From: Pirellulales bacterium | Lineage (GTDB): Bacteria; Planctomycetota; Planctomycetia; Pirellulales; UBA1268 | DNA: 60,447 bases | Direction: 5' to 3' | Assembly: GCA_044360305.1 (NCBI GenBank) | Contig: JBIKKQ010000003.1 | Span: 1 to 60,447 of the forward strand | Part shown: positions 1-60,447 of the stretch, piece by piece | Layout of the letters: each line of letters starts with the position of its first letter | How positions within the stretch are numbered: position 1 is the first letter of the stretch | Notes under the pieces: generated by a model | Told to the model about the DNA's origin: nothing | Databases searched by the model: none | The model's input: the letters and a program-made list of their open reading frames with translations, nothing else | Program-made: the position numbers and the translations under genes

Positions 1-939
1 CGGACCTTCGGTGAACTTGTAGCCCTCGCCGACCAGCCGCCAGTCCTCGTCCGCGAGCAGGACCTCCTGCAGCTGCGGGCTGCCCCGGCCCCGGCCGACG
101 GGCCGCGGCCAGCCCTCCCAGAGCCAGGCAACCGCCTCGGGAAACACCTCGATGGCGTGCTTCGCGTCGTGACCGCCGTCGCCCCAGGCATGCCGCACCT
201 CGTAGCCGGCGAAGCTGAGCGACCGCTCCAGCGACTCGTTGGCCAGCCACCAGTCGCCGGCGTAGTTCGACAGGTCGTTCCTCCCTTCCTGGAGGAACAC
301 GCGAATCGGCTTCGGCTCCGTCTTGCGGACGAGCGTGGCGTAGGCATGGCCGCCGCGCAGGCCGGTGAAGCTGCCGATGCCGCTGAACACCCGCGTGAAG
401 GCGTCGGGGCGTTCCCAGGCCGCGGTGAACCCGCAGATTCCGCCGCTGGAGATGCCGGCGATGGCCCGGTCGTTGCCGTTGCGGGAGAGCCGCAGCGGCC
501 GGCCGTCGGTCGCCGTTCGCCGCTCGACGTCGGGAAGCAGTTCGTCGAGGAGAAAGCGGGCGTAATCACCGCTGAGCGTGTCGTATTCATAGCTGCGGTT
601 GAGCCGCTCGACGGCCCCGTCGCGGGCGGCGGGCACGCGGCCCGGATGCACGAACACGCCGATCGTGACCGGCATCGTGCGGTCGTGGATCAGCCGGTCG
701 AAGAGGGCGGGGGCCCCGAGCGGCATGGCGTCCTGGTGGACGTGGACGCAGGCGGGCTTCGTGCCGTCGTACTGCGCGGGCACGTAGACGACGTAGTCGC
801 GGGTCGTGCCCGGATAGACGGCGCTGGCGGCGAACGTGAAGCGGAGCATTTCGCCGGCCGGCGCCGTGGCCGGCTCGGCCGCGGCGGCCGCCGACAGTGG
901 GGCGGCGAGCAACGCCAGGGCGATCGTTCGACGGATCAT
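1..939 (-). CDS. Exported esterase (enterochelin-esterase-like alpha/beta hydrolase) fused to an SMP-30/gluconolactonase domain; runs off the window edge
   Basis: Manual translation from ATG at 939 (not in the ORF track): signal peptide MIRRTIALALLAAP, YVVYVPAQYDG, nucleophile motif GISSGG, GDGGH, then GYKFTEGP at the window edge, typical of an SMP-30 domain start. Confidence 0.8.
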   Translation of the reverse strand, partial: MIRRTIALALLAAPLSAAAAAEPATAPAGEMLRFTFAASAVYPGTTRDYVVYVPAQYDGTKPACVHVHQDAMPLGAPALFDRLIHDRTMPVTIGVFVHPGRVPAARDGAVERLNRSYEYDTLSGDYARFLLDELLPDVERRTATDGRPLRLSRNGNDRAIAGISSGGICGFTAAWERPDAFTRVFSGIGSFTGLRGGHAYATLVRKTEPKPIRVFLQEGRNDLSNYAGDWWLANESLERSLSFAGYEVRHAWGDGGHDAKHAIEVFPEAVAWLWEGWPRPVGRGRGSPQLQEVLLADEDWRLVGEGYKFTEGP

Positions 940-1015
940 GACGCGGTCTCCCGAAGACGGCGGGCAGGATAACACAGATGCGACCGGCGCGGCGGGCGTA
1001 CGCTAGGATGCCTCG

Positions 1016-1903
<888 letters not shown>

Positions 1904-1956
1904 CCAATCGAGGCCCGGCGGCGTGGCCCGGCGGCGTGGCCGGGCAAGGAAGGCGC

Positions 1957-2049
1957 ATGCCGAAGCCACTGTTCATCGCGATCGATCTTCCTGCCGACGT
2001 CACGCGGCGGCTGGCGAAGCTGCTCGGACTGCCGACCAGTGAACGGTGA
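1957..2049 (+). pseudogene. 5' stub resembling an RNA 2',3'-cyclic phosphodiesterase (ThpR/LigT) gene
   Basis: MPKPLFIAIDLPADVTRRLAKLL resembles the ThpR N-terminus (RLFxAIxLP); AAGGAAGG upstream; stops after 30 aa before any HxT motif. Confidence 0.45.
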
Positions 2050-2218
2050 TCGACGCGCCGGCGCGCGTCGATCGAAGTGATTTGCTCCCCACCCGGAAGG
2101 GAGTATGCTCCCGGTTTTCGCGGTCACGCCGCGCGACGTACCTTCAGAGCACTTCACGATGGCACCCACGATGGGCCTCGGCGTCATGGAAGCGGTCCTG
2201 GCGTTGGCCTTCTTTTTT

Positions 2219-2740
2219 GGCGGGCAGATGCACTAGCACGGCCGGCACAACGGCAGCTACCGCTGTGCCAATGCATCCTGGGGAAAGTGCTGGAATTGGC
2301 TCTCGTGCGACCGGGACAGCAAGCTCCTCTTGATCGTGAAAGCGGTCGTCGCCGCGGTGCTGTCGCTCGAAGGCATGCAGGACGCGGTCCTCGCCCGCGC
2401 GAGGGAACTGTATGAGTCGGCCGGCACGCACGAGGCGGAGCTGCGGCGGCTGGAGGTCCGCGAGCAGAAGTTATGGTCGCAGATCGAGCATCTTGGCCAT
2501 GCCGTGGAGCACTCGGGTGGCGAGATCACCTCGCTGGTGAAGCGGCTCGCCGAGCGGGAACGCGACCTCGCGGTCGTGCTCTCGAAGCGCGACGACCTCG
2601 TGGCCAATAGCCGCAAGGATGCCCCGCTGCTGTCGGCCCCCGAGTTGCTCGCCCATCTTGAGAAGGTCAAGGCAGGGCTGCTGGCGGACGAGACGCGGAC
2701 AACGCTGCTCCGCTGCCGGGAAGCCCGAACCGCAAGGTGA
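2219..2740 (+). pseudogene. C-terminal remnant of a large serine recombinase (zinc ribbon + coiled coil)
   Basis: In-frame GGQMH*HGRHNGSYRCANASWGKCWN (in-frame TAG 2234-2236), continuing into a coiled coil (EAELRRLEVREQKL...LVKRLAERERDL); no catalytic N-terminal domain. Confidence 0.55.
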
Positions 2741-2954
2741 GAGAACACTCGCCGCTCACCCGAATGCCGTCCCGCATCCAGCTCGGCTCGCGCATCGGGC
2801 GTCGAGGGCACCGGGATCCGCTTCTCCTCTGACCGGCAGCGGGCCTGAACACCGACAGCGATCGCACGATTCGCGATCCCACCGCCACGGGACGACGCCG
2901 CCACGGCTCGGCTCCCAACCCGCCCGGCTCATCAACTTCTCACGCGTCGGCCCC

Positions 2955-2986
2955 TTGACGCCCCCCCCCCTCCGGTACGTTAACGT
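2955..2986 (+). promoter_or_regulatory. Candidate sigma70-like promoter with C10 tract in the spacer
   Basis: TTGACG (2955-2960), CCCCCCCCCC (2961-2970), TACGTT (2976-2981) / TAACGT (2981-2986), about 100 bp upstream of ATG 3089. Confidence 0.4.
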
Positions 2987-3088
2987 CCCCGCGGAGAGGC
3001 CCTGCCCCCACACGATCTCCTCGTGCAGGGAAGGGGCTCCTCTCCGTCCCGCCGCTGCCCCACCGTTTCTTCCCCCGCCGGTGCCACC

Positions 3089-6000
3089 ATGCTTCGCAAC
3101 CTGTCCGCGCGTTCCCGTTCGCTCATCGCCACGCTCGTCGGCCGTTTGGCCGTGGCGCATCGTCGCCGGTCGCGGCACGGCCACCGCCGCCGGCCGATAG
3201 GCGCCGAACTGCTTGAATCACGCGCCATGCTCGCCACCACGGCCACCCTCTCCGGAGATCTCTCCGGCTTCACCCAGATCCCGGTCACGTTCCTCAGGCC
3301 CGACGGCAGCGTCGGCTTCTCGAGGACCGCCTACGTCGGGCAGCTCGGCTGGTCGGCGATGACCGGCGACGCCGCCGCCGCCGGCGTGCCGGCCGCCTTC
3401 AAGTCGTTCTGCATCGACGGCCTGCAGTCGGTCGCACCGGGTACCAACTCGTTCGCCGAGGTCAGACCCCTGGCCGCCAGCTCCCTGCTCGGCGCGACCC
3501 GGGCGGGGCTGCTGGCCGACTTCTGGCGACAGTACGGCCCCGCAGACGCCGCCGGCTTTGCCGACAAGACCGACTCCGCCGCCTTCCAACTCGCCGTCTG
3601 GGAGATCATCAACGACGGCCTGCCGGTCGGCACCAGGCTGGCCTCCGATCTCGCCACCGGCCAATTCAGCGTCGCCGCCGCAGGGCGCACGATGCCTGCA
3701 GCCCTCCGCGCCGCCCAGTGGCTCGCCGGTTTCGACACCACCGCACCCGGCAAGACCGCCGTCGCGCTCCACGCCCTGCAAAGCCCGACCAGGCAGGACC
3801 AAGTGGTCTGCGTGCCGATCGTCGATCTCGACGTGGACAGCGACAACGACGGCACCGTCATGCGGTCGGTGCTCGAGGAGCGAGAGGAGGACGCGGGGGT
3901 GGCAAACGGCTCGACCTCCCCCACCAAGCCCGGCCTCATTGTGCCTGTCGGGGGCAGCCGCGCGCAGATGATCGTGGAGGTCCCCGCGGGACGCACCGCC
4001 ACGCTTGCGATCCCCCAGGGCGCCGAGAGGGTGCGAGTGTATGCACCCAACGACCCCACTCCGCTCGCCTTCCCGCTCTCCGTGTCCGCCCCGGCGGGCA
4101 CCAGAAGCACGACCTTGACCTCCTGGATCGAAGCCGTCGCCCCGAGCGCGAGCATGGCCGACATCGTCTTCACGCTCACGACCACCGGCAGCGGCCCGGT
4201 ATCGAGCGACACCGTCCGCGCCACTGCGGTGGCGGTAGATCTCGACGTGGACAGCAACAACGACAGCACGATCGATCCCGACAACGGCTCGGCTGGGACC
4301 GATGACCGGATCGAGAACGAACCCGAAACGCCCGGAGTGCGGCTGCCCGCCAAAGGCCAACGCACTGAAATGCGTCTGGCAGCGCATGCAACACAGCCCA
4401 CGGCGTCACGACTGCAGATCGATTCGGGCGCCGGCAACGTCGAACTGTGGGATGCCCCGACCGGCGGCACGCGGCTCATGCTCGATGCTGCAGACGGCAT
4501 CCGCTGGGCCGCCGGGCAGCGGCCTGCTGCCGTGTGGATCCAAGCCGTTCGCCCCAGCGACGAAGTCGGCGACATCCGCTTCACGCTCACCGAATCATTC
4601 GGCGCATCGGGCAACTTGATCACTCTCTCGGACGCCGTCCGAGCGACGGCGATGGCGGAAGTCATTTTGTTCTTTCACTTCGACACGCAAACCGCCCTTG
4701 ATGACCTTGAAGACAGCCTGCCGCCGCCCACCGCGGTCGACCAGACCGGCATGCTCGTCCTGACGCCCGCGGACTCGGCGGCGCTCCAGGCCCGCCGGGC
4801 TGCTTGGCTCGCGGGGCATCTGGCCACGCCTACGGTCGCCGGCACTGTCAAATCTTTCGCCGAACTGCAGAACGCCGTGACGGCCGCCGAAGCGAAACTC
4901 ACTTCGGCCCGGGCCGCTGCGGCGGCCATGACGAGCATGCGGAGGCAGCCATCGCAGCATACCAGTCAGCAGTATCTGTCGGCCGTCGAATCGGCTTTGT
5001 ACGCGCACGATGAATACCTCCATGCAGTTCAGGTGGCACAGAAGGTGCAAGCCAACTTCCTTGCCGACCAGAGTTGGATCTCTTCCCGGGACGAGGCCCT
5101 CTTGCAGCGGTTCTTTGCGTTACCCGTGCGGATCGACGGTCTGGAGGCCGACATCACGCCCGAGCAGTGGCGGGGGCTGACGGACTCGTTCGACGGTGTC
5201 CGGGCGAGTCTCGACCGCCTCGACGACAACCTGGGCCGGGCGGCAGGCGGCCTCCGGGCCACCCGCGACGTGCTCGCGGGCGGCGTCATCGCGGTCGGAG
5301 CTGTGTACGTGTTGCCGGTAAGCGTGGCCGTGTACGCCGGAGGTACGATCCTGGCCGGTGGAGCGATTCTCTCCGGGGCGAAGCGCTGGGATGCCGGCCA
5401 GTCGGAGTTCGAGGTCGTGTTCGGCGCTGCGGCCGATACGGCCGGCGTCACCAGCTTCTCGCTGGGCCTCTGGGGCACAGACCCCGTGACGGGTCAGGAA
5501 GTCGCCCTCACGCCCGAGGACGGCACCTATGAACTGATCGTCGGTGCATCGAGCATCTCGATGCTCGTAGGCATGCCGTTTGCCAACGGCCTCCGCGGCC
5601 CGACGACACGGATTCCGATGCCCAAGCCGCAGGTGCAGTTCGTCGAGTCATTCTCGGTCGTGGGCGACACGGTGGTTGCCAGCCCCGTCCCCGTTCCGGT
5701 CGTCACCTGGACGAAGGGAGCGATCGAGGTTTCCCATCAGGGCGTCGCGATCGGCTCCGCGTACGCCGGCACCACGCGCATCGTGGCTATGATGGCCAGC
5801 GGGCCGGGAAACAACCCCAACCTGGTAGGCTCGGCCGCTCAGGCAGAACTCCGTGACGTCGGCACGCTCCAGGGAAAAACGAGGGCCGAGATCGAAAACA
5901 TGCTGCAGCAACGCGGCTACACGGCTGTGCCCAATCGAGCAAATGATGGTGGCAAGGTATGGACGAAGAGTTTCGCGGACGGATCGACTGCGGTGGTTCG

Positions 6001-6184
6001 GACTGACCCCGGGAACATCAATCTTCCGCAAGGCTATGCTGGGCGGGTGGCCCATGCCCACAAGGAAATCGTTCCTTCAGCGAACGTCGTCAATGGGGAC
6101 TATCGGGGACGTGCAACAAAGCTCGACGACCTTGGTAACCCGTCTACCATCCACAGCGCAACCCACATTCCTATCGCTTGGTAA
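3089..6184 (+). CDS. Exported multidomain polymorphic-toxin-like protein: planctomycete export motif, thioester (TED)-like domain, two Asp-rich modules, hydrophobic pre-toxin region, C-terminal putative nuclease tip
   Basis: Arg-rich leader plus ELLESRAMLA; FCID / FQLAVW / RQDQVV; VDLDVDS(D/N)ND twice; Gly/Ala-rich hydrophobic stretch; His-containing C-terminal ~125 aa (HAHKE...THIPI) with visibly lower GC. Confidence 0.7.
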   Translation: MLRNLSARSRSLIATLVGRLAVAHRRRSRHGHRRRPIGAELLESRAMLATTATLSGDLSGFTQIPVTFLRPDGSVGFSRTAYVGQLGWSAMTGDAAAAGVPAAFKSFCIDGLQSVAPGTNSFAEVRPLAASSLLGATRAGLLADFWRQYGPADAAGFADKTDSAAFQLAVWEIINDGLPVGTRLASDLATGQFSVAAAGRTMPAALRAAQWLAGFDTTAPGKTAVALHALQSPTRQDQVVCVPIVDLDVDSDNDGTVMRSVLEEREEDAGVANGSTSPTKPGLIVPVGGSRAQMIVEVPAGRTATLAIPQGAERVRVYAPNDPTPLAFPLSVSAPAGTRSTTLTSWIEAVAPSASMADIVFTLTTTGSGPVSSDTVRATAVAVDLDVDSNNDSTIDPDNGSAGTDDRIENEPETPGVRLPAKGQRTEMRLAAHATQPTASRLQIDSGAGNVELWDAPTGGTRLMLDAADGIRWAAGQRPAAVWIQAVRPSDEVGDIRFTLTESFGASGNLITLSDAVRATAMAEVILFFHFDTQTALDDLEDSLPPPTAVDQTGMLVLTPADSAALQARRAAWLAGHLATPTVAGTVKSFAELQNAVTAAEAKLTSARAAAAAMTSMRRQPSQHTSQQYLSAVESALYAHDEYLHAVQVAQKVQANFLADQSWISSRDEALLQRFFALPVRIDGLEADITPEQWRGLTDSFDGVRASLDRLDDNLGRAAGGLRATRDVLAGGVIAVGAVYVLPVSVAVYAGGTILAGGAILSGAKRWDAGQSEFEVVFGAAADTAGVTSFSLGLWGTDPVTGQEVALTPEDGTYELIVGASSISMLVGMPFANGLRGPTTRIPMPKPQVQFVESFSVVGDTVVASPVPVPVVTWTKGAIEVSHQGVAIGSAYAGTTRIVAMMASGPGNNPNLVGSAAQAELRDVGTLQGKTRAEIENMLQQRGYTAVPNRANDGGKVWTKSFADGSTAVVRTDPGNINLPQGYAGRVAHAHKEIVPSANVVNGDYRGRATKLDDLGNPSTIHSATHIPIAW
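3821..4657 (+). repeat. Two tandem ~138-codon intragenic modules
   Basis: Both begin VDLDVDS(D/N)ND (3821 and 4235, near-identical DNA) and end DI.FTLT...SD(T/A)VRATA. Confidence 0.75.
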
Positions 6185-6198
6185 GCGAGGCAACAGCA

Positions 6199-6645
6199 AT
6201 GCAACATGATCTTGATAGGGCGCGAATCGTCGCCGCCGAACTGGCTGGCAGTGGTGAGCCGGTCGTCACGAAAGCCATTTTGGAAGCGGGTCTGGCGGAA
6301 ACGGTTGTCGCCGATCTTGTAAGGCTTCATACGCTCGAATCAGGCAGACCGGAAGACGGCGTCATTAGTTTAATGACCTCGCTGGGGGCCTTCGCATTAC
6401 GCTATCCCTACGAAGGCTGTCTGCTGATGGTTGCACTCTACCCGCTCGCGGGTGATCTGTACCTTCATGGCGAATGCGATGCTGTTGACGAATACATCTA
6501 CCATCTTCACCCTGCTGGGTTGGAGACGCGATTAAGAGGCTTTGCCGCCCAGCCATCCGATCCTCATGAAATGCGGAAGAAGTACCTGGAGTGGGCCGAC
6601 TGTATTGCCGAGTCTGCGACAAGGAACCAGCCGGACCAAAACTGA
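6199..6645 (+). CDS. Putative cognate immunity protein
   Basis: 148-aa ORF starting 14 bp after the toxin-like stop, GAGG upstream, same lower-GC character as the toxin tip, no signal peptide. Confidence 0.6.
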   Translation: MQHDLDRARIVAAELAGSGEPVVTKAILEAGLAETVVADLVRLHTLESGRPEDGVISLMTSLGAFALRYPYEGCLLMVALYPLAGDLYLHGECDAVDEYIYHLHPAGLETRLRGFAAQPSDPHEMRKKYLEWADCIAESATRNQPDQN

Positions 6646-6656
6646 GATCGGACGCA

Positions 6657-6950
6657 GTGCTCGCGGGTGGCGTCATCGCTGTCGGAGCGGTTGACGTGTT
6701 GCCTGTAGGCTGGGACGTGTACGCCGGAAGCACGCTCCTGGCCGGTGGAGCGATTCTCTCCGGGGCCAATCGCTGGAACGCCGGCCAATCTGAACTCGAG
6801 GTCGTGGGCGACACAGTGGTCGCCAATCCCGTCCGGGTTCCAGCCATCACCTGGACGAAGGGAGCGATCGAAGTCTCCCATCAGGGCGTCGCGATCGGCT
6901 CCGCGTACGCAGGCACCACCCGCATCGTGGCTATGATGGCGAGTGGGCCG
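6657..6950 (+). repeat. Orphan, internally deleted copy of the pre-toxin region
   Basis: 6657-6806 matches 5270-5419 and 6807-6950 matches 5663-5806; homology ends exactly at the codons for MMASGP. Confidence 0.9.
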
Positions 6951-6981
6951 ATGCTGAATGGCGCACCAACGGCGTCCCCCC

Positions 6982-7201
6982 GCAGCCGCTCTTGACCGCC
7001 TCACGTATCGCTGCCACATCCTGGAAGCCAAAGGCGAGAACTTTCGTCTCAGGCACGCCCGTCGGCGGCAGCGGCGGGCGGCTGGCCCGTCCTGACCGCA
7101 CCATGCTTGGAGCAACCAGCTACCCCATAGGTAGATTCAATCCAACCCCAGCGCTGCACTTTTCGGCCGCCCCGCGCTGCACTTTTCAACCGGCGTTCAC
7201 A
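6982..7201 (+). mobile_element. istB: IS21-family remnant: istB 3' end plus right terminus
   Basis: 6982-7095 encodes AAALDRLTYRCHILEAKGENFRLRHARRR (IstB C-terminal motif); GCGCTGCACTTTTC repeated at 7151-7164 and 7174-7187; ends ...CCGGCGTTCACA at 7201 (CA terminus). Confidence 0.8.
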
Positions 7202-7564
7202 GGCAGGACTATGCGGTGGACCGGCCACTCGGCGTCCTGCTTCACCACGAGCGGGACCGGCTGTGCCTGCTTGTTGGGAAGCGGATGGGGAGGGGCATTG
7301 GCCGAGGCGCCCGCGGCCATCAGCGCCGCGGCAAACATCGCCGAGCCGAGCGTGAATGCATGCTGGCGGGCCGGCGTACTCGGGCAGAACTGCTGCGGTC
7401 ATGGGAGGGGCTCCTGATGGTGGTGAACAACCGCAAAACATGGTGGCCAACGGTTGGACGCGCCGGATCCGAAAAAAGTCCCCGGGTCGGGCCAAATTTT
7501 TGGATATGGGCGAATCCTGGGGCCGGGCCGGCGGATATGCCGGTGTTCTTCGCAGGCCCCCGGC

Positions 7565-7900
7565 TCAGCGGCGCCAGCGGCGGACGACCCGCGGGCTCGA
7601 CCGCGGCACCGACCGCGAGCCGCCGGCCTCGACGATCGCGCCGGCTCCGGCGCCGCCCCCCACGACGCCCCCCACCCAGACGCCCGATGACCGCGGCACG
7701 GACCGGGTCGGAGCGTTGTAGTACGGCCAGACGCGACGCCCCTCCCGCTGCGCCCGCTCCCACTGCATCGAGCCGTAGTTGATGCCCGAGAGGTTGAAGG
7801 TGCGGTAGGGGTTCTGCGGCGAGATGGCCGCGCCGGGCGTGGCGGCCAGGGCGACGGCGAGCGTGACGGCGGGCAGGAGAACGCGGTGCAAACGGAGCAT
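7565..7900 (-). CDS. Small exported hypothetical protein
   Basis: Signal peptide (LLPAVTLAVALAATPGAA) then ISPQNPYRTFNLSGINYGSMQWE. Confidence 0.6.
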   Translation of the reverse strand: MLRLHRVLLPAVTLAVALAATPGAAISPQNPYRTFNLSGINYGSMQWERAQREGRRVWPYYNAPTRSVPRSSGVWVGGVVGGGAGAGAIVEAGGSRSVPRSSPRVVRRWRR

Positions 7901-8069
7901 GGCAGCGGCCTCGACGGTGAGTTTCCGGCGGTCCGGCCGGTGCAGACTCTACGAGAACGGGCCCGGCCCGGTTCGGTCAACGCCCCGGCCGCGGCCGCCC
8001 CGCTCACCGGCGTCCGCTGCGCGGTATGCTCGGCGGCTCGATCTCCGACGCGGATTCCGCAGGCAGGGC

Positions 8070-8732
8070 ATGAGCATCCCGACGACGAACGTCCGTGGCC
8101 CGTCCGGCGAACGGGCCCGGTTCATCGCCCTCGACGGCATCGACGGTGCGGGTAAATCGTCGCAGATCGCGGCGCTCGCCGACTGGCTCGCCGCCCGCGG
8201 CCGGCGTGTCGTCACCTGCCGCGACCCGGGGGCCACGGCCGCCGGGGACGCGATCCGGGCGATCCTCCTCGACCGGCACGATCTCCGGCTCTCCCCGACC
8301 GCCGAGATGCTGCTCTACATGGCGGCCCGCGCCCAGCTCGTCGCCGAGGTGATCGCCCCGGCGCTCGCCCGCGGCGACTGGGTCGTCTCCGACCGGTATC
8401 TGCTTGCCAACGTCGTCTATCAGGGGCACGCCGGCGGTCTCGATCCGGAGACGATCCGTGCGGTCGGCGCCGTGGCCACCGCCTGCATCATGCCCGACCT
8501 GGTGGTCGTGCTCGACGTGGACCTGGAGACGGCCGCCCGCCGGCTCGACCGGCCGCTCGACCGGCTGGAGAGCCGCGGCGACGAATACCGTCGCCGACTC
8601 CGCGATGGATACCATGCGGAGGCGGCCCGCAGCCCGGACTCGATCGTGCTCGTCGATGCCCGCGGCGACCGCGACGACGTCGCGGCCGCGGTGCGGGCCG
8701 AGGTGGCCGCCCGGTTCCCGGAACTGGAGTGA
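8070..8732 (+). CDS. tmk: Thymidylate kinase
   Basis: FIALDGIDGAGKSSQ P-loop, DRY motif, PDLVVVLDV; upstream of holB. Confidence 0.95.
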   Translation: MSIPTTNVRGPSGERARFIALDGIDGAGKSSQIAALADWLAARGRRVVTCRDPGATAAGDAIRAILLDRHDLRLSPTAEMLLYMAARAQLVAEVIAPALARGDWVVSDRYLLANVVYQGHAGGLDPETIRAVGAVATACIMPDLVVVLDVDLETAARRLDRPLDRLESRGDEYRRRLRDGYHAEAARSPDSIVLVDARGDRDDVAAAVRAEVAARFPELE

Positions 8733-9796
8733 CGCGCATGGCCTGGCAGGGCATCCGGGGACACGACGCGATCGCGGCCACGTTCGCCCGGGCGCAGGCG
8801 GCCGGCCGGATCGCCGGGTCGTACCTGTTCATCGGCCCCGCGGGGGTCGGCAAGACCGCCTTCGCGCGGGCCCTCGCCCGGGCCCTCGTCTGCCAGTCGC
8901 CGCGGCCGGGGCTGGTGGCCTGCGGGGCCTGCGGTTCCTGCCTGCAGGCGGCCGCCGGCAGCCATCCCGACATCGACGTGGTGGAGAAGCCGGCCGACCG
9001 GGCGACGATCCCGATCGATTTGCTGATCGGGTCCCAGGAGCAGCGGATGCGCGAGGGGCTGGTGTGGCGGCTGCTCCTGCAGCCGGCGCTCGGCGGCCGC
9101 AAGGTGGCGATCATCCTTGACGCCGATCACCTTGCGGACGAGGGAGCCAACTGCCTGCTGAAGACGCTGGAGGAACCGCCGACGGCGGCCGTGATCATCC
9201 TCGTCGGCACCGAACTCGAGCGGCAACTGCCCACGATCCGCTCCCGCTGCCAGATCGTCCGCTTCCGGCCGCTGGCGCCGGACGACCTCGTCGCGGTCCT
9301 CGCCGATGAAGTCGCGCGGACCGGCGTGCAGGCCGATGCGGCCACGCTCGCGGCGGCCGCGGCGACGGCCGGGGGCAGCCTCGCGCGGGCGCGACTGCTG
9401 CTCGATCCGGAGCTGACCGATTTCCTGCGCCGGCTGGTGGACCTGCTGGGCCGGCGGCCGCTCCACGGCGTCGATCTCGCCCGCCACACGATCGCCTTCG
9501 TCGAGGCGGCGGGCAAGGAGGCCCCGCCGCGCCGGGCCCGGCTGCGGGTCGTGCTCGAAACCACGATCGATCTGCTCCGGGCCGCAATTCGCGTCGGCGT
9601 GACCGGCGGGCCGGCGGCCGATTCCCCGTTCGCCGCGGCCCTGCCCGCCTGGTCGGGGGACGTCGATGCCACGGAGGCGGCGCTGCGGCACACGCTCGCG
9701 GCCGTCGAGGGGATCGACCGCAACGCCCACCTCGGCACGCTCGTCGATGCCTGGACCGCGGTTCTCGAGGAACCGCGGCTTGCCCAGCCTGCCTGA
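8729..9796 (+). CDS. holB: DNA polymerase III delta' subunit
   Basis: YLFIGPAGVGK, CGACGSC zinc motif, HPD, ANCLLKTLEEPP, LPTIRSRC; overlaps the tmk stop. Confidence 0.93.
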   Translation: MTRMAWQGIRGHDAIAATFARAQAAGRIAGSYLFIGPAGVGKTAFARALARALVCQSPRPGLVACGACGSCLQAAAGSHPDIDVVEKPADRATIPIDLLIGSQEQRMREGLVWRLLLQPALGGRKVAIILDADHLADEGANCLLKTLEEPPTAAVIILVGTELERQLPTIRSRCQIVRFRPLAPDDLVAVLADEVARTGVQADAATLAAAAATAGGSLARARLLLDPELTDFLRRLVDLLGRRPLHGVDLARHTIAFVEAAGKEAPPRRARLRVVLETTIDLLRAAIRVGVTGGPAADSPFAAALPAWSGDVDATEAALRHTLAAVEGIDRNAHLGTLVDAWTAVLEEPRLAQPA

Positions 9797-9845
9797 GCGG
9801 CCGCCCGCCGGTTAGCCCCGTCCCCCCAATGCCCCGGGGCCGCCC

Positions 9846-12680
9846 ATGCCGTTCAGCGGCCGGACGGGTCCTGACGACGGGATCGATTTTTCCGACGCGG
9901 CGTGTCGATGGATGGGTCGTGGCGTCGGCCGCGCGGCGGGGCATAGACCTGGTGCGCGTGGGGCAGACGCGCATGCGGGGGTCGATCCGGGGATGTGTGA
10001 CAAGCGTTCTGCGGCGTGCATGGTCGCGTCGTTCGTGGCCGGTCTGCTCTGCACCGCGGCGGTGCACGGGCCCACGCTGCTCGATCCGGTTCCCGAACCG
10101 TACTTCGGCCTCGACGTCGCAGGCACCGCGCCGGCGTTTGCAAGCCCGATTTTGTCCAGCCCGGCAGAGCCGCGACCGCCACGGCCACCGCAGCGGCTCG
10201 CGCTCGGACCGGCCGCCGCGCCGATCGCGGCGGGCATCGAGGCCCAGGCCCTGCCGACGTCGGGCGAAGGCCAGGCCGGTCGAGTCGAGCGGGCGGCGCC
10301 GACCGGCGTTGCCGACGCGGGCGAATTCATCCCGCCGTCTGCCACGCCGAGCAGCGAGGCGCCGCCGGTGCCCGCGCCGCCGCGGGCGGCCGGCATGGTG
10401 CCGACCGAGTCGTTGCGCGCCCTCGTCGAGCGGATGCGGCAGGCCCGTGCGGCCGCCGTGCCACCGCCCCAGACCGCCGTGGATGCGGTGCCCGCGCCGA
10501 CGGCCAAACCCCCGCCCGAGCCGGAGCCGGACACGGTGCCGGCCGATGCGGCATCCGACGTTCCGCCCCAGGCGGCGGCCGACGACGTTGGCGGCGGGGA
10601 GTCCCCCGCGCCGCGTCCGGCCGGCCGCCTGTTTGGTTTGTTGGCGGAGCGCCGCGCCGATCCCCAGGCCGATGCAGGCGGCGAGCCGCGGCCCGAGAAG
10701 CCGCTGTTCGGCGGCCGACTGCTGGAGCGGGTGCGCGGAGACGGCGGCATCGCGCGGGGCATCGTGGGCCGGATCGCGGGCCCGGCTGCGGAAGGCTCCG
10801 CCTCCGTCGAGCCGCCGCGGGGCGGCGGCTGGCCGGACCCGGTCCGGCTGCGCGAGCAACTCGATCGTCTGCAGCAGGAGGCCACGGCGGCGGGCGAGCC
10901 GGCGGCCGCCGTCGCGGCATGGGCCGCCGAGACGTCTCGATGCCTGCGCGAGGTGATCGCCAGCGGAGGCCCCGCCAGTCCGCATGCCGACCGACCGCTG
11001 GCAGCGCTGGTCGCGGCCAGCCGCGCCGGCATGACCGCCGCCGACGCCGCGCCCAGCATGGAACTCGCCACGCTCACGCGGCGGACCGCCCTCGGGGCCG
11101 GTCGTCGGGGAGCCACGTGGCAGGCCGTGGCCGGCGCGGGTGCCGAACTGAGCCCGGTACCAGGCAGCGATCCCGGCAGCGATCTCGGCCCGTCGCTCGT
11201 GGCCACCCAGCGGCTGGCGGAGCTCGTCGGCCTGCTGCATGCCCTCGAGCGGTACGAAGCGACGCAGGCCGCGGCCGACGCCCAGGCGGCGCAGGCCGTG
11301 CTGCGGCCGCTGACCACGGCGCCGCTCCGGGCCGCCCCCGCGGTCGTGCAGGCCGTGACCGACCACTACCTGGCCCCCAACCTGCGGGTCGCCCTCCATC
11401 GCGACTTCATCGAGCGGATTCTGCCGGAGAAGACGGTGGCCTCCGGGCGGATGGAGGACTTCGTCCTCGGCCGCCAGGTCCGCGGCACGAACCGGATCGA
11501 GCAGTCGCTCGGTGTCGGCTTCCTGCCGAGCCGGACCGACATCCGCTGCGAACTGCGGGTCAGCGGCGTGGTCAGTTCGCGCACCGTCACGGATGGCGGC
11601 ATCGCGGACATCCATTCCCAGGGGAGCGCGAACTTCGTGGTGCGCAAGCCGGTGGTCATCTCCGGCCGCGGGCTGGCCTTCGGCACGGCGCTCGGCTCCG
11701 CCAGCAACTCCGCCCGGCTCGCCGGCGTCGACACGCCGTTCGACAACGTGCCGCTGATGGGATCGATGATGAAGAGCGCGGTCGTCAACCGGTTCGAGGA
11801 CAGCCGCGAGGAGGCGGCCCGCGAGGTCAACGAGAAGATCATCGTGCGCGCCTGCCGGCAGGTGGACCGGGAAGCGGAGCCGAAGCTCCAGGACATGGCG
11901 GAACGGCTCCGCGAGCGGGTCTGGATGCCGATGGTGGAACTCGGGCTCGAACCGACGCCGGTGCAGCTGGAGACGACGGAGTCGGTGGCCACGGTGCGGC
12001 TGCGGCTGGCGGCGGCCGGGCAGCTGGCGGCGCACACGCCGCGATCGCGGGTGCCCGAGGGGGCGATCCTCAGCCTCCAGGTCCACGACTCGACGCTCAA
12101 CAACGGCTGCGAGCGGCTCGGGATCGCCGGCCGGCGGACGACGATCGAGGATCTGCTGCGGACGGTCTGCCTGCGGCTCGGCCTGCCGCCGCATCTGCCC
12201 CCGGACCTGCCCGAGGGAGTCGAGGTCGAGTTCGCCGCGGAGGAGCCGATGCGGGTGGAGTGCCGGGACGGCCTCGTCCGCCTCCGGCTGGCGATCGACA
12301 CCCTGCAGGTCGGCCGGCGGGTCTGGCACGACATCGTCGCCCAGGTCACCTACCGGCCGGTGTCCGCGGGCATGCAGGTCCGGCTCGAACGGGAGGGAAA
12401 GGTGAAGCTCTCCGGCGCGGGGCAGCGCGGACAGCTGGAGATCGGGCTGCGAACGATCTTCGCCAAGATCTTTCCCGAGAAGCGGTCGCTCGACCTGCTC
12501 CCCGCCGCGCTCGTCGGGCATCCGCAGTTCGCGGACGTGGAGGCGATCCAGGCCACGGCGACCGACGGCTGGTTCAGTCTCGCGTTGGCCCCACGGCCCG
12601 CGGTCCCGGCCGTCGCGCCCAAGCCGCCGGAGCCGCCGCGGAGGCAGGCGATCGGCCCCCCGCGGCCGCGCCGCCGGTAG
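9846..12680 (+). CDS. Large exported/membrane-anchored hypothetical protein (start may be 9993 or 10020)
   Basis: Long ORF with a hydrophobic N-terminal segment, Pro/Ala-rich linker and a beta-rich C-terminal ~450 aa. Confidence 0.65.
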   Translation: MPFSGRTGPDDGIDFSDAACRWMGRGVGRAAGHRPGARGADAHAGVDPGMCDKRSAACMVASFVAGLLCTAAVHGPTLLDPVPEPYFGLDVAGTAPAFASPILSSPAEPRPPRPPQRLALGPAAAPIAAGIEAQALPTSGEGQAGRVERAAPTGVADAGEFIPPSATPSSEAPPVPAPPRAAGMVPTESLRALVERMRQARAAAVPPPQTAVDAVPAPTAKPPPEPEPDTVPADAASDVPPQAAADDVGGGESPAPRPAGRLFGLLAERRADPQADAGGEPRPEKPLFGGRLLERVRGDGGIARGIVGRIAGPAAEGSASVEPPRGGGWPDPVRLREQLDRLQQEATAAGEPAAAVAAWAAETSRCLREVIASGGPASPHADRPLAALVAASRAGMTAADAAPSMELATLTRRTALGAGRRGATWQAVAGAGAELSPVPGSDPGSDLGPSLVATQRLAELVGLLHALERYEATQAAADAQAAQAVLRPLTTAPLRAAPAVVQAVTDHYLAPNLRVALHRDFIERILPEKTVASGRMEDFVLGRQVRGTNRIEQSLGVGFLPSRTDIRCELRVSGVVSSRTVTDGGIADIHSQGSANFVVRKPVVISGRGLAFGTALGSASNSARLAGVDTPFDNVPLMGSMMKSAVVNRFEDSREEAAREVNEKIIVRACRQVDREAEPKLQDMAERLRERVWMPMVELGLEPTPVQLETTESVATVRLRLAAAGQLAAHTPRSRVPEGAILSLQVHDSTLNNGCERLGIAGRRTTIEDLLRTVCLRLGLPPHLPPDLPEGVEVEFAAEEPMRVECRDGLVRLRLAIDTLQVGRRVWHDIVAQVTYRPVSAGMQVRLEREGKVKLSGAGQRGQLEIGLRTIFAKIFPEKRSLDLLPAALVGHPQFADVEAIQATATDGWFSLALAPRPAVPAVAPKPPEPPRRQAIGPPRPRRR

Positions 12681-12699
12681 CGGCCGCCACCGGTCCGGG

Positions 12700-15075
12700 T
12701 CATTCCAGCGGCGCCAGGCCGCCGTGGCCGAGGATGAACGTGCGTCGCCCGGCCGGGCCGTCGAACAGCACCGTGGCCACGGCCCGGGGACCGGCGCCGC
12801 TGATGCCGGTGATCGTTCCCGTCCCGTGGCTCGCATGCTCGACCCGCTGGCCGGCCGCGAACGTCGGCGCCGCAGGCCGGCCGGCCATGCGCTCCGCCAG
12901 ATCGGCCGCCCGCTCGATCACCGCATCGATCCGCCGGCGCGGCCGGGACTCCGGCGGGGGAGCGTCCTCGAGTTCCAGCACCAGTCCATCGGGCCGCTGG
13001 ACCGACGCTCCCTGGGGCCGGCGGTCCCCGTCCTGCGCCGCGTCGGCGAACTCGTCGGCGAATTCGTCGGTGGCCGCGCCGGTATGCATCCAGGTCTCGA
13101 ACGCCGCGGCATCCGCGGGGGCCTCGGCGCCGGTGACGATCGTCTCGCTGCCATTCATCTCGGCGAGAAACAGGCTCGGCGCGTTGACCCGGCAGCTGCC
13201 CCGGTAGTCCCGCATCCGGGCGCTGCTGGCATGCACCTCCTCGCGGCCCCGGGTGATGCCCACGAACACCAGCCGGCGTTCCTCCTCCAGCTGCTCGGGA
13301 TGGTCGAGGGTGCGCTCGTGGGGCAGGATGCCGTCCTCCATGGCGATCATGTAGACGACGGGAAACTCCAGCCCCTTGGCGGCGTGAAACGTCATCAGCG
13401 CGACGCGGTCGCTGGTGGCATCCCAGGCATCGGTGTCGCCCACGAGGGCCGTGGTCTCGAGAAACCCGCCGAGCGGATCGATCGTCGCGGCGGTGGGGTC
13501 GGCGGCCCAGCCGTCGTCGAATTGCCGGGCCGCCGTCACGAGCTCGTCCACGTTCGCCAGCCGATCGACCTCGGCCTCGTCGTCCTCCGCCTCGGCGGCG
13601 AGATGGTCCCGGTAGCCGCTCCGGGCGAGGACCTCCTCGAGGAGCGCCGCCACGCTTCCCGACCGACCGGCAGCGGCGAGCTCGCCGTGCAGGCGGGCGA
13701 ACGCGACCAGCGCCCGCGCCGCGCGGGTCGGCAGCCCCGGGATGGCGGCGGCCGTGGCCGCGGCCTCGAGCCGGCTCATCCGCCGGTCGTCGGCCCAGGC
13801 GGCCAGCCGGTCGAGCGACTGCCGGCCGATGCCGCGCGGCGGCACGTTGACGACCCGGAGCATCGCCTCGTCGTCCCGCGGGTTGCGCAGCAGCCGCAGC
13901 CAGGCGACCACGTCGCGGATCTCCCGGCGCTGGAAGAACTCCAGGCCGCGGACGAGCTGGTAGGGCACGCCCCGGCCGCGCAGGCCGACCTCCAGCGAGC
14001 GGGAGAGCGCGTTGGTGCGGAACAGCACGGCGAAGTCCCGCGGCGACCGGCGGCCGGCCGCCACCGCGGTCGCGATCTCGTCGGCGATCCGGTCCGCCTC
14101 CTCACGTCCGCTGGAGTCGAGCACGATCCGCACCGCGGCCCCGGCGCCGGCGTCCGTCAGCAGCCGCTTCGGCTTGCGGCGGGCGTTGTGCGCGATCAGC
14201 CGGTCGGCCGTGCCGAGGATGTTGGCGGTGCTGCGGTAGTTCTGCTCCAGGGTGACGACGACGGCCGCCGGGTAGTCGCGCTCGAACTCGAGGATGTTGC
14301 GGATGCTCGCGCCGCGCCATCCGTAGATCGCCTGGTCGGGGTCGCCGGTGACGGCGAGGTTGGGATGGTCGACCGACAGGCCGCGGACGATGCAGTACTG
14401 GACGGCGTTGGTGTCCTGGTACTCGTCCACGAGGATGAACCGGTGCCGGGCATCGAGCTCAGCACGGAGCTCGGGGTTGTCGCCCAGCAGGCGGGCGACG
14501 TGGACGAGCAGGTCGTCGAAATCGACCGCGTTGGAGCGGAGCATGAACTCCTGGTACACGGGCCAGAGCCGGCGGGCGACGTCGTCCGTCGGCCGGCCCC
14601 AGCGCGGCTCGAACGTCTCCGGGTTGAGGAGATCGTTCTTCGCCCGGCTGATGGTGGCGGCGATGCGGTCGATCGGGGTGTGTTTCAGGCCCAGGCCGAG
14701 CTTCTGTGCCGCGCGCTTGAGCATGGCATGGGCGTCGTCGGTGTCGAGGATCGAATAGTCGCTCGTCAGCCCCACCTGGCGGGCGTGGCGGCGCAGGAGC
14801 CGGGCGGCGAAGCGGTGAAACGTGCCCATCTCGACCGCGGTCGGGCCGACCAGCGCCTCGACGCGGCGGCGCATCTCCTCAGCCGCCTTGTTGGTGAACG
14901 TCAGGGCGACGATCCGCTGGGGGGGAATCCCGGCGGCGATCAGCCGGGCCACCCGGTGCGTCACCACGCGCGTCTTGCCGCTGCCCGGTCCGGCGAGGAC
15001 GAGGAGCGGCCCCTCGACGTGCTCGGCGGCCCGGCGCTGGGATTCGTTGAGCGATGCGAGGAGATCTGCGGGCAC
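12700..15075 (-). CDS. pcrA: ATP-dependent DNA helicase PcrA/UvrD
   Basis: AGPGSGKT, TFTNKAA, DEYQD, GDPDQAIYGWRGA, QNYRS, HAAKGLEF, EEERRLVFVGITR, C-terminal Tudor-like domain. Confidence 0.95.
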   Translation of the reverse strand: MPADLLASLNESQRRAAEHVEGPLLVLAGPGSGKTRVVTHRVARLIAAGIPPQRIVALTFTNKAAEEMRRRVEALVGPTAVEMGTFHRFAARLLRRHARQVGLTSDYSILDTDDAHAMLKRAAQKLGLGLKHTPIDRIAATISRAKNDLLNPETFEPRWGRPTDDVARRLWPVYQEFMLRSNAVDFDDLLVHVARLLGDNPELRAELDARHRFILVDEYQDTNAVQYCIVRGLSVDHPNLAVTGDPDQAIYGWRGASIRNILEFERDYPAAVVVTLEQNYRSTANILGTADRLIAHNARRKPKRLLTDAGAGAAVRIVLDSSGREEADRIADEIATAVAAGRRSPRDFAVLFRTNALSRSLEVGLRGRGVPYQLVRGLEFFQRREIRDVVAWLRLLRNPRDDEAMLRVVNVPPRGIGRQSLDRLAAWADDRRMSRLEAAATAAAIPGLPTRAARALVAFARLHGELAAAGRSGSVAALLEEVLARSGYRDHLAAEAEDDEAEVDRLANVDELVTAARQFDDGWAADPTAATIDPLGGFLETTALVGDTDAWDATSDRVALMTFHAAKGLEFPVVYMIAMEDGILPHERTLDHPEQLEEERRLVFVGITRGREEVHASSARMRDYRGSCRVNAPSLFLAEMNGSETIVTGAEAPADAAAFETWMHTGAATDEFADEFADAAQDGDRRPQGASVQRPDGLVLELEDAPPPESRPRRRIDAVIERAADLAERMAGRPAAPTFAAGQRVEHASHGTGTITGISGAGPRAVATVLFDGPAGRRTFILGHGGLAPLE

Positions 15076-15266
15076 TGGTCCGCGGCCCGTGGCCGCCGCT
15101 GAAAAGAGGGGCAACCACGGCGAACGGCGCAATCTCGGCCGGCACGCCGCGCCCCGTGGTAGGCGAACGTGCCCCGATATCAGTATAGTGCACGACCGCT
15201 GGGTTCCCGTGCGACCGCCGCACGCGGACCGACAGCCATCAGGAGCACCTGCACGGGAGGGACCCC

Positions 15267-15557
15267 ATGCCGCGCATTCCGTACCGCAATCTCACGCAAG
15301 CCAACGAACTGGAGGAGAAGCTCGAGATGAGCACGGCCGAAATCGGCCTCTCCGTCCGCACGACCAACTGCCTCGAAGAACGGGGCATCTTCACCGTCCA
15401 CGATCTGCTCAAGTGCACGCGATCCGACCTGCTCTCGATCTCGAACTTCGGCGAGAAGACGCTGGAGGAGGTGTTCAAGGCGCTGGAGAAGATCGGCTTC
15501 TTCCGCAACGGGGTCGCGGCGGCCGACGAACCCGAGGCCGTGGGCAACGCCGGCTAG
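15267..15557 (+). CDS. Stand-alone RNA polymerase alpha C-terminal domain protein
   Basis: [21 protein letters not shown]...[15 protein letters not shown] matches the alpha-CTD consensus LSVRxxNCL...NFGxKSL; GGGAGG RBS. Confidence 0.88.
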
Positions 15558-15771
15558 CAGACTGTGGCACGAGCCTGCCCGAGCAGGATGCGCAGGCCAT
15601 CGACCCAGGAAACCCTTGGCGTTTCCTGCGGTCGATCAAGTGGAAAAAGGTCATGGATGACTTTTTCCACGGACAGCGAGCGATGCGGCGGGCGGTTTCC
15701 TGCCAGGTCGCAGGACGTTCGCCGCGGTCCACCCCGGGCCGTGGCCGGCGGGCCGGCGGAGGAGGACCGAC

Positions 15772-17100
15772 GTGAGGCTGCCCCGATTTTTCGGCAAGAA
15801 GCGCGGCCATCGGCGGACCGGATGGGAGGCCTGGGGCTCGATCGGCGACGGTCTGTTCCACGTCGCGATCCTCGTCGCCGGCTTGGCCTTCGGCGGCCTG
15901 CTGGTGTCGGGCGTCACCGTGCCGGAATGGCGCATGAACCACGACTTCGTGCCGACGAGCGGCACGATCGTGGGCACGGGACTGGAACGCCGCTCGGCGG
16001 CGGATGGGTCGGCGACGCCGACCTACCGGCCGATGCTCGCCGTCCGCTACGCGGCCGGCGCGGCCGACCGTGAGGCGTGGGTGCCCGCGCCGCGTACCGG
16101 CCGCACTTCCGACCGGTCGGCGGCGGTCGCGCGGCTCGACGCCTGGGCGCTGGGGGCCGAGCTCCCCGCTTGGTACGACCCGGCGCACGTCGGCACGGTC
16201 GTGCTCGAACGGGGCTACAACTGGTGGACGTGGCTGCTGACGCTGGTGCTGCCCGGTGCCCTGATCGCGTTCGGCACGAGCGGGCTGGTGCGGACGGCCC
16301 GACGCTGGAACACGTCGGAGGAATGCCGGGCGGCCGGCCGGCCGCTGCCCGGACTGCTGAAGCCGCTGCCCGCGACGCCGCGGACCGCCGACGGCCATCC
16401 CGGCGTTCCGACCTGCGACGACATGGTCAACTCGCCCGGCACCATCCTCCGCTATCGGCTACCGATCGAGAGCCCGGAAAACTGGCGGCTGATCGGCTTC
16501 GGCCTGTTCGCCGTGCTCTGGAACGTGGTGCTCGTGGTGCTTGCCGCCGGAGCCGGCCACGATCTCGCGGGCGGCCGCGTGGACCGGTTTCTGCTCGCGT
16601 TGCTCGTCCCGTTCACGGTGATCGGCGTGGCGGGCATCGTCATGTTCGTCCGCGGCCTGGTACTGTCCACGGCCGTCGGCACGACCCAGGTGGAGATCAA
16701 CGAGCATCCGCTCCGGCCCGGCGGCCGCTATGAATTAATTCTCGCCCAGGGGGGCTCCGGGGCGTTCCGGAGCCTGGAGATCTCCATCGCACTGGAGGAG
16801 CAGGCGACGTTTCGCCAGGGCACCGACACCCGCAGCGAGCGGCTCACCGTCTGGAGCCGGGCCGTCCAGGCGTGGGAGAACCTCCAACTCTCGCCGCGGG
16901 TGAGGTTCGAGGCCCGGACGACGCTGGAGATCCCCCCCGCGTGCATGCACTCCTTCGCCTCGGAACACAACACGGTCCGCTGGCTGGTCGTGGTCCGCGG
17001 CCGGCCCGTTCGCTGGCCCGCGTTCACCCGGACCTTTCCCGTCGTCGTGTTTCCAGATCCAGCCGCGGCCGGCACCGCGAATGCGGAGGTGACGAGGTGA
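15772..17100 (+). CDS. DUF3592-like membrane protein with a C-terminal beta-sandwich domain
   Basis: TM segments, LPAWYDPAHVGTVVLERG motif, GGAGGAGG RBS upstream of GTG. Confidence 0.7.
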   Translation: MRLPRFFGKKRGHRRTGWEAWGSIGDGLFHVAILVAGLAFGGLLVSGVTVPEWRMNHDFVPTSGTIVGTGLERRSAADGSATPTYRPMLAVRYAAGAADREAWVPAPRTGRTSDRSAAVARLDAWALGAELPAWYDPAHVGTVVLERGYNWWTWLLTLVLPGALIAFGTSGLVRTARRWNTSEECRAAGRPLPGLLKPLPATPRTADGHPGVPTCDDMVNSPGTILRYRLPIESPENWRLIGFGLFAVLWNVVLVVLAAGAGHDLAGGRVDRFLLALLVPFTVIGVAGIVMFVRGLVLSTAVGTTQVEINEHPLRPGGRYELILAQGGSGAFRSLEISIALEEQATFRQGTDTRSERLTVWSRAVQAWENLQLSPRVRFEARTTLEIPPACMHSFASEHNTVRWLVVVRGRPVRWPAFTRTFPVVVFPDPAAAGTANAEVTR

Positions 17101-17528
17101 GCCAGCAGGCCGACGCCACCCGCTTCGCACCCCGGGTGCTCGTGCAGTTCGATCGCGCGGACCGGCGCTACAGGCCGCTCGACCCGCTCGCCGTCCGTTA
17201 CCAGGTGGACGGCGTCGCCGATGCCCACGTCCGTGCGATCGAGCACTCGGTGGTGTGGTACACCGAGGGCAAGGGGGAGGAGGATCTGGGCGTGCATTTC
17301 TTTCAGCGGCTGGCGGACCGCAACGCCGTCGCGGCGGCCGCCCGCGATGGCTCGTTCGCCACGCAGCTCCCGCGCAGCCCGCTGTCGTACGAGGGCGTGA
17401 TCGTGAAGATCCGCTGGTGCGTCCGCGTCCGGCTGTTTTTCACCGCCGCCCGCGATTTCGTCTCCGAGCACGTTTTCGAGCTCGGCTCGGTGCCCCCCGC
17501 GGCCCTTCCGGGGGGCGGCCAGCCATGA
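17097..17528 (+). CDS. Hypothetical beta-sandwich protein
   Basis: GTGA overlap with the upstream stop; VVWYTEGKGEED...LPRSPLSYEGVIVKIRWCVRVRL. Confidence 0.7.
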   Translation: MSQQADATRFAPRVLVQFDRADRRYRPLDPLAVRYQVDGVADAHVRAIEHSVVWYTEGKGEEDLGVHFFQRLADRNAVAAAARDGSFATQLPRSPLSYEGVIVKIRWCVRVRLFFTAARDFVSEHVFELGSVPPAALPGGGQP

Positions 17529-18145
17529 CGCGAGCCATGACCGAGACGTGGCCGGCGGTCGGCAGGCTTCCAGCGAACCCGTTCGCCACCCGGCACACGC
17601 GGCCCGGCGCGGTGCCGCCGCTCGACGGCCGCGGCGAGCCGCTCGACGTTGCCGCGCTCGCGGACCGCTGCCTCGCGCTGCCCGCCGCGGCGCTGGAGGG
17701 CCCGCATGGCCACGGCAAGACGACGACGCTCGTCGCTCTCGTTGACCATCTGGCGACCCGCGGCGTGCCCGTCGATCTGGTCCGCCTGCGGACGGCCGGC
17801 GACGGCAGGCGGACGCTGGCGGCGGTGCTCCGTGGGGAGCCGGGAGCCGTGGTGTGCATCGACGGCTGGGAGCGGATCAGCCGGCTGGCCGCGGTCGTCA
17901 TCCGGCTCGCGGCCCGCTGGCGCCGGGTGCGGCTCGTCGTCACGACGCATCGGCCGGCCGGCATGCCGGTGGTGCTGCGGTGTTCGACGTCGGCCGGGCT
18001 GCTGGCGGCGATCGTCGCGCGGCTGCCCGACCATGGCGGCCGGATCGCCGACGCCGACGTCGTCGCCGCCTTCGCGCGGCACGGCGGCGACCTGCGCGAG
18101 TCGCTCTACGATCTCTACGACCGGTTCGAGCAACAGATTCGCTGA
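17525..18145 (+). CDS. Small P-loop NTPase-like protein
   Basis: ANPF N-terminal motif, Walker A GPHGHGKTT, Walker B-like VVCIDGWE; ATGA overlap. Confidence 0.7.
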   Translation: MTRAMTETWPAVGRLPANPFATRHTRPGAVPPLDGRGEPLDVAALADRCLALPAAALEGPHGHGKTTTLVALVDHLATRGVPVDLVRLRTAGDGRRTLAAVLRGEPGAVVCIDGWERISRLAAVVIRLAARWRRVRLVVTTHRPAGMPVVLRCSTSAGLLAAIVARLPDHGGRIADADVVAAFARHGGDLRESLYDLYDRFEQQIR

Positions 18146-18408
18146 TCGCGACCGGGACCGCACCCCGGCCGGCGGGGCCCGGCCCGCGGCCGACCGGCCG
18201 CCGGTTTCAGCCGTCCGACGCAGCTGCCGGTCCGCCTGCGACGGTGGCAACGGTGGCAGCGGTCGTGACGGGTCGGCGCCGCGAATTCATGAACCGTGGC
18301 GGTCGTTTTTTCCGTCCGCCCCCCCGACGCGGAAACTACGCTCAAGGCAGACGTCGTCCGACTTGGGTGGCCCCACGTCGAGCCCCGGCGTCGCAAGGAG
18401 CGTGCGTG

Positions 18409-19614
18409 ATGATTCGCCGAATCCACTTCATCCTCCCGCTGGTCATGGCCGCGGCCGCGCCGCTGCCGGCGGCGGCGCAGCAGTGCTGCCTGAGCGAACT
18501 GTTCGCCGGCTGTGGGAGCTGCTTCAGGCGTCCACCGGCCTACGCGGTCGCCCCCGTGATGGCACCGCTGCCGACGGCCCCCGCGCCCGTGATGGTGCCG
18601 GTGGCGAAGACGAGCTACGTGCCGGAGACCACCTACCGCACGCAGATGCAGACCGTGCCGGTCACGACCTACAAGCCGTCCTGCGAGATCGATCCCTGCA
18701 CGGGCTGTCCGCGGGAGTGCATGCAGCCGGTCACGCAATACGTCCAGCAGGCGGTCAACGTACCGTTCACCCAGTACCGGGCGGTCACCACCACGCAATA
18801 CGTGCAGGTGCCGGCCGGCTACGCCGCACCGGGCTACGGGCCCGGCTACGCCCCCGCCCCGGTTCCGGGCGTGGCCCCGATTCCCCCGGCGCCGGGGATG
18901 GTCACAAGTCCGTTCGCGCCGCCGGCCATTGCCCAGCCACCGGCCGTGAACACAGCCCCGGGCGCGTGGGGTGCCGGGGCCCCCGACCTGCGGAATCCGG
19001 CCATGATGCAGCCGGGACAGACCAGCATCGCGCCCCCGGCGCTCCCGCCCACGCAGACCAACTACCCGCCCTTCACGGCGCAGCGGCCGCTTGCACCGCC
19101 GGTCGCCGGAACCCCGTTCGTGCAGCCGAACATCGTCCCGAGCCAGCCGCTCGCAGGCCAGCCGCTTAACGGCCAGCCCATGACGACCTACGTGCCGCCG
19201 GCGCAGCAGACCGACCCGACCCTGACGCAACGGCCGCTCCAGCCGGCCCCGTCCGTGGCGCCGCCGCTGCAGCCGATTCCCGAAACCCAGCGCCGGTCGG
19301 CTCCGGCCGCCGGCGGCCAGGCACCGCCCCCGATGGGAACGAACCAGCCCGGCACTGCGCCCGCCCCGGCGCCGACGATCCCCGCGGTGCCGAGCCAGCA
19401 GGCGCCGAATCCCGCCGCGACGCCGGCCCCGGCCGGTGCGGGCATGCCGACCGTCCCGGGCACCGGTCCGACGTCGGCGACCGGCGCGTTCCCGCGGCTC
19501 CTCGAGCCGACGGGGCACACGACCTCGTGGCAGCCGGCGACCGGCGGGGGACGGCCGGCCCTGTTCGTGCCCGCGTATCCCACCGCCGCCCTTCCGGCCC
19601 GCCTCCAGCAGTGA
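18409..19614 (+). CDS. Exported Pro/Gln-rich hypothetical protein
   Basis: AAGGAG RBS, signal peptide, Cys cluster (CEIDPCTGCPREC), VPxTTY repeats, long Pro-rich tail. Confidence 0.7.
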   Translation: MIRRIHFILPLVMAAAAPLPAAAQQCCLSELFAGCGSCFRRPPAYAVAPVMAPLPTAPAPVMVPVAKTSYVPETTYRTQMQTVPVTTYKPSCEIDPCTGCPRECMQPVTQYVQQAVNVPFTQYRAVTTTQYVQVPAGYAAPGYGPGYAPAPVPGVAPIPPAPGMVTSPFAPPAIAQPPAVNTAPGAWGAGAPDLRNPAMMQPGQTSIAPPALPPTQTNYPPFTAQRPLAPPVAGTPFVQPNIVPSQPLAGQPLNGQPMTTYVPPAQQTDPTLTQRPLQPAPSVAPPLQPIPETQRRSAPAAGGQAPPPMGTNQPGTAPAPAPTIPAVPSQQAPNPAATPAPAGAGMPTVPGTGPTSATGAFPRLLEPTGHTTSWQPATGGGRPALFVPAYPTAALPARLQQ

Positions 19615-19674
19615 TCCAATGGCGGTTTCCCGCGCGGGCCGCGGGCATCCCCGGCAGCGCAGCCCCGGGCCGCC

Positions 19675-21450
19675 ATGACCAACTCCGACATCGCCGCGGT
19701 CTTCGACCACGTCGCCGACCTGCTCGAATACCGGGGAGACAATCCGTTCAGGGTCCGTGCCTATCGCACGGCGGCCCGGACGATCGGGGCGCTGGTGGAG
19801 TCGCTCGCCACCGTCCGGACCGACCCGAACCGGGGGCTGACGGACCTGGAGGGGATCGGCGCCGACCTGGCCGGCAAGATCGAGGCCCTGCTCGACTCCG
19901 GCAAACTGCCGATGCTCGAGGAACTGGAGCGCGAGGTGCCGAAGGTTGTCTTCGACCTGATGCGGGTGCCCGGGCTCGGGCCGCGCAAGGTCAAGGCCCT
20001 CGTCGACGCGCTGGGCATCGATTCGCTCGACGCGCTGGAGCAGGCCTGTCGTGACGGCCGGGTCGCCGCGGTCAAGGGATTCGGGGCGAAGACGCAGGCG
20101 GCGATCCTCGGCAACATCAGCTTCGCGAAGAGCCCGGACCATGACCGGCTGCTGTGGCGGGACGCCGACGAGATCGTGACGGGCGTGCTCGGCTGGATGC
20201 GGGACTGCCAGGCGGCCCGCCGGGTCGAGGCCGCCGGCAGCTGGCGCCGCGGCCGGGAGACGGTGGGGGACCTCGACTTCGTCGTCGAGAGCGATGATCC
20301 CGCGGCCGTGATGGATCACCTCCAGCGTTGGCCGGAGACGTCGGCACTGCTGCTGCGCGGCGACACGAAGATCAGCATCCGCGGGCCCCGCGAACTGCAG
20401 ATCGACCTGCGGGTGGTCGAACCGCAATCGTTCGGCGCGGCGCTCCAGTACTTCACCGGCTCCAAGGAGCACAACGTCCGCCTCCGGGGCAGGGCCCGCG
20501 ATCTCGGCCTGACGATCAACGAGTACGGCGTCCACCGGCTGCTGCCGGGCGCCGCGGCCGACGCCCGGCCGACGGCGGGGGAGACGGTCGCCGGCCGGAC
20601 CGAGGAGGAGGTCTACCGGGCGGTCGGCCTGCCTTGGATCCCTCCCGAACTGCGCGAGGGGGTGGACGAGATCCGGCTGGCGGAGCAGGGAACGCTGCCG
20701 GAGCTGGTCACGCTGGCCGACATCCGCGGCGACCTGCACATGCACACCACGTCGACGGACGGCGAGGACACGCTCGCCGAGATGGTGCGGGCCGCGATCG
20801 CCCGCGGCCTGTCGTACGTCGCGATCACCGACCACGGCCAGCGGGTGACGATGGCCAACGGCCTCGACAGGCGGCGGTTGCTGCGACAGTGGGGTGAAAT
20901 CGACCGGCTCAACGACGCGCTCGCCGCGGACGGCAGCCCGCCGATCGTGGTCCTCAAGGGGATCGAGGTGGACATGCTGGAGAAGGGGGGGCTCGACCTG
21001 CCGGACGACGTCCTCGAACAGGCCGACTGGGTCGTGGCCAGCCTGCACTACGGCCAGAACCAGCCGCGCGACCGGATCACGGCCCGGATCATCGAGGCGA
21101 TCGAGAATCCCTGGGTGAGCGTCATCGGCCATCCCACCGGCCGGCTGATCAACCGCCGGCCGGCCTACGACGTGGACATCGAGGCGGTCATCGAGGCCTG
21201 CGGCCGGACGGGGACGTTTCTGGAGATCAACGCCAATCCGTGGCGACTCGATCTCGACGACCGGCACGCGGCCGCGGCGCGGCGGGCGGGCGTGAAGCTC
21301 GTGATCTCGACCGACGCGCATTCGACCCGCGGCCTGGAGGTGATGCGCTGCGGTGTGCTCCAGGCCCGGCGGGCCGGCCTGACGGCCGCCGACGTCGCCA
21401 ACACCCGCGGCCTGGAACAGCTCCGCCGGCTGATGGACCGGGGCGGCTGA
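19675..21450 (+). CDS. polX: DNA polymerase X with PHP exonuclease domain
   Basis: NPFRVRAY, HhH motifs, GSWRRGRETVGDLD, YFTGSKEHN, DLHMHT, HPTGR, STDAH. Confidence 0.95.
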   Translation: MTNSDIAAVFDHVADLLEYRGDNPFRVRAYRTAARTIGALVESLATVRTDPNRGLTDLEGIGADLAGKIEALLDSGKLPMLEELEREVPKVVFDLMRVPGLGPRKVKALVDALGIDSLDALEQACRDGRVAAVKGFGAKTQAAILGNISFAKSPDHDRLLWRDADEIVTGVLGWMRDCQAARRVEAAGSWRRGRETVGDLDFVVESDDPAAVMDHLQRWPETSALLLRGDTKISIRGPRELQIDLRVVEPQSFGAALQYFTGSKEHNVRLRGRARDLGLTINEYGVHRLLPGAAADARPTAGETVAGRTEEEVYRAVGLPWIPPELREGVDEIRLAEQGTLPELVTLADIRGDLHMHTTSTDGEDTLAEMVRAAIARGLSYVAITDHGQRVTMANGLDRRRLLRQWGEIDRLNDALAADGSPPIVVLKGIEVDMLEKGGLDLPDDVLEQADWVVASLHYGQNQPRDRITARIIEAIENPWVSVIGHPTGRLINRRPAYDVDIEAVIEACGRTGTFLEINANPWRLDLDDRHAAAARRAGVKLVISTDAHSTRGLEVMRCGVLQARRAGLTAADVANTRGLEQLRRLMDRGG

Positions 21451-21462
21451 CGGCCGCCGGTG

Positions 21463-22596
21463 TCACGGCCGCTTCACACAGCGGAAGCCGAGGTGGCTGG
21501 ACCCGCTGGAGATCTCCCCCTTGCCGCGGGTGCCGACGATGTACCGCGAGCAGTACTGCTCGGTGCACAGAAACGAGCCGCCGCGCAGGACCCGCTTCCG
21601 CTCGTTCGGCTCTTGGGGATCGTGGCTCGACGGCGGCCCCTGCGGATCGACCACCACGCCGTCCTCGGTCCTGTCGGCCGCCGCATAGGCGTCGGGCCGA
21701 TACCAGTCGGAGCACCATTCCCAGACGTTGCCCGACATGTCGTGGAGGCCGAAGGCGTTCGCCGGAAACCGCCGCACCGGGGCGATGCCCGCGAAGCCGT
21801 CGAGCCCCAGATCACGGACGGGGAACGGGCCCTGCCAGGTGTTGGTCATCCATCGTTCCCGGGGCCGGAACTCATCGCCCCACGGATAGACCAGGCCGGA
21901 GAGCCCGCCGCGGGCGGCGAACTCCCATTCGGCCTCGGTGGGGAGGCGTTTGCCGGCCCAGGCCGCGTAGGCTTCGGCGTCGGCGTGGGCGACGTGCACG
22001 ACCGGGTCGTCGTCGCGTCCCTCGATGGTGCTGCCGGGGCCGTGGGGATGACGCCAGTCGGCACCCGGCACGTAGTTCCACCAGCGATGGAAATGGTCGA
22101 GGGGCACGGGCGTGGAAGGGGGGCTGAAGACGACCGATCCGGCGACGAGGTTGGCCGGATCGGCGCCGGGAAAGTCCTCGGCCCGGGGGGCCCGTTCGGC
22201 GATCGTGGTGTAGCCCGTCGCGGCGACGAACGCGGCGAACTGGCCGTTGGTCACCTCGGTCTCGTCCATCCAGAAGCCGGGCACCCGCACGCGATGGATC
22301 GGCCGGGCGTCGTCCATCGCCTCCCGGCCGCCGAACGGCCGTCCGCGCGGATCGGCGCAGCCCATGGAGAACTCGCCGCCGGGAATCCAGACCATCCCGG
22401 CCGGGGCCGGGTTCGGCGCCGGCGCGACGGACACGACCGTGGGCAGGAACGCCGGCCGGGCGGCGGCAGGCTGGGCCCGCGGCCGGCAGCCGGCGACGAC
22501 GAGTGCCGCCGCCATCACCGCCACGAGCAGACGCCCGGCGCCGACCGTCCACCCGCCGGCCCGCCGGACCGGCCACCCCGCGAGCCTTCGCTTCAT
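21463..22596 (-). CDS. Formylglycine-generating enzyme (FGE-sulfatase/SUMF1) family protein, likely lipoprotein
   Basis: RLPTEAEWEFAARGG, FGLHDMSGNVWEWC, RGGSFLC...YC, HLGFRCV; VVAGC lipobox-like. Confidence 0.92.
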   Translation of the reverse strand: MKRRLAGWPVRRAGGWTVGAGRLLVAVMAAALVVAGCRPRAQPAAARPAFLPTVVSVAPAPNPAPAGMVWIPGGEFSMGCADPRGRPFGGREAMDDARPIHRVRVPGFWMDETEVTNGQFAAFVAATGYTTIAERAPRAEDFPGADPANLVAGSVVFSPPSTPVPLDHFHRWWNYVPGADWRHPHGPGSTIEGRDDDPVVHVAHADAEAYAAWAGKRLPTEAEWEFAARGGLSGLVYPWGDEFRPRERWMTNTWQGPFPVRDLGLDGFAGIAPVRRFPANAFGLHDMSGNVWEWCSDWYRPDAYAAADRTEDGVVVDPQGPPSSHDPQEPNERKRVLRGGSFLCTEQYCSRYIVGTRGKGEISSGSSHLGFRCVKRP

Positions 22597-23522
22597 GCCG
22601 AGTCGAGCCGCAGCGACCGCGTGAACGTCCGGCGCAAGGCCCGTCTCCGGGCGGGCTTCCACCACCTGGTGAACGACTTCCGCGCCTCGTCGGCGCGGTG
22701 CGACTCCCGCCGGCGCAGACTGGCCAGCGTGCTGCGGACGCTGCGCAGGCCGTCCGCCTTCGCCCAGCGCCGAAACCGGTCGGCTGCGGCGGCGTGGTCG
22801 GTGAACGTGCCGAGCGTCGCCTGCAACCGCTGCAGCGACTCCTCGCAGCGGGCCCGGACCCGCGGTGCGAACACCGGCGCGAAGATCTCCAGCGTGTAGC
22901 GCAGCTTCTTCCCCTCGATCCGCAGGCGATGCAGTTCGCCGTCGTCCTTCAGCCGCCTGTCGGCCCGGGCGAAGAACCGGCGCATCAGCGGCCTGAACCG
23001 CCGCACCGCGTAGGTCGCGAAGTCCTCGTCACCACCCCGGTTCGCGACCCGGTCGAGCAGCCGCTCGAGCCGCCCGGCCCAGTCGGCGGCCACGAGTCGC
23101 TCGCGGACTTCGCGGATCGGCTGCCGCGACTGCAGCCGCTGCCGCGAGAGCATCGCCACGAGTCGGGCCCGGGCCCGCCGCCCCGGGGGCGTTGCGGCGG
23201 CGCCGGCATCGGGACCGAGCGTGGCGCAGAGCACGTCGAGGTCCCGGGCCTCGCCCGCCACGCGGCGGATGCGGCGCAGCCGGCGGCGAAACCAGGCGGC
23301 GCGCCGTTGCGGCAGCAGTTCGTCGAAGGCGTCGATGGCCGCCAGCCCGCGCCGGCTGGCGACCCGGAGGCGGTGGACGGCATCCGCGTCAGGCCGGTCG
23401 ATGCAGGCGGCCTGGAGTGCGGACCAGACGGCCGCCAGCCGGCAGCGCAGGATGCGGCGGGCGACCCGCCCCACGGGCACAGGACCCCCGGCGGCGCTGG
23501 AAGAACTGCGGCTGAGTGCCAT
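22593..23522 (-). CDS. CHAD domain protein
   Basis: VHRLRVASRR, ARDLDV, LHRLRIEGKKLRYTLE, LQATLGTFTD. Confidence 0.88.
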   Translation of the reverse strand: MALSRSSSSAAGGPVPVGRVARRILRCRLAAVWSALQAACIDRPDADAVHRLRVASRRGLAAIDAFDELLPQRRAAWFRRRLRRIRRVAGEARDLDVLCATLGPDAGAAATPPGRRARARLVAMLSRQRLQSRQPIREVRERLVAADWAGRLERLLDRVANRGGDEDFATYAVRRFRPLMRRFFARADRRLKDDGELHRLRIEGKKLRYTLEIFAPVFAPRVRARCEESLQRLQATLGTFTDHAAAADRFRRWAKADGLRSVRSTLASLRRRESHRADEARKSFTRWWKPARRRALRRTFTRSLRLDSA

Positions 23523-23563
23523 GCCGTGATCCGCCGACGAGAGCCGGGAGGAGTGAACGCCGG

Positions 23564-24460
23564 TCACTCTACGCCGTCGGCAGCGGCCTTGCCAGCGAGC
23601 CCCGCGGCCGCCGCATCCGGGCGGCGTTCCGCCGGAGCGGCCTTCGTCACCGTCACCCGGGACGCAAACACGGACCCGGCTCCGTGGCACCCCTCCCCCG
23701 TCCAGAGACGTCCGCGCAGCTCGACCCTGTCCCCCGGGGCCACGAGGCCCGGCGAGGCGGCGTCGATGGTCGCCACGGCGTCCTCCGCCAGCGTGAAGGT
23801 GAGCCGGCGGAGTTTCCCGGCATCGACGCGGACCTGCATCGTCCGGCCGCGGACCGTGGTGACGACGCCCACGATCCGTTCCACGATGTCGGGGCGGACC
23901 TCGTCGGGCTTGAACCCGGCGGGGGGCGTGACGACGTCGAGTTTCCGCAGCGGTTCGCTGCCGCCGCCGCGGGCATCGACGCGGGCGACGATCCGCACCG
24001 CCATGCCCGGCTGCACGATCGCCGCCGGCGCCCGCCCGACGACCGAGAAGTTCGTGACACCGGCCGGATGCAGATGGGCCACGTACGTCGCGCTCACTTC
24101 GTCGTCGGCGAACGCCACGAGTCCGCCCGCCAGACCGCCGGCCACGCCCTGGACGACACCGACGAAATCCGCCTCGGGAAGGCGATCGATGAGGAGCTTG
24201 TTCTCCTCGACCGGGATCATGATCTGCTTGGACGTGCCCCGGCAGGCGCCCATCTTCCAGAGCCGCTCGTAGGCCAGTTGCATCTCGGCCGACTTGTAGA
24301 ACACCCCCCAGCGGAGCGTGCCGTCCGGCGCGACCGGAGCGACCACCGCCTCCGGCATGCCATAGGGATTGAACGGTTCGGCCGCCGCGGGCAGGGCGCT
24401 GCCGGCGAGGAGGACGACGGGCAGGATCAGACGCGGGGGGCGGGGGCGTGCGGGAGACAT
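23564..24460 (-). CDS. Exported hypothetical protein
   Basis: Signal peptide (LILPVVLLAGSALPAAA) followed by beta-rich repeats. Confidence 0.6.
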   Translation of the reverse strand: MSPARPRPPRLILPVVLLAGSALPAAAEPFNPYGMPEAVVAPVAPDGTLRWGVFYKSAEMQLAYERLWKMGACRGTSKQIMIPVEENKLLIDRLPEADFVGVVQGVAGGLAGGLVAFADDEVSATYVAHLHPAGVTNFSVVGRAPAAIVQPGMAVRIVARVDARGGGSEPLRKLDVVTPPAGFKPDEVRPDIVERIVGVVTTVRGRTMQVRVDAGKLRRLTFTLAEDAVATIDAASPGLVAPGDRVELRGRLWTGEGCHGAGSVFASRVTVTKAAPAERRPDAAAAGLAGKAAADGVE

Positions 24461-24627
24461 CGCGGGCTCCGAAGGCGGTGGGACAACTTCCCCAACCCTA
24501 CTTCGGCCAGAACGACCGCTCAAATCAGACTAGCCCGCCCCTCTTCCCGGAGGTGGGACAGTGCGGCCTGTAACGGCACGTCTGCCGGCAGGACCGGCGC
24601 AAACCACCCTCCACCGGGAGCATGGAA

Positions 24628-28974
<4,347 letters not shown>

Positions 28975-29123
28975 GGGCAATCTCCTCGCAAGTTCCACGG
29001 TCCATGACTTGTCGCCCCCGAGGGGCACGCCGGAGGCGTGGCCGTCGGGGAAAACCACCGGGGCCGTCGGCTCCGGTGGCTTCCCTGGCGGACGAAGGCC
29101 ACGACGCCCTCGCCCGCGTCAAA

Positions 29124-32879
<3,756 letters not shown>

Positions 32880-33077
32880 AGACACGGGCTCCTGGGCTTG
32901 TTCGGACGACACCGGCGCTGGACTGCGACCGGGTCAGGGGCGCTGGATCAGGACACGCCGCGCCCGACGCCGCCCGGAAATGATCCCGGGAACAGCGCGG
33001 CGCGGCATCGACGGCGGAAGGACGATCGGGGCGGCAAGGAGGATGCGACCAAGCGGGACAGGCAAAAACTATACCGA

Positions 33078-33111
33078 TTGCGGGCCGGAACGCAACTTGC
33101 CCGGCCCGCAA
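33078..33111 (-). terminator. Hairpin between rplL and rpoB (attenuator/terminator-like)
   Basis: Perfect 11-bp inverted repeat TTGCGGGCCGG (33078-33088) / CCGGCCCGCAA (33101-33111); T5 run about 9 nt downstream on the minus strand. Confidence 0.55.
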
Positions 33112-33130
33112 ACCGCGAATTTCGCCTGAT

Positions 33131-33556
33131 TTACTTGATCGAAACCTTCGCCTTGGCCTCTTCCAGCTCCTTCTTGAGCTTCTCGGCGTCGGCCTTGGAG
33201 ATGCCCTCCTTGACCTTCGCCGGGCAGCCTTCGACGAGATCCTTGGCCTCCTTGAGGCCGAGGCCGGTCGCGGCCCGCACGACCTTGATGACGCCGATCT
33301 TGTTGTCGCCGAAGTTCTCCAGCACGACGTCGAACTCCGTCTTCTCGGCAGCCGCCTCGCCACCACCGGCGCCGCCGGCGGCACCGCCAGCCGGAGCCGC
33401 CATCACGACCGCGCCACCGGCGGCCGGCTTGATGCCGTGAACCTCGTCGAGGTAGTCGGACAGCTCCTTGGCAGCCTTGAGCGTGAGGCCGACGATCTTG
33501 TCGCCGAGGTCCTTCGTTTCCTTCGAGAATTCGCGGGTCGCTTCAGCCGTTGCCAT
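33131..33556 (-). CDS. rplL: 50S ribosomal protein L7/L12
   Basis: [33 protein letters not shown]. Confidence 0.98.
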
Positions 33557-33747
33557 CGCTCGAGATCCTTTCCCTTCCAAAGTGAATGGTCACCGGCCCT
33601 CGAGTGGAACCGTGCGACCGCGGTTGATTGTGTGCTGTCAGTTGCCGCTGTCGGCGATAAGTCCGCCGACGAGACGAGCCTTCCTATGTACCATGAACAT
33701 CGCCGGCGTGAAGCCCTCCCCGAAAATTCCGGGGAAAACCCGCTCCA

Positions 33748-34293
33748 TCAAGCCTCCGCCCCCTCCGTCCCCTTCTCCAGTTCCTCCACCCGGGAGGCGA
33801 TCTGGCCGGCGAGCGTGCCCCCGGCCGCCAGAATCTGGCCCGAAAGCCGGCCGGCAATCGCGGAAATCTGGCCGGAAAGCAGCGACAGCTGCTCGGCCCG
33901 CGTCGGCCACTTGGCCACTCTCTTGACGTCGGCGGCCTCCAGGCGGCTGCCGTCGAGCGCACCGCCACGACACTCGAAGCCCTCGAAGTCCTTGACGCCG
34001 GTCAGGCGGTCGAGTTCCTTCGCCAGATCGACGACATCCTCAGCTCCCCAGGCAATCGCCAGCATCCCCTCGGTGGAGGAAAACGCCGGGGCGAGCGGGG
34101 TGCCGGCGGTGGCCCGACGGGCGAGGCTGTTTTTCACCAACTGGAGGTGGATCCGCTTCTTGCGAAGCGTCTGGCGGAGCAGCGCCGTCTTCACGGCGTC
34201 GAGCCGGCCGACGCTGACGACGATCACGTCGCCGACGCCGTCGAGGCGGCTGCGCAGGTCGTCCACCAGCATGTTCTTCACGAGCTTGCTCAT
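33748..34293 (-). CDS. rplJ: 50S ribosomal protein L10
   Basis: LRQTLR...VKNSLARRA, PTRAEQLSLL; position between rplA and rplL. Confidence 0.95.
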   Translation of the reverse strand: MSKLVKNMLVDDLRSRLDGVGDVIVVSVGRLDAVKTALLRQTLRKKRIHLQLVKNSLARRATAGTPLAPAFSSTEGMLAIAWGAEDVVDLAKELDRLTGVKDFEGFECRGGALDGSRLEAADVKRVAKWPTRAEQLSLLSGQISAIAGRLSGQILAAGGTLAGQIASRVEELEKGTEGAEA

Positions 34294-34363
34294 CGGTTCA
34301 TGTGCCCCCGTGTGCGGGGGTCCTGCGAGGCGGTCTGAAACTGGTATGCGATGGGTGAATCGG

Positions 34364-35044
34364 TTAGGCGGCGACCATGACGCCGGGGGTCATCGTCGCG
34401 GAAATCGAGATGCTCTTCACGTACTGGCCGCGGACGCTCGACGGCGCCATGCCGACGATGTGGTCGATGAACGCCCGGATGTTGTCGGCCAGTTTTTGGG
34501 CATCGAAGCTCACCTTGCCGACCACGGCATGCACGATACCGGTCGGGTCGTTGCGGAATTCGACCTTGCCCGCCTTGTACTCGCTCACGGTCTTACGGAT
34601 GTCGGCCGTAACGGTGCCGGCCCGGGGGCTGGGCATCAGGCCGCGCGGCCCGAGCACCTTCCCCAGCGGCCCGACGAGGCCCATCATGTCCGGAGCAGCG
34701 ATGCAGACGTCGAAGTCGGTCCAGCCCTCGCGGATCTTCTTGGCCAGCTCCTCGGCCCCGACCTCCTCGGCACCCGCCGCCTTGGCGTCGTCGGCGAGGT
34801 TGCCCTTCGCGAACACGACCACCCGCTTGGCCTTGCCGATTCCATGCGGCAGCACGAGCGAGCCGCGGATGATTTGGTCGGCCTGCTTGGGATCGATCCC
34901 CAGCCGCATGTGGATCTCGACCGTCTGGTCGAACTTGGTCGGCGGAAACTTCTTCAGCACCGCCACCGCATCGGCGATCGGCAGCGGGGCGTCGGTCTTC
35001 GGCTTCGTCGCGAGCATCGCCCGCATGCGCTTGCTGTCTGGCAC
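34364..35044 (-). CDS. rplA: 50S ribosomal protein L1
   Basis: [35 protein letters not shown]. Confidence 0.98.
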
Positions 35045-35091
35045 GGTCTGGACTCCTCGAGTGCGTGGTCTGTTCGGTAAGGGGCGGCGGC

Positions 35092-35517
35092 TTAGCCGTC
35101 GACGGTGATCCCCATGCTGCGGGCGGTTCCTTCGATCATCCGCCGGGCATGCTCGCCGTCCCGGGCATTGAGGTCGGCGGTCTTGAGCCGGACGATCTCG
35201 TCCAACTGAGCCTTGGTCACCTTGCCGACCTTGTCCTTGTTGGGCACGCCCGAGCCCTTGGCGAGGCCGGCCGCCTTCTTGAGCAGGGCCGCCGCCGGCG
35301 GGCTCTTGGTGATGAACTCGAACGACCGGTCGTTGTACACCGTGACGACGACCGGGATCGGCATGCCCGCGGCCTCGCGAGTCCGGTCATTGAACTGCTG
35401 GACGAACTGGCCGAGGTTGATGCCGAACCGGCCGAGCGACGTGCCCACCGGCGGCGCCGGCGTGGCCTGCCCGCCCGGCACCTGGAACTTCGCCTGTCCG
35501 ACCATCTGCTTCGCCAT
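35092..35517 (-). CDS. rplK: 50S ribosomal protein L11
   Basis: [24 protein letters not shown]. Confidence 0.98.
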
Positions 35518-35588
35518 CGCCTGACCCTTTCTGACTGCCCGTGATTCGTGTCCGCGGTCGTACCGACCGCCGCCTTACGTCGCCCCGC

Positions 35589-36356
35589 TCAGACCGCCTC
35601 GATCTGCCAATACTCGATGTCCACCGGCGTGGAACGGCCGAAGATGCTGAGCATCACCGTGACCCGGCCGTTGGCCTCGTCGATCTGCTCGACCTCGCCC
35701 TCGAAATTCTCGAACGTCCCCTCGTTGATCTTCACCCGGTCCCCCTTCTTGAAGTTGATCTTCAGACGCGGGGTATCGTCGGGCTTTTCCTCCGCCTTGT
35801 GGAGCAGCTTGGCGACATCCGCGGGGAGCATCGGGCTCGGCCGTCCGGCCGAGCCGGTGAAGTCACCGATGCCGCCGGTCTCACGGACCAGGTACCAGGT
35901 CTCGTCGTTGAGGATCATGTTGACGAGGATGTAGCCAGGGTAGAGCTTGCGGGAGACGACCCGCTTCTTGCCACCCTTGAAGTCGGTGACCTGCTCTTTG
36001 GGCACGACGACCTCGCCGAAGAACGGCTGCATGCCCTGGAGCGAAATCCGGCGCAGGAGCGTCTCACGGATCGAGTCCTCACGGTTGCTCTGCACCTTGA
36101 GGATGTACCAGTGCCTGTCCCCCTTGGGGGCCGCCTTGTCCGACTTCACGACCTCCACCGGGCGTGCGTTCTCGCCGCCGGCGAACGGATCGTCGAGTTC
36201 GGCCGGCGTGCCGTCGTCCTCTTCTTCCTCGATCGGAGCCGCAGCAGCTTCCGCCCCGCCGACCGGCGCTACGGCCTCGGCCTGGACGGCCTTCGGCTCT
36301 TCGGCGGCAGGCGACACGGCGGCGTCGCTTCCTTCGTGTTCGAATGTAGAGGCCAT
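35589..36356 (-). CDS. nusG: Transcription termination/antitermination factor NusG
   Basis: WYILKVQSNRE, KLYPGYILV, KOW motif, IFGRSTPV. Confidence 0.97.
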   Translation of the reverse strand: MASTFEHEGSDAAVSPAAEEPKAVQAEAVAPVGGAEAAAAPIEEEEDDGTPAELDDPFAGGENARPVEVVKSDKAAPKGDRHWYILKVQSNREDSIRETLLRRISLQGMQPFFGEVVVPKEQVTDFKGGKKRVVSRKLYPGYILVNMILNDETWYLVRETGGIGDFTGSAGRPSPMLPADVAKLLHKAEEKPDDTPRLKINFKKGDRVKINEGTFENFEGEVEQIDEANGRVTVMLSIFGRSTPVDIEYWQIEAV

Positions 36357-36378
36357 GGAATGATCCTCGAAAAACCGG

Positions 36379-36846
36379 CTAGCCCTTCAGCACCAAGCGG
36401 AGCAAGAACGCCCAAAACAGATCATACCCGGCCAAAATCGCCGACAAGGCGAAGATCAGGAAGATGATGACCACCGAACTGCGGAACACCTCGTCCGCCG
36501 ACGGCCAGGACACCTTCGACATCTCCACCTCAACCGCGATCAGGAACTCGGCGAACGCGGGAAAGTTGACCACCCGCCAGCAGGCCCAGAGACCGATGGC
36601 GAGGAGCGCGGCAGGGAGTACGAACCGCAGCAGTCCGTAATCCCGACCTGCGGTCCCCATGCCGCCGAACCACACCGGCACCAGCGCCATCAACCGCCAG
36701 ACGCCGAGCGACACGATCGCCGCCAGCGCGGCGAACGTCACCTGGCGGGCGATCCTGCCCTGGGTGCGCTTGTAGACGTCCGCCCGGAAGAACTCTCCCA
36801 GGAGCGAGCCGCCATTCAACCGGTTTTCGGACGATATGCCTGCCAT
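36379..36846 (-). CDS. secE: Preprotein translocase subunit SecE
   Basis: EMSKVSWPS motif followed by a TM helix; between tRNA-Trp and nusG. Confidence 0.93.
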   Translation of the reverse strand: MAGISSENRLNGGSLLGEFFRADVYKRTQGRIARQVTFAALAAIVSLGVWRLMALVPVWFGGMGTAGRDYGLLRFVLPAALLAIGLWACWRVVNFPAFAEFLIAVEVEMSKVSWPSADEVFRSSVVIIFLIFALSAILAGYDLFWAFLLRLVLKG

Positions 36847-36933
36847 GTCCTGCTCGTGATTCATCCTTCTTGCCACCACCGCCCGCCCGCGGGTCCGCGA
36901 CGCGCCTCGCGGCGCGTCGCGGACCCACGCGTG

Positions 36934-37006
36934 CAGGGGCGGCGGGGATCGAACTCGCAACCTCTGGTTTTGGAGACCAGCGCTCTGCCAGTTGAGCTAC
37001 GCCCCT
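36934..37006 (-). tRNA. tRNA-Trp (CCA)
   Basis: AGGGGCGTAGCTCAACTGGCAGAGCGCTGGTCTCCAAAACCAG...GTTCGATCCCCGCCGCCCCTG cloverleaf. Confidence 0.95.
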
Positions 37007-37094
37007 GTGGCGCCGGGGCCCCGCGAACGGGAAACCCCTCAGCCGAACGACCTGTGTGTATGACCTGCCGAATCCACCTCGTGCCCCGTGGGGG

Positions 37095-38294
37095 TCAGTC
37101 CAGGATCTTGGTGACGACCCCGGACCCGACCGTCTTGCCCCCCTCGCGGATGGCGAACCGGACGCCGTCGTCCATGGCGATCGGCACCATTAGCTCGACC
37201 TCCATCTTGACGTTGTCGCCGGGAGACACCATTTCCACGCCGCTGAGCAGCTTCGTGGAGCCGGTGACGTCGGTGGTGCGGAAGTAGAACTGCGGCCGGT
37301 AGCCGGCGAAGAACGGCGTGTGACGCCCGCCCTCCTCCTTCGACAGCACGTACACCTCGCACTCGAACTTCTTGTGGGGCTTGATCGAGCCCGGCTTGGC
37401 CAGCACCTGGCCGCGCTCGATTCCCTCGCGGGCGATGCCACGGAGCAGACAGCCGACGTTGTCGCCGGCCTGCCCCCTGTCGAGCAGTTTCTTGAACATC
37501 TCAACGCCCGTCACGGTGGTCTTCTCGGCCTTTTCCTTGAGGCCGATGATCTCCACTTCGTCGCCCACCTTCACCTCGCCCCGCTCGATACGCCCCGTGG
37601 CCACGGTGCCGCGGCCTTCGATCGAGAACACGTCTTCGATCGCCATCAGGAAGGGCTTGTCGAGCTCGCGAACCGGCTCGGGGATGTAACTGTCCACCGC
37701 CGCCAGCAGGTCGGCGATGCACTTGTTCTTCGCCGGATCGGCCGGACTGTCGTAGGCCGGCTTGCCCGCACCGCGGATGATCGGCACGTCGTCGCCAGGG
37801 AAGCCGTACTTCGTCAGCAGTTCGCGGATCTCCATCTCGACGAGGTCGAGCAGTTCCGGATCGTCGACGAGATCGACCTTGTTGAGAAACACGACCAGCG
37901 CCGGCACGCCGACCTGCTTGGCCAGCAGGATGTGCTCGCGGGTCTGCGGCATCGGGCCGTCGGCGGCGCTGACCACGAGAATCGCCCCGTCCATCTGGGC
38001 GGCACCCGTGATCATGTTCTTGATGAAGTCGGCGTGACCCGGGCAGTCGATGTGGGCGTAGTGCCGCTTGTCGGTCTCGTATTCGACGTGGCTGACCGCG
38101 ATCGTGACGGTCTTCGTCTCGTCGCGGACGGTGCCACCCTTGGCGATGTCGGCATAGCTCTTGGCGACGGCCAGATTCTTGGCCGCCTGCACGGCGACGA
38201 GCGCACCGGTGAGGGTGGTCTTCCCGTGGTCGATATGCCCGATGGTTCCGACGTTGACGTGCGGCTTGCTCCGCGTGAACGTGTCCTTGGCCAT
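37095..38294 (-). CDS. tuf: Elongation factor Tu
   Basis: [31 protein letters not shown]. Confidence 0.99.
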
Positions 38295-38420
38295 GCTCTC
38301 TCCTGTTTGCTCCTCGGAAGTGAAAAAACGAACTGGTTGCTCGTCGTCTGGATCGCTCGTCGTTGCTGCCCGGTGGGGCGTTATCCTACTCGACCCGCGG
38401 CCCGGTCGGGCACGCGGAAG

Positions 38421-38493
<73 letters not shown>

Positions 38494-38632
38494 GGGTTGC
38501 CTGCGGTGGCAGCGGCCATGGGGTGTGCGTGGGGGGTGTCCGGGGGTGTGTGGTTGATGACTGGGTGGTACGCGGGGAACGTCTGGATGCGGTCGGTTCA
38601 GTGCCTGCGGTGCGGGTGCGGTCGGGCCTCGA

Positions 38633-38703
38633 AGCGGGTGAAGGGAATCGAACCCTCGTCTTTAGCTTGGAAGGCTATTGCTCTACCATTGAGCTACACC
38701 CGC
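38633..38703 (-). tRNA. tRNA-Gly (TCC)
   Basis: GCGGGTGTAGCTCAATGGTAGAGCAATAGCCTTCCAAGCTA...GGTTCGATTCCCTTCACCCGCT. Confidence 0.96.
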
Positions 38704-38780
38704 GATCTCGCGAAGCGGTCCCGTCGGCCATGGCACGGAGTGCCCCATGCTTCGGCAAACGGGCCGGGCAGGGATGAGAC

Positions 38781-38862
38781 TGGGGAGTGCAGGATTCGAA
38801 CCTGCGAAGGCATAGCCATCAGATTTACAGTCTGACCCCTTTGACCGCTCGGGAAACTCCCC
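38781..38862 (-). tRNA. tRNA-Tyr (GTA)
   Basis: GGGGAGTTTCCCGAGCGGTCAAAGGGGTCAGACTGTAAATCTGA, long variable arm, GGTTCGAATCCTGCACTCCCCA. Confidence 0.96.
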
Positions 38863-38962
38863 TGGTGATGTGGTGCGTGCTCCTGTCTGGATCGGTTGTG
38901 CGGATGATCGCGGACTCCGGCCCGGCCGCGCGACGCCGGCCCGGGGCCGCGTCGTCATGCTG

Positions 38963-39035
38963 AGCTAGCGGCGGGAGTTGAACCCGCAACCTGCTGATTA
39001 CAAATCAGCTGCTCTGCCAATTGAGCTACGCTAGC
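38963..39035 (-). tRNA. tRNA-Thr (TGT)
   Basis: GCTAGCGTAGCTCAATTGGCAGAGCAGCTGATTTGTAATCAGC...GGTTCAACTCCCGCCGCTAGCT. Confidence 0.96.
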
Positions 39036-39144
39036 GGCCGGTCGTAACCGCGAAACCCTGAAGTGTACGGATTCGGGGTCGGCATGCAAGACGGCCATGT
39101 TTTCATGCCGAAACCGCCGGTCCGGCGGGCCTTTTGCCCCTCCC

Positions 39145-40329
39145 TCAGGCCAGCACCAGCTCCATCATCGAGAAGTCGTCGTTGAAGTCGTCGCGGCCGG
39201 AGACGCCCCGGATTCGCCCCAGCAGGGCATCGATCCGGCCGGCCGCGGCGGCCGACGGGCCGGCGAAGCACTGGAGAAATTCGCTGAACGGCCACATGCT
39301 CCCGTCCGGCCGGCCGATCTCGAAGGCCCCGTCGCTGTAGACGTAGAGGCTGGCCCCGGGGGGGACGACCGTCTCGCTGGAGTCGAATTCCAGGCCGTCC
39401 ACGGCGCCGATCAGGGGGCCATCGGAATCAAGGTGCCGGGGCTTCCCCCCGTCCGGGGGCACGAGCAGAGCCGGCGGATGGCCCCCTCCCGCCCAGCGCA
39501 GGGTCCGGTCCGACACCCGGTAGACCCCGTACCAGATGGTGAAGAACATGTCGTTCTGCCGCTCCATCGGGAACGCCTTGTTGAGGGCCGCGAGCACGGC
39601 CCCCGGGTCGTGGAAGTCGGTCTGGGCGAGCGCCTCGCTGCGGATCGCGTTGAGCGCCGACACCGACAGCAGCGCCGCCCCCACGCCGTGGCCGCAGACG
39701 TCGAGCAGATACATGGTGAAGTGGTCGTCGTCGAGGGCGTGGTAGCCGAAGGCATCGCCGCCGAGGGCGGCCGAGGGGATGAACCGCCAGTCGGCCCGGA
39801 TCCCCGCCGCGTCCCGCGGCGCCGGCAGCAGGCTGCGCACGTAACGGGCCGCGGTGGCCAGGTCGTTGGCCAGCACCTGCTGGCTGGCCTGCAGGGCGGC
39901 GAACGCCTCGTTTCGTTCCTGGAGGGCGATGTAGCCCCGCGAGTGGTGCCGCAGCCGGGCGACGAGCTCCAGTCGATCGGGCAGCTTGACGATGTAGTCG
40001 TTCGCCCCGAGGGCGAACGCCTCGGCCTTGACGGCCGCCTCCTCCTTGGTCGACAGGACGATGATCGGAACGTCGGCGAACCGGGAGTCGGCCCGGAACC
40101 GGCGGACCAGTTCCAGGCCCTCGATCTCCGGCATGACGAGGTCCTGGAGGATCACGCTCGGGCCGACCTCCGCCGCCATGCCGAGGGCCGCGGCGGCGTC
40201 GCGGCAGTAGTGGAGCGTCAGCCCATCCTCGCCCGCCAGCATCCGGCGCACGGCCTCGCCGATGATCGGCTGGTCGTCGACGAGGAGCACGGTGACGCCG
40301 CGGGGGGCGGGATGGGCGGGTGCGGACAT
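39145..40329 (-). CDS. Response regulator receiver + SpoIIE/PP2C phosphatase
   Basis: VLLVDD, ILQDLVMP, GANDYIVK; LGGDAF, DVCGHGVGAA, YSDG, DDFS. Confidence 0.93.
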   Translation of the reverse strand: MSAPAHPAPRGVTVLLVDDQPIIGEAVRRMLAGEDGLTLHYCRDAAAALGMAAEVGPSVILQDLVMPEIEGLELVRRFRADSRFADVPIIVLSTKEEAAVKAEAFALGANDYIVKLPDRLELVARLRHHSRGYIALQERNEAFAALQASQQVLANDLATAARYVRSLLPAPRDAAGIRADWRFIPSAALGGDAFGYHALDDDHFTMYLLDVCGHGVGAALLSVSALNAIRSEALAQTDFHDPGAVLAALNKAFPMERQNDMFFTIWYGVYRVSDRTLRWAGGGHPPALLVPPDGGKPRHLDSDGPLIGAVDGLEFDSSETVVPPGASLYVYSDGAFEIGRPDGSMWPFSEFLQCFAGPSAAAAGRIDALLGRIRGVSGRDDFNDDFSMMELVLA

Positions 40330-40450
40330 GGGGCTCGCTGCAAGGTCGGCTCAGAATAGCCGTGGCAACGGCCCCGCGCCACGGGCCGGGCGCCCGCCGG
40401 CCGTCGCCGCGGGGGGGGCGGGGCCGGACGACAGCCGACGTCCGACCGGA

Positions 40451-40942
40451 TCACTTCCGCGCCGGCTTCGCCCGGCAGGCGGGGGGCTCGGCGAGCGAGA
40501 AGCAGATCAATTCCTCCCCGGTCACGGTGGAGATGTCGTGGTGCACGCTGACGAGCTTCACGCCGGTGGCAAGCTCCACGATCTGCTCCAGCCGGGGCCG
40601 CCCGGTGGACACCATGTGGGAACGGACCTGCTTGAGCAATGCCCGACCATTGCCGTTGTCGGCGCCATGCCCATTGACGAGGCCATTGCCGACCGCGTGC
40701 ACGGCCCCGTTGCCGGTGGCGGGGCCGGCGCCGGGTTCATCACTGTCGCCATCCCCCGCCGCCATGTGGCAGGGGGCGACGAGCTGCCGCTCGGCAGGCG
40801 TGAGCACTCCCTGCAGCCGGACGACGAGCAGCGAGCCGATGAGGTGGGCCCGGATGTCCCGCGGCCCACGGCCGAGGAACTCCTGCTGGAATCGCGAGAT
40901 GCCGTCGCAGACGGCGGCCTCGATTTCGCCCTGGGATTTCAT
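40451..40942 (-). CDS. DUF2294 (MpsC-like) protein with a Gly/Asn-rich insertion
   Basis: MKSQGEIEAAVC...GRGP...LQGVLTPAE...HHDISTVTGEE. Confidence 0.88.
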   Translation of the reverse strand: MKSQGEIEAAVCDGISRFQQEFLGRGPRDIRAHLIGSLLVVRLQGVLTPAERQLVAPCHMAAGDGDSDEPGAGPATGNGAVHAVGNGLVNGHGADNGNGRALLKQVRSHMVSTGRPRLEQIVELATGVKLVSVHHDISTVTGEELICFSLAEPPACRAKPARK

Positions 40943-40944
40943 GG

Positions 40945-41217
40945 TCAGGCACCCGCCCTGTTCGCGACCTCCCTACCCGGGACGGCCGCCGCCCCGTTGC
41001 CGTTCGCGCCGGCGCCATTGCCCGCCGCGTGGCCGTCGCCGTTGCAGATCCGGTCCCAGACCTCGCGCCGGTGGATCGGCATCCGGGTGTCGGCCTCGAA
41101 GCCCAGCCGCACCCGGCCCCCCTCGATCTCCAGGATCGTGATCTCCAGCACGACCTGCAGCCCGTCGGGACGGCCGATCACCACGCTCTCACGATTCTTT
41201 CTCGTCAGCACCAACAT
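40945..41217 (-). CDS. csrA: Carbon storage regulator CsrA-family protein
   Basis: MLVLTRKNRESVVIG...VRLGFEA...IHRREV. Confidence 0.9.
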   Translation of the reverse strand: MLVLTRKNRESVVIGRPDGLQVVLEITILEIEGGRVRLGFEADTRMPIHRREVWDRICNGDGHAAGNGAGANGNGAAAVPGREVANRAGA

Positions 41218-41262
41218 GGGTCACCTTCTTCATGGTTGCGGCTCCCTCCGGAGGAAACGGGC

Positions 41263-41733
41263 TCAGGCGTGGGCGACTCCATTGCCGCCCGCGCGGGACG
41301 ATCCATTGATTCCGATGGCATGCCGGTGCGTGTTGACCGGCACTCCGAGCGCCGGCAGGCCGCGACCGAGCAGGAACAGATCGACGTCGATGCAGGTCGA
41401 AAACGTCTTCAGCAGGCTGCCGGTGACGGTGTCGACGTGCAGGATGGCCCCGCGCAGCTCGACGCCCGTGCTGCGCCGGACGTGGTTGACGAGCGAGTCG
41501 AGGGCGTGGTCGAACAGGTAGTGGTGAAAGTCGCTGACGCGGCGGCAGCCCCCCTCATCCACCGCCAGCCGGCGTTCGGCGGCCGTGAACGGCTCGTGGA
41601 TGTTCATCACGAGTCGGCCGCCGTCGGCGACCACGGTGACGCTCGCGGGGGCGCGGCCGAGGAGCAGGTGCTCGAAGGTTCCGGCGGCGTGCGCCACCTG
41701 CCTGGCGAGGCGTCGATCAGCTGGTTTCGACAT
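41263..41733 (-). CDS. Divergent DUF2294 (MpsC-like) protein
   Basis: LGRAPASVTVV...FTAAERRLA...TGVELR...VDTVTG aligns with the DUF2294 pattern GRGP / LTxAE / TGV / STxTGE. Confidence 0.7.
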   Translation of the reverse strand: MSKPADRRLARQVAHAAGTFEHLLLGRAPASVTVVADGGRLVMNIHEPFTAAERRLAVDEGGCRRVSDFHHYLFDHALDSLVNHVRRSTGVELRGAILHVDTVTGSLLKTFSTCIDVDLFLLGRGLPALGVPVNTHRHAIGINGSSRAGGNGVAHA

Positions 41734-41761
41734 GTATTCCCGCGGTCCCCGCGTTCCGTAC

Positions 41762-41818
41762 AAAAACAAAAAAAGCCGGCGGGAAAGAAGGCCCGAAGGC
41801 GTTCTCTCTCGCCGGCTT
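41762..41818 (-). terminator. Intrinsic terminator in the 5' leader of the DUF2294-csrA-DUF2294 operon (attenuator)
   Basis: Minus strand AAGCCGGCGAGAGAGAAC-GCC-TTCG-GGC-CTTCTTTCCCGCCGGCTTTTTTTGTTTTT: long stem, cUUCGg tetraloop, U-tract ending ~30 nt before ATG 41733. Confidence 0.85.
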
Positions 41819-42140
41819 ACGCTGCGACGGACCCTCCGGCCGTGCCGGACTGCCCCTCGTCTCGTCTTCCGTATGGTGTGGCATCCGGACCGCGTTGCGG
41901 ACCGGACATTCGCTCGGCCGCGGGGCGAAAAAATCGCCTCACGTCCTCGCGACGTCACGGATTGTAGTGGGGAATATGGGAAACACAAGCAGCATTTGCG
42001 GATTGCGTAATTTGCGTGGACGAAGTGTCGCTTGCCGCCGATGCGACACTCTGTTTCGTCCCGTTCATCGCGCACGATCGCTGCGACCGGAAACTTGGTC
42101 GCCCTGATTCGCCGTGCCGCGCGGCGTTGCCGAACAGACA

Positions 42141-42170
42141 ACAGACCCCCACTGTGGTGGGGTTTGTTTT
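42141..42170 (+). terminator. Terminator-like hairpin upstream of the rightward DUF2294 gene
   Basis: ACAGACCCC...GGGGTTTGT stem followed by TTT, 27 nt before ATG 42197. Confidence 0.4.
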
Positions 42171-42196
42171 GGCGTCGCGTCTGCGAGGTGTCGGCG

Positions 42197-42583
42197 ATGA
42201 AGTCCCAGGGGGAGATCGAGGCTGCGGTGTGCGACGCCGTGTCGCGTTTTCAGCAGGAATACATGGGCCGCGGGCCGCGCCATGTGCACACGCATCTCGT
42301 CGAGAACCGGCTCTTCGTCCACCTTCAGGGCGTGCTCACGGCGGCGGAGCAGCGGCTGATCGAGGGGCGAGGCAACGGCGATGGGCGGGGGATCGAACTG
42401 CTCAAGCAGTTGCGCAGTCAGCTGGTGCAGGCCGGACAGGCGCTGCTGGAGACGCTGGTGTGCGAGGCGGCCGGTTCGGCGCCGATCAGCGTCCACCACG
42501 ACATCAGTCCGGCCACCGGCGAGGAGGTGCTCGTCCTGACGCTCGCGGCCCGCCCCCCGTGCCGCGAGCGGCGTGGCCGGTGA
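42197..42583 (+). CDS. DUF2294 (MpsC-like) protein, paralog of 40451-40942
   Basis: MKSQGEIEAAVCDAVSRFQQEYMGRGP...LQGVLTAAE...HHDISPATGEE; GAGGTG RBS. Confidence 0.88.
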   Translation: MKSQGEIEAAVCDAVSRFQQEYMGRGPRHVHTHLVENRLFVHLQGVLTAAEQRLIEGRGNGDGRGIELLKQLRSQLVQAGQALLETLVCEAAGSAPISVHHDISPATGEEVLVLTLAARPPCRERRGR

Positions 42584-42598
42584 CGGGACCGACCGCGA

Positions 42599-42817
42599 CT
42601 ACGGCCAAAGCGTGACGCGGCGCTCGAGCCACCCGGGCCGCGCGGGCAAGCGTTCAAGTTCGGTGTAGTACATCGCGGCCGGATTGGCCCCGCGTTCCTC
42701 CATCCGCCTGACATGCCGGGCGACCGGACCGCACCGCAGCAGGGCGGGCAACGCCACCCCCCAGCCCACGGCCACCGCCGTGACGACGATCGCGAATCGC
42801 ACGAGCCTCCGGCTCAT
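42599..42817 (-). CDS. Small single-TM protein coupled to the YeiH-family gene
   Basis: ATGA overlap with the upstream stop; [24 protein letters not shown]...[11 protein letters not shown]. Confidence 0.6.
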
Positions 42818-44199
42818 GGCCCGATCCCCTTCCTGAACAGCCAGCCGAACGTCAGGCTCGCCATGCCGAGGGTGAGCAGAAGGTTGAGGAGTTGCCCGCC
42901 GACGTACAGGACCAGCGGCCGGCCGCTCGCGAGGTACGGGGCGAGCTCGCGAATATTCGTCTGCAGTCCCATGCTGACGAAGCCCGCGCAGAACAACCAC
43001 CCGCGCAGCCGGGAGGTGTATCCCGTCGTCGCTCCATCGACACACAGCGCCATCTCCGGCGAACCGCCGAACAGCCCCGAGCAGACGATCGACGCGAGCA
43101 GAAAACCGAGGATGAACTTGGGAAACCGGGCCCAGGCCTCGGCGGCGAGCGATGCCTGACGCGGGGCCGAATCCCGCTCGACCCAGCCGGCCCAGTAGAC
43201 GGCCACGGCGAAGGCGATCACGCCGATCATCGAGTTCTGGATCATCTTCACGGTGGCCGCCACCTCGCCCGCCTCCTTGCCGATCGCCTCGCCGGCCGCC
43301 ACGACGGCGCCCGTCGCATCGATCGTGCCACCGAGCCAGGCACCCCCGACGATCGGGTCGAGTCCCAGCCAGGTGATCAACGGGGGCATCGCCACCATCA
43401 TGATCACCGTGAAGAACAGGGACAGGCCGATTGCGAGGGACAACTCCTCCTTCCTGGCGCGGCAGGCCGCACCGGTGGCGATCGCCGCGGACACCCCGCA
43501 CACCGACATGTCGGCCGAAATCACCATGCACAGCGACCGCGACGGGATCTTCATCAGTTTCACACCCGCCCAGTAGGTCGTCACGAGCACGACCGGAGTC
43601 ACGACCCACGACGTCAGCACGCCCGGGATTCCCAGTTCCAGCAGCCGGCTGAAAACCACCTCGGCCCCGAAGATGACGAGGCCCGTCTTGATGAGGAATT
43701 CACCCGCCAGGGCCCTCCCCAGCCAGGCGGGCACGCCGACCACGTTGCCGATCAGCAACCCGACGGCCAGGGCCCAGAGCGGATACTCGAGGTTGTAGTA
43801 GTGGATCACCTTCTGTGCCGCGAGCAGGTAGGCCGTGAAGGCCGCCAGCGCCAGCACAGCGGCTCCCGGCACGCCCTGCCGCACCGACACCCCCGCGAGC
43901 CCCGCCCCGGCAAGCCCCACGAGCACGACCTGCGCCATGCCGAGCATGACCGGCATCACCACGCTCCTGCCCTTGCGGTCGCGGGCCGCCTCGACCGGCG
44001 AATCGGCCCATGGCTGCGGCTTGTCGATCGTGGCAGAAAGTGGCGTGGGCCAGCCTTTCGGATGGGCCACCCGGCTCGCCGGCTCGGTGGTCGGACGCGC
44101 CACCCAGGTCGTGACCAGCGCGACCGCCACGAGCGACAGGCCGATGAAGGACGCTGCGGTGTCTTCGTGAAGGCCCCGGCTTCGGGAGGCAGAAGGCAT
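42814..44199 (-). CDS. YeiH-family putative sulfate exporter
   Basis: Multiple TMs; [42 protein letters not shown]. Confidence 0.9.
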
Positions 44200-44464
44200 G
44201 GGGTTTTCCAGCGCGGCAGGGAAGGAAATCCAGCGAGGCAACATCGCGTACAGCGCACGGTCCGGTTTTGGCCGGGCGGTCGCGGGCTGTCCGAACGACC
44301 GGGCAACGGCCACCGCTGACAGGTTATCGCGGGTCGGCCGCAGTTTGGCGAGCGTCTCCGTCGATCGGTTATTCTCACGCCGTGGGGACCACGGCGGCCG
44401 CGGTGGCCCGCACGCGACGACATCGACCAGCATGCCCCCGGCCGGGGCAGGGAGACACACCGGC

Positions 44465-44605
44465 ATGCCGACACGCTACTGGCTGATCCTGCTGCTCAGC
44501 CTGCTGGCCGGACTCGGGGTGCTGTTCGCCCGACCGACGGGCCGCAAGCCGCGGTCGTCCGTCCCGTGGCGCGGCCAGATCAAGCCGCCCCCGCCCCCGC
44601 CCTGA
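44465..44605 (+). CDS. Possible small membrane protein (46 aa)
   Basis: GGGAGA upstream; single hydrophobic helix [18 protein letters not shown]; poly-Pro tail. Confidence 0.4.
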
Positions 44606-44644
44606 AACGTCCCGGCCGGCGCGAGGCCCGCGCGGCCCCCGGCA

Positions 44645-46717
44645 TCAGGGCCGCGGCACGGGGAATCCGCGCTTGCGCATCAGGGCGTCGATCGACGGAT
44701 CGCGGCCGCGGAACGCACGGTAGCTCTCCTCCGGCGGGATCGTGTTGCCGACCGCGAACACCCGCTCGTGCAGCCGCCGCGCCAGGTCCGCATCCCAGGG
44801 GCCGGCCGCCTCTTCGAACGCCTCCCAGGCGTCGGCTGTGATCATGTCGGCCCACAGATAGCTGTAGTAGCCTGCCGAGTAGCCGTCGTCGGCGAACAGG
44901 TGGAGGAAGTGCGGCGTCCGATGCCGCATCACGATCTCCGCCGGCATCCCCAGCCCGGCGAGCGTGTCGCGCTCGAAGGCGGCGGGGTCGGGCACGCCCC
45001 CGGCCGCGAGGTGCAGCCGCATGTCGATCAGGGCGCTGGCGAGGAACTCGACCGTCCGAAAACCCTCGTTGAACCGGCTCGCCCGCTCGATCCGGGCGAC
45101 GAGCTCGCGCGGCATGGGGCGGCCGGTCTCGTGATGGAGGGCGAAGCGGTCGAGGATCTCGGGCGTGGCCAGCCAGTGCTCGAGCACCTGCGAGGGAAAC
45201 TCGACGTAGTCGCGGGCCACGTTCGTGCCGGAGAGCGCGGGATACTCGACCCGCGAGCAGAGACCGTGCAGCGCATGGCCGAACTCGTGGAACAGCGTCC
45301 GCGCGTCGTCCCAGCTCAGCAGCGCCGGCTCGCCCGCCGCCGGCCGGGAAAAGTTGCAGTTGTTGGAGACGATCGCGGCGACGTCGCCGGCGAACCGTTC
45401 CTGGGACCGGTAGCTGCTCATCCAGGCTCCCGACCGCTTCCCCTTGCGGGCGAAGGGATCGAAGAAGAACAGGCCGACGCACCGGCCCGCGGCATCGTGG
45501 ACCTCCCAGACGCCGACGTCGGGGTGATAGACGGGCACGGTCCCCGGGGCGACCGGCGCGAACCGCAGGCCGAAGAGTTTGTCGGCGCAGAAGAACAGGC
45601 CTTCGCGCAGCCTGTCGAGTTGCAGGTAGGGCGTGATCTCCCCCTCGTCGAGGTCGTACGTCGCCTTCCGGACCCGCTCGGCGTAGAAGCGGTAGTCCCA
45701 GGGGGCGATGCGCACGCCGTTCCCCTCCGCGTCGGCGACGGCCTGCATGTCGGCGACCTCGGCGCGGACCCGGGCGAGCGCCGGCTGCCACACCGCCTCC
45801 ATCAGCGCCGCCGCCCGCTCCGGCGTCCGCGCCATCGAGTCCTCCAGCCGCCAGTGGGCGTGGGTCGCGAACCCGAGCAGCCGGGCCCGCTCCTGCCGCA
45901 GGGCGAGGATCCGGGCGACCGTCGCATGGTTGTCGGTCGGTCCGCCGCCGGCCCCGCGATCGACGAACATCCGCCACACCTGCTCGCGCAGGTCGCGTCG
46001 CTCGGCGTGGGTCAGGAACGGCTCCACGCTCGACCGCGTGTTGGCGATCAGCCAGCCGGCGCGGCCCCGCTCGCGGGCGGCGGCGGCCGCCGCCTCGCGG
46101 ACGGCCGGCGGGCAGCCGGCGAGGTCGGCCTCGTCGGCGAGGCACACCCCTTGCGTCTCCTCGTCGGCGAGCACGTTCTGGGCGAACGTCGTGAACAGAC
46201 CGGCCAGTTCCTCGTTGATCGCGGCGAGCCGGGTCTTGGCCGCGGCGTCGAGCCGGGCGCCGGCCCGCACGAGATCGGTGTGCTGCAGCCAGGCGAGCCG
46301 CTGCTGCTCGGGCGCGAGGCCGGACCGTTCGCGGGACTCGTGCACGGACGCCACGCGGGCGAAGAGTTTTTCGTTCTGCACGATCGTGTCGGCGACCGCG
46401 GCCAGCCGGGGCGCCATCCGGCGCTCGACTGCCTGCATGGCCTCGTCGTTGAGGGAGCCGCAGAACACGCCATACACCGCCCGGACCCGGTCGAGCATCC
46501 GCCCGGCCTGTTCGAGGGCGGCCGAGGTGTTGGCGAACGTGGCCGGCTCGGCCTGGTCGGCGATGGCCTCGATCCGCGCCAGGTGGTCGGCCAGCGCCGC
46601 TTCGAGGGCGGCCTCGAAGTCCGCGACCCGGGCCCGGTCGAACGGCGGCACGCCCCCATAGGGCCCCGACCACGGGGCGAGCAGCGGCTGAGATGCGGGG
46701 TCGGCGGCGGTTGTCAT
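44645..46717 (-). CDS. dcp: M3-family metallopeptidase (peptidyl-dipeptidase Dcp)
   Basis: KRSGAWM, FHEFGHALH, DYVEFPSQ, GYSAGYYSYLWA. Confidence 0.93.
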   Translation of the reverse strand: MTTAADPASQPLLAPWSGPYGGVPPFDRARVADFEAALEAALADHLARIEAIADQAEPATFANTSAALEQAGRMLDRVRAVYGVFCGSLNDEAMQAVERRMAPRLAAVADTIVQNEKLFARVASVHESRERSGLAPEQQRLAWLQHTDLVRAGARLDAAAKTRLAAINEELAGLFTTFAQNVLADEETQGVCLADEADLAGCPPAVREAAAAAARERGRAGWLIANTRSSVEPFLTHAERRDLREQVWRMFVDRGAGGGPTDNHATVARILALRQERARLLGFATHAHWRLEDSMARTPERAAALMEAVWQPALARVRAEVADMQAVADAEGNGVRIAPWDYRFYAERVRKATYDLDEGEITPYLQLDRLREGLFFCADKLFGLRFAPVAPGTVPVYHPDVGVWEVHDAAGRCVGLFFFDPFARKGKRSGAWMSSYRSQERFAGDVAAIVSNNCNFSRPAAGEPALLSWDDARTLFHEFGHALHGLCSRVEYPALSGTNVARDYVEFPSQVLEHWLATPEILDRFALHHETGRPMPRELVARIERASRFNEGFRTVEFLASALIDMRLHLAAGGVPDPAAFERDTLAGLGMPAEIVMRHRTPHFLHLFADDGYSAGYYSYLWADMITADAWEAFEEAAGPWDADLARRLHERVFAVGNTIPPEESYRAFRGRDPSIDALMRKRGFPVPRP

Positions 46718-46965
46718 GCGAATCCATCGGAGCGTAGCGGCTATCGACCGTCCGGCTCAAGCCGGCACGGCGGCCCGTGCCGGCCGGGGAGTTGCACGAT
46801 TCGGCCTGCCGCCGTCGGGTTCGGGAGGTCAGGCGTCCAGAAGGCCGGCTCGGTGAGGATCACTTTCGTAAGCCGACTGTCAGCCGACTGCGAGCGGTCT
46901 CGGGTGCGGTACTCATGACATCAGGCGACGGTCGTCACGAAGACAAAACGAGGTCGCTCGAAAGA

Positions 46966-46992
46966 TAGCCCGGTCAATCGCATCTCCGCAAC
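46966..46992 (-). repeat. Inverted, diverged copy of the repeat terminus
   Basis: Reverse complement GTTGCGGAGATGCGATTGACCGGGCTA vs GTTGCGGAAGTGCCATTGACCGGGCTA at 48654-48680. Confidence 0.75.
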
Positions 46993-47163
46993 CATCTCAG
47001 AGTTCCGGCGCCGGGCGGCTTCGCTGGCGAACCGCCACGTCCCGCGGAAAGTGTACGGCCGTTTACTTCCTCCGTCCACCCGCCGGTCCGCCCATGGTCG
47101 CCGCGGTCACAGGGTTTCCCTCGCGAATCCGACGCCGCCACCGGCGTGCCGGCCGTCGGCGGA

Positions 47164-47303
47164 GCAGACGCGAGAACAACGCCTCCGATGCGGGTGCGGG
47201 GCGTTTCGAGAAACCCGCTCCGGACGCCCGGGCCGCTCCTCCCGAGGCTCACGAGTCGCTCATCAGCCGGAAGACCGTTGCGGAAGTGCCGTTGACCGGG
47301 CTA
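47164..47303 (+). repeat. 140-bp direct repeat, copy 1 (putative IS91-like end)
   Basis: Identical to 48541-48680 except at 2 positions. Confidence 0.95.
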
Positions 47304-47407
47304 CCCTTTGAACGGGGCGGTGACCGTGGGATGCAACGTCCCGACGATAGCGTTGCCAGCCGCCAGGAAAACCACTACGTTCCCCGCTGGCATCGCGGAG
47401 GCAACGC

Positions 47408-48421
47408 GTGTCTGCAGCGGCCCCAGCTCCGACGTTCATCCCCGCGCGGCTGCTCACCAATTGTCACGTGCAGACAGTGCTGGGCACCGCGCTGCGACGA
47501 GCGGTCCTGCTTCCCGGCCTGCGGCGTCGGCGCATCGAACTTGCCGACGGCGACTTCGTCGATGTCGACGTTTTTGGGCCGGAAAGTCCGGGCCACGGCG
47601 ACCGACCATGGGCGCTGGTGCTCCACGGGCTCGAGGGCAGTTCACGCTCGTCGTATGTCAGGGGCATGACGGCGGCTCTCGTCGCTGCGGGCTGCGAAGT
47701 CTGCGTCGTCAACTACCGCGGCTGTTCCGGCGAGCCAAACCGCCTGGCGCGGGCGTACCATGCCGGTGAGACCGGGGATGTGCTGGCGGTGCTGGAGCAG
47801 CTCGGCGCTGAACGCCCCGGACGGCCGTCTGCGGCGGTCGGTTTCTCGATCGGTGGAAACATCCTGATGAAGATGCTCGGGGAGGATCCGGGGCGGGTTC
47901 CCGCGGGTCTCGTCGCGGCAATCGCCGTCTCGCCCCCCTTCGATCTCGAACGGTGCGCGCGGCATCTCGACCGTCGCTCCCGCACCGCCGCCGTCTACCG
48001 CGGGCAACTCCTGCGAACGCTGCGGAGAAAGGCGGTCGCCAAGCTGGCACGGTTTCCCCGGTGTGTGGCTGCGACGCCGAAGCAGCTGCGGGCTGCCCGC
48101 ACCTTCGCCCAATTTGACGAGCTCTACACGGCACCCGTGCACGGCTTCGAGAATGCGCGAGATTATTGGCGACGTTCGTCGGGCGTCCGCTACCTTCCGG
48201 CCGTGCGCCATCCATTGCTGATCGTGACGTCGCAGGACGACCCATTTTTTCCACGCGACTACGTACCCCGCGAAGTGGTGACCGCCAATGCCTGCCTCGA
48301 GCTCGTCCTCACCGATCGCGGCGGACACTGCGGGTTTATCGGCGGATCGTTGCGGTCGCCGACGTTCTGGGCCGAGCACGCGGTCCTTCACTACCTTGCC
48401 GGCCACCTCGGCTGGCGGTGA
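47408..48421 (+). CDS. YheT-family alpha/beta hydrolase
   Basis: HVQTV, VLHGLEGSSRSSY, NYRGCSGEPN, GFSIGGN, QDDPF, GGHCGF; GGAGG RBS. Confidence 0.92.
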   Translation: MSAAAPAPTFIPARLLTNCHVQTVLGTALRRAVLLPGLRRRRIELADGDFVDVDVFGPESPGHGDRPWALVLHGLEGSSRSSYVRGMTAALVAAGCEVCVVNYRGCSGEPNRLARAYHAGETGDVLAVLEQLGAERPGRPSAAVGFSIGGNILMKMLGEDPGRVPAGLVAAIAVSPPFDLERCARHLDRRSRTAAVYRGQLLRTLRRKAVAKLARFPRCVAATPKQLRAARTFAQFDELYTAPVHGFENARDYWRRSSGVRYLPAVRHPLLIVTSQDDPFFPRDYVPREVVTANACLELVLTDRGGHCGFIGGSLRSPTFWAEHAVLHYLAGHLGWR

Positions 48422-48494
48422 GCGGCAGCCCGCCACGCGGCCGGGAGCCAATGGCGTCGTCGAACTCACGCCCTTCGAGTTCCTCGATCGTTTA
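48420..48494 (+). mobile_element. IS91-family (Y2/HUH) transposase fragment
   Basis: TRPGANGVVELTPFEFLDRL resembles the LxPxEFLxRL motif near the C-terminus of IS91-family transposases. Confidence 0.55.
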
Positions 48495-48540
48495 CGCGAC
48501 CCACGCATGTCGGGAAACTGCACACTGGGACGCGATCCGC

Positions 48541-48680
48541 GCAGACGCGAGAAAAACGCCTCCGATGCGGGTGCGGGGCGTTTCGAGAAACCCGCTCCGG
48601 ACGCCCGGGCCGCTCCTCCCGAGGCTCACGAGTCGCTCATCAGCCGGAAGACCGTTGCGGAAGTGCCATTGACCGGGCTA
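48541..48680 (+). repeat. 140-bp direct repeat, copy 2 (putative IS91-like end)
   Basis: Identical to 47164-47303 except at 2 positions; lies just downstream of the transposase fragment. Confidence 0.95.
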
Positions 48681-48707
48681 TTCTTCATCCCATCCCGAGG
48701 TCGCATC

Positions 48708-51224
48708 ATGGCCCCGTCCCCCCGTCAGCCGAACCCGCGCTCCCCCGGCCGCGGACGGTCGGTCGCCCGTCAGGCCGCGGAGAGTGGCGTGCCCTCCGCC
48801 ATCGAGGGCCTCGGCGTCTTCTATCTCGGCCAGCGGATCGACGAGCCGTCCGCCGGCCCGACCGCCGAGCCGGTCCTCATCGATGCCAAGCGGTTCACCA
48901 CCCATGCCGTCTGCGTCGGCATGACGGGCAGCGGCAAGACCGGCCTGCTGATCAGCCTGATCGAGGAGGCCGCGCTCGACGGGATCCCCACGCTCGTCAT
49001 CGACCCCAAGGGGGACCTGGCCAACGTCCTGCTCTCGTTCCCGAACCTCGCCCCGGCCGACTTCCTTCCCTGGATCGAACCCGACGCCGCCAAGCGCGAG
49101 GGCATCTCGCTGGAGGACCTGGCGGCGCGAACCGCGAGCAAGTGGGGGGCCGGCCTCGCGGCCAGCGGGCAGTCCGGCGACCGCATCCGCCGGCTCCACG
49201 AGGCCGCCGAGATGGCGGTGTTCACGCCGGGGAGCCACGCGGGCCGTCCGCTGGCGATGCTCGGCAGCCTCGATCCGCCGGACGTCAACGCCACCGATCC
49301 GGAGATCCGGCGCGAGCGGATCGAGTCGCTGGTCTCCGGCATCCTGGCGCTGGTCGGCATCGACGCCGAGCCGGGCAAGAGCCGGGAGCACGTGCTCCTC
49401 TCGGCCATCGTGGACGCGCTCTGGAAGGGGGGCACGAAAGTCGATTTCGGGACCCTCGTGCGGGCCATCCCCGCGCCGCCGATCGAACGCGTCGGCTTCC
49501 TCGACCTGGAAAATTTCTATCCCGCCGGCGACCGGTTTCAGCTCGCCAGCAAGCTCAACACGGTGGCCGCCGCCCCCGGCTTCGAGGCCTGGCTCGACGG
49601 TGAGCCGCTCGACGTCGGCCGGCTGCTCTGGACCCCAGCGGGCAAGCCGCGGGTCGCCGTCGTCTCCATCGCCCACCTCGCCGACCCGCAACGGATGGCG
49701 TTCGTCACGCTGCTCGCCGGCGCCGCGGTCTCGTGGATGCGGTCGCAGGGGGGCACGTCGTCGCTCCGGGCCCTGTTCCTCATGGACGAGGTCTTCGGCT
49801 ACCTGCCGCCGACCGCCAATCCTCCCAGCAAGACGCCGATCCTCACGCTCCTCAAGCAGGCCCGCGCCTACGGGCTGGGCGTCGTGCTGGCCACGCAGAA
49901 CCCCGTCGATCTCGACTACAAGGGGCTGTCCAACGCCGGCCTGTGGTTCCTCGGCCGGCTGCAGACCGCCCGCGACAAGGCCCGTGTCCTCGACGGCCTC
50001 GAAGGGGCGGCGGCGTCGGCGGGGGGAACCTTCGACCGCGGCCGGCTCGACCGGATGCTGTCGGGGCTCGAGCAGCGCCGGTTTCTGATGCACAGCGTCC
50101 ACGGCGACGAGGAGACGCTGTTTCAGACCCGCTGGACCATGGCCTACCTGCGCGGGCCGCTCTTGCGCGAGGAGATCCGCCGGCTCACCGCCCTGTCACC
50201 GGCGGCGGAACGGCCGGCCGCGACCGGGCCGGCCGTCGGCGCCGAGCCCGGCCTGCCCCGGCCTGCCGGTGGCCCGCGGCCGATCCTGCCACCGGGAGTC
50301 CGCGAGGTGTTTCTCGCTCCCGAGGCCGTCGTGTCCGCAGCCGCGCCGATCCACTACCGGCCGGCGATCCTCGGCCGGGCCCGGGTGCGGTATGCCCGGC
50401 CGACGGCCCGAATCGAGGTCGATCGGGAGGTGATCTGCATGGCGCCGGCCGGCGACGCGCTGGGGGAATCGGCCTGGGAGGCAGGGAAGCAGCTCGCGCA
50501 GCCGCCGCGGATCGAGCCCGGCCCGCGGGCCGGCGGATTTGCGCCGCTGCCGGCGGGACTCACCGGCCCGCGCGGCTACGCCACGCTGGCCGCGTCGCTC
50601 AAGAGCCACCTCGGCCGCACCGCCCGGCTGTCGGCCTGGCACGCCCCGGCGATCGACGCCTATTCGCGGCCCGGCGAGAACGAGGGGGAGTTTCGGGCCC
50701 GGATCGCCCATCGCGTGAAGGAATGGCGCGACGAGCGGATCGAGGCCGTGCGGTCCCGGCACGCCACGAAGCTCGCCGGCCTCGCCGACCGCATCGAGCG
50801 TGCCCGGCAGAAGGTGGAGCGGGAGAAGGCGGAGGCCAAGAACCAGTCGCTGCAGACCTACGTCTCGATCGGCTCGGCCGTGCTCGGCGCCCTCCTCGGC
50901 CGCAAGAAGGCGACCGCCACCAACATCGGCCGGGCGGCGACGTCGATGCGGTCGGCGAGCCGGGCGGCCCGGCAGCAGGCCGACGTGGCCCATGCGGAGG
51001 AGAGCCTGGCCGGCCTCGAGGAGCGCCGGATGCAGCTCGAGGAGGAGATCGACGGCGAACTGGAGCAGATCCGGCTCGAGGCCAGCCCCGACGCCGTCGC
51101 CATCGACGAGATCGAGATCCCGGCGAAGAAGACCGACATCACGGTGGACGACGTGGTCCTCGCCTGGGTGCCCGAGGCTCCGGTCGCGACCGGGATGCAG
51201 GCGGAGCGGTCGCCGTGGGCGTGA
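48708..51224 (+). CDS. HerA/DUF87-like P-loop ATPase with C-terminal coiled coil
   Basis: TTHAVCVGMTGSGKTG, IDPKGD, MDEVFG, LLKQARAYGLGVVLATQNPVDLDYK. Confidence 0.85.
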   Translation: MAPSPRQPNPRSPGRGRSVARQAAESGVPSAIEGLGVFYLGQRIDEPSAGPTAEPVLIDAKRFTTHAVCVGMTGSGKTGLLISLIEEAALDGIPTLVIDPKGDLANVLLSFPNLAPADFLPWIEPDAAKREGISLEDLAARTASKWGAGLAASGQSGDRIRRLHEAAEMAVFTPGSHAGRPLAMLGSLDPPDVNATDPEIRRERIESLVSGILALVGIDAEPGKSREHVLLSAIVDALWKGGTKVDFGTLVRAIPAPPIERVGFLDLENFYPAGDRFQLASKLNTVAAAPGFEAWLDGEPLDVGRLLWTPAGKPRVAVVSIAHLADPQRMAFVTLLAGAAVSWMRSQGGTSSLRALFLMDEVFGYLPPTANPPSKTPILTLLKQARAYGLGVVLATQNPVDLDYKGLSNAGLWFLGRLQTARDKARVLDGLEGAAASAGGTFDRGRLDRMLSGLEQRRFLMHSVHGDEETLFQTRWTMAYLRGPLLREEIRRLTALSPAAERPAATGPAVGAEPGLPRPAGGPRPILPPGVREVFLAPEAVVSAAAPIHYRPAILGRARVRYARPTARIEVDREVICMAPAGDALGESAWEAGKQLAQPPRIEPGPRAGGFAPLPAGLTGPRGYATLAASLKSHLGRTARLSAWHAPAIDAYSRPGENEGEFRARIAHRVKEWRDERIEAVRSRHATKLAGLADRIERARQKVEREKAEAKNQSLQTYVSIGSAVLGALLGRKKATATNIGRAATSMRSASRAARQQADVAHAEESLAGLEERRMQLEEEIDGELEQIRLEASPDAVAIDEIEIPAKKTDITVDDVVLAWVPEAPVATGMQAERSPWA

Positions 51225-52066
51225 CCCGCGAGATCGTCCGCGTGGACTGCCCCGACGACGTCGGACTGATCCACCGGATCACCGGCGTGCTCGAGGCCCG
51301 CGGGCTCAACATCGAGAGCAACCACGAGTTCGTGGACGCGGCGACGCGGCAGTTCTTCTTTCGGGCCGAGGTGACGCCGGCCGGCGACGCGCCGGCGGCC
51401 GGGCCGCTGGCTGGGGCGCTCGAGCGGGTGCTGCCGACGGCCGCCCGCGTCCGCGTGACCCGGGCCGAACGCCGGCCGATCGTGGTCTGCGCCACCCGCG
51501 AGCCGCACTGTGTCGGCGAACTGCTCCTCCTCGACGCCATCGGCGAGCTGCCGGGCCGGATCGCGGCCGTGGTCTCGAACCACGACCTGCTCCGCGGGCT
51601 CGTGGAGCGGTTCGGCGTGCCGTTCCATCACGTCGCGGTCGTGGGGGAGGACCGGACGGCGCACGAGACGGCCCTGGCCGCGGCCATCGACGCCCACGGG
51701 CCGGAGTACGTCGTCCTCGCCCGCTACATGCGGGTCCTGTCGGCGGCGTTCATCGCCCGCTACCAGGACCGGATCGTCAACATCCACCACTCGTTCCTGC
51801 CGGCGTTCGCCGGGGCGAGCCCCTACCGGCAGGCCTTCGCCCGCGGCGTGAAGCTGATCGGGGCCACGGCCCACTTCGTGACCGCGGAGCTCGACGCGGG
51901 GCCGATCATCGCCCAGGACGTGATCCCGGTCGATCACTCGTTCACGCCCGAGCGCATGGCCCGGGCCGGCAGCGACGTCGAGAAACGGGTGCTCGCCCGC
52001 GCCGTGCGGCTGGTGCTCGAGGAACGGGTGTTTCTCCACGGTCAGCGGACCGTGGTGCTCGGCTGA
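51221..52066 (+). CDS. purU: Formyltetrahydrofolate deformylase
   Basis: ACT domain CPDDVGLI, VLARYMRVLS, NIHHSFLPAFAGASPY, GVKLIGATAHFVT, GPII. Confidence 0.95.
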   Translation: MTREIVRVDCPDDVGLIHRITGVLEARGLNIESNHEFVDAATRQFFFRAEVTPAGDAPAAGPLAGALERVLPTAARVRVTRAERRPIVVCATREPHCVGELLLLDAIGELPGRIAAVVSNHDLLRGLVERFGVPFHHVAVVGEDRTAHETALAAAIDAHGPEYVVLARYMRVLSAAFIARYQDRIVNIHHSFLPAFAGASPYRQAFARGVKLIGATAHFVTAELDAGPIIAQDVIPVDHSFTPERMARAGSDVEKRVLARAVRLVLEERVFLHGQRTVVLG

Positions 52067-52079
52067 CGGCGGCGGCGGG

Positions 52080-53519
52080 TCAGTCCTCCCCCTGGGCCTT
52101 CGTGAACCCGTCGGCGCCGTCGATCCGCAGCAACCGCTCGACGTGGCACACCTCGTGCGTCTCGTTGACCCGCCGGGCGAGCGCCAGGGCCACGTCGAAC
52201 GGGAGCGGCTCGCCGCCGCGGCTCACGAACCGGCAGCGGTGGTGGCTGACGCAGTCGATGTTGGGATTGCCGTCCGGATAGACCTTCGTGCCCCGGTTCG
52301 AGATCATCTTCAGCCGCAGGGGCGAGGCGGCGGCGATCGCCTCCAGCGCGGGACCGAGCTCGGCCGGCGCCAGCCCGCTGTCGACGAAGATGTCGGCTCC
52401 GACCACCTCCTTCGTCCGGGCGGGCCGGAACACGGGGTCGCGGCCGACCTGCGGCATGCGGATCGGCTGCGCCGCCCGGACCGTCCAGCCCTCGGCCCGG
52501 CGGCCGAGGTTGCCGATCACGTATCGGACGAATTCCGACGTCCGCACGCCCTTGTCGTAGCCGACGACGTCGCCGGTGAGCCGGCCGTCGCCGAGCGTGC
52601 ACAGGACCGCGTGCTCGATGTCGGCGGCGGCGGCGAATTCGCCGAGATGCTTGAGCATCATCACGCCGCTGAGCAGCACCGCGCTGGGGTTGATCACGTC
52701 CTTGCCGGCGTACTTCGGGGCGGAGCCGTGGACGGCCTCGAAGATCGCGATCCCGTTGCCGAGGTTCGCCGACGGGGCGAATCCGAGCCCGCCGACCAGC
52801 GCCGACGTCAGGTCGCTGAGGATGTCGCCGTTCATGTTCGTGGTCACGATGACGTCGAACTGCCCCGGCTTCTTGACCAGCTGATGGGCGCAGTTGTCCA
52901 CGATCACGTGCCACGAGCGGATGTCCGGGTACTCCGGCGCGATCCGCTCGAACGTCCGCTTCAGCTCCCCCTCGGTGAGCTTCATGATGTTCGCCTTGGT
53001 GGCGCAGGCCACGGACCGGCGCCCCTCGGCGCGGGCGAATTCGAAGGCCAGGCGGACGATCTTCTCCGATCCCTTGGCGCTGATCAGCTTCAGGCACTGG
53101 GCGACGTCCGGGGTCTGCATGTGCTCGATGCCGGCATACAGGTCCTCGACGTTCTCCCGGACGACGACGAGGTCGATGCCCTGGCCGGTGTAGGGCGTGG
53201 TCACGCCGGGCAGCTCCCGGACCGGGCGGATGTTGGCGAACGTCTCGAACAGCTTCCGCAGCGTGACGTTGGCCGATTTCTCGCCGAATCCGACCGGCGT
53301 GCCGAGCGGTCCCTTGAGGACGACGCGGGTCTGGCTGATGGAGTCGATCGTCTCCTGCGGCACGCCCGAGGCGACGCCCTGGCGGAAGACCCGCTCGCCG
53401 GCGTGTCGTTCGATCCAGTCGATCCCGACGCCGGTGGCGTCGATGACGTCGATCGTCGCCTGCACGCATTCCGGCCCGATGCCGTCACCGGGGATGACCG
53501 TCACCGCATGTCGTGTCAT
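52080..53519 (-). CDS. icd: Isocitrate dehydrogenase (NADP-dependent, with C-terminal extension domain)
   Basis: IPGDGIGPE, TPVGFGEKSANVTLRK, RENVEDLY, NMNGDILSD, FEAVHGSAP, MISNRGTKVYP; alternative start at 53573. Confidence 0.92.
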   Translation of the reverse strand: MTRHAVTVIPGDGIGPECVQATIDVIDATGVGIDWIERHAGERVFRQGVASGVPQETIDSISQTRVVLKGPLGTPVGFGEKSANVTLRKLFETFANIRPVRELPGVTTPYTGQGIDLVVVRENVEDLYAGIEHMQTPDVAQCLKLISAKGSEKIVRLAFEFARAEGRRSVACATKANIMKLTEGELKRTFERIAPEYPDIRSWHVIVDNCAHQLVKKPGQFDVIVTTNMNGDILSDLTSALVGGLGFAPSANLGNGIAIFEAVHGSAPKYAGKDVINPSAVLLSGVMMLKHLGEFAAAADIEHAVLCTLGDGRLTGDVVGYDKGVRTSEFVRYVIGNLGRRAEGWTVRAAQPIRMPQVGRDPVFRPARTKEVVGADIFVDSGLAPAELGPALEAIAAASPLRLKMISNRGTKVYPDGNPNIDCVSHHRCRFVSRGGEPLPFDVALALARRVNETHEVCHVERLLRIDGADGFTKAQGED

Positions 53520-53593
53520 GGAACTCTTCCTCGTGGGGTGTGGGGGCGTGGTCGTCGGGGAAATCGTGGCCATCGCGGCGCGGGCCGCGGTCG

Positions 53594-53860
53594 TCAGGAG
53601 GCCGCGGCCCAGGTGCCGGCGGCAACCTGCTCCACCGCGGCGACGTCGAACTCGCGGGCGAGGAGGACGAGGAACTCGGCCACCTTGCCGAACCCGATCG
53701 CCATCTCGGGCGCGGCAGGGCGCAGGGTGAACGTCCACACCCCCCAGCCGCGGTGGGCGATGTCCTGCACCACGAACGGGCCGGTGGCCGCCAGCCGCGG
53801 CAGTTGCAGGGGAGGAGCGGACGGATTCCGGCCGGAGCGGATCGTGACCGCGTAATGCAT
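53594..53860 (-). CDS. Small hypothetical protein upstream of icd
   Basis: ACAGGAGA RBS before ATG 53860; 88 aa alpha/beta pattern. Confidence 0.55.
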   Translation of the reverse strand: MHYAVTIRSGRNPSAPPLQLPRLAATGPFVVQDIAHRGWGVWTFTLRPAAPEMAIGFGKVAEFLVLLAREFDVAAVEQVAAGTWAAAS

Positions 53861-53892
53861 GGCAGAATCTCCTGTCGTGGAAAACCTGTCAC

Positions 53893-53920
53893 ATAATACA
53901 TGTATCGGAAAACGTGTCAA
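53893..53920 (-). promoter_or_regulatory. sigma70 promoter overlapped by a palindrome
   Basis: Minus strand TTGACA-16 nt-TATTAT; palindrome ATACATGTAT at 53896-53905. Confidence 0.7.
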
Positions 53921-53950
53921 GCGGGACCAGAAAAATGCTAGACTCGCCGC

Positions 53951-54292
53951 ATGGCACGCCGTTCTCTCCCCGCATCGACGCGGACGCCGCCCCCCCGGGG
54001 GCTGCCGTCGTGGACGTTTCTCACGAACCACGGCCACGTCCTCGTCTGCATCGCGCACCGCCCCGACGTCCGCATCGCCGAGATCGCCGACCTGGTCGGC
54101 ATCGGAGAGCGGGCCACGCACCGGATCGTCTGCGATCTGGTGCGGGACGGATACGTCTTGCGGACGAAGGACGGTCGGCGGAACACCTACGCGGTGGACT
54201 TCAGCCGGCCGCTGCGGCATCCGCTCGAGGCGGAGCACACGATCGGGGAGATCTTCCGGGCCCTGACGGGCCGGTCGGGCCGCGGCCGGTGA
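53951..54292 (+). CDS. Winged-helix (MarR/AsnC-like HTH) transcriptional regulator
   Basis: WTFLTNHGHVLVCIA...IAEIADLVGIGERATHRIV...GRRNTY...LRHPLE. Confidence 0.85.
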   Translation: MARRSLPASTRTPPPRGLPSWTFLTNHGHVLVCIAHRPDVRIAEIADLVGIGERATHRIVCDLVRDGYVLRTKDGRRNTYAVDFSRPLRHPLEAEHTIGEIFRALTGRSGRGR

Positions 54293-54339
54293 CCGGGGCC
54301 GGGCGACGACGATCGGTCATTGTGCCCCATCCGCCAGCG

Positions 54340-54834
54340 TCAGGGGGAGCCGAACCGCAGTTCCGGCTCGGCCTGCCCCGCGGCGGATGGCACCGGCGCC
54401 GGGATCTGCTCGACCGCCGGCGTGGGCGTCGCAGGCGCGGGCGTTAGCGCGGGCGTTGGCCGCGGTTCGATGATCCGCGGTTCCACCACCGGGGGTTCCA
54501 CGGCCCGGGGCTCGACCACCAACGGCGGCTCAGCGGGGAGCAGGCCGGGACTGGCCGGACCCACGAGCACGGGCGCGACGGGCACCGGCACCACCACCGC
54601 CACCGGCTGGACGAGCGTCTTGCGCCACGGCCGCAGCGGCCGGGAGGCGACGACGGGAAGCGATCCGGGCAGCGGCACGACGACCGCGGGTGCGGGAGCG
54701 GCCGCCGGCACCGGCACGACGACGACTCCCTGCCGCGCGAGCCGGCGCGCCGGCGATGCCAGAGCGGTTGACGACGACGCCACGACCGATACCACGACCA
54801 TCGACACCATCACAACCGTGCGGAAAGCGACCAT
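54340..54834 (-). CDS. Exported Pro/Val-rich low-complexity protein
   Basis: GAGGAGG RBS, signal peptide, VVEP repeats. Confidence 0.55.
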   Translation of the reverse strand: MVAFRTVVMVSMVVVSVVASSSTALASPARRLARQGVVVVPVPAAAPAPAVVVPLPGSLPVVASRPLRPWRKTLVQPVAVVVPVPVAPVLVGPASPGLLPAEPPLVVEPRAVEPPVVEPRIIEPRPTPALTPAPATPTPAVEQIPAPVPSAAGQAEPELRFGSP

Positions 54835-54945
54835 CGATTCCTCCTCGGATGTGGCATGCCGGTCCGGCTGCCGGACGCGACGCCTGAAACGACTTTCGAT
54901 ATACGCCCCCGCGGCAGTTCCCGCAACGCGCCGGTGACCGCCGGG

Positions 54946-55640
54946 TCAGGAATTCCGTGCGGGCGGCGATGCCGCCGGTGACGCCACGGCGGCACCGGCC
55001 GCCTCGCCCCGTTGCTGCCGGATGAGCTGGGCGAGAAGCACCTGCACGAGCCCCCCTTCGCCCCCCGCGCCTCTTGCGCCCACGAGGATGTCGGGCGTGA
55101 TCTTCAGGCCGGCGCCGGAGATCGCCTTCATCACCTCGACCGTCGTCACGCCCTGCGCGGTGAGGGCATCGACCTGGTCGCGATAGGCCTTGGCCTGCGC
55201 CTCGCCCTTGGAACGCACGACCGTCGCCTCGGCATCGCCGATCTGCTTCGTCTTGGACGCCTCGGCCTTGGTCTTCTCGAACTCGATGCGGCGCGTCTCG
55301 GCGTCCTTCTTGGCGTCGTACATCGACTTTTCCTGCTCGGCGAGGTTCTTCTGCTGCGTCGTCCTCATCAGCGCCTCGGGCAGGTGGATGTTGGTGATCA
55401 TCACCGACACGACCTCGACCCGGTACTTGGCGAGATCCTGCCGGACCGCCTCCGCGGCCGCCTTCTGCTCCTCGGCCCGGTTCTCCTGGTAGGCGATCGC
55501 CGGTGACCGCGACACGTCGCCTCGACGATGCCCAGTTCTTTGGCGCCGATGGTGATGAACCGGGGCTTGGCCATCACCCGGACGATCGGCCAGGCGATGA
55601 CGTGGAGGCCGGGGGCGAGGTAGGCCGCCTTCAGCCGCAT
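54946..55640 (-). pseudogene. Internally deleted SPFH/flotillin-like gene
   Basis: N-terminal piece (YLAPGLHVIAWP...ELGIVEA, 55640-55520) is out of frame with the C-terminal piece (YRVEVVSVMITNIHLPEAL...GDAEA...GEAQAKAY...ITPDILV); most of the core is missing. Confidence 0.6.
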
Positions 55641-55661
55641 CCGCCACGGACCGGTGCCGGC

Positions 55662-57659
55662 CTATTTGCCGGCTTGTTTGCCGGTCCGGGGCGCGGGCGC
55701 CGCCTCGTGCGATGCGGGCACGACGCCCTGTCCGGCGGCGGCCGGCGCGGGCTGGTTCGGCCGGCGGCTGCCCGCCCGGGGCTTTTCCAGCTCGGCCACC
55801 TCGGCGGGCGTGAGCTTCGTGTGCGGCACCCCGGCCGCGGTGCCGGCGGCCGGGCCTGCCGGCTTCGTCGGCGCGTGGCTGGTGCCGGCGAGAAAGTTGT
55901 CGATCGTGGCCGTCTCGCGCAGATGGCTGAAGTACCGGCCCATCTCGATCCGCTGCTTCTTCTCGAGGATGTCGGCGTGGAGCTCGTCGCGAACCTCCTG
56001 GCGGGTCACCTTCACCGGCTCCGTCTGCCCCTCGCAAAACAGCACCATGAACCGGTCGGCCACCTGCACCACCCCCGAGAGTTCGCCCGGTTTGAGCGCG
56101 AAGGCCTCCCGCTCCAGCGTCGGCTGGCCGCCCCAGCGCCGGATCGGCGGCACCTCGCCGCGAAGCGCCTTCGTGGTCGGATCGACCGAGTAGGCCGCCG
56201 CCAGGTCGCCGACATGTTCCGGCGTCGGATTCTTGCGGGCGAGCTGCCAGACCTCCTGGGCCCGGCGCTGGTTGTCGAGGACGATCACCCGGCACTTCGC
56301 CCGCGGGCCGAACGTGGAGGTGAAGGCCTTGTCGAGATCCTCCTCGAGCACGGGCACGGCCCCGACCAGCTTCTTCAGCGCCACCGTCGGCCAGACGATG
56401 TCGTCGATGTAGTGCCGCAGGGGAACCTTCTCCTCCCGCGTCACGTGCTGGAGCCAGGCCGCCGCGTCGGGGGCGCCGGCGGCGGTGCGGAAGCCCTGGG
56501 TCTCGGCCGCCCGGGCGACCTCCGCGTCGAGGTCGGCCTGGGTCACGGATTGCTGCTCGCGGGCGAGCGCCTGCTCCATCAGCGTCCGCGTGATCAGGAT
56601 CTCCAGCACCTCGACGCCGTGCCGGTCGAGGCAGGCGGCCCGGACCTGCTCCAGCGTGACGGGCTGGCCGTTGACGAGGGCGGCAACGCCGGGGCTGGCC
56701 GCTGCCCGGGCCGGATCATTCATCACGTTCTCCACCCGGGCCGCGTCCTGGAGGGTGCGGAAATACGTGGTGGCGGCCTGGCGGCTGCGGGCCTCGCGGA
56801 GTTCCTCGACGAGCCGCGGCCGCACGTCGGCCTGTTTCACGTCGGCCGCCGGCAGGTGTCCCTCGCACTTGATGATGATGAACTGGTCCGCGACCTGCAC
56901 CACCGGCGAGATTTCCCCGACCGCGAGCCTGAAGGCCGCCTGGTCGAACTGCGGCTCGCCGGAGTGGAGCTTGATCGGCTGCACCCAGCCGTCCACGCTG
57001 GCGCTGCCCACGTCCACGGAGTTCCGGCGGGCGAGGACGGGGAACTCATCCGGCTTGGCTACGGCCTGGGCGCGGAGTTCCTCCGCCTCGCGCCGCGTCC
57101 GCGTCACGATGATCCGCGCCTTGACGGCCGGGCCGAACTGCTTCTCGAAGGCGGCGTCGATCTCCTCCGCCGTCGGCTCGGCCGCGCCGTGCGCCAGCCG
57201 TCGCAGGGCGAGCATCGGCCAGACGATGTCGTCGGCATACTGCCTGGCGGTCACGCCGCGCTCGCGCTGGATCAGTTCCAGATACTTTTCGCGCGGAACG
57301 TTGAACCGGCGGGCCAGGGCCTCGATCTCGGCCTCCACGTCTTTGCCGGTCACGACCACGTTGGCCCGGCCGCAGGCCTGCTCGATGATCCGCCGGTTCA
57401 CGAACGATTCCAGGACCGCGGTCCCATGCCGGGCGAGGCACTCCGTCGCGAGTCGGTCGGCGGTGATCTCGACGCCGTTGACGAGCGCCATCGGCTTTGC
57501 CACGCCGGTAGCCGGCTGCCCCGGCCGGGCGGGCGCCGGCGGCACGGCATCGGCCTCGCGGCCCCCCGCCAGGAACCGCCAGGCGACGCAGCACCCCACC
57601 ACGACGACGGCGAGGATCACCTCGCGCGCATGCCGACCGCCCGTCCACGACTGGGTCAT
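55662..57659 (-). CDS. Foldase/peptidyl-prolyl isomerase with two PpiC (parvulin) modules
   Basis: ALVNG...IT twice, ARIIV / CRVIV, AFRLAVGEISPVVQV / AFALKPGELSGVVQV; AAGGAGG RBS. Confidence 0.88.
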   Translation of the reverse strand: MTQSWTGGRHAREVILAVVVVGCCVAWRFLAGGREADAVPPAPARPGQPATGVAKPMALVNGVEITADRLATECLARHGTAVLESFVNRRIIEQACGRANVVVTGKDVEAEIEALARRFNVPREKYLELIQRERGVTARQYADDIVWPMLALRRLAHGAAEPTAEEIDAAFEKQFGPAVKARIIVTRTRREAEELRAQAVAKPDEFPVLARRNSVDVGSASVDGWVQPIKLHSGEPQFDQAAFRLAVGEISPVVQVADQFIIIKCEGHLPAADVKQADVRPRLVEELREARSRQAATTYFRTLQDAARVENVMNDPARAAASPGVAALVNGQPVTLEQVRAACLDRHGVEVLEILITRTLMEQALAREQQSVTQADLDAEVARAAETQGFRTAAGAPDAAAWLQHVTREEKVPLRHYIDDIVWPTVALKKLVGAVPVLEEDLDKAFTSTFGPRAKCRVIVLDNQRRAQEVWQLARKNPTPEHVGDLAAAYSVDPTTKALRGEVPPIRRWGGQPTLEREAFALKPGELSGVVQVADRFMVLFCEGQTEPVKVTRQEVRDELHADILEKKQRIEMGRYFSHLRETATIDNFLAGTSHAPTKPAGPAAGTAAGVPHTKLTPAEVAELEKPRAGSRRPNQPAPAAAGQGVVPASHEAAPAPRTGKQAGK

Positions 57660-57897
57660 CGTCCTGCCCTCCTTGGATCCCCGGCGGCCGTTCCATCCAA
57701 TCCATGTCCGACCGCCGGCGACGGGAGGAAATAGGGGTTTCGGGCGGCGGTTTCAAGATGAATTCCGCCGCCGAAAACTGGGCAGGCTGGCGAACCGACC
57801 GGCCCCGCCCTGGGCCGGCCCAGGCCGGCCGACTTTCTCCCCCTCCCGGCTTCGACTACCCTGCCGACGTGCGTCGTCGTCCTTCCAGGCAGTTCCC

Positions 57898-58599
57898 ATG
57901 ACCGCCACCAGCCCGGCTCCGGCAGGCGAGCCCCACGTCCCGGAATGCCTTGCCGTCCTCGGGCTGCGGCCCCCGCTGACGCTCGAGGATGTGAAGCAGG
58001 CCTACCTCGCCAAGGCCGTGACCGCGCACCCCGACCGGGGCGGCAGCCCGGAGCAGTTCATCCGCCTCCAACGGGCGTTCGAGGAGGCGAACGACTACGT
58101 CATGTTCAAGGCCAGCAAGCTCGAGTGGCTGGCCTCCAAGGTCGAGGCCTACGCCGAGCAGCAGGAGGTGGCCACGGCGGCCATCGAGCGCGGCGGGGCG
58201 ATCGAGATGGAGGAGACCGACTGGCTGCGCAAGTCGTTCGGCGAGGATTTCGGCCACGTGGCCGACAAGCTCGTGGCGGTGCGGCTGCGCGGCCCGCAGG
58301 CCGACGATGTGTTTGCCATCCTGCTCGGGTTCCGGGCCGATTCGCTCAAGGATCTCGCTCTGCTCGATCTCGCCGGGGGCACGATCACCGACGAGGGACT
58401 GCTGCAATTGAAGGGGCTCGCGGGGCTGCGGCATCTCGACCTGCGCGGCACCGCCGTCGGCCGGCTGGCAGCCGAAGTGCCGACCTGGTTCGAGCGGCTC
58501 GAGTTTCTCGGCCTGCCCAAGGGCTCCGTCGGCATGTTCGGCCGGCTGGCGATGCCGCGGCGGCTGAAGCTGGAACTCGGCGACGCGCCCGCCCCCTGA
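57898..58599 (+). CDS. J-domain protein with C-terminal leucine-rich repeats
   Basis: LAVLGL...VKQAY...HPDRGG...FIRLQRAFE; LDLAGGTITDEGL, LRHLDLRGT. Confidence 0.85.
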   Translation: MTATSPAPAGEPHVPECLAVLGLRPPLTLEDVKQAYLAKAVTAHPDRGGSPEQFIRLQRAFEEANDYVMFKASKLEWLASKVEAYAEQQEVATAAIERGGAIEMEETDWLRKSFGEDFGHVADKLVAVRLRGPQADDVFAILLGFRADSLKDLALLDLAGGTITDEGLLQLKGLAGLRHLDLRGTAVGRLAAEVPTWFERLEFLGLPKGSVGMFGRLAMPRRLKLELGDAPAP

Positions 58600-58617
58600 C
58601 GGGACCGCGGTCCGGGC

Positions 58618-59580
58618 TCACTCGGGAAACAGCCGCGTCGAGAGGTAACGCTCGCCCAGATCGGGCAGCACGACGACCACGAGCTTGCCGGCATTCTCGG
58701 GCCGGCGGGCCACCTGCAGCGCCCCCCAGGCGGCGGCGCCGCAGGAGATGCCGCACATCAGCCCCTCGCGCTTGGCGAGCTGCCGCGCGGTCTCCATGGC
58801 GTCCTCGTCGTCCACCTTCAGCACCTCGTCGATGACGTCGAGGTTGAGGATGTCGGGAATGAAGCCGGCGCCGATCCCCTGGATCGTGTGCCGGCCCGGC
58901 TTGATCGGCTGGCCCGCGAGCTTCTGCGAGATCACCGGGCTGTTGGCCGGCTCGACGGCCACGACCCGCAGGCCGGGCTTGCGGCTCTTGAGCACCTCGC
59001 CCACGCCGGTGATCGTGCCGCCGGTGCCGACGCCGCAGACGACGACGTCCACCTGCCCCTCGGTGTCGGTCCAGATCTCCTCGGCGGTCGTCCGCCGATG
59101 GATCTCGGGGTTGGCGGGGTTCTTGAACTGCTGGGGCATGAAGAACTGGCCGCTGGAGCCGGCGATCTCCTCGGCATGCCGGACGGCACCCGGCATCCCC
59201 TCGGCCGCGGGCGTGAGCACGAGTTCGGCGCCGAGCGCCTTGAGCATCCGGCGCCGCTCCAGGCTCATGCTCTCCGGCATGGTGACCCGCAGCTTGTAGC
59301 CGCGGGCGGCGCAGACGTACGCCAGGCCGATGCCGGTGTTGCCGCTGGTCGGCTCGATGACGATCGTGTCGGAGCCGATGCGGCCCTCGCGCTCGGCCGC
59401 GTCGATCATGGCGCAGGCGATCCGGTCCTTGACGCTCCACAGCGGGTTCATGTTCTCAATCTTGCCGGCGACCGTGGCCACGCAGCCCTCGGTGACGCGT
59501 CGCAGGCGGACGAGCGGCGTCCTGCCGATGCACTGCGTGATGTCGTCGCGAATGCCCGCCGGCAGCCCAGCCGTGACCAT
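58618..59580 (-). CDS. cysK: Cysteine synthase A
   Basis: [46 protein letters not shown]. Confidence 0.96.
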
Positions 59581-59693
59581 CGTTCAGTCTCCCCGGAGTC
59601 GCACATTCAGCCTTTTTGGCACCAGCGGCATTATCGGCAGGGCCCCGAAAAAACTCCACGTTTTCTCCCGCACCGGCGGGCCGTGGGGCCGGC

Positions 59694-60350
59694 TCAGGGG
59701 AGCCGCTTGAGGCGGATCCGGCGGTAGTGGACTTCACTGTCCGGGTCGTGGGCCTGGAGGGCGAGCAGCCCCGCCGAGATTTTTCGTGTTCCGGTCGTTC
59801 CCTCCGGCTCCACGAACTCGTACAGCACCCGGCCGTCCACCTTCACCGTCAGCGCCCTGCCGACGACGATCACCTCCAGCGTGAACCAGGTGTCGTCCTT
59901 GGCCGGCGGCGTGAACAGCTTGACGACGTTGTACAGGCTGCCGGTGCGAACCGGATCCTTCTGCGAGTTGTTGACCTGCACCTCGTGGCCGTGGACCGGC
60001 CAGCCGGTGGGCTGCATCCGCGTGTGGAAGAACACCCCCGAGTTGGCGTTGGGCCGGGTGCGGATCTCCGCCTGAAGGTGGAAGTTGCCCAGTTCGGCCG
60101 GCCGGGCGGCGTCGGGGCCGACGTAAAACAGATGGCTCCGCGGACCATGGGCGACGATCGCGCCATCCACGACCTTGAAGCTGCCAGGGTTTTCATTCGC
60201 CTGCCAGCCTGCCAGACTCTTGCCGTCGAACAGGCTCGTGAAGCCGTCCTCCTCGGCGGGCGTCGTCCGGCCCGCGACACCGGCCGCGACCGCCAGCAGC
60301 CCGACCGCCGTCAGTCGCCGAACCCGTTTCATCCGTCCTGCGTAGTTCAT
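59694..60350 (-). CDS. DUF1080 / 3-keto-disaccharide hydrolase family protein
   Basis: Signal peptide, FTSLFDGKSLAGW, NSGVFF, EVQV, TGSLY, ALQAHD. Confidence 0.9.
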   Translation of the reverse strand: MNYAGRMKRVRRLTAVGLLAVAAGVAGRTTPAEEDGFTSLFDGKSLAGWQANENPGSFKVVDGAIVAHGPRSHLFYVGPDAARPAELGNFHLQAEIRTRPNANSGVFFHTRMQPTGWPVHGHEVQVNNSQKDPVRTGSLYNVVKLFTPPAKDDTWFTLEVIVVGRALTVKVDGRVLYEFVEPEGTTGTRKISAGLLALQAHDPDSEVHYRRIRLKRLP

Positions 60351-60447
60351 CGTCGTGCCTCCGTGTCGTGGGACGGGGCCGATGCCCGACCCGCACCTGA
60401 TCAGCCGCGAGGCGCCGTGAACAGAACGTTGCCACCGCCCTCGGCCA

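Follow-up and report, generated by a model that had tools for sequence, protein, structure and literature searches.

The ORF at 3089..6184 of a lake-water planctomycete encodes a 1031-aa protein that, on balance, we read as an exported modular polymorphic toxin, accompanied by its immunity gene and carrying a thioester domain (TED) as its receptor-end module. The ORF lies in a window of 60,447 nucleotides, by which we mean the whole stretch of DNA that was analysed; all features described below are on the + strand. The reading frame is uninterrupted down to the TAA at 6182-6184 and the gene is intact. Its start is placed at ATG 3089 and not at GTG 3023, since every paralogue opens with MLRNLS. 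The locus exists in nature: 18 lake-water metagenome runs contain the stretch, and two independent runs yield the same unitig (3772-5378), which leads from the last strand of the TED, inside which it opens (coding ...SPTRQDQVVCVP), through both spacer modules into the pre-toxin region. Contigs from RNA libraries, which can carry DNA, map with 0 differences to the unique parts of the toxin gene and to the immunity gene.

The full fusion of TED, pre-tip and tip was seen only at this locus. None of 26 TED-bearing representatives also carries the pre-tip or the tip, and none of the congeners searched has the three together. The earlier note, made from the DNA sequence, had presented the architecture as one not known to be a described toxin-delivery class. 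In the open-access literature searched, TEDs appear only as Gram-positive adhesins, and no TED-toxin fusion was found.

A thioester-domain homologue behind a planctomycete leader

The protein begins with an export leader (aa 1-49; 3089..3235; MLRNLSARSRSL... Arg-rich ...RRRPIGAELLESRAMLA) that holds a putative planctomycete cell-surface signal motif. In the available text of PMC8567305, the consensus RRLxxExLExRxLLA marks planctomycete cell-surface proteins; RRRPIGAELLESRAMLA agrees with it save for one extra residue and M for L. The pattern E.LE.R.ML[A] occurs in 14 ORFs of the genome and the identical leader type stands at the head of at least 11 paralogue loci, the leader being followed in this genome by either a TED or another domain. 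Pfam PF07595 did not match the window protein at E<=1, and it matches 1 of the 124 N-domain relatives described below.

The leader is followed by the TED homologue (aa 50-243; 3236..3817), in which Cys108 (3410-3412, in FCID) and Gln236 (3794-3796, in RQDQVV) are the candidates for the bond and which includes the central helix motif AAFQLAVWE (about 3578-3604). The earlier note had placed ELLESRAMLA at 3206-3235, FCID at 3407-3418, FQLAVW at 3584-3601 and RQDQVV at 3791-3808, all of which are exact, and had taken the Cys / helix / Gln order for that of a TED; the order is indeed present, with a loose Q-D-Q-V-V and an F for T in the helix motif. According to the available part of Walden 2015, TEDs carry the motifs [YFL]C-Phi-zeta, TQxx-Phi-W and Phi-Q-zeta-Phi-Phi in this order. 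FCID (aa 107-110) agrees with the first, defined there as [YFL]C-hydrophobic-hydrophilic. AAFQLAVWEI satisfies the helix motif, but F replaces the T of TEDs, and in the predicted structure it falls in a helix (model residues 116-132). Q-D-Q-V-V matches the last motif only loosely.

Conservation was measured across 124 aligned relatives, the most distant of them about 20% identical. Every one keeps Cys108 (124/124), 123/124 have F/Y/W107 and 116/124 have D/E110; A165, F166, Q167 and W171 of FQLAVW are each found in 124/124, while in RQDQVV the counts are 123/124 for Q236, 121/124 for D237 and 119/124 for Q238. To judge from this alignment, the conservation of the three motifs is beyond chance. 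Cys108 has no conserved Cys partner among the relatives. The ends of the aligned ranges would align Gln236 with Gln267 of 5a0g and Gln575 of 2xi9, and it is solely on these range ends that we would prefer Gln236 to Gln238 as the bond partner.

The predicted structure of the N-terminal domain has the TED fold; a first model, built from 14 sequences, had been discarded (pLDDT 49.5, best Foldseek E 1.5). Pfam TED (PF08341) gave no match to the window N-domain at E<=10, NCBIfam likewise gave none, a PF08341 scan of the own genome returned no match at E<=1, and N-domain profiles run against PDB sequences found no TED. Among the relatives, 61/124 match Pfam TED at E<=0.01, and three of the eight scanned singly (P0187, P0253 and P0191) exceed the Pfam cut-off of 22 bits; a profile from the planctomycete multidomain group alone scores these three at 62.5, 54.3 and 50.4 bits, respectively. 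Four relatives carry the NCBI label 'Cys-Gln thioester bond-forming surface protein', and NCBIfam matched the small TED relatives only below threshold, to PEP-CTERM families. Atlas language-model neighbours of the N-domain (0.82-0.85) include PEP-CTERM and VPDSG-CTERM clusters and serve as leads only. Because the relation to Pfam TED is transitive only, the window N-domain should be regarded as a divergent TED homologue and not as a Pfam-defined member. Its fold, the profile matches that link it to TEDs through relatives, and the unvarying Cys and Gln make homology to TEDs almost certain, so that the TED call of the earlier note holds. The Cys108-Gln236 thioester would probably form.

An exchangeable tip with its probable immunity gene

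Two tandem Asp-rich modules come next (aa 244-381 and 382-520; 3818..4648), presumably a spacer or stalk. As noticed earlier there are two of them, each of ~138 aa, starting VDLDVDSDN (3821) and VDLDVDSNN (4235), with DNA repeats D3 and D5 spaced 411-414 nt. They match no Pfam family and are common to four paralogues (C103, C134, C119, C113) and many metagenome proteins, and the TED-to-module junction is also present in C113 and in P0004, P0009, P0014 and P0158. The conserved pre-toxin region consists of an Ala-rich region (aa 521-727; 4649..5269), called helical in the earlier note, and a hydrophobic Gly-rich hairpin (aa 728-762) with a PT-TG-like pre-tip (5270..5815), recognised by hydropathy and by the homologue P0079. 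Hydropathy finds one strongly hydrophobic stretch at aa 728-762, in keeping with the hydrophobic region that had been noted ahead of the tip. Both parts are homologous to internal parts of RTX, fn3/PKD and cadherin-type proteins (P0034, P0035, P0027, P0029, P0039). P0079 has Pfam PT-TG within the part that aligns with aa 720-903, and its tip is Ntox21; in the window protein, PT-TG (PF14449) has no match at E<=1, and residues 241-904 have none in the PDB.

The toxin tip (aa 910-1031 plus stop codon; 5816..6184) is a conserved C-terminal domain with the pattern GGxVWTK..DGxT..VRxDP...AD...HxHKExVPT..V..GNY...D...HIP. Its lower GC, another point of the earlier note, is evident: 0.55-0.63 across 5701-6750 against 0.63-0.73 elsewhere in the gene. 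The tip is present in 56 of the 150 representatives listed, almost always C-terminally, and its family spans many phyla, ending Rhs, PAAR, CdiA/PT-VENN, PT-HINT and eCIS proteins. Fourteen of 34 scanned carriers have RHS, PAAR, Tox-PAAR-like, PT-HINT, PT-TG, TPS with PT-VENN, DUF6861 or eCIS_core, and the other 20 have no Pfam match. The distribution indicates that a mobile toxin domain, shared with Rhs, PAAR, CdiA and eCIS toxins, makes up the last ~120 aa. Assignment of these residues to a known toxin family, which the earlier note had set as a check, failed: 33 carriers scanned with Pfam have no toxin family in common, and the tip profile has 0 matches among PDB sequences. Atlas language-model neighbours of the tip (0.88-0.91) carry Ntox30, Ntox47, Tox-HNH-EHHH or Ntox37 on minorities of their members, weak leads only. 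Beyond these neighbours, the nuclease-like character given to the tip in the earlier note finds support only in a conserved His/Lys/Glu/Arg/Asn pattern; from the His-x-His-Lys-Glu / Asn / His pattern our guess would be a nuclease.

Homologues do bear variable tips on a conserved part, which the earlier note had set as a check. Twelve representatives with the full pre-tip and a tail of at least 40 aa sort, with the query tip included, into 8 clusters of unrelated tails, which switch after ...SGP; in the window this recombination boundary, ...MMASGP, lies at 5789-5806. The same pre-tip also carries Ntox21 and AHH-like tips, and the paralogue C103 is a canonical PT-HINT plus WHH/Colicin-DNase toxin. 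The sequences thus indicate that tips are exchanged at the ...SGP boundary, leaving behind an orphan remnant (6657..6950, inside ORF 6570-6995). This is a truncated and internally deleted copy of the pre-tip, recognised by direct repeats (5270-5435 with 6657-6822, 83%; 5656-5806 with 6800-6950, 90%). In its tail MLNGAPTASPRS, the orphan closes with the ~14 residues that open another tip type, resembling the tip start of P0020/P0045. Of the old tip, only these ~14 residues of P0020-type start were found beyond the orphan, and neither an alternative tip nor the immunity gene recurs elsewhere in the own genome.

The cognate immunity gene (148 aa; 6199..6645) is assigned from family relatives that follow the tip elsewhere and from a predicted complex. 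The small ORF is as tightly linked as had been claimed, its ATG at 6199 being preceded by GAGG and lying close behind the toxin stop. The protein has the conserved core LM..LY..A....H.VCDAI(E/D)LW; its family has no Pfam match, and the PDB gives only weak S100-A9 noise. ORF 6199-6645 is single-copy in the genome. Of 29 tip loci in other genomes, 28 have an ORF directly downstream; in 22 this ORF is a family member of ORF 6199-6645 and in 6 it is of another kind, while the remaining locus ends at a contig edge. The tip-immunity complex was predicted at 0.92 in 3 runs, whereas none of 3 controls rose above 0.07, and the immunity protein is predicted to sit on the conserved face of the tip. Shared and variable tips, the downstream family (22/29), the orphan remnant and the predicted complex all agree with the polymorphic toxin and cognate immunity gene of the earlier note. 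We consider it highly probable that ORFs 3089-6184 and 6199-6645 are a toxin-immunity pair, the toxicity of the tip being predicted.

Proposed covalent capture and competing explanations

We propose the following mechanism. The planctomycete N-terminal signal would direct export of the protein, after which the internal Cys108-Gln236 thioester would react with a nucleophile on the surface of a neighbouring cell, resulting in a covalent tether. The two Asp-rich modules would act as a spacer, and the Ala-rich region, hydrophobic hairpin and PT-TG-like region would bring the tip through the target envelope. The tip would then kill in the cytoplasm, while sister cells would be protected by the immunity protein blocking it. 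Delivery of the window protein by CDI, Rhs or T6SS was rejected, given that it has no TPS, RHS or PAAR domain. The CdiA/CdiB features (TPS secretion domain, FHA repeats, VENN pre-toxin) are absent from it, and TPS with PT-VENN was found only in another tip carrier, P0086.

A targeting role of the TED is suggested by the congener G075, which has the same chassis (modules, pre-toxin region and a tip) but a different N-domain replacing the TED, and by the leader of the own genome, which precedes a TED or another domain. The replacement domain is unrelated to the TED, lacks the Cys/Gln motifs and has no match in the PDB; by its 'NGSFE' start, it may be like carbohydrate-binding jelly rolls. In other relatives the TED is fused to lipases and to a DUF922 domain. 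Neither a releasing protease nor HINT was found between TED and tip in the window protein, which leaves a tethered toxin no evident way to free its tip and counts against the proposed mechanism. We give tethering to the target a little under an even chance of being the job of the TED. More tentative is covalent capture as the delivery step, by which a released toxin may harpoon its victim through the Cys-Gln thioester before the tip enters, both ends being polymorphic in the genus (targeting modules in front, killing domains at the back).

The TED could instead bind covalently to a glycan or protein on the producer's own surface, displaying the toxin end outward for contact-dependent killing as in CdiA. 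An N-end anchor, spacer modules and a toxin at the far C-end fit this arrangement, and the protein has no other anchor. Moreover, the nearest relatives that occur as single-domain proteins are surface proteins anchored by PEP-CTERM or MYXO-CTERM, the leader motif marks cell-surface proteins (available text of PMC8567305), and fusions to lipases and DUF922 would equally suit a general surface-display tag. However, the characterised TEDs in the available part of Walden 2015 all bind foreign targets and not their bearer, and G075 has an unrelated domain without Cys/Gln motifs in place of the TED. We regard self-anchoring as unlikely.

Slightly less likely still is an ordinary secreted polymorphic toxin whose TED-fold domain forms no reactive bond and acts as a non-covalent binding or structural module. 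It would account for the missing direct Pfam match and for the motif departures (QDQVV, FQ for TQ). Against it, Cys108 (124/124) and Gln236 (123/124) are kept even in relatives of about 20% identity and no disulfide partner is conserved, a constancy that is difficult to account for if no bond forms.

The TED and the toxin half might also come from different paralogues, merged by the metagenome assembler into a chimera or dead gene. TED-coding DNA is 5-7x deeper in reads than the unique part (46.9 vs 9.35; 222 vs 32) and is thus multi-copy, so the identity of the upstream TED copy rests on the MAG assembly. Other copies of the leader and TED DNA stop at contig edges (C113, C37, C170, C227, C153), and none of the short contigs listed spans 3765-3772. 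Against this, unitig 3772-5378, the same in both runs, crosses from the last TED strand into the modules, the TED-to-module junction recurs in C113, P0004, P0009, P0014 and P0158, and the frame is open for 1031 codons; we consider a chimera very improbable. Least credible of all is a benign enzyme or binding module with a chaperone or partner encoded by the small ORF, for although the tip was assigned neither a known toxin family nor an activity, the same domain terminates Rhs, PAAR, CdiA/PT-VENN, PT-HINT and eCIS proteins, alternates with Ntox21 and AHH-like tips on the same pre-tip and retains a private downstream partner.

Relation to known systems and implications

The protein we read as a TED-bearing toxin differs from the Gram-positive TED adhesins SfbI, Cpa, CpTIE and SaTIE (PDB 5a0l, 2xi9, 5a0g, 6fx6; PF08341). 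It comes from a planctomycete and has a planctomycete leader, whereas the adhesins use Sec and LPXTG; it lacks a cell-wall anchor and ends instead in a toxin paired with an immunity gene, it has no direct Pfam match and its bond is putative. The closest stand-alone relatives of the N-domain are Phycisphaerae PEP-CTERM/MYXO-CTERM proteins of about 235 aa, known to NCBI by the 'Cys-Gln thioester' name given above, which share the invariant residues and consist of signal peptide, TED and C-terminal sorting tag, without modules or toxin. Like the Rhs, CdiA, PAAR and MafB-type polymorphic toxins (Zhang et al. 2012, PMC3482391), the locus has a conserved N-terminal part, variable tips, a downstream immunity gene and an orphan cassette; its tip is common to several trafficking types and its pre-tip is PT-TG-like to judge from P0079. 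It departs from them in its trafficking end, a planctomycete leader plus TED, and in that the N-terminal module is also swapped between congeners. The text of Zhang et al. 2012 (PMC3482391), supplements aside, has neither 'thioester domain' nor the HKE/GNY tip motif in the part available. With colicins and pyocins the protein shares only a logic (a released protein with binding end, membrane-crossing middle, enzymatic killing end and tightly linked immunity gene); it is unrelated to them in sequence and fold, and its binding would be covalent.

In the available part of Walden 2015, TEDs are found 'exclusively in Gram-positive bacteria', and the accessible portion of a 2026 preprint still frames their distribution as among Gram-positive bacteria. 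Our sequence comparisons indicate that a divergent TED branch is present in Planctomycetota. Some of its members are small surface proteins with a PEP-CTERM anchor; in one genus, others form the front part of exported effectors (toxin, lipase-like, DUF922). Irrespective of the bond, a widespread tip family, an immunity family and a pre-toxin module are newly defined, with no Pfam or PDB counterpart; the pre-toxin module, with its hydrophobic hairpin, follows front ends of RTX, fn3/PKD, cadherin and planctomycete type. If the bond forms, covalent targeting as a means of bacterial antagonism could be put to the test at this locus, and a lineage not yet tapped would yield a new reactive protein tag. 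If covalent capture is true, thioester domains, so far tied to host adhesion by Gram-positive bacteria, would also serve inter-bacterial warfare, and this in a diderm phylum.

The toxin gene and its front module

The toxin gene runs on the plus strand from an ATG at 3089 to the stop codon at 6182-6184 and encodes a protein of 1031 aa. An in-frame GTG at 3023 is an unlikely start, since MLRNLS opens all the paralogues in the genome. All motifs named in the earlier note lie exactly where it had placed them, including FCID (3407-3418), FQLAVW (3584-3601) and RQDQVV (3791-3808). Neither the toxin protein nor the small ORF behind it gave a credible Pfam or NCBIfam match at E≤1. The source MAG is 3.79 Mb in 325 contigs and 98% complete, the window being its contig C87. 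The flanks of the locus are housekeeping genes (esterase, DUF808, thymidylate kinase, DNA polymerase III delta'), and no secretion machinery was found adjoining the toxin gene. A charged candidate ORF of 136 aa, without Pfam match, lies just upstream (2330-2740, plus strand). Another ORF of 111 aa at 7565-7900 on the minus strand, also without Pfam match, is hydrophobic near its N-terminus (MLRLHRVLLPAVTLAVALAATPGAA...) and may encode a small protein for export.

A model of the N-domain from a 14-sequence alignment was useless (pLDDT 49.5). About 100 small proteins were then gained in two profile-search rounds, and the alignment used has 124 rows. In these small relatives (P0163-P0280), which are about 235 aa long, the domain sits between a signal peptide and a PEP-CTERM or MYXO-CTERM tag. 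Their named sources are Phycisphaerae or other Planctomycetota MAGs, except one labelled Leptolyngbya, and four of them are named 'Cys-Gln thioester bond-forming surface protein' by NCBI. Cys108, A165, F166, Q167 and W171 are each present in 124/124 rows, Q236 in 123, D237 in 121 and Q238 in 119. The Pfam thioester domain (TED) model matches 61 of the 124 relatives at E≤0.01 and gives no match with the window's own N-domain; of eight relatives scanned individually, three (P0187, P0191 and P0253) score above its cut-off. The same three are scored at 50-62 bits (E 1e-11 to 7e-8, 5.8-billion database) by a profile of the planctomycete multidomain group, built without any small TED proteins. Judged from these sequence relationships, the front module of the window protein is a divergent thioester domain with a putative thioester bond.

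Walden et al. (2015) assign the bond-forming Gln to the last motif and not to the TQ helix, so the candidate bond pair is Cys108 with Gln236. We infer Gln236 rather than Gln238 as the partner, since it is better conserved and, at the ends of the structural alignments, falls opposite Gln267 of 5a0g and Gln575 of 2xi9. A disulfide role for Cys108 is unlikely because the toxin protein has only two cysteines, the other of which, Cys241, is not conserved.

The tip and its immunity gene

A whole-library search with the window protein gave 408 relatives at E≤1e-3. Among the 150 listed, 56 contain its last ~120 aa, nearly always as their own C-terminus. When 34 tip carriers were scanned, 14 contained RHS repeats, PAAR, Tox-PAAR-like, PT-HINT, PT-TG, TPS plus PT-VENN (a CdiA), DUF6861 or eCIS_core, and no Pfam domain was found in the other 20. 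Neither a Pfam family nor a PDB sequence relative was found for the tip itself. T967, R971, D973, H989, H991, E993 and G1003 are invariant in 33 tip sequences, while K960, K992, N1004, Y1005 and H1026 are nearly so. The spacing H-x-H...N...H is reminiscent of His-Me-finger nucleases, and the His, Lys, Arg and Thr residues would also suit metal-free RNases, both being readings of the residue pattern. The sole further hint at a nuclease comes from language-model neighbours of the tip, which are weak.

Scanning one genome per species with a tip profile yielded 29 loci, in MAGs and isolates labelled Planctomycetota, Myxococcota/Deltaproteobacteria, Betaproteobacteria and Acidobacteriota, as well as Bacteroidota-type (Flavobacteriales, Cytophagales, Fibrella) and Firmicutes-type groups (Tissierellia, Oscillospiraceae). 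An ORF lies within a few bases of the toxin stop in 28 of them; one locus ends 145 nt past the stop. The proposal of an adjacent immunity gene is well supported: a relative of the plus-strand ORF 6199-6645 is found downstream in 15/29 loci by phmmer, and in 22/29 after two profile rounds. Different downstream ORFs of 119-210 aa occupy six loci (L015, L027, L030, L035, L036, L038) and may represent a second immunity family for the same tip. No Pfam or PDB relative of the immunity family was found.

With tip and immunity protein each entered as an alignment, the predicted complex reached an ipSAE of 0.92 in three runs, versus 0.07 for the best of three controls; in the calibration of the tool, this mark was reached by 58/80 solved complexes and 2/110 mismatched pairs. 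The runs have at least 94% of contacts in common, with a partner pLDDT of 90. The predicted interface includes tip residues 67, 69, 87, 100-105 and 122 (alignment numbering). Among them are the Arg, Asp and His that never vary, as well as the Asn/Tyr and final His, which are nearly invariant. The modelled complex supports binding of the tip by the product of ORF 6199-6645.

Exchange of front modules and tips

The leader MLRNLSxRSRSL...RRRPIGAExLESRAMLA stands at the start of at least 11 loci of the own genome, and the motif E.LE.R.ML[A] occurs in 14 of its ORFs. This paralogue leader fits the planctomycete cell-surface signal consensus RRLxxExLExRxLLA (PMC8567305). Behind it, the paralogues carry one of two alternative N-domains: the FCID/FQLAVW/QDQVV domain (contigs C87, C113, C37 and C170) or, in the place of the TED, an unrelated ~300-aa 'DINGGLSWNGW' domain (C103, C134, C119, C30 and C115; loci L040-L043 and L046). 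The order is leader, N-domain, VDLDVDSDN modules and then differing ends, namely PT-HINT plus WHH/Colicin-DNase in C103, a DUF900 hydrolase in C119, DUF922 in C37 and, judged by eye, GxSxG hydrolase-like ends in C30 and C115. Many copies stop at contig edges, and the family is therefore larger than assembled.

In C103, a small ORF lies behind the WHH toxin, and behind that ORF a second, 5'-truncated cassette of Hint end and WHH (~6270-7600, L040); the arrangement is a classic orphan array. The small ORF has the motif LP.DY..FL..NGG, suggestive of SMI1/KNR4 (SUKH) immunity proteins.

The front end is also exchanged in the genus. A full-length gene of the congener G075 (L049, G075:C6:67611-72689, minus-strand ORF 1162-4434) has the leader, the same two Asp-rich modules and pre-toxin region, together with a different N-domain of ~230 aa starting ...NGSFEEDVV and a different tip, of the P0008 type. 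By sequence comparison, it is a common chassis with a swapped front module. This difference and the two alternative N-domains of the own genome suggest a targeting module at the front that can be exchanged. The two Asp-rich modules and aa 470-909 also recur in proteins whose front parts contain RTX repeats, fn3/PKD arrays or cadherin-like domains. As the middle region is paired with different front ends and different tips, we infer a delivery or translocation module; its single hydrophobic Gly-rich segment, aa 728-762, may fold into a hairpin in the membrane.

At the other end, homologues of the pre-tip (aa 720-909) remain similar as far as ...R(I/V)V.(M/L)M(A/S)SGP and diverge beyond it. The earlier note had seen a tip of lower GC and had read the protein as a polymorphic toxin, both of which are supported. 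The 12 homologues with full pre-tip and a tail of at least 40 aa, plus the query's own tip, fall into eight unrelated tail clusters; the tail of P0079 is Pfam Ntox21, with a PT-TG domain inside its aligned pre-tip, and that of P0039 has an AHH-like motif by eye. Just past the small ORF, an internally deleted copy of the pre-tip repeats 5270-5435 at 6657-6822 (83%) and 5656-5806 at 6800-6950 (90%), and breaks off ~14 residues into a tip of the P0020/P0045 type. Tip and small ORF lie between the repeats, in DNA with a GC of 0.55-0.63 versus about 0.70 around. The arrangement looks like the footprint of a cassette of tip and immunity gene that took the place of an older end. The non-coding stretch past the remnant contains two tandem 23-nt copies (87% alike, 7147-7192). 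In the congener G103, a 5'-truncated pre-tip with the same tip (80% identity, from aa ~650; L048, G103:C6:165627-169700, minus-strand ORF 1420-3264), diverging from the window tip after ...GNY, looks like an orphan or decayed cassette.

Occurrence of the fusion and its place in the literature

The stretch is present in 18 lake-water metagenome runs at 86% or more of sampled words, and in two RNA-library runs of one study at 22-24%. In two DNA runs, TED-coding DNA has 5-7 times the depth of the unique part (46.9 vs 9.35; 222 vs 32) and is thus multi-copy. Short metagenome contigs break at 3765/3772. A 1607-nt contig (3772-5378), identical in both DNA runs, extends from inside the last strand of the TED, including RQDQVV, through both modules into the pre-toxin region; since it starts within the TED, the toxin half is certainly preceded by one, and assignment of the copy at 3089-3765 comes from the MAG assembly. 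RNA-library contigs without differences cover 4731-4860, 5185-5567 and 6309-6489, the last within the immunity gene, with DNA carry-over possible; the locus is probably expressed. Among the genomes searched, 4/6 further members of the genus have whole-protein matches (E≤1e-10), and the rest of the order, sampled by 144 genomes from 94 genera, has none. A complete chain of TED, pre-tip and tip was not found outside the window among the proteins and genomes searched, and 0/26 TED-bearing representatives, many of these fragments, had pre-tip or tip.

Walden et al. (2015) found TEDs 'exclusively in Gram-positive bacteria', the abstract of a 2026 preprint still describes their distribution among Gram-positive bacteria, and a 2022 survey treats them as adhesive domains of fibrillar adhesins. 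The PEP-CTERM/MYXO-CTERM TED family (P0163-P0280) is sizeable, belongs to a diderm phylum and reaches the Pfam TED in about half of its members; it is named by NCBI and was not found in open-access literature searches. Among the open-access papers searched, none names a thioester domain together with a polymorphic toxin or with PEP-CTERM, and the two that name thioester domain, toxin and immunity protein together were unrelated by title and abstract. Zhang et al. (2012), within the 300,000 characters searched, has 'thioester' solely inside 'thioesterases' and no HKE or GNY motif; supplementary family catalogues may bear on the novelty of the tip.

In summary, the locus is real, probably expressed, and of the polymorphic toxin-immunity type. 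With a divergent TED as front module, and with a putative covalent step, putative target and putative tip activity, it is a new combination relative to the literature searchable here.

Follow-up and report, generated by a model that had tools for sequence, protein, structure and literature searches.

A probable decayed orphan cassette in a polymorphic toxin locus of a lake-water planctomycete

We found that positions 6657-6987 of the window, which is the whole 60,447-nt stretch of DNA from a Pirellulales bacterium analysed here, are in all probability (roughly 0.88) the decayed remains of an orphan cassette that records a past exchange in the polymorphic toxin locus of a lake-water planctomycete. 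The parts of this locus named in this paragraph all lie on the plus strand. The locus begins with the main polymorphic toxin gene (3089-6184), whose pre-toxin region (5270-5806) starts with a hydrophobic, Gly-rich stretch and ends in the motif MMASGP. Behind this motif lie the C-terminal toxin domain, here called type A (5807-6184; 125 aa and a stop, low GC), and a putative type A immunity gene (6199-6645; 148 aa, also open from a TTG at 6178 with 155 codons). The orphan follows, and it is cut off by a probable IS21-family remnant (6985-7206). As read from its sequence, the orphan is a non-functional remnant that has neither a toxin nor an immunity gene and has suffered two deletions. The orphan itself is ordinary and dead, and its arrangement is of a known kind in a toxin family that was previously unannotated.

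The preliminary description of this DNA had placed a diverged copy of the pre-toxin region directly behind the putative immunity gene. The pairwise alignment it called for, together with blastn against the whole genome (a MAG of 3.79 Mb in 325 contigs), bore this out. The copy (6657-6950) consists of two blocks: 6657-6806 aligns to 5270-5419 of the main gene with 86.0% identity over 150 nt (E 7e-44), and 6800-6950 aligns to 5656-5806 with 90.1% identity over 151 nt (E 1.5e-52). No further copies of the orphan or of the pre-toxin region were found in the 3.79-Mb, 325-contig MAG. Relatives were collected from outside it as well. A word-based protein search with residues 700-1053 of the main protein returned seven proteins with four different continuations after the junction, and metagenome and genome contigs, when scanned with residues 700-928, gave 18 and 4 loci, respectively (22 in all, cited here by L numbers). 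Of the loci on genome contigs, two came from a Pirellulales MAG, one from a Planctomycetota MAG and one from a bin labelled Candidatus Kuenenia.

Between its two blocks, the orphan lacks 5420-5662 of the main gene, a segment of 243 nt or 81 codons that encodes residues 800-880 of the main protein. The 7-mer GGTCGTG is present twice in the main gene, at 5413-5419 and 5656-5662, and once in the orphan, at the deletion joint (6800-6806), which upholds the in-frame loss between two 7-mers proposed earlier. By a rough estimate, a random deletion joint would be expected to carry 7 nt of microhomology with a probability of about 1e-3 or less. The segment is kept in the main gene and in other orphans (those of L006, L007, L022 and L009). 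Relative to the L021 and L006 orphans, the window's orphan has a second gap, of 82 nt, at its 5′ edge, and L009 shares this gap. In the L021 and L006 orphans, homology to the main gene sets in where the small ORF before them reaches its stop codon, and the window and L009 lack the 82 nt at this place. Since a short GTGC match flanks the gap (window 6646-6660 compared with L021:1130-1215 and L006:3745-3830), it may be a second deletion of the microhomology type.

The copy lies directly downstream of the main gene's 3′ part, on the same strand and in the same order, as would be expected if that part had recently been duplicated in tandem at this site and had then decayed, with no exchange of cassettes. 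We regard such a duplication as most unlikely, since the identity between the copy and the main gene is just 86-90% and the differences are mostly synonymous: over 98 shared codons, 22 are synonymous and 14 non-synonymous, and dN/dS is 0.20. Moreover, parts of the orphan are nearer to other loci (92% to L020 and 90.7% to L019) than to their own main gene, and the copy runs into a different family of tips, type B, that is intact in other genomes. Because its divergence matches that seen in other genomes and its dN/dS is low, the orphan was probably once part of a working allele and would have diverged as such, not as a local duplicate.

The reading frames of the main gene and of the orphan both run to the same ...AYAGTTRIVAMMASGP, after which the main gene continues with GNNPNL and the orphan with MLNGAPTASPRSRS and a stop codon. 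It had been proposed that similarity stops exactly after MMASGP. This holds against the main gene; the part of the proposal that treated the orphan's tail as non-homologous does not hold, as the tail is the start of type B. The type-B loci L005, L008 and L019 match 6800-6987 of the window over 188 nt at 89-90% identity. Because this homology continues to 6987, the stub at 6951-6987 (MLNGAPTASPRS) represents the first 12 residues of the type B C-terminal toxin domain and not random sequence, and the cassette does not end at 6975, as had been given, but at 6987. A complete type B domain is present in L005 and in the homologous protein P0010. Shortened type B tips are also seen in two full-length main genes, where the tip stops after 41 residues (L008:2909-3031) and after 19 residues (L019:2760-2816). 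Type B is thus truncated in three of four distinct contexts, counting the 12-residue stub of the window, and is intact only in L005.

The orphan is cut at about 6987 by an insertion sequence remnant, probably of IS21, as the first reading of this region had it. The ORF at 6958-7095 matches Pfam IstB_IS21 (PF01695) at positions 211-236 of 238 with E 5.6e-5 and 23.2 bits, a score just below the 24.1-bit cut-off, with only the last 26 profile positions remaining. The matching frame differs from that of the orphan and begins at 6985, so that the remnant at 6985-7206 comprises the last ~26 IstB codons and a tail to the stop (6985-7095), followed by sequence up to the right end of the element. A 23-nt tandem direct repeat (7147-7192) lies inside it. 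Over 7088-7261, the word depth summed across contigs of three other lake-water runs exceeds that of the adjacent bins by a factor of 2 to 17, and contigs of other runs diverge or leave loose ends after 7203-7206. Because the rise in depth and the divergence of contigs mark the end of a repeated element, we place its right end at ~7203-7206. From the same depth, this IS end appears to be a common repeat in lake communities. By blastn across the MAG, no second copy of 6950-7300 or of the IS remnant was found in the assembly. IS21-family ends bear multiple short repeats, and the window resembles the family in having the end of an IstB-like ORF, then short repeats, then the end of the element. It differs in keeping only about 220 bp; IstA, the left IS end and both terminal repeats are absent at the locus, as expected for a remnant.

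The preliminary description had also named misassembly as a way in which the duplicate could arise. Strain variants of the same gene end might have been stitched in tandem, or a collapsed repeat might have mimicked a deletion. The source MAG is fragmented (325 contigs), the metagenome contig L016 begins at 5800, at the repeat, and Logan contigs break at repeat edges, all of which could speak for an artefact. Against this, L016 (1737 nt) equals window 5800-7537 at 99.7% identity and unites on a single contig tip A, the immunity gene, the deleted orphan, the IS remnant and the flank. In addition, of the words sampled from 5200-7400, at least 90% are present in each of 20 lake-water runs. Logan contigs from three of these other runs (X2, X6 and X10, none flagged as a possible source of the assembly) tile 5000-7600, with 0 other letters in 24 of 24 listed pieces. 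Among them, X2 record 13 (5846-6765) links the immunity gene to the orphan, X2 record 14 (6745-6896) crosses the deletion joint, and X2 record 15 and X6 record 23 (6881-7171) cross MMASGP and the IS boundary. In the raw-read run X23, 1 read was placed. The order of immunity gene and then orphan, with the same boundary, is also found in L009, L021 and L006. With L016 and the contigs of three other runs in agreement, misassembly is ruled out for practical purposes, and an artefact retains next to no probability.

Could the orphan still function, either as a silent recombining cassette or as a small membrane protein translated from GTG 6591? Its frame (6591-6995) is open for 134 codons from this GTG, the 52 residues that precede its junction share 88% identity with the main gene, its dN/dS is low, and about 150 bp at 90% identity could support recombination. 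A retained function is nevertheless very unlikely, because the toxin domain is only 12 codons long, no immunity gene accompanies it or was found elsewhere in the genome, and recombination with it would merely truncate the main toxin. Furthermore, 81 codons are gone, Asp has replaced hydrophobic residues in the hairpin (VYV to VDV, SVA to GWD), the proposed start codon falls within the 3′ end of the immunity gene, and the only stand-alone homologue of this form that was found is the L016 counterpart of this locus. Searches of the MAG, which is incomplete, for the rest of tip B, the type B immunity gene and the remaining tip and immunity types found none of them elsewhere.

The reading of a decayed orphan cassette is in line with the related loci, where the sequence after MMASGP varies as the preliminary description had predicted. 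A total of 27 junctions were obtained from the window and 20 of the 22 loci (26 by script, and that of L008 by alignment), while L017 and L018 have no junction. They fall into six continuations, each with small ORFs of its own: type A, starting GNNPN... (11 junctions); type B, starting MPNGAPT... (5); type C, starting GPDPGQGA... or GREPVQG... (5); type D, starting GPLLQGPADF... (4); type E, starting GPSGPVPEK... (1); and type F, starting GPSPQRDES... (1). Because related lake metagenomes supplied many near-duplicate loci (L006/L007/L022, L002/L003, L012/L013, and L016 with the window), the independent exchange events are fewer than the 27 junctions. All-against-all BLASTP shows that the six tips are mutually unrelated, except for a weak match between C and D (E 5.7e-5), and the alignment of homologues is near-invariant up to SGP and unconserved beyond it. 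Pfam searches of all six tips and of five homologues (P0006-P0010) gave sub-threshold noise only. The orphan pins the tip exchange point to the codon, and it does so for toxins that neither Pfam nor NCBIfam covers. With the exchange point fixed, the family can therefore be mined via the MMASGP pre-toxin region, and this search already gives six tip domains with immunity partners, none of the tips matching Pfam. As a side observation, the layout and sequence of L022 (CAZJHQ010000018.1), in the bin labelled Candidatus Kuenenia, are almost identical to those of the lake loci L006 and L007, and the taxonomic label of this bin or contig may be wrong.

Each tip type tends to be followed by a small ORF of its own kind. 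A 148-aa ORF at 75-100% identity lies directly behind every intact type-A tip; type-A tips with this partner are those of the window, L001 (where the tip is frameshifted), L006, L007, L009 (two), L010, L016, L021 (two) and L022. No such partner follows the type-A tips of L012 and L013, which are broken. Behind type C, a 127-143-aa ORF specific to it is present in 5 of 5 cases, and behind type D a specific 121-aa ORF in 4 of 4; for types B, E and F, one intact example each of the pairing was found. In these sequences, a downstream immunity-type gene thus co-varies with the tip for types A, C and D. The putative type A immunity protein has 24 close relatives at 72-100% identity; neither it nor the orphan ORF matches Pfam or NCBIfam.

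In the window, L001, L006, L007, L021 and L022, the first immunity gene is followed by a second copy of the pre-toxin region that is truncated at its 5′ end, and partial second copies are found in L004, L009, L011, L015 and L020. These orphans begin at differing points, and their arrays reach three units deep. In L006, L007 and L022, a main gene of type A and immunity A are followed by a type-D orphan whose pre-toxin region is complete, then by immunity D, a third stub and a transposase-like ORF. The reverse of the window's order is found in L010, in which the end of a type-B immunity gene is followed by a type-A orphan and its partner. Downstream orphan tip/immunity cassettes are therefore a feature of these loci, and the signature of orphan CT modules first read from the window alone is borne out by truncated copies with their own tips and small ORFs, by the reversed order in L010 and by the IS end. 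The ORF that closes the three-unit array (L006:5193-5570 and L022:8991-9368) is transposase-accessory-like and helix-turn-helix-like and contains ...KRERVSVALLKYWRRQ...; after the window, L006 and L022 thus give another example of an orphan array that ends at an IS element.

From these arrangements, we propose how the locus may have reached its present state. The main gene would encode a secreted protein made up of a lineage-specific leader and repeats, a helical region, a pre-toxin region to MMASGP and an exchangeable tip of ~80-125 aa, with the cognate immunity gene following. Incoming pieces would consist of a pre-toxin region, a tip and an immunity gene. Homologous recombination in the pre-toxin region would then join the incoming tip to the full-length gene and displace the old unit downstream, or, as an alternative outcome, the incoming unit would be left behind the resident immunity gene; either outcome would give an orphan without a 5′ end. 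The window's orphan would once have borne a type B tip. Its decay would have involved the insertion of IS21 with the loss of everything beyond tip codon 12, including the immunity gene, as well as the 243-bp microhomology deletion at GGTCGTG, the 82-nt deletion at the 5′ edge and charged substitutions in the hydrophobic hairpin. We infer this recombination mechanism, together with the toxicity of type A, the immunity function of its partner and secretion.

Orphan cdiA-CT/cdiI and rhs-CT modules are 5′-truncated, keep the conserved end up to the junction motif and lie downstream of the full gene. In CDI and Rhs loci, such modules carry different tips, each with its own immunity gene, and often lie beside IS elements. 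Neisseria MafB loci carry alternative mafB-CT/mafI sets as spare 3′ cassettes. The arrangement of the window is like these orphan cdiA-CT/cdiI, rhs-CT and mafB-CT cassettes; the main protein differs from those of all three systems. It has no TPS domain, hemagglutinin repeats or VENN motif and no CdiB-like neighbour, and so does not belong to CDI by defining domains or neighbours. It likewise has no RHS/YD repeats or PxxxxDPxGL core, and RHS_repeat is absent from the main protein (P0001) and from P0006-P0010, which places it outside Rhs. Its junction motif, compared to those of CDI and Rhs, is MMASGP, located behind a hydrophobic Gly-rich hairpin. Neisseria MafB (PMC7738311) is a Sec-type secreted toxin with variable C-termini and several variants per strain, features that the main protein and its relatives would share; the MafB N-terminal domain and a mafA neighbour were not found, and the locus is not assigned to MafB.

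Polymorphic toxin systems are defined by Zhang et al. 2012 (PMC3482391), who place the Planctomycetes among the phyla with many toxin domains. The six tips, the immunity ORFs, the pre-toxin region and the N-terminal region match no Pfam model derived from this catalogue. Among the papers listed in literature searches on polymorphic toxins of Planctomycetes or Planctomycetota, none describes this family in its title or the start of its abstract. The main gene had initially been called a polymorphic toxin with a defined junction motif, and this assignment gains weight at the sequence level from four features expected of the class: unrelated C-terminal domains behind a fixed junction, a downstream immunity-type gene that co-varies with the tip, downstream orphan tip/immunity cassettes, and the same tip on other delivery scaffolds.

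The last of these features comes from type A. GC over tip A and the immunity gene is 55-58%, compared to about 70% around them. A search of 1.84 billion representative proteins gave 105 relatives of type A at E<=1e-3 and 63 at E<=1e-10, in which the domain is mostly at the extreme C-terminus of host proteins of 70 to 5789 aa. The sequence upstream of the tip was scanned with Pfam in 24 of the 105 relatives, and 15 had domains there: RHS repeats in six (one also with PT-TG), PAAR or Tox-PAAR-like domains in three, CdiA-like TPS or hemagglutinin repeats in two (one with PT-VENN), DUF6861 in two, an eCIS core in one and PT-HINT in one. The remaining nine of the 24 had no Pfam domain. This distribution of upstream domains is as expected for a mobile toxin tip, and by its sequence relationships type A is one. 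Relatives of type B show 59-70% identity and are proteins of 238-293 aa; one of the 18 matches, a more distant relative (52%), has a YD-shell domain. In the Atlas, tip B matched unnamed clusters with a score of 0.93.

An alignment of 24 type A members shows invariant residues at R65, D67, A78, H83, H85, K86, H120 and I121. The AF2 model of tip A has a pLDDT of 92.6 and a pTM of 0.87, and in an exhaustive VIA search its best match was 8owu_C (PT7 in complex with its immunity protein) at Z 8.4, with an rmsd of 2.5 A over 75 of 76 residues and 25% identity; the next structure scores Z 5.0, and a Z near 8 can arise by chance. Foldseek with the tip A model against PDB gave nothing at E<=1e-3, and the sequence profile of the type A family gave 0 matches to PDB chains at E<=1. 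The PT7 preprint (bioRxiv 10.1101/2021.10.19.465003) reports this toxin to be a metal-dependent, non-specific DNase. Like PT7 of the PT7/PIM7 pair (PDB 8owu), tip A is a short C-terminal domain of a polymorphic toxin with conserved Asp and His; it differs in an extra N-terminal helical part of about 25 residues and has no match at the level of sequence. The model suggests that type A shares the PT7 fold. Because the profile finds no PDB chain, the relation is one of fold only, and type A would be a DNase by analogy with that fold. With at least 105 representative clusters and a confident model, tip A could readily be put forward for curation as a new toxin family.

Cassette-type diversification of toxins is known from Proteobacteria and Firmicutes, and interbacterial antagonism is little studied in Planctomycetota. 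The loci described here indicate that such diversification operates in freshwater Planctomycetota. A wider reading, which we offer tentatively and hold to be somewhat doubtful, is that they represent a planctomycete-specific class of polymorphic toxins not described before. This class would have its own leader (a basic stretch and ...LESRAMLA), repeats of the DxDxDxNxDG type, a helical stalk and a new pre-toxin module, in which a Gly-rich hydrophobic hairpin and about 140 residues to MMASGP might carry the tip across the target membrane and serve as the recombination handle. Tip A would then belong to a large DNase family of the PT7 fold that lacks a Pfam model and rides on Rhs, CdiA, PAAR and eCIS scaffolds.

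The pre-toxin module was characterized from the main protein. A hydropathy scan showed that the only strongly hydrophobic stretch of this protein is the Gly-rich segment at residues ~750-785 (nt 5270-5377); its length suits a helical hairpin, and the homology of the window's orphan starts exactly there. Among homologues, the hairpin (window 5270-5380) occurs in two sequence versions, VIAVGAVYVLPVSVAVYAGGTILAGG and AVAATAAFWAPVATVYAGGAAVAG, and it is more variable than both of its flanks. AF2 modelling of 396 residues of the helical and pre-toxin regions, with 11 close sequences in the alignment, gave a mean pLDDT of 43, with the pre-toxin part all below 50, which is too low for the model to be used. 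In an Atlas search, the pre-toxin region matched unnamed clusters best (0.90), and PT-TG and LXG clusters at 0.86-0.87 serve as leads only. Pfam (E<=0.1) and NCBIfam found no domain in the main protein. The neighbours of the main gene are DUF808, thymidylate kinase, DNA polymerase III delta' and UvrD, with no secretion genes found among them, and a scan of 2600-7800 for promoters and terminators performed no better than on shuffled sequence.

The ORF of the main gene is open from GTG 3023 (1053 codons). Nine other ORFs, spread over eight contigs of the genome, share the first ~70 residues of the main protein at 57-98% identity, and in eight of the nine a basic leader can be read that ends in ...RRRPIGAELLESRAMLA. 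Because this leader is conserved in the paralogs, the gene probably starts at ATG 3089 (MLRNLS...); the Atlas entry for the main protein also begins at residue 23, which corresponds to this ATG. Such leaders are typical of secreted proteins of planctomycetes, and the conserved leader may be a lineage-specific export signal. The paralogs share the repeat region and end differently. The leader at window 3089-3230 (MLRNLSxRSRSLIA..., a basic stretch and ...RRRPIGAExLESRAMLA) was seen to head at least eight different large ORFs of this genome, whose bodies and C-termini differ, with the leader ORFs located on contigs C113, C153, C134, C119, C49, C115, C30 and C103. A further locus of the genome, L023 (G000:C37:5300-7221, minus strand), shares residues 162-507 of the main protein at 46% identity; it ends in DUF922 with a HEEIH motif, has no MMASGP pre-toxin region and may be another effector on the same scaffold.

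Follow-up and report, generated by a model that had tools for sequence, protein, structure and literature searches.

A multicopy leader RNA with an embedded terminator, a candidate attenuator of DUF2294-csrA and stress genes in planctomycetes

Introduction

In ON riboswitches such as the adenine riboswitch of pbuE, helix P1 overlaps the terminator. The c-di-GMP-I/GEMM and c-di-AMP ydaO riboswitches occur in many copies and control broad regulons. Protein-dependent attenuation operates at the RAT element with LicT/BglG and at the trp leader with TRAP and anti-TRAP. CsrA proteins bind motifs of the GGA kind, of which the CsrB/RsmZ RNAs contain many, mostly in hairpin loops. To our knowledge, almost nothing is known about RNA-based regulation in planctomycetes. 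In a term search of a 2025 review (PMC12673574), the words riboswitch, small RNA, sRNA, CsrA and stress response were all absent. Genetic tools are reported to exist for planctomycetes (PMC4910669).

The leader RNA analysed here lies in a 60,447-nt stretch of DNA from a Pirellulales bacterium (contig JBIKKQ010000003.1; hereafter the window), where it precedes a gene for a DUF2294/MpsC protein and a csrA paralogue. As in ON riboswitches of the pbuE type, a conserved, covarying sensor is located directly upstream of a terminator, between an inferred promoter and a start codon; its basal helix shares letters with the terminator 5′ arm, and the two folds are mutually exclusive. Unlike in these riboswitches, four short helices and purine-rich internal loops make the sensor a rod rather than a junction, the terminator sequence is itself conserved, and there is no Rfam match. 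The element resembles the c-di-GMP-I and ydaO riboswitches in being multicopy, sometimes in tandem, and in preceding surface, signalling and stress genes. The Rfam models of these two classes do not match it, however, and its genes lean towards general stress (CsbD, YflT, BON, HSP20, HPF, Dps-like). With the nhaA-I (Li+) and DUF1646 (Na+) riboswitches it shares a hairpin with conserved internal loops followed by a terminator, and there is a nominal tie in that Pfam labels MpsC under a Na+-translocating system; yet again no Rfam match was obtained, and just one P-type ATPase is found among 105 confirmed downstream genes, which are mostly not transporters.

The protein-dependent systems offer a second set of comparisons. 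Like the RAT and trp attenuators, the element has an imperfect hairpin overlapping the terminator 5′ arm, and candidate regulators are encoded in the operon that it leads, but no gene for a PRD-type antiterminator or for TRAP was seen next to it. We know of no CsrA paralogue or DUF2294 protein that acts as an attenuator protein of the RAT or TRAP type. In common with the Csr/Rsm RNAs there is a conserved GGA, single-stranded in one of the two folds, and a linkage to csrA. Unlike CsrB/RsmZ, the element contains one well-conserved GGA, positioned outside the hairpin loops in the consensus fold, which is not the make-up of a sequestering RNA. With regard to CsrA-bound leaders, the observations are a conserved GGA in the strand forming the basal helix and a csrA paralogue in the operon; judged by its position, however, the element would act on termination and not at a Shine–Dalgarno site.

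Results

The leader occupies part of a 463-nt spacer between divergent DUF2294/MpsC genes, the minus strand of which holds the promoter boxes and the leader. The genes of the locus are the following:

42197..42583, plus strand: divergent DUF2294/MpsC gene, 'type A' (Pfam, E 1.1e-27)
41263..41733, minus strand: DUF2294/MpsC gene of the 'type B' subfamily, 156 aa, first gene after the leader (Pfam PF10057, E 4.2e-07)
40945..41217, minus strand: csrA paralogue, 90 aa (Pfam PF02599, E 8.1e-17)
40451..40942, minus strand: second DUF2294/MpsC gene, type A-like with an insertion (PF10057, E 1e-29, two stretches)
40329-39145, minus strand: response-regulator/PP2C phosphatase, a further gene of the operon

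The second DUF2294 gene of the operon starts 2 nt past the end of csrA. That the upstream neighbour is divergent had been noted in a preliminary description of this DNA and is borne out by the plus-strand DUF2294/MpsC gene at 42197-42583; this gene has its own leader of ~200 nt, without a copy of the element, and by coordinates the divergent arrangement recurs in other genomes. The DUF2294 proteins of these loci fall into two groups with no mutual phmmer match at E 1e-5: type A is the divergent neighbour and, in this genus, also the third gene, and the gene that the element precedes belongs to type B, a separate clade. In many genera type B is followed by a csrA paralogue, the two often adjoining or overlapping. 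The RNA libraries considered, as contigs only, were two runs of one study (small shares, 0.17 and 0.05) and two further runs. One RNA-library contig spans 41989-42287; the RNA-run contigs lie elsewhere than the element and are therefore uninformative on its expression.

Within the leader the following features can be distinguished:

41961..41988, minus strand: inferred sigma-70-like promoter (TTGTGT 41988-41983, 16-nt spacer, TACAAT 41966-41961)
41876..41954, minus strand: variable 5′ leader extension, ~80 nt, sequence not conserved, with a local hairpin around GGCGAUUUUUUCGCC
41758..41875, minus strand: conserved RNA element, sensor hairpin with embedded terminator (covariance-model match, 130.5 bits)
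41813..41871, minus strand: sensor hairpin P0-P4 (RNAalifold consensus, pair counts, fold of the cut window sequence)
41871-41869 with 41815-41813, minus strand: P0 of the window copy, CGG with CCG, 3 bp only
between P0 and P1, minus strand: 3×3 purine loop AAG/AAG (window sequence)
41865-41863 with 41821-41819, minus strand: P1, ACG with CGU
41859-41857 with 41827-41825, minus strand: P2
41855-41852 with 41832-41829, minus strand: P3
41849-41844 with 41840-41835, minus strand: P4, small hairpin UCCGGC-ACG-GCCGGA with loop ACG
41768..41818, minus strand: intrinsic terminator with outer stem, inner stem, UUCG-tipped hairpin and U7
41818-41810, minus strand: terminator 5′ arm AAGCCGGCG (read in the sequence)
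41800-41791, minus strand: terminator tip GCC-UUCG-GGC (read in the sequence)
41781-41773, minus strand: terminator 3′ arm CGCCGGCUU (read in the sequence)
41774-41768, minus strand: U7 tract (read in the sequence)

The predicted transcription start lies near 41954, and a box pair CTTGCGTT ... TATAAT is found at the equivalent place in relatives of the genus. The preliminary description spoke of a leader of ~200 nt: this extent can be upheld insofar as it is inferred from the promoter boxes kept in relatives, but the conserved part is confined to the 3′ ~115 nt. Upstream stretches diverge among relatives, and matches in a DNA search begin only at query position ~119. The conserved unit (41875-41758, minus strand) is composed of a 5′ strand of the UCGGA type, the irregular hairpin P1-P4 and the abutting terminator with its U tract. 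The terminator, a G+C-rich stem-loop followed by a U run, is an intrinsic one as predicted from sequence; it had been placed, with its UUCG tip and U7, ~30 nt before the first ATG, and the distance from the last U to the ATG (41733) is indeed 34 nt. Two further elements of that description, the small hairpin TCCGGC-ACG-GCCGGA at 41835-41849 and a twofold ACGGA, are both present, the latter at 41872-41868 and 41759-41755 on the minus strand. The 230-nt leader folds at −118.5 kcal/mol compared with −94.2 ± 4.3 for 200 shuffled sequences (z −5.7, none as good). The window terminator is missing from the list returned by a simple terminator scan because its stem has internal loops. A 55-aa ORF on the minus strand (41717-41884) would offer a coding reading of the leader; we judged it not credible since the differences in loop length are not multiples of three and the helices covary.

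A plain DNA search matched the 3′ ~110 nt of the leader in 18 of the 24 other genomes of the genus and in none of 16 genomes from other families. Nineteen copies were aligned with MAFFT (alignment A1), an RNAalifold consensus was derived, and a covariance model (R1) was built from A1. R1 has matches in 55 of 68 genomes of the genus (25 of 30 among those of high quality), in 76 of 151 genomes and 54 of 95 genera of the order, and in 7 of 150 genomes of a spread sample from the rest of the phylum; by our own count, 53 of the 151 order genomes have a match at E 1e-10 or better. A single genome can hold as many as about 14 copies, some in tandem (e.g. 418-535 and 540-660 on G024:C88, or near 1492320 and 1492502 in G130). 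Besides the window copy (C87:41758-41875, 130.5 bits) the source genome contains two others, C21:6215-6331 (60.1 bits) and C160:2663-2777 (44.4 bits). An exact two-motif pattern occurs at no fewer than 130 places in public planctomycete genome records. According to the submitters' titles, the pattern matches listed come from Pirellulales, Thermoguttaceae, Planctomycetaceae, Gemmataceae, Isosphaeraceae, Phycisphaerae and Tepidisphaeraceae, with a few other labels. Orthologous loci in different genera and families have retained the element, which shows compensatory changes among them. The copy with the best score in each genome of the genus is the one ahead of the type B DUF2294-csrA operon. The proposal that the RNA controls this operon needs to be widened: a structured, undescribed RNA with a terminator is located there in cis, but it is not specific to the operon and constitutes a multicopy leader of many genes.

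A model restricted to the sensor (R2) was searched in five genomes and gave 35 strong forward matches, 34 of which coincide with matches of the full model; the 35th, judged by eye, carries a terminator with a longer tip. Since all strong sensor matches carry a terminator, sensor and terminator form one unit. A terminator-less, translational variant of the sensor was considered on account of a single weak copy (34.7 bits, G177:C9:428-495) in which the P0 partner is changed, and was dropped as too little to build on.

For the pair counts, 95 order-level matches were reduced to 83 distinct rows, including one that is a reverse-strand match of the terminator; the alignment is fitted to the model and favours the model's structure. 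In these 83 rows 94.9% of the cells are paired and 29 of the 35 pairs show double-sided changes, with none of 500 shuffles reaching any of five pairing measures. Covarying homologs, on which the preliminary description had made its proposal depend, therefore exist. Sliding the 3′ partners by 1-3 columns lowers pairing to 27-48%, and a model-free MAFFT/RNAalifold pass on 19 sequences still gives double changes in 13 of 35 pairs. The terminator stem (helices 3 and 4) is 92-96% paired and covaries, and its U tract is nearly invariant (U at columns 115-121 in 67-80 of 82 copies). P2-P4 covary freely, the P4 loop being variable and without a GGA. Conservation is highest at the base, in the 5′ strand UCGGAUGACU and the 3′ strand AGUAAGCCGAC. 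Each of the unpaired purines A8, G10, A14, A21, A26, G48, G53, A57, A64 and A65 is retained by 67-81 of the 82 copies; such conservation of unpaired purines is the pattern of a putative folded pocket. The letters of P0 and of the terminator 5′ and 3′ arms are almost invariant, which could mean that a protein recognises them, beyond their role in pairing.

The terminator 5′ arm and P0 have CCG 41815-41813 in common. More generally, the 5′ UCGG is complementary to the CCGA opening the terminator 5′ arm and so makes up P0, which is separated from P1 by the 3×3 purine-rich loop. P0 can form in 79-83 of the 83 rows (UA 71 plus UG 8; CG 77 plus UG 6; GC 83; GC 81). Its 14 one-sided changes are all G-U compatible, and no P0 pair shows a double-sided change in the 83 rows because the letters hardly vary. 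When the RNA is cut before the terminator 3′ arm, P0 is present in 74 of 83 in silico folds, and the window sequence treated in this way shows P0 to P4; full-length RNAs fold in silico into the terminator in 79 of 83 cases and retain P0 in one. A different antiterminator had been suggested at the outset, between the 5′ arm of the small hairpin and the 5′ arm of the terminator. It did not hold up: 71.8% of its cells are paired, and 498 of 500 shuffles are as good. Moreover, where P4 covaries, one pair of this antiterminator fails to form in 13 of the 81 rows that have letters there, and P0 is preferred.

To place the element relative to genes, we used 177 distinct copies, made up of the order matches and the pattern-scan matches listed. 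In 107 of 174 copies a TTGNNN-N16-18-TANNNT pattern occurs within 170 nt upstream (16.2 expected from shuffles), and a stricter promoter pattern in 50 (1.0 expected). The end of the −10 box lies either about 10-13 nt or about 32-70 nt upstream of the element; for the window copy the figure is 85 nt. A Pfam-confirmed ORF on the same strand starts within 250 nt downstream in 105 of the 177 copies, at a median of 48 nt past the U tract (quartiles 28 and 85). For the remaining 72 copies the longest convergent ORF near the element was tested, and one of 61 candidates was confirmed. This ratio of 105 co-oriented genes to one convergent gene, together with the presence in 54 of the 95 genera of the order, is not what a mobile or REP-like repeat would give. 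Half of the gaps are too short (8-50 nt) to accommodate another promoter, so that the genes behind them must be read through the terminator.

MpsC/DUF2294 is the commonest downstream Pfam family, with 32 of the 105 confirmed genes. It is followed by CsbD and ice-binding-like proteins (5 each), CsrA as first gene and glycosyltransferases (4 each), and YflT, BON, HSP20, transglycosylase-associated (GlsB-type) proteins and response regulators (3 each). ECF sigma factors, PAS histidine kinases, DUF3309, PRC-barrel, DUF2934, fasciclin, phosphoketolase and AMP-binding proteins occur twice each, and there are single cases of HSP70, a ferritin/Dps-like protein, a hibernation factor (Ribosomal_S30AE, HPF), STAS, KaiC, G6PD and a fatty-acid desaturase. 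At genus level DUF892 and giant DUF11 surface proteins appear as well, together with a PEP-CTERM protein, which follows the source-genome copy on C160. Going by what is established about these families and by the Pfam descriptions, we take them to be a stress/stationary-phase and cell-surface set with its own regulators.

DUF2294 occurs in 56 of the 151 order genomes. CsrA is present in all 151 (2-17 matches each), with or without the element, and its presence or absence was discarded as a discriminator. Counting by hand with the element taken at E 1e-10 or better, we found element and DUF2294 together in 45 of these related, and hence non-independent, genomes, the element alone in 8, DUF2294 alone in 11 and neither in 87. 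Each of the 11 DUF2294-only genomes has a single high-scoring DUF2294 match, which from this score we take to be type A. Three of the 8 element-only genomes are under 90% complete, and the other five are of high quality with weak element matches (E 1e-12 to 1e-15). These counts indicate that the element goes together with the type B DUF2294-csrA operon, as would be expected of a protein partner and equally of a flagship gene under its control.

A fold of DUF2294 was predicted with a pLDDT of 88.7. Its comparison with the PDB by Foldseek gave nothing at E 0.001 or better (best 0.029, YslB), a wide VIA-align search had a best Z of 7.0, within the noise of the tool, and the sequence gave nothing below E 0.79 against the PDB. 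A complex prediction for a CsrA dimer (residues 1-62) with type B DUF2294 (1-130) scored 0.00, which has no bearing on binding.

The preliminary description had recognised no T-box or common riboswitch, and the comparison with Rfam 15, whose families include T-box, c-di-GMP-I/II, ydaO, nhaA-I, DUF1646, ykkC and raiA, agrees with this. At E up to 10 the best matches to 41600-42300 are unrelated families with 9-20 bits against cut-offs of 41-60, the whole window yields 5 tRNAs only at gathering level, and six loci with 13 or more canonical copies gave, at E up to 1, one stray miRNA match on the opposite strand. No description of the motif was found in full-text searches of the literature, as distinct from the supplementary tables of surveys, which might list it. 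The 'yjbJ motif' of PMC11109978 is, in the part of that paper considered, a Streptococcus-only motif; a term search of PMC8632094 gave nothing matching the element, and 'planctomycetes' occurs 0 times in PMC5737381 and once in PMC2864571, again in the portions covered. We take the element to be an undescribed leader of the attenuator/riboswitch type; it is a member of none of the families tested.

Discussion

We propose that the element is a cis-acting attenuator in which P0 competes with the terminator, and consider this probable. Several features of a riboswitch have their counterparts here: covarying helices with conserved unpaired letters as a sensor, in silico folds that are mutually exclusive and share letters with the sensor as an expression platform, and a 5′ leader position between inferred promoters and genes. 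Effector-dependent antitermination is the best reading of the leader. Each copy would be transcribed from its own sigma-70-like promoter, and the nascent RNA would first fold into the rod-like sensor hairpin P0-P1-P2-P3-P4, in which P0 (5′ UCGG; CGG in the window) takes up the CCGA (here CCG) that begins the terminator 5′ arm. The emerging terminator 3′ arm would then displace the short P0, and transcription would stop about 35-50 nt before the start codon, a default OFF state. An effector bound at P0, the 3×3 purine loop and P1, the most conserved region, may keep P0 closed and lead to read-through, the ON state. The copies together would define a regulon composed of the type B DUF2294-csrA operon and many stress/stationary-phase genes.

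As to the nature of the effector, the element may represent a new ON-type, riboswitch-like attenuator class that responds to a small signalling molecule or ion. We put this forward tentatively, as a real possibility that falls somewhat short of probable, because of the pocket-like conservation, the switching helix of the P1 type, the many and partly tandem copies and the broad regulon with signalling genes. Against it, aptamers are more commonly built as a junction or pseudoknot than as a rod of internal loops, and the support for P0 consists of conservation and wobble changes only.

It is also conceivable, if rather unlikely, that the attenuator just described answers to a protein of the flagship operon, either the CsrA paralogue or DUF2294, in which case the operon would regulate itself and the remaining copies would make up that protein's regulon. 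CsrA could bind the single-stranded 5′ GGA, block P0 and promote termination, with DUF2294 as its sensor or antagonist, which would resemble TRAP on the trp leader; alternatively, DUF2294 could clamp the sensor hairpin and prevent termination in the manner of LicT/BglG on RAT. In favour of this, the type B-csrA pair follows the element in many genera and sits behind the best-scoring copy in every genome of the genus, DUF2294 leads the downstream genes (32/105), it co-occurs with the element (45/8/11/87), the five high-quality genomes with the element alone having weak matches only, type A DUF2294 is often divergent as regulator genes are, and CsrA paralogues are numerous in the order (2-17 per genome). 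In the RNA, 82, 81 and 75 of the 82 copies have G6, G7 and A8, respectively, and the near-invariant letters of P0 and the terminator arms suggest sequence-specific reading. However, there is a single conserved GGA, the second (G45 G46 A47) having its A in 44 of 82 copies, which makes a two-site CsrA clamp a weak proposition, and the conserved GGA becomes paired once P0 forms. The long covarying P2-P4 rod and the loop purines exceed what a CsrA site usually needs, and CsrA is found in all 151 genomes irrespective of the element. DUF2294, for its part, has no recognisable RNA-binding fold in the structure comparisons (Foldseek 0.029 and VIA Z 7.0, both noise), and 8 of the 53 element genomes have no DUF2294 match, three of them being under 90% complete.

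A quite improbable alternative is that the terminated transcripts of ~125-210 nt are trans-acting multicopy small RNAs with a common 3′ scaffold, which titrate CsrA paralogues or use their variable 5′ parts for base pairing, the position next to genes being secondary. The strong promoters (inferred) and terminators (predicted) belonging to each copy would suit such RNAs, as would the variable 5′ and conserved 3′ parts of the genus copies, their multiplicity and tandem arrangement, and the conserved GGA with a csrA paralogue adjoining. Yet this explanation does not account for 105 confirmed co-oriented downstream genes against one convergent gene, nor for the gaps of 8-50 nt, too short for a separate promoter, that are seen in half of the cases. 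In addition, 13 of the 50 copies with a strict promoter have just 4-13 nt between the end of the −10 box and the element and so lack a variable 5′ 'seed', and one conserved GGA contrasts with the many in sponges of the CsrB/RsmZ type. A trans role of the terminated RNAs may coexist with a ligand or protein switch.

Finally, we regard it as very improbable that the element is a passive repeat without sensing, whether a promoter-proximal hairpin with a constitutive terminator or a mobile intergenic repeat, since its high copy number and near-identical terminator arms, which might suggest this, are outweighed by the orthologous loci with compensatory changes across genera and families, the strict orientation and distance to downstream genes, the conservation of two mutually exclusive folds and the coherent downstream gene set, and since genes with a constitutive terminator 8-50 nt ahead of their start codons would be silenced.

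Returning to the effector-controlled attenuator, a more far-reaching version would be that planctomycetes switch a general-stress and surface regulon after transcription initiation, and not (only) by an alternative sigma factor, through a phylum-wide leader RNA that is a new riboswitch class for a stress signal, be it a second messenger or an ion; the DUF2294-CsrA operon would belong to the same circuit, which would point to a function for DUF2294. The candidate regulon includes CsbD, BON, YflT, HSP20, HPF, Dps-like proteins, sigma factors, two-component proteins and surface proteins. Such a scheme is speculative, and we think it unlikely to be correct as a whole.

If the proposed attenuation is true, the element would be a widespread orphan riboswitch or attenuator class in planctomycetes, and a stress regulon would have been delimited from sequence alone. 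It would also provide a handle on the function of DUF2294/MpsC-type proteins and of the many planctomycete CsrA paralogues, as well as a compact and portable terminator switch for genetic tools in planctomycetes.

Other copies of the element and the ORFs behind them

The genome of the window itself (G000) carries a second and a third copy of the element:

G000:C21:6215-6331, minus strand, second copy, preceding an ORF that matches no Pfam family and encodes 391 or 314 aa according to which start is taken
G000:C160:2663-2777, minus strand, third copy, preceding a PEP-CTERM protein

Immediately behind some copies there are very small ORFs of about 28 aa, as at positions 213-296 (+) of L259, a locus bearing the element, and such ORFs are also located upstream of the copies in loci L076 and L113. 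In each, a hydrophobic segment leads into a Gly run and then YYWSRGR. The ORFs resemble a family of tiny stress peptides of the membrane, perhaps related to DUF3309. L259 contains in addition a weak copy of the sensor:

L259 428-495 (G177:C9), plus strand, sensor copy scoring 34.7 bits, without terminator and with an altered P0 partner

About 45 nt past this copy a purine-rich stretch is followed by an ATG, and the copy may be either decayed or a translational variant.

Leader of the divergent type A DUF2294 gene

A leader of its own, ~200 nt long (41989-42196, plus strand), precedes the divergently transcribed type A gene, and an RNA-library contig covers 41989-42287. The leader ends in a hairpin:

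42147-42172, plus strand, CCCC-loop-GGGG hairpin at the 3′ end of the leader, about 25 nt before the ATG

In an alignment of ten upstream regions (the window and nine relatives) the hairpin keeps a constant position in nine, its loop letters differ from one region to another, and no constant U tract follows it.

The csrA operon and its downstream neighbours

CsrA matches number 2-17 per genome across the order, an unusually large set of paralogues. Those encoded behind the element in this genus, at 40945-41217 (-) in the window and at other loci, have a C-terminal tail with many Asn-Gly or Gly repeats. Downstream of the window's csrA we find:

40451-40942, minus strand, third operon gene, a type A-like DUF2294 with its Pfam MpsC match in two stretches
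39145-40329, minus strand, SpoIIE/PP2C phosphatase with a fused response-regulator receiver, separated from the end of the operon by 121 nt
36934-39035, minus strand, cluster of five tRNA genes (Rfam tRNA, 59-75 bits)

Between the two MpsC stretches lies an insertion of ~40 residues with a high content of Gly, Asn, Asp and Ala. At other loci the genes behind element copies include STAS and sigma-factor genes; taken with the receiver-phosphatase gene following this operon, this is a hint that a partner-switching module belongs to the element's circuit.
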